A DNA stretch of 23,597 bases from Candidatus Nanohaloarchaea archaeon (GTDB taxonomy: Archaea > Nanohalarchaeota > Nanosalinia > Nanosalinales > Nanosalinaceae). The notes beneath the pieces are model-generated. The model saw only the letters and a list, made by a program, of their open reading frames with translations. It searched no databases and was not told the origin of the DNA. The position numbers and the translations under genes were made by a program. Positions 1 through 23,597 of this stretch are shown here, piece by piece (the stretch's first letter is position 1; the number at the start of each line of letters is the position of its first letter). Location of the stretch: NCBI GenBank assembly GCA_042217585.1, contig JBDGSJ010000032.1:1-23597 (forward strand), given 5' to 3'.

Positions 1-6
1 AAGGTT

Positions 7-146
7 TGGGCCAGACGGGATTTGAACCCGCGACCACTTGGTTTCTCCGCCGAAGATCGAGGTCTTCTCTGTCCTCGTTCTCCCCTGATTGGGGGAACTT
101 GAGGGGCGTAAGAGCCAAGCGCTCTGCCAGACTGAGCTACCGGCCC
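7..146 (-). tRNA. tRNA-Lys(CTT) with 66-nt intron at canonical 37/38 position (intron 43-108)
   Basis: Reverse complement reads GGGCCGG-TA-GCTCAGTCTGGCAGAGC-G-CTTGG-CT-CTT-A[intron]A-CCAAG-TGGTC-GCGGG-TTCAAAT-CCCGT-CTGGCCC-A. Mature length is 74 nt and CCA is not encoded. A bulge-helix-bulge forms: CTCT/GGAG helix, TAC and AAA bulges, GCC/GGC stem. Confidence 0.95.
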
Positions 147-178
147 GCAAAATGGAGTATGAAAACCGGTTCCGAGGT

Positions 179-733
179 TCAGTCCAGGAGCTCGGTCTTG
201 CGGACCTCGAGCTCTCTGAACGGGTAGATCTCGTTGGCCTCTTCTCTCAGCTCTTCCTGCAGGTTGTCCATGAAGATGTTCTCCATGAACTCCTCGTAGG
301 TCTGCTCACCGGCTCTCTGGTTGATTATCTGCCTGAGCTTCTGCCTGACGGAGTTCAGCGTGTTGGTGGAGGTCTTCCGGAGTGTCGCTCCGACGAGCTT
401 GACCCGGACCTCTCTTCCGTCCTCGGTCTCCGTGTCGTAGACGAAGTCGAACCTGTCGGTCCTTTTCTGGACCATTCTGGAGACGAACTCGGAGGAGCAC
501 TCCATGCCGTAGATCTCGCTGAAGGCCTTGTTGCCTTCCGTCTCCGTGACTCTCATCGTTACGTCGACGTAGTACTTGTCGGCTCCGTCCATGATGTCGT
601 TCAGGCTCTCGCTCACTTTTCTCCCTATTACCTGGGATTCCTTCTCTGCCGGTGTCTCCGCTATAGTATCTTCGTCGAAGATGTCCGGCGCCTGGATCTC
701 ATACCAGTTTTTCTGGATTACAGCCTTTGCCAT
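179..733 (-). CDS. rps3ae: 30S ribosomal protein S3Ae (eS1)
   Basis: K-x-WY-x-I-x-AP-x-F N-terminus, IGR-x-V-x-x-SL, C-terminal IYPFR-x-x-EVRK; follows rps15/DHH as in other archaea. Confidence 0.95.
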   Translation of the reverse strand: MAKAVIQKNWYEIQAPDIFDEDTIAETPAEKESQVIGRKVSESLNDIMDGADKYYVDVTMRVTETEGNKAFSEIYGMECSSEFVSRMVQKRTDRFDFVYDTETEDGREVRVKLVGATLRKTSTNTLNSVRQKLRQIINQRAGEQTYEEFMENIFMDNLQEELREEANEIYPFRELEVRKTELLD

Positions 734-748
734 ACTTTCCCACCCGGA

Positions 749-1057
749 TTAAAACTTTATAAACGGTTCGTGATTTTCTTCCTGCCGGTAGTCATCCGTT
801 TCCCGGTAACCGTCGCCGGTCCTCTGGACCTCCCTGACCTTCTCGCCGATCCCGAGTTTCTCTGATCTCTCCTGCGCCTGACGTACCCTGTCCCCCAGGC
901 TTTCCATCTCGGCGGCTCTCTGCTGTGTCTCCTCCACCAGTTCGGGGAGGATCTTGCCGTCCCTGTAAGCCCTCCTGCGGGACCTTTCTTCCGCGAGCTC
1001 CTGCTGTCTCTCGAGCATCTCCTCCGCGAGTTCCTCCACTTCATCGTGTTCACTCAT
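749..1057 (-). CDS. Hypothetical acidic helical/coiled-coil protein (102 aa, MSEHDEVEEL...)
   Basis: Internal ATG at 1057 of the 749-1231 ORF overlaps the DHH gene stop (ATGAGTGA); acidic composition matches the proteome; fills the gap exactly. Confidence 0.7.
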   Translation of the reverse strand: MSEHDEVEELAEEMLERQQELAEERSRRRAYRDGKILPELVEETQQRAAEMESLGDRVRQAQERSEKLGIGEKVREVQRTGDGYRETDDYRQEENHEPFIKF

Positions 1058-2447
1058 CTTCCTTCCACCTCTCCTCGCCGACGTAGCTGTCGAGGTCCTG
1101 TATGAACTCCTTCTTGTGGTCTTCCGGCACTTTTGCGCCGGCTGCGATGTTGTGTCCTCCGCCCTCTCCGTCGTACTTCTCGCACAGCTCGGAGATGATC
1201 TCGCCCAGGTTGAATCCTTCCTCGACCACATCTTTGGATGCGCGTCCCGAGAACTTGACGAGGTCCCTGTCGGAGTCCGCGACTCCGAGGACCACGGGAG
1301 AGGAGAAATGGCCGTTGCTCATCGTTATCGTCGTGACGGTCCCGATGAAGTCGTCTTCTATCTGGTCGTGGCCGTCTATGAGACCTATCTCGGATTCGCT
1401 GACCACTTCCTCGTTGTCCCTGTTCTCCTCGACGTAGCTGAGCGCCTCGGATATCTTCCTGCCGTAGCGGGTCGATATCCTCTCCGCGAGTTCCTGGTCG
1501 TCCTCGAGAAGTATGCGCACCCCTTTCTTGGCCTCTCCGAGCCTTCCGCAGGCGTTGATTATCGTGGAGAACTCGTCTATCTCGTAGCCGTTCTCAAGCG
1601 TGTATATGTCGTTCAGGAGTTCCTGGACCGGGAAACCTCTCTTTATCATCGCCTGTATGAGCTGTTTCTCCTCCTTCTCCGAGAGGTCCGCCAGCGTCCT
1701 GAAACCGTCTCGGTTCCTGATGTCGATCCCGGCGGACTTGACCAGCTGGATGGCGCCGGACTCGTCGTTGGTCACTCCCTCGAGGTGCGGGTCCGAGGTG
1801 TACATCAGGGATTTCTGGAGGGGCTTGGTCGTCCTCCCGTAGAGGTCCAGTCCCTTCCTCTTCTCCACGAGTCCCTGTTCCAGCGCCTCTTCTGCCAGCT
1901 GTTCGTTCAGCCCGAGGAACTCGCCGTCCTGTTTCTGTACGTCGCCCGTCGCGCCCACCAGGGCGTACTTCACGAGGTCTCTGTTGTCCGGGTCCACCTT
2001 CTTCGCCAGCAGGTAGGTCATCCCCGCGGCTGATATGGCCTCTCCGCCGTCATGTCCCAGGAAGTGAGGGTTGAGATGTATGAAACGTGGAGGGTCTCCG
2101 GGTTCTGCGTCATCTCCCCTTCCGGGTTCGTGGTGGTCGGAGACGATGACGTCCTTCCCGGTTTCCTCGATTATGTGTTCTTCCAGAAGTTTTGACTGTC
2201 CCGACCCGATATCGACGAAAATTATGAGGTCCTCGTCCTCCCCGGCTATCCTCTCGACGTCTTCCTCGTAAAGCTGCCTGAGTATCTCGTACTCGAACTC
2301 TCTGCCGAGGCGGTCCAGCATCTCGTGGGCTATCGCGGTCGCGGATATGCCGTCGGCGTCGTACTGGCCGACAAGCCGGATCTTTCCGTCGTGGTCCCTG
2401 AGTTTCTCTGCCGCGGGCTGTGCTTCTTCAAGAATATCGTCGACCAA
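1050..2447 (-). CDS. recJ: RecJ-like DHH/DHHA1 phosphoesterase (archaeal RecJ/GAN family)
   Basis: YDADG, FVDIG, SDHHE, LNPH, GATGD and GGGHNIAAG motifs; conserved position after rps15; TTG start. Confidence 0.9.
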   Translation of the reverse strand: MVDDILEEAQPAAEKLRDHDGKIRLVGQYDADGISATAIAHEMLDRLGREFEYEILRQLYEEDVERIAGEDEDLIIFVDIGSGQSKLLEEHIIEETGKDVIVSDHHEPGRGDDAEPGDPPRFIHLNPHFLGHDGGEAISAAGMTYLLAKKVDPDNRDLVKYALVGATGDVQKQDGEFLGLNEQLAEEALEQGLVEKRKGLDLYGRTTKPLQKSLMYTSDPHLEGVTNDESGAIQLVKSAGIDIRNRDGFRTLADLSEKEEKQLIQAMIKRGFPVQELLNDIYTLENGYEIDEFSTIINACGRLGEAKKGVRILLEDDQELAERISTRYGRKISEALSYVEENRDNEEVVSESEIGLIDGHDQIEDDFIGTVTTITMSNGHFSSPVVLGVADSDRDLVKFSGRASKDVVEEGFNLGEIISELCEKYDGEGGGHNIAAGAKVPEDHKKEFIQDLDSYVGEERWKEDE

Positions 2448-2596
2448 AACCGATCACTGTGAATGGTTCATCGCGGAGTTCTTAAAACTGTTCTGTTTGA
2501 CCGGCCCGATGGACCGTTTATCCGTCCTGCGGCCCGGTCAAGGATTTGTCTGTGGGTCGATAGGCTGAAGGATCTGTCCGGAATGAGGGAGGGGTA

Positions 2597-3034
2597 TTAT
2601 TCTCCCGATCCGTATTCCCAGTCCTCGTCGATGTTCCCGTTCTCCCGGTGGTAGTTCGCGACCCTGCGGATTTTCGCCTCGGTGAGTTCGAGACGTCTCT
2701 CGGCCTGTGTGTCCTTCGGATTCTCGTCTACATGCTCTCTTATGGATTCGGCCTTGTCGAGAAGGTTCTGCAGGTCCTCAGGGATCTCGGGTTCGGCATC
2801 GTTCTCCTGGAGGATCTCTGTTATCTTCTTGTCGGTTATGGTCTTTACGTCTGGTATTCCGTAGGAGTCCCTCAGCTCCAGTCCGATCTCGGACGGGCTC
2901 AGGCCGTTGTCCCGGAGCTTCAGTACGAGGTCCTCGACCTCCTCCTCATCGTATTCAAGCCATCTCGGCTCTTTATTGTTGACAGGGTTTGAAGAGCCTG
3001 AAGAGCCTCTGCCGTCAGAATGCATTTTCGCCAT
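2597..3034 (-). CDS. rps15: 30S ribosomal protein S15 (uS15/S13e type)
   Basis: MAKMH...GSSGS, PSEIG-x-x-LRD-x-YGIP, IPEDL-x-NL, L-x-LTEAKIRR...Y motifs. Confidence 0.97.
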   Translation of the reverse strand: MAKMHSDGRGSSGSSNPVNNKEPRWLEYDEEEVEDLVLKLRDNGLSPSEIGLELRDSYGIPDVKTITDKKITEILQENDAEPEIPEDLQNLLDKAESIREHVDENPKDTQAERRLELTEAKIRRVANYHRENGNIDEDWEYGSGE

Positions 3035-3106
3035 TGTGAATCACGTGTACCGATCCGGTCAAGCATCCACTTTCCCGGTCTGGAACAGTTTTTAGGTAAA
3101 AACTTT

Positions 3107-3925
3107 TTAACTGTCGATGAACTCGAACGGGGTATCCACTTCCTCCATCTTTTCCCACGGGACGTTCGTCACTCCGACGAGGATCAGGCCCAGCGCGATG
3201 TCGTAAAGGGCGAAGGCCGCAAGGTACAGCCTGCTGGTGTGGGTAGGAGCCCAGAGTATGTAGGTGCCTCCCATGAACGCCATGCCGGCGGACAGCCATC
3301 TCAGCCCTCTCTTCCCTGTACCGCGTGAGTACTTCCAGAAGAGGTACGCGAAGGTGAAGGTCACAGGCACCCAGATGAACGACGTGAAGCCGTACATGGT
3401 GTACTCTATGCTTTTCTGGACCAGGAGACCCCACGCGAACCAGGAGTAGCCTGCCAGCAGTATCGTTCCGGGAACGAGCCTCCTGTAGAACCCGGAGCGC
3501 ATACGGAACTTCACCAGGCCGTAGCCTATCGCCGCCGCCCAGATTATCATGAACTGGCGTGTGAGGAAGAATTTGGAGGGCAACGATTCAGTGTATAGGC
3601 CGAGGGCATCCAGCAGGACCCCAAGCATCACGATGCCGTAGAGCACGAAGGCGCCTCCCCATATCAGCGGGATGTTGTCCCTGAGGTCTCCGCTGACCGG
3701 TTCTAGGGACCTCCCGCGGTGGATGAGGTAAAGTCCGGTCAGGACGAGGTAGAAAAGACCGGTGCCTGACAGCAGCATGATCTGGAGGGATGAACCCTCT
3801 GGAAAGGACCCGGGAGCGATCACAGACTTCTCGGACACCGCGTAGATCCCGTAGAGATAGAGGGCCGCCACAAGGGAGACAAGTCCGGGGTTGTCCGAGA
3901 GAAAGCCCCTGAGATTCTGTCCCAT
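3107..3925 (-). CDS. Uncharacterised polytopic membrane protein (~7-8 TM)
   Basis: 272 aa with about eight hydrophobic segments separated by short, often basic loops; AT-rich upstream region; no recognisable motif. Confidence 0.8.
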   Translation of the reverse strand: MGQNLRGFLSDNPGLVSLVAALYLYGIYAVSEKSVIAPGSFPEGSSLQIMLLSGTGLFYLVLTGLYLIHRGRSLEPVSGDLRDNIPLIWGGAFVLYGIVMLGVLLDALGLYTESLPSKFFLTRQFMIIWAAAIGYGLVKFRMRSGFYRRLVPGTILLAGYSWFAWGLLVQKSIEYTMYGFTSFIWVPVTFTFAYLFWKYSRGTGKRGLRWLSAGMAFMGGTYILWAPTHTSRLYLAAFALYDIALGLILVGVTNVPWEKMEEVDTPFEFIDS

Positions 3926-3963
3926 AGGATTGATTTATTCTCTTTGTTAAAAAACTGTTCCAA

Positions 3964-4554
3964 TCACTTGTATCTTCCGCGGGACTCGACCTCCTCGAGC
4001 TGTTCGAGGACCTCCTCGCTCTCCTCGAACTCCGAGTAGCCCTGCCTGAACTTCTCCCACGCCTCTTCCGCGATGCCGGGGTGAGAACTGCGGAGGACCT
4101 GCCTGAGAAGATGTATATCCACTGCCCGGTCCTCGGTCCTCTCCGAGCGGAAGGAGAGACCGAAGTCGATCACCACGAGTCCGTCGGAGGCCATCGCGTT
4201 GCTGGTGGTCAGGTCGCCGTGTATTATTTTCGCGGAATGGAGACGAGCCACGTTCTCGCCGTAGCTTTCCATCAGCCCGGTCTTTTTCCCGATGACTTCC
4301 TTGAGCGGTTTCCCGTCTACGCGTTCCATCTCCAGAACGTTTCCGGCAGTTTTCGTCACTTCGGGGACGCTGCATCCGTACCTGTCCGCTTCCTCCATGA
4401 GCCGGAGTTCCTGATCGGTCCTCTCCGTCCTGAGTTCACGGTCTATCTCCGTATGCCGGTACTGTTTCTCTTTTCTCTCCTTTACCACGCGGTCCTCTTC
4501 TATCCGGACCGTGGCTTCAGCTCCCTGGAACTCCATCAGGTTTATAACCGTCAC
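3964..4554 (-). CDS. bud32: KEOPS complex kinase/ATPase Bud32 (stand-alone)
   Basis: QGAEA, K-x-R-x-x-K-x-YRH, HGDLTTSN, IDFGL, AVD and C-terminal RGRY. Confidence 0.95.
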   Translation of the reverse strand: MTVINLMEFQGAEATVRIEEDRVVKERKEKQYRHTEIDRELRTERTDQELRLMEEADRYGCSVPEVTKTAGNVLEMERVDGKPLKEVIGKKTGLMESYGENVARLHSAKIIHGDLTTSNAMASDGLVVIDFGLSFRSERTEDRAVDIHLLRQVLRSSHPGIAEEAWEKFRQGYSEFEESEEVLEQLEEVESRGRYK

Positions 4555-4570
4555 CGGCTTTCAAAAATCG

Positions 4571-6232
4571 TCATCCTTCGTCGGCTTCTATGTACCTTCG
4601 GATCTCCCTCAGGCTGTCCTCCCTGAGCTCATCCCTGTAGTCCTCGTTCTCCAGGACCCCCTCCACGTGCTCGACTATGAGCTCCGAGCTCATTATCTCT
4701 GGGTAGTACACGTAGGTCGCGTCCTTCCTGACGAGTTCGCTGGCGTGCTCGGGGTCCGTTGCACCCAGTATCAGATCCGTGTCGTCAGCCATGTCCAGCA
4801 TCCTGCTTGATACCTCCCTGTTCGGAACTGAAGAGACCACCAGTTTCGCCTCGTCCAGCTGGGCGATGTTCCAGGTTTTCTGGTCCATTATATCTCCGAA
4901 GACGTAGTGTTCCTCCTTCTCTTTTATCTCGGAGATCTTCTCGGGGTCGTTCTCTATGACGACGAACTCCTGGCCTTCCTCCTTCAGGGCTTCGATGACT
5001 CTCTTGCCTTCGGTGCCGTATCCCACCACTCCGACGTGGTCCTCGAACTCGGTGACGTTTATCTTGTTCTCTATCTTCCTCCTCGTGGAGCTTATCAGGT
5101 TGAGTCCCGAGAGAAGCCTGTATATCTGGTTCTCGTGCTTGCTGGTGTATGAGGAGGTTATCATGGATGCAGTGGCCGCCATCACGACGGAGTGGAAGAG
5201 CGGGTCGCTCAGGGTCCCTGCTATGTGGGCCTCGATCGCTATTATCAAGGAGAACTCGCTTATCTGGTCCAGGTTGAAACCGGTCAGGTAGGCGGTCCTG
5301 TCGTCGAATCCCTGGAGCATCAGGGAGATTGCAGTCACCATCGGCTTGAGGGCTCCGACGAGCAGGAAGAGGACGGTCGCCGTCAGGAGTACCCTCGGGG
5401 TCGGGTAGGAGACCAGTGCTCCGAGACCTATGAAGAATATCGCTGAGAAGAAGTCCTTCAGCGATCCCGTGGTGTCGACTATCTCGATGTTGTGGGGGAA
5501 CTTGGCGACTGCCAGTCCTGCGGCGAACGATCCTGCGACTATCGATATCCCCATGTACTGGGCTATCCCGACGAAGCCGGTCAGGAACGAGATGGATACA
5601 AGCATCAGGAGTTCCCGGGAACCGTCGGTCAGGTCCGCGATGAAGTCGAAGATGTACCACCTGATCAGTAGACCGATTATTATGAGCGTGAACCCGTCTA
5701 TTATCGTCCCGAGGACCGTGGTCGGGTTGAAGGTCGTCAGCGTCAGGGTCAGTACCGCGACTATCGCGATCATGTCCTGTACCAGCTGGATGGATTCCGC
5801 CAGCCTGCCGTGGATCAGGTCCAGGTACATCTCACTCTCTATCAGTCTCATGCCGACGAGCGAGGAGCTCAGGCTTGCTGCCACGGTGAAGAAGAGTGAG
5901 TCCAGGTGGCTGTATCCCATGAGCTTCGCCAGAGAGTAGGCTGTTATACCGACCACGAGGACCTGTATCGAGGTCGCCAGCTGGCTCTCCTTGGCCACTG
6001 ACTCGATCCTCTCGGGGTCCAGTTTCACGCCGAATATGAAGACGAGGAACGCGATACCTATCTCCGCCAGTATCATTATCTCTTTCTGGGGTATGAAGAT
6101 GCTGGAAAGCACTCCGGCGATTATGTAAGCTGGGATGGCGGGATGGGAGAACATATCCAGCACGTGGAGGACCACTGACGCGATCAGGAATATAACTGTC
6201 AGTATGTAGATTACTTCAGCCAGTATCACCAC
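4571..6232 (-). CDS. CPA2 (KefC-like) cation:proton antiporter with C-terminal RCK-N (TrkA-N) domain
   Basis: Multiple TM helices; SLSSS, QD, G-x-F-x-AG, DFF-x-x-IFF, QISEFSLI motifs; Rossmann VVGYGTEG and V-x-GD. Confidence 0.92.
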   Translation of the reverse strand: MVILAEVIYILTVIFLIASVVLHVLDMFSHPAIPAYIIAGVLSSIFIPQKEIMILAEIGIAFLVFIFGVKLDPERIESVAKESQLATSIQVLVVGITAYSLAKLMGYSHLDSLFFTVAASLSSSLVGMRLIESEMYLDLIHGRLAESIQLVQDMIAIVAVLTLTLTTFNPTTVLGTIIDGFTLIIIGLLIRWYIFDFIADLTDGSRELLMLVSISFLTGFVGIAQYMGISIVAGSFAAGLAVAKFPHNIEIVDTTGSLKDFFSAIFFIGLGALVSYPTPRVLLTATVLFLLVGALKPMVTAISLMLQGFDDRTAYLTGFNLDQISEFSLIIAIEAHIAGTLSDPLFHSVVMAATASMITSSYTSKHENQIYRLLSGLNLISSTRRKIENKINVTEFEDHVGVVGYGTEGKRVIEALKEEGQEFVVIENDPEKISEIKEKEEHYVFGDIMDQKTWNIAQLDEAKLVVSSVPNREVSSRMLDMADDTDLILGATDPEHASELVRKDATYVYYPEIMSSELIVEHVEGVLENEDYRDELREDSLREIRRYIEADEG

Positions 6233-7898
6233 CCCACTTCAGCTTGTTCATCTCGGGTTCGACCTCCTCGCTGAACAGCTCCTCGTCCTCCAGGTAAATC
6301 TTCACGTACTCGCTGACGCGCTCCCCTGTCAGTATCTTTTTCTGTATGACGTAGTGCGCTCCCAGGTCGTAGAACTCGGCCGCGTGGTCCAGCCGGATGG
6401 CCTCGACGAAGACTGTCGCGTCCTCGTCCACCTCCTCCAGAGCCTCCTTGTTCACTATCTCGTCAGGGGTGACGGACAGAACGAAATCCGCCTTGCTGAT
6501 CCCTGCGGCCTTCCTTATCTCACCGTGCTTGAAATCTCCATAGATGTACTCGTAAGGGGACTGCTCCAGCTTCCGGGCCTTCTCCGGATCCTTGTCGACT
6601 ATCACAAGCTGGTCGTAATGTCTCTTCAGGAGGCTTATAGCCTCTTTCGACATCTCGTCGTAACCGATTATGACTGCATGGTCCTCGAGCGGCTCGAACT
6701 CCACGTCCTGCTTCTCCTCCGACTCCAGGACAGCAAGTATGTGTTCTATCTCGTCGTATATCTGCTGTGAGAACGTGATCAGGTAGGATGACATCGCTAT
6801 GCTCGCTACCGCCATTATGCTAAGGAAACCTACCGCTCCTCCTCCGAGCAATCCTTTCTGGACCCCAAGGGAGCCTAGTATCAGGGCGAACTCGCTGACC
6901 TGTGTCATGTTGATCGATGTCTTGAACGATGTCTCCGGTGTGAACTTGAGCCGGTCCACTATGGTGAAGAATGTAGCGAACTTCCCTATGACCATCACCA
7001 CTGCGGCCGCCAGAGCAGGTACGAACATCCCTGCTATCTGGGATGGCTGGAGACCCAGTCCTATCGTTATGAAGAATATCGCGATGAAGAAGTCGGTCAG
7101 CGGCCGGACCCTCTCCAGCAGTTCGCTGCTGTAAGGTATCTGGGCGAAGCTGAGTCCGGCCATGAACGCACCTATCTCCATCGAGACGCCCAGCCAGTTC
7201 GCCATCGTGATGAAGGTGAAGGCGTGCGCCAGACCGTGGATGAAGAACGCGTGCTTGTTCTCGGACACGTCCTTTATGATCTTGGGGAGGAAAAGCCTGC
7301 TTGAGCCGAAGGATATCACTCCTATGAGGCCTATGAGAAGCAGTGACTGTCCCATGCTGATCGCGAGTTTCATCAGGTTCGAAGAGCTGCTGGAGAGGAC
7401 CGCCAGCAGGAGGACCACTATGACGTCCTGGAGGAGGAGCACTCCGACGTTCAGTTTACCGGGAGGGGTGGCTATCTCATCCTTCTCTGCCAGAAGCTTG
7501 ACGACGACCGCTGTCGATGAGAACGAGACCGCGGCGCCTATCAGGAGCGACTCCATCATGGCGAAGCCCGCGAACCTTGCCACGATGTATCCAAGCCCGG
7601 TCAGGACCAGTGACTGGAAAACCGTGATTATCAGGGCAGGCCTCTTTATCTCCGAGATCTCCTCAAGGTCGATCTCAAGCCCGATGAGGAACAGCAGAAA
7701 CCCGAGGCCCAGGTGTGATAGAAGACTCGTGAATTCGGTCTCTACGACAGCATCAAGTCCCACCGGTCCGAGTATCATGCCGGTGGCGATGTAGGCGGTG
7801 ACGGTCGGCTGGTTAGTCTTCCTTGCGATTATCCCCAGGACCGTCGCTGTCACTATCATCAGCACGAACCCCTGAGTGTGAATCCCGCCCGACACCAT
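6216..7898 (-). CDS. CPA2 (KefC-like) cation:proton antiporter with C-terminal RCK-N domain, paralog
   Basis: LLFLIGLE, SFSSTAVVVK, LLLQD, GAFMAG, QVSEFALI; RCK with degenerate IIGYDEMS; GAGGT SD upstream of ATG 7898. Confidence 0.92.
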   Translation of the reverse strand: MVSGGIHTQGFVLMIVTATVLGIIARKTNQPTVTAYIATGMILGPVGLDAVVETEFTSLLSHLGLGFLLFLIGLEIDLEEISEIKRPALIITVFQSLVLTGLGYIVARFAGFAMMESLLIGAAVSFSSTAVVVKLLAEKDEIATPPGKLNVGVLLLQDVIVVLLLAVLSSSSSNLMKLAISMGQSLLLIGLIGVISFGSSRLFLPKIIKDVSENKHAFFIHGLAHAFTFITMANWLGVSMEIGAFMAGLSFAQIPYSSELLERVRPLTDFFIAIFFITIGLGLQPSQIAGMFVPALAAAVVMVIGKFATFFTIVDRLKFTPETSFKTSINMTQVSEFALILGSLGVQKGLLGGGAVGFLSIMAVASIAMSSYLITFSQQIYDEIEHILAVLESEEKQDVEFEPLEDHAVIIGYDEMSKEAISLLKRHYDQLVIVDKDPEKARKLEQSPYEYIYGDFKHGEIRKAAGISKADFVLSVTPDEIVNKEALEEVDEDATVFVEAIRLDHAAEFYDLGAHYVIQKKILTGERVSEYVKIYLEDEELFSEEVEPEMNKLKWGGDTG

Positions 7899-8469
7899 CT
7901 TCGATTACCTCTTCGAGGTCCTCTCTCGATACAGGACCTTCACGATAAATTTTGACCTCGCGGTTATTAATCCCTGTGATTGTGGAAGTAGAGCGCCTCT
8001 CCAGCCTTCCTTTATCGATCACGCCATCGACTCTTTCCAGCAGTGAGTCGTGTATTTCCTCCACGGAGTAAGATGTGTCGTTTCCCGAGAGGTTCGCACT
8101 TGTAGCGGTTATCGGCGTATTTTCAGCCAGCTCCCGGGCTATTTCATCCGATGAAATACGAAACACGAAGTTTTCGTTCAGGTCTTCCGGTACTCTGTCA
8201 TTTTTCTCCGCGACAAAAGTCAGCGGACCAGGCATGAATTCTCTAACTGCTTCTCTCTCCTCCTCGGAGAGCTCACAGTACTTCTCTGCCTGCTCGAGGC
8301 TGTTCACTATCACGGTGAGTCCCTTGCTCCGTGGACGGTCCTTCGCCCTGTACACCTTCTCCACCGCGTCAGGGTTCGTCGCGTCGGCTGCTATCCCGTA
8401 GGCGGTCTCCGTCGGGAAGACCACTATACCTCCATCCTCGATCGTCTTCTTCGCCTCGTCTAGGTCCAC
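7813..8469 (-). CDS. sua5: L-threonylcarbamoyl-AMP synthase, short TsaC/YrdC-type
   Basis: FPTETAYG, K-x-R-P-x-x-K, PGPLT, TSANLSG, ST and REG motifs; no C-terminal SUA5 domain; start overlaps the kae1 end. Confidence 0.93.
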   Translation of the reverse strand: MDLDEAKKTIEDGGIVVFPTETAYGIAADATNPDAVEKVYRAKDRPRSKGLTVIVNSLEQAEKYCELSEEEREAVREFMPGPLTFVAEKNDRVPEDLNENFVFRISSDEIARELAENTPITATSANLSGNDTSYSVEEIHDSLLERVDGVIDKGRLERRSTSTITGINNREVKIYREGPVSREDLEEVIEDGVGRDSHSGVRADDSDSDGPGDNRKED

Positions 8470-9434
8470 GTGACCTCCACCTCGTCAGGCCTCCAGTCAG
8501 GCTTTTTCCCTGATCCGGATATCTCTGTTTCTCCGCCGGCCTCCAGTTCCAGCAGGCCCTGGTGGGCTATCATCGCGCCGTTGTCCATGCAGTACTCCTG
8601 CGGGGGGACGTAGGACTCCGCGCCCCTCTGCCCGCACATCTGGTCCACCATCTCCCTAAGCCGGGAGTTCATCGCAACGCCGCCTGTCAGCAGGGCCTCG
8701 TCCGAGTCCTCCTGCGCCATCGCTCTCTCAAGCGCCTCCACGACCGCGGCGTACGCGTACTCCTGGAAGGAGTTGGCGAGGACCTCGTCCTCGACATCCC
8801 CTATCTTCCTCTGCGCCTCCGTCACAAGACCCGAGAAGGAGAAGTCCATCCCCTTGATGGGGTAGGAGAGTTCGATTATCTCGTCGGTCTCCGACGCCAG
8901 CCTCTCTATCTCCGGTCCTCCGGGGTGAGGGTAGCCGAGGGACCGCGCCAGCTTGTCGAGAGCGTTCCCCAGCGCGATGTCAAGGGTCTCCCCCACGATC
9001 CTGTAACGGCCTGAACGCAGGTCCAGTATCTGGGAGTTCCCTCCCGAGAGGTAGAGCGTGGTCGGGTCCTCCGCCCCCGTGGTCCTTGTCCCGACCGAGA
9101 TGTGGGCAAGGCAGTGGTTAATTCCCATCAGAGGTATACCGTGTTTTTTCGCCAGGGTCCTCGCCATCACCGCGCCGACGTCCAGGCACTGCGGGATGCC
9201 AGGTCCCTGCGAGAAAGCTATACCATCTATATCCTCCATCTCCAGTTTCGATTTCTGTTTAGCCTCGTTCAGGTTCTGGAGCGCGTCCTGGTAATGGTGC
9301 TCGGCGGCCTTCCTCGGATGTATGCCGCCCTCCTCGGGCTCGAACATAGTCTTCACGTTGGCGTGGACCTCGTCGCGGTCCACGATACCGATCCCCAGTG
9401 TATGGGCGGTGGACTCTATCCCCAGGACCTTCAT
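8460..9434 (-). CDS. kae1: KEOPS N6-threonylcarbamoyltransferase Kae1/TsaD
   Basis: LGIESTAHT, GGIHP, GPG, NHCLAH (HxxxH), SGG, GET-x-D, DNGAMIA, R-x-DEV. Confidence 0.97.
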   Translation of the reverse strand: MKVLGIESTAHTLGIGIVDRDEVHANVKTMFEPEEGGIHPRKAAEHHYQDALQNLNEAKQKSKLEMEDIDGIAFSQGPGIPQCLDVGAVMARTLAKKHGIPLMGINHCLAHISVGTRTTGAEDPTTLYLSGGNSQILDLRSGRYRIVGETLDIALGNALDKLARSLGYPHPGGPEIERLASETDEIIELSYPIKGMDFSFSGLVTEAQRKIGDVEDEVLANSFQEYAYAAVVEALERAMAQEDSDEALLTGGVAMNSRLREMVDQMCGQRGAESYVPPQEYCMDNGAMIAHQGLLELEAGGETEISGSGKKPDWRPDEVEVTWT

Positions 9435-9458
9435 GGAGAAAAGAAGAGGCGGGAAAAC

Positions 9459-9839
9459 TTATGATAGCCAGGGTCCGGTTTCGACCGTCACCGCCTGGTA
9501 ATGTGCGTCATCCTCCGCGGCGTAGCTGGATTCACCGACGTTTCTCTTCCGCATCTTCCTTCCCCTCCACTCCGGCTCCTCCAGCTCGTCCACCATGTCG
9601 CTCAGGTCCTCCTGGCTTTCAGCCTCGAGAACGTGGAACTCGGGAGCGCTTCCCGGGGAACCTGTTGCCTTAGGACCTTTCTGCAGGTCCACGTAGAGCA
9701 GGTGTTCGTCTCCGTCCACCTCGTAATCGAACTCAAGTATACTGTAGCCCGCGTGGTCCCGAGTCTCCTCCTCTATTTTCTCCATGAACTCTTCTTCCAG
9801 CGCATCTGGGCCGTCGGATTCAAGGTAGAGCCGTGTCAT
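9459..9839 (-). CDS. Hypothetical acidic protein with two small beta-alpha-beta-beta-like units
   Basis: 126 aa acidic ORF with its own BRE/TATA (CGAAACTGTTTTAA) upstream; fills the intergenic space. Confidence 0.75.
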   Translation of the reverse strand: MTRLYLESDGPDALEEEFMEKIEEETRDHAGYSILEFDYEVDGDEHLLYVDLQKGPKATGSPGSAPEFHVLEAESQEDLSDMVDELEEPEWRGRKMRKRNVGESSYAAEDDAHYQAVTVETGPWLS

Positions 9840-9863
9840 AGAAATATGTTGTCACGATAGAGT

Positions 9864-9877
9864 TAAAACAGTTTCGG
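9864..9877 (-). promoter_or_regulatory. BRE + TATA promoter, probably leaderless, for ORF 9459-9839 and possibly the kae1 operon
   Basis: Minus strand CGAAACTGTTTTAA about 25 nt before ATG 9839. Confidence 0.6.
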
Positions 9878-9881
9878 TTTT

Positions 9882-10430
9882 TTATTCGACGCCGGTCCGG
9901 ATGTACTCCCTCAGCTCCTCCAGCGCCTCTCTGCGGTGGGAGTGCTCGTCCTTCTGGTCGACGTCCTCGCCCCAGGTCCTGTCGCTTCCCTCGGGCAGGA
10001 ACATCGGGTCGTAACCGAAACCTCCGTCTCCACGCGGTTCCACTATCTCTCCACGCGCCTCGCCCGTGAACACCTTCACATCGTCGCCGAGGTCCAGAGC
10101 GATGGCGGCCCTGAACTCCGCGGAGTTATCGTCCCCGATGAGGTCGGTCAGCTTCTCCTTCCCCACCTTCCTGTCGAAGAAAGCTGTCTGGGGTCCCGGG
10201 AACCCATCGAGAGAATCGACGAACAGTCCCGAGTCATCAGCTATCAGAAGAGAATCCCTGTTATCGACTTTCTCGCGGGCCTGCTCAACCTTCGCCCGGG
10301 CTATCTCCTCGATCGAGTCGAGTGAAGGCTCGATGGTCTCGACATCGGCCTGCCGGACTTTCACATCTTCAAGTATCCGGTCCGCGTGCCTGACCTTTCC
10401 CTCGTTCCCGGTGGCGAAGAATATCTTCAT
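9882..10430 (-). CDS. rdgB: Non-canonical purine NTP pyrophosphatase (RdgB/HAM1, ITPase)
   Basis: FATGN-x-GK, ADDSGL, GFPG, GFGYDPMF, K...SHR motifs. Confidence 0.95.
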   Translation of the reverse strand: MKIFFATGNEGKVRHADRILEDVKVRQADVETIEPSLDSIEEIARAKVEQAREKVDNRDSLLIADDSGLFVDSLDGFPGPQTAFFDRKVGKEKLTDLIGDDNSAEFRAAIALDLGDDVKVFTGEARGEIVEPRGDGGFGYDPMFLPEGSDRTWGEDVDQKDEHSHRREALEELREYIRTGVE

Positions 10431-10436
10431 GAGGGA

Positions 10437-10586
10437 TTATTCGTGCTTGGTGTAGCCGCACTTTCCGCAGCTCTTCCTGTCGTCGTGTTCCGCCAGGAAG
10501 GAGCCGCATCTCGGGCATTTCTCGCCCTGCGCGTTGCCCTCTTCGTCGTACTTCTCGTGCATCTGGACCTTTTCGTGTTTAGCCAT
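10437..10586 (-). CDS. rps27ae: 30S ribosomal protein S27ae (eS31), 49 aa; missing from the ORF track
   Basis: Manual translation [54 protein letters not shown]...H-x-DR-x-x-CGKCG zinc ribbon; directly after rps24e. Confidence 0.95.
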
Positions 10587-10587
10587 C

Positions 10588-11028
10588 TCACTCACCTATC
10601 TGGTTCTCGAGCCATTCCTTCAGGGTTTTGCGGTCCTTGTTCTCCTTCTCCGCTTCCAGCGCCGCGCGGTAGTCGGGTTCGTCCATCTCGCCGAGCTGGT
10701 CCTTCGCCTCGGTTATCGTTCCGGAGACGACGTCCCTGTACTCGGGGGTGACCTCGACTTCCTCCTCTTCGACAGGGTCCTTCTGGAGCGATTCATCGTA
10801 CTCGAACTCCTGGTGGATCTTGAGGTGCGCCTCGGACACGTTGCGGCCGTAGCCGGTCCGGATGTTCTCTACCTCTATCTCGTCCTCGTCTATACCGTTC
10901 TCCGCTGCTATCCTGCTTTTCAGGTCCTCAAAGCTGGGTGTCGCCTCTCCCTCGTGGTCGACCTCGACGGTGACCTCTCTCCTCTCCAGGAGGGGGTTCT
11001 CCTTCACTGAAACGATCTGTGTATCCAT
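10588..11028 (-). CDS. rps24e: 30S ribosomal protein S24e (eS24) with C-terminal extension
   Basis: ENPLL-x-RRE, H-x-G-x-ATPS, T-x-YG motifs in the first ~75 aa; AGGTGA SD. Confidence 0.93.
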
Positions 11029-11058
11029 AGTATCTGTTCACCTTCCGGGCAAATCTTT

Positions 11059-11247
11059 TTACTTCACCCTGATCGCGTAGCGACCGGGCGTGCTTATCCC
11101 GAGTTTTTCCGCTATGTCAGAGTCCTCAGGGTCGTAGATGACCACCAGTCCGCTCCAGGACTCGGACAGGTCGTTGTTCTTGCATACAGGACACTCGTTC
11201 TCGTCCTCGACTATCCTGTTGCAGTCCCTGCAAGCTTTCTCTGCCAC
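11059..11247 (-). CDS. spt4: Transcription elongation factor Spt4 (RpoE'')
   Basis: ACRDC...CPVC zinc finger, W-x-G, DPE-x-S-x-IA, PGRYAI; GTG start with GAGGTGA SD. Confidence 0.95.
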   Translation of the reverse strand: MAEKACRDCNRIVEDENECPVCKNNDLSESWSGLVVIYDPEDSDIAEKLGISTPGRYAIRVK

Positions 11248-11295
11248 TCAAAGATCACCTCTCTGATCTTCTGCGAAGTAATTTCTCATGGGAGA

Positions 11296-11871
11296 TCACT
11301 GTTCCTCCTCTTCTTCTTCGTCTTCTTCCTGCTGTTCCTCGTAGATTTCGATCCACTCGTCCTTACCAAGACCGGGCTGTCTCATGGTCAGGTTGACCTT
11401 GTTGGTGTCCTCCTTGCCCAGTGAGACCGCGATTATCCTCGCAGTCACCAGGTCTCCCTTCTCGAGTGAAAGGTCGTTCTCGTCGGAGACCAGCATGGAC
11501 TGCTCCTCGTCCAGGTTGACGTACTCGTCCATTATCTGGGAGACATGGCAGAGTCCGTCGAATGCACCTATCCTGATGAAGGCCCCGAAACTGGTTATGT
11601 CGACCACCTCTCCGGAGACTACCTCCTGCATCTCAGGCTGGAAGACGATGGATTCGAACTCGACATCGTAGTGGACCCCTGCGTCCTCAGGCTCTATCTC
11701 GCCGCCCTCGACCGAGTTAACGCCCTCGACCGCGATGACGACGCCGAGGTCCTCCTTTATCTCGCCTTCTATCTCGTGTTTCAGTCCTTCTCTTACGCTT
11801 TGCTCGACATCTTCGCCGAGATGCTCTGGCGGGACCCTTACAGAGTCCTCGATTGTCATTCTCTTGTACAT
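11296..11871 (-). CDS. rpoE1: DNA-directed RNA polymerase subunit E' (Rpo7)
   Basis: VRVPP, S1 domain FGAFIRIG-x-x-DGL-x-H-x-SQI, LTMRQPGLGK-x-EWI; acidic tail. Confidence 0.96.
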   Translation of the reverse strand: MYKRMTIEDSVRVPPEHLGEDVEQSVREGLKHEIEGEIKEDLGVVIAVEGVNSVEGGEIEPEDAGVHYDVEFESIVFQPEMQEVVSGEVVDITSFGAFIRIGAFDGLCHVSQIMDEYVNLDEEQSMLVSDENDLSLEKGDLVTARIIAVSLGKEDTNKVNLTMRQPGLGKDEWIEIYEEQQEEDEEEEEEQ

Positions 11872-11987
11872 CCAGTTTCGACCTCTTGAATTATGAGAGG
11901 GAATGTGGAGAGGTTGGAAACCGAGCCGCTCGGACCCGGTTCATTCCTCCTATCCCTGTGGAACATTTAACAGGTTAATGACAATTT

Positions 11988-12371
11988 TTAAAACCCTACC
12001 GTGGACCTGTTGATAGCCTCAAGGTGGTCTCCGCTCCGAATTATGACCACTTCGCGGCTCCTGTCCAGCAGCCGCTCCTTCAGTTCCCTGTCGTTCGTGG
12101 CGATCACGAACTCGTCCGAGACATCCACCAGTATGTCGTCGACCTCTTCCTCTCTTTCAGTCTCCAGGACCTCCATCTCCTGTGTTTCGATCAGTTTCTC
12201 CACGAGGTCCCCGTACTTCCCTCCCTCGATGCTCTTCGCCTCCTGCAACGCGTCCTTCAGCGTGTAGATCTCTGCCTCGGGATAGAGCCGGTCCAGTTCG
12301 CCGAAAAGGTCCAAGGAGAGCTGGAACGGGGCGACCAGGAAGTTCGTGTCCAGCAGGATTTTCTTCTTCAC
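11988..12371 (-). CDS. PIN-domain protein (Fcf1/Utp24-like archaeal family)
   Basis: LLDTNFL, VDD, IATND-x-ELK motifs; usual neighbour of rpoE'. Confidence 0.9.
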   Translation of the reverse strand: MKKKILLDTNFLVAPFQLSLDLFGELDRLYPEAEIYTLKDALQEAKSIEGGKYGDLVEKLIETQEMEVLETEREEEVDDILVDVSDEFVIATNDRELKERLLDRSREVVIIRSGDHLEAINRSTVGF

Positions 12372-12423
12372 AGGTGTCTTTCCGTCAGAAAAAGACTAAA
12401 GAGTTGTCTCACGATGTGGAAGT

Positions 12424-13368
12424 ATGGATGAACAGGTGAAGGTCGGCGTGTTATGGGATGAAGAGGTAGAATGGGGCCGTGAAACACCCTTCGATGACGA
12501 AGTGGTCGACAGCACGCTGGCCGCCTTCACATCAGAGGCGCGGAAGGAGGACGCTGAGTTCTACATCGCGAAGTTCCAGTGGTACGGTTCAGGACGGCTG
12601 GACAGGGCCTTCCGGTGGACAGGTGAAAGATGGGAGAAGGTCCACGGAGTCGATATACATGCTGTTTTCGACAAGTTCAAGTACACGGAGAAAACGCGGG
12701 AGCTGAAGGAGGAGATACAGGAAGAGCTATGCATACTGAACGATCCGGAGCTGGAGAGGCTCTGCAAGGACAAGTACATGACCTACCGGAGGATACCGGA
12801 CAGGGTCCCGGAGACCAGGGAAGGGACCCACGAGAACATCGAGGAGATGCTCGAGGAACACGGCGAAGTCGTCGTGAAGCCGAGGTACGCCTTCGGTGGA
12901 AAGGGAATACAGATAATAGAAAACGTCGAGGAGCTGGATGAATCCGGAGAGGAGTACGTGGTCCAGAGGTTCGTGGATAGCTCAGGAGGGATACCGGGCA
13001 TGGTGGACGGCACGCACGACCTGAGAGCCATCGTCATCAACGGCGAGGTCTCTGGAGCCTACCTCAGGTACAATCCGGGAAGCAGGCTCAGCAACGTCTC
13101 CCAGGGAGGAGAGAAGGAACACGTCAGCCTCGAGGAGTTCCCGGATGACGGCATGGAAGTCGTGGGAGATGTAATCGAAGAGATGGATGAGTACGAACCC
13201 GCGGTCTACTCCGTGGACCTCTTCTACGACAGCGAAGGAGAACCATGGGTCGTGGAGCTGAACTCCAAGCCGGGGTTCAACTTCTTCGACGACCCGGAAC
13301 TGGAGAGGTCCGCGAGAAAGATGATGGGAGAGATCGGGGCCACGCTAAGGGAACTGGCCGAGTCCTAG
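12424..13368 (+). CDS. ATP-grasp ligase (RimK/GshB/YheCD-like)
   Basis: DK, P-x-T, VVKPRYAFGGKGI, VQRF, DLR, SNVSQGG, SVD and ELNSKPG motifs. Confidence 0.88.
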   Translation: MDEQVKVGVLWDEEVEWGRETPFDDEVVDSTLAAFTSEARKEDAEFYIAKFQWYGSGRLDRAFRWTGERWEKVHGVDIHAVFDKFKYTEKTRELKEEIQEELCILNDPELERLCKDKYMTYRRIPDRVPETREGTHENIEEMLEEHGEVVVKPRYAFGGKGIQIIENVEELDESGEEYVVQRFVDSSGGIPGMVDGTHDLRAIVINGEVSGAYLRYNPGSRLSNVSQGGEKEHVSLEEFPDDGMEVVGDVIEEMDEYEPAVYSVDLFYDSEGEPWVVELNSKPGFNFFDDPELERSARKMMGEIGATLRELAES

Positions 13369-14361
13369 ATCTTCCCTGAGTTCCCGGGCGGCGTCCAGAC
13401 GTTTCTTTCTTGCCTCTTCGATACCTATCTCCTCTTCTCCGGCTACCTCTTCCGCGTATATCCTGTAGCTGTCCGTTTCAAAACCGGCGTCCTCGAGGTA
13501 TCCCCGGACCTCCCGGGTCAGACCGTCCTCCATCGCCTCCCGCGAGAGGTCCTTCAGTTCCTCGAACTCCGGGAGCTCGACATCGCTTTCCATCACCCTG
13601 AAAAGGTCCCTGACGAGCTGGAACAGGTTAGAGGGAAGCGAGGTGTCCGGCGACCTCCACTCGACGGTGGGGAACTGTTTCCGGAGCCGGACCGGGGTCC
13701 AGAGAGCGTCCTCGGGCCTGAAATGTTCCCTCACGGTCTCCCTGTCTATCCCCTCCTTCTCGGCGGCTGAGATCCATTCCCTGAACCTTTCATCGATCCT
13801 CCGGTCCCATTCCTCCACTGAGTCCACGAAACTCCAGAGCTGTCCGTGTCCCGGGAACTCGCTGTAGCACCTGTACCTGTACACGAGGTTCCTTGACGAG
13901 CTCCCGAGCCGCTCTCCCTGGTAGTATGGTGAGGAGTTCATCAGTGCCAGCGCGGGGTCGATAGCGGTCAGGCGGTTCAGCTGTTCCGCAACATCCTCCT
14001 TCTCGAAGTGTACGTGGGTGCCCGCGACGCGCTCCGCGGCCCTCAGGTCCTCGCCGATTATCTCCTGCTGTATCCTGCCTCTCTCCGAGTCCACTGCCTC
14101 GATCTCCCCCGAGTTCAGGGGTGTGCCGAGCGGGACTATGTGAAGACCGAGTTCCTCTGCCTTCTCCACGGACCTCTCGATCTTCTCCCTGACGGAATCG
14201 ATGAGCTCCTCCGGGTCGGAGCGGGGCCCTGTCTTTATCTCGAAGAGCGGTTCGACGAACTCCTGCTCGGAGAAATCAAAGCTGTCTGCCAGTTCACGGC
14301 AGGAGACCAGTTCTCCGTTCCCGTCCACGGTCCAGTACTCCAGTTCAAGCCCGGCCTTCAT
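13345..14361 (-). CDS. Glutamate-cysteine ligase family 2 (GCS2/YbdK-like carboxylate-amine ligase)
   Basis: GLELEY, E-x-x-x-P-x-x-EIKT, GTHVHF, SSPY, W-x-PVR and TVEWRSPD motifs. Confidence 0.9.
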   Translation of the reverse strand: MKAGLELEYWTVDGNGELVSCRELADSFDFSEQEFVEPLFEIKTGPRSDPEELIDSVREKIERSVEKAEELGLHIVPLGTPLNSGEIEAVDSERGRIQQEIIGEDLRAAERVAGTHVHFEKEDVAEQLNRLTAIDPALALMNSSPYYQGERLGSSSRNLVYRYRCYSEFPGHGQLWSFVDSVEEWDRRIDERFREWISAAEKEGIDRETVREHFRPEDALWTPVRLRKQFPTVEWRSPDTSLPSNLFQLVRDLFRVMESDVELPEFEELKDLSREAMEDGLTREVRGYLEDAGFETDSYRIYAEEVAGEEEIGIEEARKKRLDAARELREDLGLGQFP

Positions 14362-14364
14362 CTC

Positions 14365-15258
14365 TTATGCACCTTCGCCGGTACCGTGTTTTTCGATAGC
14401 TCTCTCGTGGAGTCTCTCCACTATCTCCAGTATAACGTCCTCTCCGACCGTCTCGTTTATCTGCTCGTTGAGTCCCGGGGACTTGTTGACCTCCAGGACG
14501 TAGGCCCCGTCCTCCATCTCGATGACGTCGCATCCGCAGATGTCGAACCCTGTCGCCCTCGCCGCCTTCAGCGCTGCCTCACCTATCTTATCTGTTATCT
14601 CGGCCTTCAGTCTTTCTCCGCCGCCCGAGATGTTGGACCTCCATTCGTCTCCCGAGCTGGACCTCTGGTAGCCGACGAGGTGATCGCCGATCACAAGTAT
14701 CCTGTTGTCCGTGCCCTCGTGCTCCTTGTACTCCTGGAGGCATATATCCTGCTCGAACGCCTTCATGGTGTCCATGACAGGCTTCAGCTCGTTCTCGGAG
14801 GACGCCCGCATCACCCCCTGTCCTCCGGCACCTCCGATGGTCTTCATTATCACGGGGTAGCCGAGGTCCTTGGCCGCGTTCACCGCGGTCTCTGGTGAAA
14901 GGGTGTAGACGCTCTCCGGTACGTTCACCCCGTTTTCGGCCAGGACCTTCACGGAGTAGAACTTGTTCGATTCGTACGCGGGGCTGTCGTTCTCGCACTG
15001 TGTGACCACTCCGGCCTCGTTGAGGACCTCCGGCAGGTGCTCGGAGAACAGCGTGTCCTGGTCCCCGGTTCTGACGTAGGCGGCGTCGAACTCCGTCAGG
15101 TCCGTCCCCTTGTAGTAGACGCTGCTGCCGTCCTCCCCGTGGACGAACTTGCAGCCCTCTATCGGGGCCGCCAGGACCGAGTCGAATATGTCTTCAGCTC
15201 TCTCTATTATCAGCTGGTGGGTCGTCGATATCTCGCCGTAGATTATAGCGAGTTTCAC
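14365..15258 (-). CDS. RimK/LysX-family alpha-L-glutamate ligase-like ATP-grasp enzyme
   Basis: NK, GYPVIMK-x-x-x-GAGGQGV, QEY, D-x-R, WRSNISGGG, GCD and LEVN-x-SPG; GTG start overlaps the upstream TGA (GTGA). Confidence 0.92.
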   Translation of the reverse strand: MKLAIIYGEISTTHQLIIERAEDIFDSVLAAPIEGCKFVHGEDGSSVYYKGTDLTEFDAAYVRTGDQDTLFSEHLPEVLNEAGVVTQCENDSPAYESNKFYSVKVLAENGVNVPESVYTLSPETAVNAAKDLGYPVIMKTIGGAGGQGVMRASSENELKPVMDTMKAFEQDICLQEYKEHEGTDNRILVIGDHLVGYQRSSSGDEWRSNISGGGERLKAEITDKIGEAALKAARATGFDICGCDVIEMEDGAYVLEVNKSPGLNEQINETVGEDVILEIVERLHERAIEKHGTGEGA

Positions 15259-16067
15259 TGGTCCTCACCTCTCAGGACTTCTGCGAGGCTTTCGTACGCG
15301 TTCTTCCCGGAGACCTCTGTGTACGTCTGGAGGTCCGGGTTCGGGTTCACGTCCACTACCTGGCCATCCCTTATCAGGACCTCTGCGCATTCAGTGCCTA
15401 TCTTCCGCGCCGTGGTCTTCGCCAGTTCCCTCAGGTCCCTGGACATGTTCGTGTACTTCAGGTTGTCGGTCGACATCTCCCAGGTCTCTGTAGTGTCTGC
15501 GAGGGAGATCACGTTGTCGCCGGTGACGAGACAACGGTATTTGTCTCCCCGGTTCAGGCTGTGGAATATCAGGAAGTTCTCTCCGTACTCCACTCCCTCG
15601 GTGAACTCCTCGACGTCGTCCATGTCCTCCAGTTCGGATTTCTCCACCTCTTTCAGTTCGTGGAACCTCTTCCCGACGACAGGTGCCTCCAGGTGGTCTC
15701 CCAGGTTCCTCATGGCCTTCTCCTCAGCTATCACCACGGTCTTCGGAGCGCTAACCCCCTTCTCGTGAAGCGTGTGGTAGAGGTAGTTCTTCTTCGCCAT
15801 GATGAAGAAGCCGGTCGAGGGATAGTTCAGCCTGATACCTTTCTCCTCCATCATCTCCAGGAGGACCCTGCCGAAGACTGCGTTTTTGGCCGGTATCTCG
15901 GCGAAAGCGGCGTCGTACTCCGAGACACTCCTCCCGTTGAATGTAACGTCGGCCCTCTCCCTGCTGACCCACGGCGCGAGCTGGTCCACCCCCACGTGCT
16001 CCACATCCTCGAACAGCGGATCGAACTCTTCGTGCTCGTTCTCCGTTATCTTCAGCGCTTTCATCAT
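15255..16067 (-). CDS. Divergent RimK-like ATP-grasp protein, possibly catalytically degenerate
   Basis: N-x-P...K, GV-x-x-P-x-T, PVVGK, D-x-x-R and DVNPNP are recognisable, but the Gly-rich loops are missing; AGGTGA SD (true start may be 16064). Confidence 0.8.
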   Translation of the reverse strand: MMKALKITENEHEEFDPLFEDVEHVGVDQLAPWVSRERADVTFNGRSVSEYDAAFAEIPAKNAVFGRVLLEMMEEKGIRLNYPSTGFFIMAKKNYLYHTLHEKGVSAPKTVVIAEEKAMRNLGDHLEAPVVGKRFHELKEVEKSELEDMDDVEEFTEGVEYGENFLIFHSLNRGDKYRCLVTGDNVISLADTTETWEMSTDNLKYTNMSRDLRELAKTTARKIGTECAEVLIRDGQVVDVNPNPDLQTYTEVSGKNAYESLAEVLRGEDQ

Positions 16068-16118
16068 TTCACCTGTCTTTCCCGGATAAAAGAAGCTCTG
16101 TCCGGAGGACAGGTCGTT

Positions 16119-17672
16119 TCAGGTATCTTCGCCATCCCCATCCCCTCCCTGATTTTGACCCGGGCTCCAGAGCCGGGTTATCTTCTCCCTGCTTCTCCAC
16201 TGCTCCATGTAGTCCTCCATCGGACCGGGAGTCACGTTCTTCAGTATCCTTCCCTGCCTCATCATCCTTCTCAGCCTCGATTCCAGGGTCTTCGAAAGCT
16301 CGTCGTAGTAGTCCTTCTCCGAGTAGATCAGGTCGTTCTTGATCCTCCAGTAGGCGGTGGTTCCCTCCGGCGCGAGGACGATGTATCCTCTCTTGTGGTC
16401 GAACTCCGCCATCGCCTCCTTCAGCCGGTCCTTCTCGATGTAATATACGCCGCCCTTCGTCCCGCTCGGGTCCATCACCAGGACCTCGCTTCCCTCGACA
16501 CCCACCGACAGGACGTAATGACCGGTGGTCGCCTCCGGGAAGATCTCCGGCTTGTAGAAGTTCGGTATTATCAGCGCCCCATCGTTGAACCAGGCCTTGA
16601 ACTCGTCGCCCAGATCCCCTATCTTGTCGTACTCTACCCAGGCCGTCTTCACGTCCTCGTTGGTCAGGTCCTCGACAGCCTCCATCAGGTCCGGTACATC
16701 GGTTCCCTCGCCGACCTCGCATCCTGCTTTCTCACCTATCTCGTCCTGGTCGTGCCTGTAGCCGAATATCTCAAGAGCCATCTCGGCCGACGCAGGTCCG
16801 CAGAATGATGGATGCTGTGTGACGAAGTAACTGGTTATGTCCTCCATCGTCTCAAGGTCGCTCTGAGTCCTCTTGAATTTGAGCGGCGACTCCATGATCT
16901 CCCTGTTCGGCGTGAGCAGTGTGTAGCCGGTGTCCGTGTCCACAGTGGTGGAGAACAGTGAGACGTCCCTTATCTCACCGCTTTCCTCCTCCATCCGGAC
17001 CTCCTCTCCCGGTCTGACTATCCTCGAGTTCTTGAGGTATATGCCGGCGGCGAAGTTCTGGAAGAGGTCCTTGAAGCCGTAGAACAGGAGCCCGGCGATC
17101 AGGAACGCTATCGCCCACGAAGACGCGTTTACAAGCTCACTGAGAAGTGTCTGCCCTATCCCCATCTGGTCAAAGACTATCTGAAGGAGGATGAGGTACA
17201 GGAATCCCTTGACCAGCATCGTCACGAAGTTAAAGGCGTCTCCCGAGAGGCCTGCTTCCCTGAAGTATCTCTGGGCTCCGAGCGTTTTCAGGAACCGTTT
17301 CCCGGCCTCCGTGGTTATGTCAATTATTATGATCCCGAGGACTCCCAGCATCAGCACGGAAAGGGCCTGCGGCGCGAGCTCAACGAGCTTCTGGTAAAGT
17401 TTCGTGGTCACCGGGCTGTTGAGGTAGAATAGAGCGCCGAGCACAGCCGCCCCGTCAAGTATGTAGGACGCCTGATGTATGAACTTCTCTCGTCTCTCGA
17501 CCTCTTTCCTCGTGGCTTCTTCTCTCCGGTCGATCCAGAGCCTCCTCGCGACAGCAGCGAAGAGTTTGACTGCCGTATGACCCACGACCAGTATCGCAAG
17601 GGTCAGAAGTATCCTAACTCCCGTGCTGCCGCTCGATGCGAAGTTGAGCAGAGAAGTAACAGGATCGACCAT
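16119..17672 (-). CDS. MscS mechanosensitive channel fused to a C39/phytochelatin-synthase-like cysteine (trans)peptidase domain
   Basis: About five TM helices, then the MscS beta domain (FQNFAAG...PGE-x-V...GEI-x-x-VSLFST...PN), then TQHPSFCGPAS (C291), GHYV (H385), VMDP (D401) and AM-x-x-x-D-x-x-RGYIV. Confidence 0.88.
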   Translation of the reverse strand: MVDPVTSLLNFASSGSTGVRILLTLAILVVGHTAVKLFAAVARRLWIDRREEATRKEVERREKFIHQASYILDGAAVLGALFYLNSPVTTKLYQKLVELAPQALSVLMLGVLGIIIIDITTEAGKRFLKTLGAQRYFREAGLSGDAFNFVTMLVKGFLYLILLQIVFDQMGIGQTLLSELVNASSWAIAFLIAGLLFYGFKDLFQNFAAGIYLKNSRIVRPGEEVRMEEESGEIRDVSLFSTTVDTDTGYTLLTPNREIMESPLKFKRTQSDLETMEDITSYFVTQHPSFCGPASAEMALEIFGYRHDQDEIGEKAGCEVGEGTDVPDLMEAVEDLTNEDVKTAWVEYDKIGDLGDEFKAWFNDGALIIPNFYKPEIFPEATTGHYVLSVGVEGSEVLVMDPSGTKGGVYYIEKDRLKEAMAEFDHKRGYIVLAPEGTTAYWRIKNDLIYSEKDYYDELSKTLESRLRRMMRQGRILKNVTPGPMEDYMEQWRSREKITRLWSPGQNQGGDGDGEDT

Positions 17673-17683
17673 AACCTCTTTTC

Positions 17684-17710
17684 ACCCCTCGGGGTATAAA
17701 AACTCTTTCG
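17684..17710 (-). promoter_or_regulatory. BRE/TATA promoter of the MscS-ligase operon with an adjacent palindrome
   Basis: Minus strand CGAAAGAG-TTTTTATA about 25 nt upstream of ATG 17672, followed by ACCCC-GA-GGGGT. Confidence 0.65.
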
Positions 17711-17713
17711 ATT

Positions 17714-18904
17714 TCACTCTGTGGATTTGATCCTTCCGTGGCCGATAAGCCGCCAGCGAGAGCCTATCTGACGGGAAATCGCGATGCGGTCTCCCTCCTC
17801 TGCGCATATCGGGACCTTCAGGTTGAGCCTTACGTTCTTCCCGGCCTGGGTCACCACTCCGGCGGATTTGCCGGTACCGACGTTGATCATCAGAGCCTCC
17901 TTTTCCTTTATGTTTTCGACCTCGTCCTCTCCCTCGGAGCCAACGATCCGGTCCATAAGTTCAGTCTCCACCTCTATGCTGTCCGTGGTGTCCGGAAGTT
18001 CACCCTTCCGGCCCAGCACGTTGCCCGAGAGGCCATCCGACTTGGTCATCGCAGGGTCAAGCTCAGTTTCGATAGCGAGGAGTCCTCCCGGGGTGCCTTT
18101 CTCCACGGGCGTCGAGCCGTGCATGACGCTCCGGACCTCGGTCGTCACGGAGTACCAGTTATCCCCGTCTCTGATCCCCGGCCTTATCTCTATCTCCTCT
18201 CCTTCCTCGAGCTCTCCCTGTATCAGGCTACCGCCGACCACTCCTCCCCGGAGGTCGCCGGGCTCAGTTCCGGGCTTGTTGATGTCAAAGGACCGCGCGA
18301 CCAGCATCCTCGGCTCCGCGTCACGGTCCCTCTCCGGCGTGGGTATCTCGCTTTCAATCGCCTCGAGGACTTTGTCGATGTTTATCTCCTGCTGTGCCGA
18401 GATCGGAATCACCGGTGCGTCCTCCGCGACGGTCCCTTCAACGAACTCCTGAATCTCCCTGTAGTTCTCGCGGGCTCTCTCTTCGTCGACTATGTCGACC
18501 TTGTTCTGCACTATCACGATGTTGTCGACCCCGATGATGTCCAGCGCGGCAAGGTGTTCGCGGGTCTGGGGCTGCGGACACTCCTCATCTGCCGCGATGA
18601 CAAGTACTGCACCGTCCATTATCGCGGCGCCGGAAAGGACATTAGCCATCAGCGTTTCGTGTCCTGGAGCGTCCACGAGCGACACGCTTCGGACCTCCTC
18701 TCCGTCACCGTCGACGTTCAGTTCTCCTTCTTCATCCCGGTAGTACGTCACGTCGGCGTACCCGAGCCTGATCGTTATCCCTTTCTTCAGTTCCTCGCTG
18801 TGCTCGTCGGTCCATTTGCCGGAGAGAGCCTGTGTGAGAGTTGTCTTTCCGTGGTCCACGTGGCCCACGAGCCCGATGTTGACTTCAGGTACGCCGTTGG
18901 TCAT
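17714..18904 (-). CDS. eif2g: Translation initiation factor aIF-2 subunit gamma
   Basis: [52 protein letters not shown]. Confidence 0.97.
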
Positions 18905-18953
18905 CTTTTTTCCTCCTTTGAATTTCCGGAAGCGGATTAGCTTGGGGGTTTTT

Positions 18954-19319
18954 TTACTCCTGTCCGAGGAGTTCCCCTACCGGGTCGCTTCCCTCTTCAG
19001 TTACCCGGGTGTTGAGCTGCTGTATCTCGTCTGACACGGTGTTGCCGCGTACCGACTTTCTTTCCCGGACGCCGTCTTCTTCCTGCCTGATTCCCTGTCC
19101 GTCCCCTATCAGGACCTTCTCTCTTTCCGGTCCCTCGATGGATTCCCTCATCGGGAAGCCGTCCTCGTCGCTTCCGCCTGTTATCTCCAGGCTGTAGCCG
19201 TCGAGTCCGACGATCCCCCCGTCGAACTCGTCCCCTATCTTCTTTCCAACCAGTTGAGTCGAGTCGTCGATTTCGGTCTGGTATGTTTCGCCGTCCTGTG
19301 TTCCGATAGTTATCTGCAT
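18954..19319 (-). CDS. rps6e: 30S ribosomal protein S6e (eS6)
   Basis: GKKIG, ITGGSD-x-x-GFPM, G-x-R-x-RK-x-VRG, QLN; AGGTGA SD. Confidence 0.96.
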
Positions 19320-19387
19320 AGTTTTTCACCTGCTCAGTTCTCGCGTCCCGAGCAGTTCAAGATTGGAAACCAAGTTTTATCAATAGA

Positions 19388-19408
19388 CCCGGATTTTTAT
19401 CCGGGAAA
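19388..19408 (+). promoter_or_regulatory. TATA-containing palindrome upstream of trkH
   Basis: CCCGGAT-TTTT-ATCCGGG perfect 7-bp inverted repeat; TTTTAT lies about 25 nt before ATG 19424. Confidence 0.6.
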
Positions 19409-19423
19409 AACCCATTCACCGAC

Positions 19424-20851
19424 ATGAGGAGCAGAGTTGTCTCGGGGCTGACCGGAAGGATACTGAAGGTCTACTCGGTCCTCACCGCTGTACCTCTCCT
19501 CATAGCCGTTTACTACTCGGAGCCGCTCTCGGTCGTGATAGATTTCTCCGTCGCAGCCTTCACCGCCCTGATAACCGGACATCTGATAGGGTTTCTCGGG
19601 AAGGCCGACGAACCCACGACCTCGGAGGCGCTTATAGCGACGGTCCTCGGATGGGGGCTCGCCATCGTGATAGGAGCCATACCTCTTTTCCGCTACCTGA
19701 CTTTCATGGGTGCCGTCTTCGAGGCCTCATCAGGGCTGACCACGACAGGGATGTCGATGGTCCTCTCGCCGGAAAGCCTTCCGAGGTCAGTGCTTTTCTG
19801 GAGGTCCTTCATGCAGTGGGTGGGAGGCCTCGGCATACTCACGTTCTTCATAGCGATAATCCGTGAATCAGGCGGGGTCTCACGAAGACTTTTCTCCGCG
19901 GAAGCCCACAAGACGGATTCCGGTTCCATAAGACCCTCGCTCTCGAAATCCATAATAGACCTCTGGAGGGTCTACGGCTTCCTCACTATACTCATCGCCT
20001 CCACCTACATCGCCCTGGGCATGGAACCCTTCAACGCGGTCCTCTACGGTTTCTCGACTATATCCACGGGAGGATTCTCCCCGATCAACGCAGGTTTCGA
20101 TGCCTTCTCACAGGCGATACAGAGCGCCGGGATACTGTTCATGTTCATAGGCGGAGTCAACTTCGTCCTGCTGTACCGGTTCCTCCGCGCCGAGGCGAAA
20201 CCTTTCCTCAGGAACTCCGAGTTCAAGATGTACTTCCTCACGTTCGCATCCGTCGGACTCCTGACAGCAGCGACCCTCCTGCCCAGGAGACCCACGATCG
20301 GGAAGGCCTTCCTCGACGGCCTTTTCCAGGCCGCGGCCCTGATCTCCTCCACAGGGTTCTCCACCACACCGGTAATGACGTTCTCAGTGGCTATACAGAC
20401 CCTATTCCTGGCCGTGATGTTCATAGGAGGCTCCCTCGGATCGACCGCGGGAGGACTGAAGATGTTCCGGCTCAAGACGATGATAGAGCTCCTTCGGACC
20501 AGGCTGAGGTCCTACACTCTTCCCGAGAGTGCGATAAACGAGGTCAAGATCGACGGGGAGATACTGGACAGCTCCGCGATCAGGACCATAGCCTCCCTGT
20601 TCTTCGTATGGGTCATAATGGTTTTCATGGGAGCCGTCGCGGTACTGTTCCTCGAGGACATGAGCCTGATATCAGCTCTATCTACCACCGTCTCCACCGC
20701 CGGCAACATGGGACCCGTCTACATCTCCGGTCCTGAACTCGTCGAGACAGGGGTCTACTCCAAGCTCGTGTTCATACTGCTCATGCTCGCAGGAAGGCTG
20801 GAGATGCTCCCGCTGTTGGCACTATTAAATACCAAGCTGTTCAAGGAATAA
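19424..20851 (+). CDS. trkH: Trk system potassium uptake channel TrkH
   Basis: Four pore-loop motifs (SGLTTTG, ISTGGF, SSTGF, GNMGP), WR-x-x-x-QW-x-GGLG, GSTAGGLK, GRLE. Confidence 0.95.
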   Translation: MRSRVVSGLTGRILKVYSVLTAVPLLIAVYYSEPLSVVIDFSVAAFTALITGHLIGFLGKADEPTTSEALIATVLGWGLAIVIGAIPLFRYLTFMGAVFEASSGLTTTGMSMVLSPESLPRSVLFWRSFMQWVGGLGILTFFIAIIRESGGVSRRLFSAEAHKTDSGSIRPSLSKSIIDLWRVYGFLTILIASTYIALGMEPFNAVLYGFSTISTGGFSPINAGFDAFSQAIQSAGILFMFIGGVNFVLLYRFLRAEAKPFLRNSEFKMYFLTFASVGLLTAATLLPRRPTIGKAFLDGLFQAAALISSTGFSTTPVMTFSVAIQTLFLAVMFIGGSLGSTAGGLKMFRLKTMIELLRTRLRSYTLPESAINEVKIDGEILDSSAIRTIASLFFVWVIMVFMGAVAVLFLEDMSLISALSTTVSTAGNMGPVYISGPELVETGVYSKLVFILLMLAGRLEMLPLLALLNTKLFKE

Positions 20852-20859
20852 ACAGGCCC

Positions 20860-21519
20860 ATGTATGTAGTCATAGCAGGGATAAACACGCTCTCAAGGAG
20901 GATGGTCCAGAAGCTGGAGGGCCGCCACGACGTAGTGGTGATAGACGAGGACGAGGACAAGTGCGAGAGGCTCTACTCCTCCTCCGGCGCAACGGTGATC
21001 AACAGGTCCCCGACCATGATCTCGGCGCTCGAGGACGCAGGGATAGGGAAGGCGGACGCGCTGGTATCCACACTGAAGGGAGACAACGAGAACATGGTCG
21101 TCTGCTCCCTGGGAAAGAAGTTCGGGGTCCCCAAGGTCGTCACGAGGCTCGAGGACGACGAATACTTCGACGCGTTCGAGATAATAGGCGCGGAGACCAT
21201 AGGCAACACCGATATACTTCTCTCCGAGTTCCTCTCCGCGATAGAGCACCCGTACCTCGTCAAGCTCGCGAACCTCTCCGGCGGCAGGGAGATACTCAAG
21301 GCCTCGGTGAAGGAGGACTCGAAACTTGCCGGGAAGACCGTGAAGGAGGTGACGGAATCCCGGGGATTCCCCGGAGATTTCAACGTCGTGACGGTCCTGA
21401 AAGGAGAAGAGGTCTACACCTCAAGGATGGATGTAGGCCTGGAGAGCGGCGACGAGATGATAGTCCTGGGCCCCGAGGAGGAAAAGAAGGAGCTGGACGA
21501 TTTCTTCCAGCAACAGTAA
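20860..21519 (+). CDS. trkA: TrkA-family RCK regulatory subunit (RCK-N + RCK-C)
   Basis: VVVID, LEDAGI-x-x-AD, D-x-x-N and the RCK-C pattern (S-x-LAGK-x-V...L-x-x-GD); directly follows trkH. Confidence 0.9.
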   Translation: MYVVIAGINTLSRRMVQKLEGRHDVVVIDEDEDKCERLYSSSGATVINRSPTMISALEDAGIGKADALVSTLKGDNENMVVCSLGKKFGVPKVVTRLEDDEYFDAFEIIGAETIGNTDILLSEFLSAIEHPYLVKLANLSGGREILKASVKEDSKLAGKTVKEVTESRGFPGDFNVVTVLKGEEVYTSRMDVGLESGDEMIVLGPEEEKKELDDFFQQQ

Positions 21520-21551
21520 TCCAGAAAAACCTGGAGAACAAAAACACATGT

Positions 21552-22091
21552 ATGCAGGAGAAGGATTACGACTTCGAGTCGGTTGAGGACGCCATCGAGG
21601 AGTTCCACCGGCTCGGGACCGAGCTTCTCTCTGAATCCGAGAAACTCCGGTACGGCGGTCTGCCCGTGTCATCCGACCTGCCCGCCATATCCCGGGAGAT
21701 GAGCCAGGTCTGGCGGAAGGCCCACGCCGCCAAGAAGATGATACTGAAGAAGGAGAAAGAGGACATGGCAGAACAGCTGATAAGGAACGACGTCGTAACG
21801 GGCGATGAAGCATCTTTCCTCCCCCCGGAGGGAAAGATCGCCGCACTCATCGAGGACGGCGAATACGGCGAGGAGGCAGGACTTCTCTGGAAGTACAACC
21901 GGGCGAAGGAGTACGCCGCCGAGGCGTCCAGGCGGATCGAAAGGTACAGGGAAGAAGGACCCAGAGAGCCCGGCTACGTACAGCCCGGCGAGATGAAGAC
22001 CCCGCTCCAGCACCTCAGCGACGGACTGCTGGACATGGAGATCGAGGCCGAACTCGAGGACATGGGCGAGACCTACCCCTTGCGAAAATAA
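21552..22091 (+). CDS. Hypothetical acidic alpha-helical protein (179 aa, MQEKDYDFES...)
   Basis: C-terminal part of ORF 20961-22091 from ATG 21552; acidic, with host-like codons; fills the gap between trkA and phr. Confidence 0.8.
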   Translation: MQEKDYDFESVEDAIEEFHRLGTELLSESEKLRYGGLPVSSDLPAISREMSQVWRKAHAAKKMILKKEKEDMAEQLIRNDVVTGDEASFLPPEGKIAALIEDGEYGEEAGLLWKYNRAKEYAAEASRRIERYREEGPREPGYVQPGEMKTPLQHLSDGLLDMEIEAELEDMGETYPLRK

Positions 22092-22120
22092 CTTTACATT
22101 CACCCCCTCAACCGGTAAAC

Positions 22121-23527
22121 GTGACAGCGATAGTCTGGATAAGGCGGTCCATGAGGCAGAGGGATAACACCGCACTCGTCGAGGCCTCGAAAGAACACGA
22201 AGAGATAATACCGTTCTACGTGGTGGACGACGAATACTTCTCCGGGGAGACGCTCGGTTACCCCCGGGTCAAGTTCTGGAGGGAATCCCTGAAAGAGCTG
22301 AAGCAGTCCATGAAGGAGGACGGGAAGGACCTGGTGGTCCGCAAGGGGAAACCTATCGAAGAGCTCGAAAGGATCGTCGATGAGGCGGACGCCGACGCGG
22401 TACACTTCAACCGCGACTACTCGCCGTACTCGAGGGAAAGGGACTCGAAGGTCCGGGGCATGGAAGTCGAAGTTAAGGACTTCAAGGACATCGTCCTCCA
22501 CGAGAAAGAAGAGATACTGACCAACTCCGGCGACCCCTACAAGGTGTACTCCTACTACCGCGACAAATGGTTCGAACGGGAAAAACCCAGGCCGAGGGAC
22601 CCGGAAAGCTATACCGTCCCGGAGAAGGATTCCGACCCTATACCGTCGCTGGAAGAACTCGGCTTCGAGAACCCGGGGATGGACGTCTGGAAGGGCGGAA
22701 GGGAGGAAGGGCTTGAACGGCTCGAGGCCTTCAAGGACCGGATATGGGACTACGGCGAAAACAGGGACCTGCCCGCCGACGACTCCACGTCAAAGCTCTC
22801 ACCGCACCTCAAGTTCGGGACGGTCTCGGTCCGCGAGGCATACTGGACCGCGGAGAGGATAAAGGCCCGCAACCCGGACAGCGACACCTCCGGCATAAAG
22901 ACCTGGCAGGAAGAACTTGCCTGGCGCGACTTCTACTTCCAGGTGATGTGGAACTACCCCTACTGCGTCGAGAAACCGTTCCTCAGACAGTACGAATCCA
23001 TAGAGTGGAACTGCCCTGACCGGAAATGGCAGAAGTTCATCGAGGGAAGGACCGGCTTCCCGTTCGTCGACGCGGGGATGCGCCAGCTGAGGTCCACGGG
23101 CTGGATGCACAACAGGCTGAGGATGGTCGTCACAAGCTTCGCCGCCAAGGACCTCCACGCCGACTGGAAACGTCTCCACCGCTACTTCAAGAAGATGTTC
23201 GTCGACGCCGAACTCGCCTCAATGATAGGAGGGATACAGTGGGCCTACTCCATAGGGACCGACGCACAGCCGTACTTCCGCGTCTTCAACCCTTGGACCC
23301 AGGGAGAAAAATTCGACCCCGACGGAGAATACATCAGGGAATGGGTGGAGGAGCTCAGAGAGGTCCCGGACCAGTACATCCACGAACCCCACAAGATGCC
23401 CGAGTCCGTTCAGCAAGATTCAGGATGCGTCATCGGAGAAGATTACCCGAGGCCGATACTGGACCACGACAGGGAGAGAAAGAAAGCCGTGAAGATGTTC
23501 GAGGAAGCCAGAGAAGACGACGAGTGA
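22121..23527 (+). CDS. phr: Photolyase/cryptochrome family protein, class I CPD-photolyase-like
   Basis: W-x-RR-x-x-R-x-x-DN-x-AL, TS-x-LSPHL-x-FG-x-VS, EL-x-WRDFY, G-x-TGFP-x-VDAGMRQL-x-x-TGWMHNRLRM, FRVFNP-x-x-Q-x-x-KFDP. Confidence 0.95.
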   Translation: MTAIVWIRRSMRQRDNTALVEASKEHEEIIPFYVVDDEYFSGETLGYPRVKFWRESLKELKQSMKEDGKDLVVRKGKPIEELERIVDEADADAVHFNRDYSPYSRERDSKVRGMEVEVKDFKDIVLHEKEEILTNSGDPYKVYSYYRDKWFEREKPRPRDPESYTVPEKDSDPIPSLEELGFENPGMDVWKGGREEGLERLEAFKDRIWDYGENRDLPADDSTSKLSPHLKFGTVSVREAYWTAERIKARNPDSDTSGIKTWQEELAWRDFYFQVMWNYPYCVEKPFLRQYESIEWNCPDRKWQKFIEGRTGFPFVDAGMRQLRSTGWMHNRLRMVVTSFAAKDLHADWKRLHRYFKKMFVDAELASMIGGIQWAYSIGTDAQPYFRVFNPWTQGEKFDPDGEYIREWVEELREVPDQYIHEPHKMPESVQQDSGCVIGEDYPRPILDHDRERKKAVKMFEEAREDDE

Positions 23528-23597
23528 AGACTTACTTAAACATTCAGAAAAAAGAAGAAAACAGGACAATTGTTGACATCAGGTGGTAAACAATCAA

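Follow-up and report, generated by a model that had tools for sequence, protein, structure and literature searches.

Operons in which ATP-grasp and glutamine-synthetase-fold ligases are clustered with peptidases were reportedly predicted as amidoligase operons by Iyer and colleagues in 2009. In the RimK-RimB system (Pseudomonas; RimK of E. coli), a RimK-family ligase and a peptidase are encoded in one operon. Further comparable systems are the tubulin ligase/MATCAP writer-eraser pair and the bacterial QEGLA (DUF1704) proteins, and a C39 domain, active or dead, is tethered to a transporter in PCAT1 and HlyB. RloABC of Pseudomonas aeruginosa, which is tied to hypo-osmotic survival, combines a poly-Glu protease with an ATP-grasp protein and a membrane pseudo-transglutaminase (PMC12239564). 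RloA, a retropepsin, is secreted; RloB has seven TM segments and a periplasmic domain that is inactive.

The locus described here occurs in the window, i.e., the 23,597-nt stretch of DNA analysed (contig JBDGSJ010000032.1 of GCA_042217585.1, Candidatus Nanohaloarchaea archaeon; all positions are in window numbering). Its gene set suggests a build-and-trim system, the peptidase of which is intact or decayed depending on the partner enzymes. As in RimK-RimB, there is a RimK-family ligase with a peptidase; unlike there, either a MATCAP or the C39 half of an MscS fusion is the peptidase, every locus has a dead paralogue of RimK, and RimB occurs in 1 of 70 genomes of the phylum (control signal 2/14). 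The locus shares with RloABC a membrane protein with a papain/transglutaminase-type domain, an ATP-grasp and a poly-Glu-cutting protease as the comparable parts, the osmotic-stress link being that of RloABC (PMC12239564), but the membrane part is MscS-type, its domain is predicted to be cytoplasmic, with an intact site in 32 of the 64 genomes, and no RimB-family (PF05618) protein was found in genome G000 (89.7% complete). The features of the locus are as follows.

17714..18904, minus strand: aIF2-gamma, the constant upstream neighbour; a flank, linked to the system by position only
17695..17709, minus strand: archaeal promoter-like element, a purine-rich BRE-like stretch plus TTTTTATA (from sequence; putative function)
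16119..17672, minus strand: MscS-C39 fusion, 517 aa (Pfam, alignment, AlphaFold2 model, Foldseek with VIA-align, hydropathy)
15255..16067, minus strand: dead RimK paralogue, a degenerate ATP-grasp, 270 aa (profile-profile match, alignment, dN/dS)
14365..15258, minus strand: RimK-family alpha-L-glutamate ligase, 297 aa (TIGR00768 above cut-off, invariant columns)
13345..14361, minus strand: GCS2/YbdK-fold carboxylate-amine ligase in a variable slot, 338 aa (Pfam GCS2)
12424..13368, plus strand: YheC/D- and TTL-like ATP-grasp ligase, 314 aa (Pfam, motifs, locus maps)
11988..12371, minus strand: PIN-domain gene, the usual downstream flank, followed by rpoE'

All five open reading frames listed in an earlier note on this DNA were recovered in place with family matches, and so was their tight coupling: the dead paralogue and RimK overlap by GTGA (15255-15258), 3 nt separate RimK from GCS2 (14362-14364), and the third ATP-grasp converges on GCS2 with a 24-nt overlap. 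In line with the postulated promoter-led operon, a TATA-like box (TTTTTATA) lies at 17702-17695, 23 nt upstream of the fusion ATG, which would fit a near-leaderless transcript. Of 58 loci, 30 have a comparable box ahead of an ATG that follows the aIF2γ stop, whereas none of 58 control stretches within aIF2γ has one. A sigma-70 promoter scan, a model unsuited to archaea, gave counts at chance level only. G028 and G033, two genomes without the system, have almost nothing between aIF2γ and PIN, so the block does split a conserved gene run; the term island does not apply, since the GC content of the locus (0.55-0.60) equals that of the remaining window and the locus is common to the phylum. Trk potassium genes lie near the locus and, in some genomes, a second MscS.

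Nanohaloarchaeota are tiny, halophilic symbionts, and the fusion was found in 64 of 70 of their genomes, which are near 1 Mb in size and have few biosynthetic pathways. All 64 fusion loci contain the trio of fusion, dead ATP-grasp and intact RimK, which stands behind aIF2γ as a constant locus of the phylum. The expected co-occurrence in relatives thus holds for these three genes and not for all five: the gene position next to RimK is exchanged from genome to genome, GCS2 is present in 13 of the 64 loci, and GCS2 with the third ATP-grasp in eight, which does not support a fixed five-gene pathway. Outside the phylum, a fusion of non-acidic composition (D+E 0.08-0.11) occurs in non-halophilic DPANN (Woesearchaeota, Iainarchaeota). 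None of 23 non-halophile metagenome loci with an intact fusion and at least 2 kb downstream had ligases nearby, a count of locus surroundings and not of whole genomes, which casts doubt on a tight coupling of fusion and ligases.

By hydropathy, the fusion has five hydrophobic segments (two overlapping) within residues 12-198; an MscS beta domain follows (residues 202-263), and then a papain-like C39 domain (about 272-438), which replaces the MscS alpha/beta domain and precedes a conserved helical tail. The C39 domain is predicted to be cytoplasmic, at the position of the last cytoplasmic domain of MscS, the C-terminal alpha/beta cage domain of which has no Pfam match in the fusion. Cut-offs are exceeded for both MS_channel_2nd (PF00924: E 1.5e-8; 35 bits vs. 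20.2) and Peptidase_C39_2 (PF13529: E 2e-7; 32 bits vs. 24). The MscS half belongs with E. coli MscS and the 171-aa short forms (e.g., PDB 9sdg), with which it shares TM3b (N-x-A-A-G) and the beta domain; its profile matches E. coli MscS at E 7e-12, and the fold match across residues 99-267 has Z 10.8. Unlike in that family, the last cytoplasmic domain is a peptidase and the pore helix is bulkier: L195 (95%), F197 (91%) and Y/F/W198 are conserved where E. coli MscS is Gly/Ala-rich, in an alignment with a three-residue gap. Glutamate exporters of the MscCG type have an extra C-terminal membrane segment and an outer domain; hydropathy past residue 216 peaks at 0.78 in the fusion, so no such extra segment is seen. 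A separate, ordinary MscS is encoded in the same genome.

The residues Gln286, Cys291, His385 and Asp401 of the C39 domain are intact by alignment, in the Q-C-H-D order of PeiR, ComA/PCAT1 and phytochelatin synthase Alr0975, which share the papain-like fold; identity to C39-like peptidases is 19-21%, and the fusion partner here is a channel and not an ABC transporter. In the AlphaFold2 model (mean pLDDT 75), the best fold match of the domain is PeiR, an isopeptidase (Z 18.4), while ComA, PCAT1 and phytochelatin synthase tie below it (16.0, 15.8 and 15.8). The phytochelatin-type transpeptidation formerly envisaged is not supported by these fold matches; the Phytochelatin profile stays under its cut-off (E 7e-4; 19.2 bits vs. 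24.9). An acidic C-terminal motif of the fusion (DE-T/S-x-DN; at least 20 of 63 loci) was considered as a RimK acceptor and set aside, since in many loci it is the start of the next gene in an overlapping frame. No earlier description of an MscS-type protein with a peptidase built into its cage was found in the literature searched, which covers neither subscription journals nor most supplements, including those of bioRxiv; the main text of PMC9765267 does not contain "RimK", "mechanosensitive" or "ATP-grasp".

The RimK gene matches Pfam RimK (E 1e-35) and lies just above the TIGR00768 cut-off (143.7 vs. 143.4 bits). Its catalytic residues are present (K99, K139, E256, N258; R63, R186; WRSN at 206), K99, K139, D244, E256, N258, R186 and R207-S208-N209 being invariant across 31 orthologues. 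The nearest solved structure is E. coli RimK (115 bits vs. 68 for the ArgX type), and the equivalents of R64, R189 and N262 are conserved, while the S68 contact named in PMC10092738 aligns to a Gln. The gene falls short of RimK proper, the S6-glutamate ligase (NF007764: 122 bits vs. 331). Archaea are not known to have bacterial S6. The ligases are no ordinary LysX/ArgX, CofF or MptN: the respective equivalog cut-offs are all missed (110 vs. 275.6, 81 vs. 300 and 118 vs. 350), neither the LysW carrier (PF21344) nor the CofE family was found in G000, and no LysW-like C-terminus was seen in six frames.

Four active ligases are not supported, as one ATP-grasp is without catalytic residues. This dead RimK paralogue, always located between the fusion and RimK, is degenerate in Pfam RimK (E 0.008), with a profile-profile match to RimK at probability 99.6, and lacks the Gly-rich loop and the D-x-R, RSN and E-x-N residues in the alignment. 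Its dN/dS is at most 0.16 in 5 of 11 pairs, those with unsaturated dS; on these ratios, it is still under purifying selection. A complex prediction for RimK, the dead ATP-grasp and the C39 domain with tail (median 0.00 in three runs) carries no weight for or against binding.

The swappable partners with assignable names all have ligase or peptidase/amidohydrolase folds, except one P-loop NTPase. GCS2 matches PF04107 (E 2e-14; 54 bits vs. 21), and ELE, FEIKT, GTHVH, PVRLR and VEWR are conserved in its 13 copies, acidic, His and Arg motifs that are presumably catalytic; all NCBIfam cut-offs are missed (YbdK subfamily, 61 bits vs. 176). Two genomes encode a far higher-scoring GCS2 (E 1e-69) outside the locus. 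The YheC/D-like ATP-grasp (Pfam E 1e-13; catalytic motifs conserved across 40 copies) occurs in one to three copies per locus and often adjoins MATCAP: in 14 of 20 MATCAP loci, YheC/D- and TTL-like ATP-grasps are adjacent to it. All 20 of these MATCAPs retain HExxH in the alignment. In distinction to the tubulin ligase/MATCAP pair, the window's genome has the ATP-grasp and MATCAP was not found in it; no tubulin substrate is implied. The DUF1611-like P-loop protein has a generic SIMIBI-class fold, for which FtsY, HypB and dethiobiotin synthase tie and DgcN is not among the matches listed; by sequence, nothing in the PDB is better than E 0.29, and no DUF1611 study is among the literature matches listed. 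To call it a ligase is a guess.

Over the 64 genomes, the C39 site is intact in 32 and broken in 32, and its state follows the partner gene. The Cys/His pair is intact in all 13 loci with GCS2, which occurs only alongside an intact C39 domain, and in all 18 with the P-loop protein, and is broken in all 20 with MATCAP. Genome-wide, MATCAP was found in 27 of 32 broken-site genomes but in none of the 13 GCS2-type ones, and the P-loop protein in none of those 32. Exceptions are one locus (G068) that is intact with neither GCS2 nor P-loop protein, and six that are broken without MATCAP at the locus; a MATCAP of another subtype lies outside the locus in 9 of 18 P-loop genomes, and in G039 it is near the P-loop gene, the fusion being cut off by the contig end.

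On the aIF2γ tree (all trees are quick trees), seven of seven independent pairs point in the same direction (sign test, p 0.016). Both the C39 tree and the RimK tree unite the 10 P-loop genomes of family f1 in a single clade, whereas an AU test rejects this clade for the channel half (p 0.0003); judging from these trees, the C39 half travels with the ligases and not with the channel half. The RimK tree groups the 23 broken-site rows of f1 together (support 88), and those of f4 in a separate clade; the counts therefore overstate independence, and cassette exchange inflates them, with at least two independent origins and maybe only two or three. Physical linkage alone could account for part of the pattern.

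The best explanation, in our view and at a rough probability of 0.4, is a membrane-tethered cycle in which small peptides with glutamate are built and trimmed, RimK/RimB- or RloABC-like with a different eraser. Its basis in sequence is an intact RimK ATP-grasp site of the glutamate-ligase type, a conserved pseudo-ligase neighbour and an intact Cys-His-Asp peptidase in the fusion; it is backed by the C39 state following the partner, by the exchange of the C39 half with the ligases, by RimB occurring in a single genome and by the fold match to PeiR. In such a cycle, the first amide, probably gamma-linked, would be made by GCS2 or, in genomes of the other type, by the P-loop NTPase; alpha-links would be added by the YheC/D-like ligase and by RimK, the latter probably in an oligomer with its dead paralogue; and the C39 domain would cut or transfer the special link at the inner membrane face, in the role that RimB has for bacterial RimK. 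Upon loss of GCS2 or the P-loop protein, the link would no longer be made and the C39 site would decay, the domain being kept as a scaffold, while trimming would fall to the MATCAP metallo-carboxypeptidase. The product would not need to pass the pore. The match of state and partner gives a sharp prediction, namely that the C39 domain cuts the bond made by GCS2 or the P-loop protein, and a first handle on two poorly understood families, the prokaryotic MATCAP/DUF1704 and the DUF1611-like P-loop proteins. A more elaborate form is a long shot: an MscS-type ring with a cage of active cysteine peptidases, docking the dead/live RimK pair, would cut a stored glutamyl polymer on membrane stretch and release the pieces, the gamma or alpha bond being switched between lineages by a writer-cassette swap at a breakpoint inside the fusion gene.

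A direct analogue of RimK/RimB, where RimK glutamylates the C-termini of proteins that serve translation or transcription (eS6, RpoE', stalk proteins) and the residues are taken off again by C39 or MATCAP, is rather unlikely, even though E. coli RimK is the nearest solved relative and the locus lies among translation genes. EE endings are found in eS6 in 33 of 54 loci and in RpoE' in 24 of 46, against 32 of 945 crudely called G000 proteins, and the off-locus MATCAP stands close behind a gene run including uL10/P0 (Pfam-named in one locus); eukaryotic MATCAP trims tubulin tails. Against this, eS6 of the window ends in QE and its RpoE' in EQ, acidic tails are common in the proteome and related genomes do not count as independent; small molecules are the usual substrates of GCS2 and AstE/AspA partners, and the membrane tether would be left unexplained.

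That the ligases store a Glu-rich peptide, which is cut and released on downshock when tension opens the channel or activates the peptidase, is improbable. It would agree with the conserved TM3b and beta domain, with the Trk genes and occasional second MscS nearby, with RloABC acting in hypo-osmotic stress (PMC12239564) and with high transcription of the orthologous channel gene in one cultured strain (3,484 RPKM, like many ribosomal genes; PMC10266531, supplement). The halophile osmolyte of the earlier note is, however, at odds with the non-acidic fusions of Woesearchaeota and Iainarchaeota, often without ligases nearby; the bulky pore residues, the lack of a further membrane segment, the separate ordinary MscS and the peptidase site broken in half of the genomes likewise speak against it.

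We give little credence to a self-sufficient fusion (a membrane-anchored protease or regulated channel), with ligases that merely share its promoter. It is intact and stand-alone in the 23 non-halophile loci, but ligases could be elsewhere in those genomes, there are look-alike clusters of the dead ATP-grasp in Iainarchaeota (a lead), and in Nanohaloarchaeota the C39 half is swapped along with the ligases, its catalytic state following the partner genes.

Glutathione-like thiol synthesis, with GCS2 as GshA, an ATP-grasp as GshB and C39 as a phytochelatin-synthase-like turnover enzyme, is very unlikely. "GshAB" is assigned to genes at this locus in PMC10266531, Alr0975 is among the top folds of C39, and no locus with GCS2 has a broken C39 site. 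This published assignment lacks support from the profile scores and is called into question: GshB profiles give 40-61 bits against a cut-off of 272, GCS2 is far below its YbdK threshold and missing from 51 of 64 loci, and a much better GCS2 exists elsewhere in two genomes. In the table of that paper, both "GshAB" tags of one strain have the same glutathione synthase/RimK-type label, so neither is GCS2.

Finally, that the dead ATP-grasp acts on the neighbouring aIF2γ as a Cdc123-like chaperone, the locus serving initiation-factor assembly or modification, is scarcely credible: its position directly behind aIF2γ is constant and Cdc123, which binds eIF2γ, is likewise an ATP-grasp protein (PMC4431377), but profile and fold place the dead protein with RimK, and it is not R2K-like, the operon has its own promoter-like box, and two genomes retain aIF2γ without the system.

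The five open reading frames claimed in the earlier note all lie where it had placed them, and our profile searches bore out the domains that it named. The overlaps and gaps it had given between the genes likewise agree with the sequence. Reading from the aIF2γ gene towards the PIN-domain gene, the locus consists of:

16119-17672 (-): fusion of an MscS beta domain and a C39-like peptidase, 517 aa
15255-16067 (-): weakly scoring RimK-like protein (dead ATP-grasp), 270 aa
14365-15258 (-): RimK-family ligase, 297 aa
13345-14361 (-): GCS2 ligase, 338 aa
12424-13368 (+): YheC/D-like ATP-grasp, 314 aa, on the strand opposite to the other four genes

A TATA-like box can be read 23 nt upstream of the fusion ATG, and 30 of 58 loci have a similar box ahead of an ATG that follows the aIF2γ stop, compared with 0 of 58 control stretches. 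The fusion and dead ATP-grasp genes overlap directly in many relatives. In the window, a 23-codon frame (16064-16135, -) overlaps the 3′ end of the fusion gene and stops on the dead ATP-grasp start. Given the T-rich box at 16091-16086 as well, the arrangement resembles what would remain of the common overlap, perhaps joined by an internal promoter.

The channel–peptidase fusion is an unusual architecture. In the AlphaFold2 model (mean pLDDT 75, pTM 0.45), residues 99-267 match MscS (Z 10.8) and residues 272-438 match papain-like peptidases, namely PeiR (Z 18.4), ComA (16.0), PCAT1 (15.8) and phytochelatin synthase (15.8). The phytochelatin-synthase identity suggested before is not established. 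As modelled, the last cytoplasmic MscS domain is replaced by the peptidase. Hydropathy revealed no membrane segment beyond residue 216, and Q286, C291, H385 and D401 are all intact in the window's protein.

The RimK-family ligase passed the family cut-off and missed every equivalog cut-off; among solved structures, E. coli RimK is its nearest neighbour. In Pseudomonas RimK, R64, R189 and N262 contact the glutamate chain (PMC10092738), and their counterparts are invariant in 31 RimK orthologues; S68 is not retained, and the N-terminal contacts fell outside the aligned stretch. Neither LysW nor CofE was found in the genome of the window (0.98 Mb, 89.7% complete). Over its whole length the 270-aa protein can be aligned with RimK (profile–profile probability 99.6), but it lacks the Gly-rich loop as well as the residues of D-x-R, RSN and E-x-N. 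It nevertheless remains under purifying selection in 5 of 11 pairs, those with estimable dS, and is classed here as a pseudo-ligase. Because of this loss of catalytic residues, three ligase-fold proteins look active, not the four counted previously. Look-alike clusters of the dead ATP-grasp exist in Iainarchaeota, a lead only.

A profile covering the peptidase domain and the tail detected the fusion in 64 of the 70 Nanohaloarchaeota genomes, including 27 of the 28 of high quality. The order fusion, dead ATP-grasp, RimK is constant in all 64 fetched loci, some of which end at contig ends. The earlier interpretation stands in part: this trio co-occurs in 64/64 loci, while its four active ligases, its "island" (the GC content of the block equals that of the flanks) and its fixed five-gene set (GCS2 accompanied by a third ATP-grasp in only 8/64 loci) do not hold. 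Five of the six genomes without a fusion match were inspected, two of them (G025 and G058) uninformative. In G028 and G033, roughly 500 bp at most separate aIF2γ from PIN and the RimK profile finds nothing, so that these two display the empty site; in G039, the ligases sit at a contig end. There (L197, contig C78), a MATCAP gene sits close behind a cluster of the dead ATP-grasp, RimK and a P-loop gene, the fusion being lost to the contig end, a combination absent from the other 64 loci. In G012, the open frame with aIF2γ (L062:8426-11494) has 1,022 codons, far exceeding its relatives; it may be extended upstream, fused to another gene or interrupted by an insert. The system is real, near-universal in Nanohaloarchaeota and apparently undescribed.

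The slot after RimK is variable, and its content goes with the state of the C39 site. GCS2 occupies it in 13 of the 64 loci; in 18 the occupant is a DUF1611-like P-loop NTPase, frequently accompanied by an AstE/AspA hydrolase, and in 20 a MATCAP-family peptidase, partnered by one to three YheC/D-like ATP-grasps or by a second RimK and AstE/AspA; seven loci have none of the three and six are cut by contig ends. Every GCS2 locus (13/13) and every P-loop locus (18/18) keeps both the Cys and the His of the C39 site; the MATCAP loci have lost one or both (20/20), and there the MATCAPs retain HExxH in every case (20/20). One of the seven partnerless loci is intact (G068) and six are broken, as are all six contig-end loci (the state in G008 and G043 was read across two contigs). 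Genome-wide, MATCAP occurs in 0/13 GCS2-type and 27/32 broken-site genomes, and in 9/18 P-loop genomes as a higher-scoring subtype elsewhere in the genome; the P-loop protein occurs in 19/70 genomes, none of them broken-site. C39 dN is 0.11-0.24 in five of six broken-site pairs (0.015 in the sixth, a very close pair) and 0.003-0.06 in five intact pairs, with dN/dS around 0.1 where measurable.

On the aIF2γ tree (57 rows, 54 scored), all seven independent pairs on well-supported branches agree in direction (p 0.016). Family f1 has 10 P-loop genomes, which the C39 tree and the RimK tree both unite in a single clade, grouped with family f3. The channel half of the fusion rejects this clade (AU p 0.0003, the group having been picked after the trees were seen, with two long-branch rows excluded), which places the exchange point within the fusion gene. 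By these phylogenies, cassettes are mobile between lineages. In the RimK tree, the broken-site rows of f1 group together (support 88), and so do those of family f4; we count at least two independent origins, differing in MATCAP subtypes and partner ligases. Linkage appears to contribute to the co-variation, which is suggestive rather than proof; it does provide a testable link between C39 catalytic state and partner ligase.

What is observed is the domains, their catalytic states, the order of the genes and the co-variation; with the chemistry drawn wholly from family knowledge, the most likely reading (probability roughly 0.4) is that small glutamyl peptides are built up and trimmed in a cycle tethered to the membrane. 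GCS2 or the P-loop protein would form a special amide first, the product would be lengthened by RimK, together with its dead partner, and by the YheC/D-like ligase, and the C39 domain would cleave the special bond; once that bond is no longer made, the C39 site would decay and MATCAP take over trimming. Such a cycle would work like RimK/RimB and RloABC (PMC12239564), but the locus belongs to neither, and RimB occurs in 1/70 genomes.

Glutamylation of a protein tail is a possible, clearly less probable, explanation: eS6 ends in EE in 33/54 loci, but that of the window terminates in QE. Release of osmolytes gated by membrane tension seems unlikely. In the pore helix, bulky residues are conserved at positions that are Gly/Ala-rich in E. 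coli MscS, so that the fusion may or may not be gated. Slightly less likely still is a fusion acting independently of the ligases, on which its occurrence outside halophiles bears. Against 1.84 billion representatives, a profile search returned 76 matches (50 at E up to 1e-30); five of the 30 clusters looked up carry a phylum name (four Woesearchaeota, one Iainarchaeota), and these proteins are not acidic and mostly have the full catalytic set. A metagenome scan with 10 non-halophile fusions as queries yielded 69 loci, of which we mapped 43 (those closest to the query, plus a small number of short ones). In one of these the fusion is acidic, of the halophile type, and the ligase pair comes after it; of the others, 23 extend 2 kb or more downstream, and in none of the 23 are the ligases near the fusion. 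Since the scan selects for intact Cys motifs and one subclade, it establishes that stand-alone fusions exist, not their frequency. Past one of them, about 1.8 kb away, lies an N-formylglutamate amidohydrolase gene (L140:9548-10531). A glutathione-like thiol as the product is improbable, and a role towards aIF2γ like that of Cdc123, an ATP-grasp protein that binds eIF2γ (PMC4431377), very improbable.

A 2009 survey reportedly dealt with amidoligase operons; our literature searches found no description of the fusion or the operon. In PMC10266531, genes at this position, assigned to the locus by gene order only, are named "GshAB", and the channel gene figures as a plain small-conductance channel with 3,484 RPKM (downstream genes, 479-995). 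A term search of the main text of PMC9765267 returned no mention of RimK or the channel.

MATCAP genes outside the locus share a second recurrent site (L179-L186), in several loci near alanyl-tRNA synthetase and behind a gene run including uL10/P0. In other genomes, a second, longer GCS2-like family adjoins a 250-aa AstE/AspA hydrolase (L188:5277-7555; L192:4683-6786), and the genome of the window has two off-locus AstE/AspA genes (C36:8641-11672; C31:8578-9330). The DUF1611-like protein (L053:9999-11033, -) combines an N-terminal beta domain with a SIMIBI P-loop (model pLDDT 89); clusters closely resembling it occur in bacteria, and most of them carry no Pfam assignment. At E 0.1, Pfam gave no match for two proteins of the window: a multi-pass membrane protein of 272 aa after Bud32 (3107-3925, -) and an acidic protein of 126 aa before Kae1 (9459-9839, -). 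Several potassium-transport genes lie within 10 kb of the locus: what we take to be two tandem Kef-type antiporter-like genes (4571-7898, -) and, presumably, a TrkH/TrkA pair (19424-21519, +).
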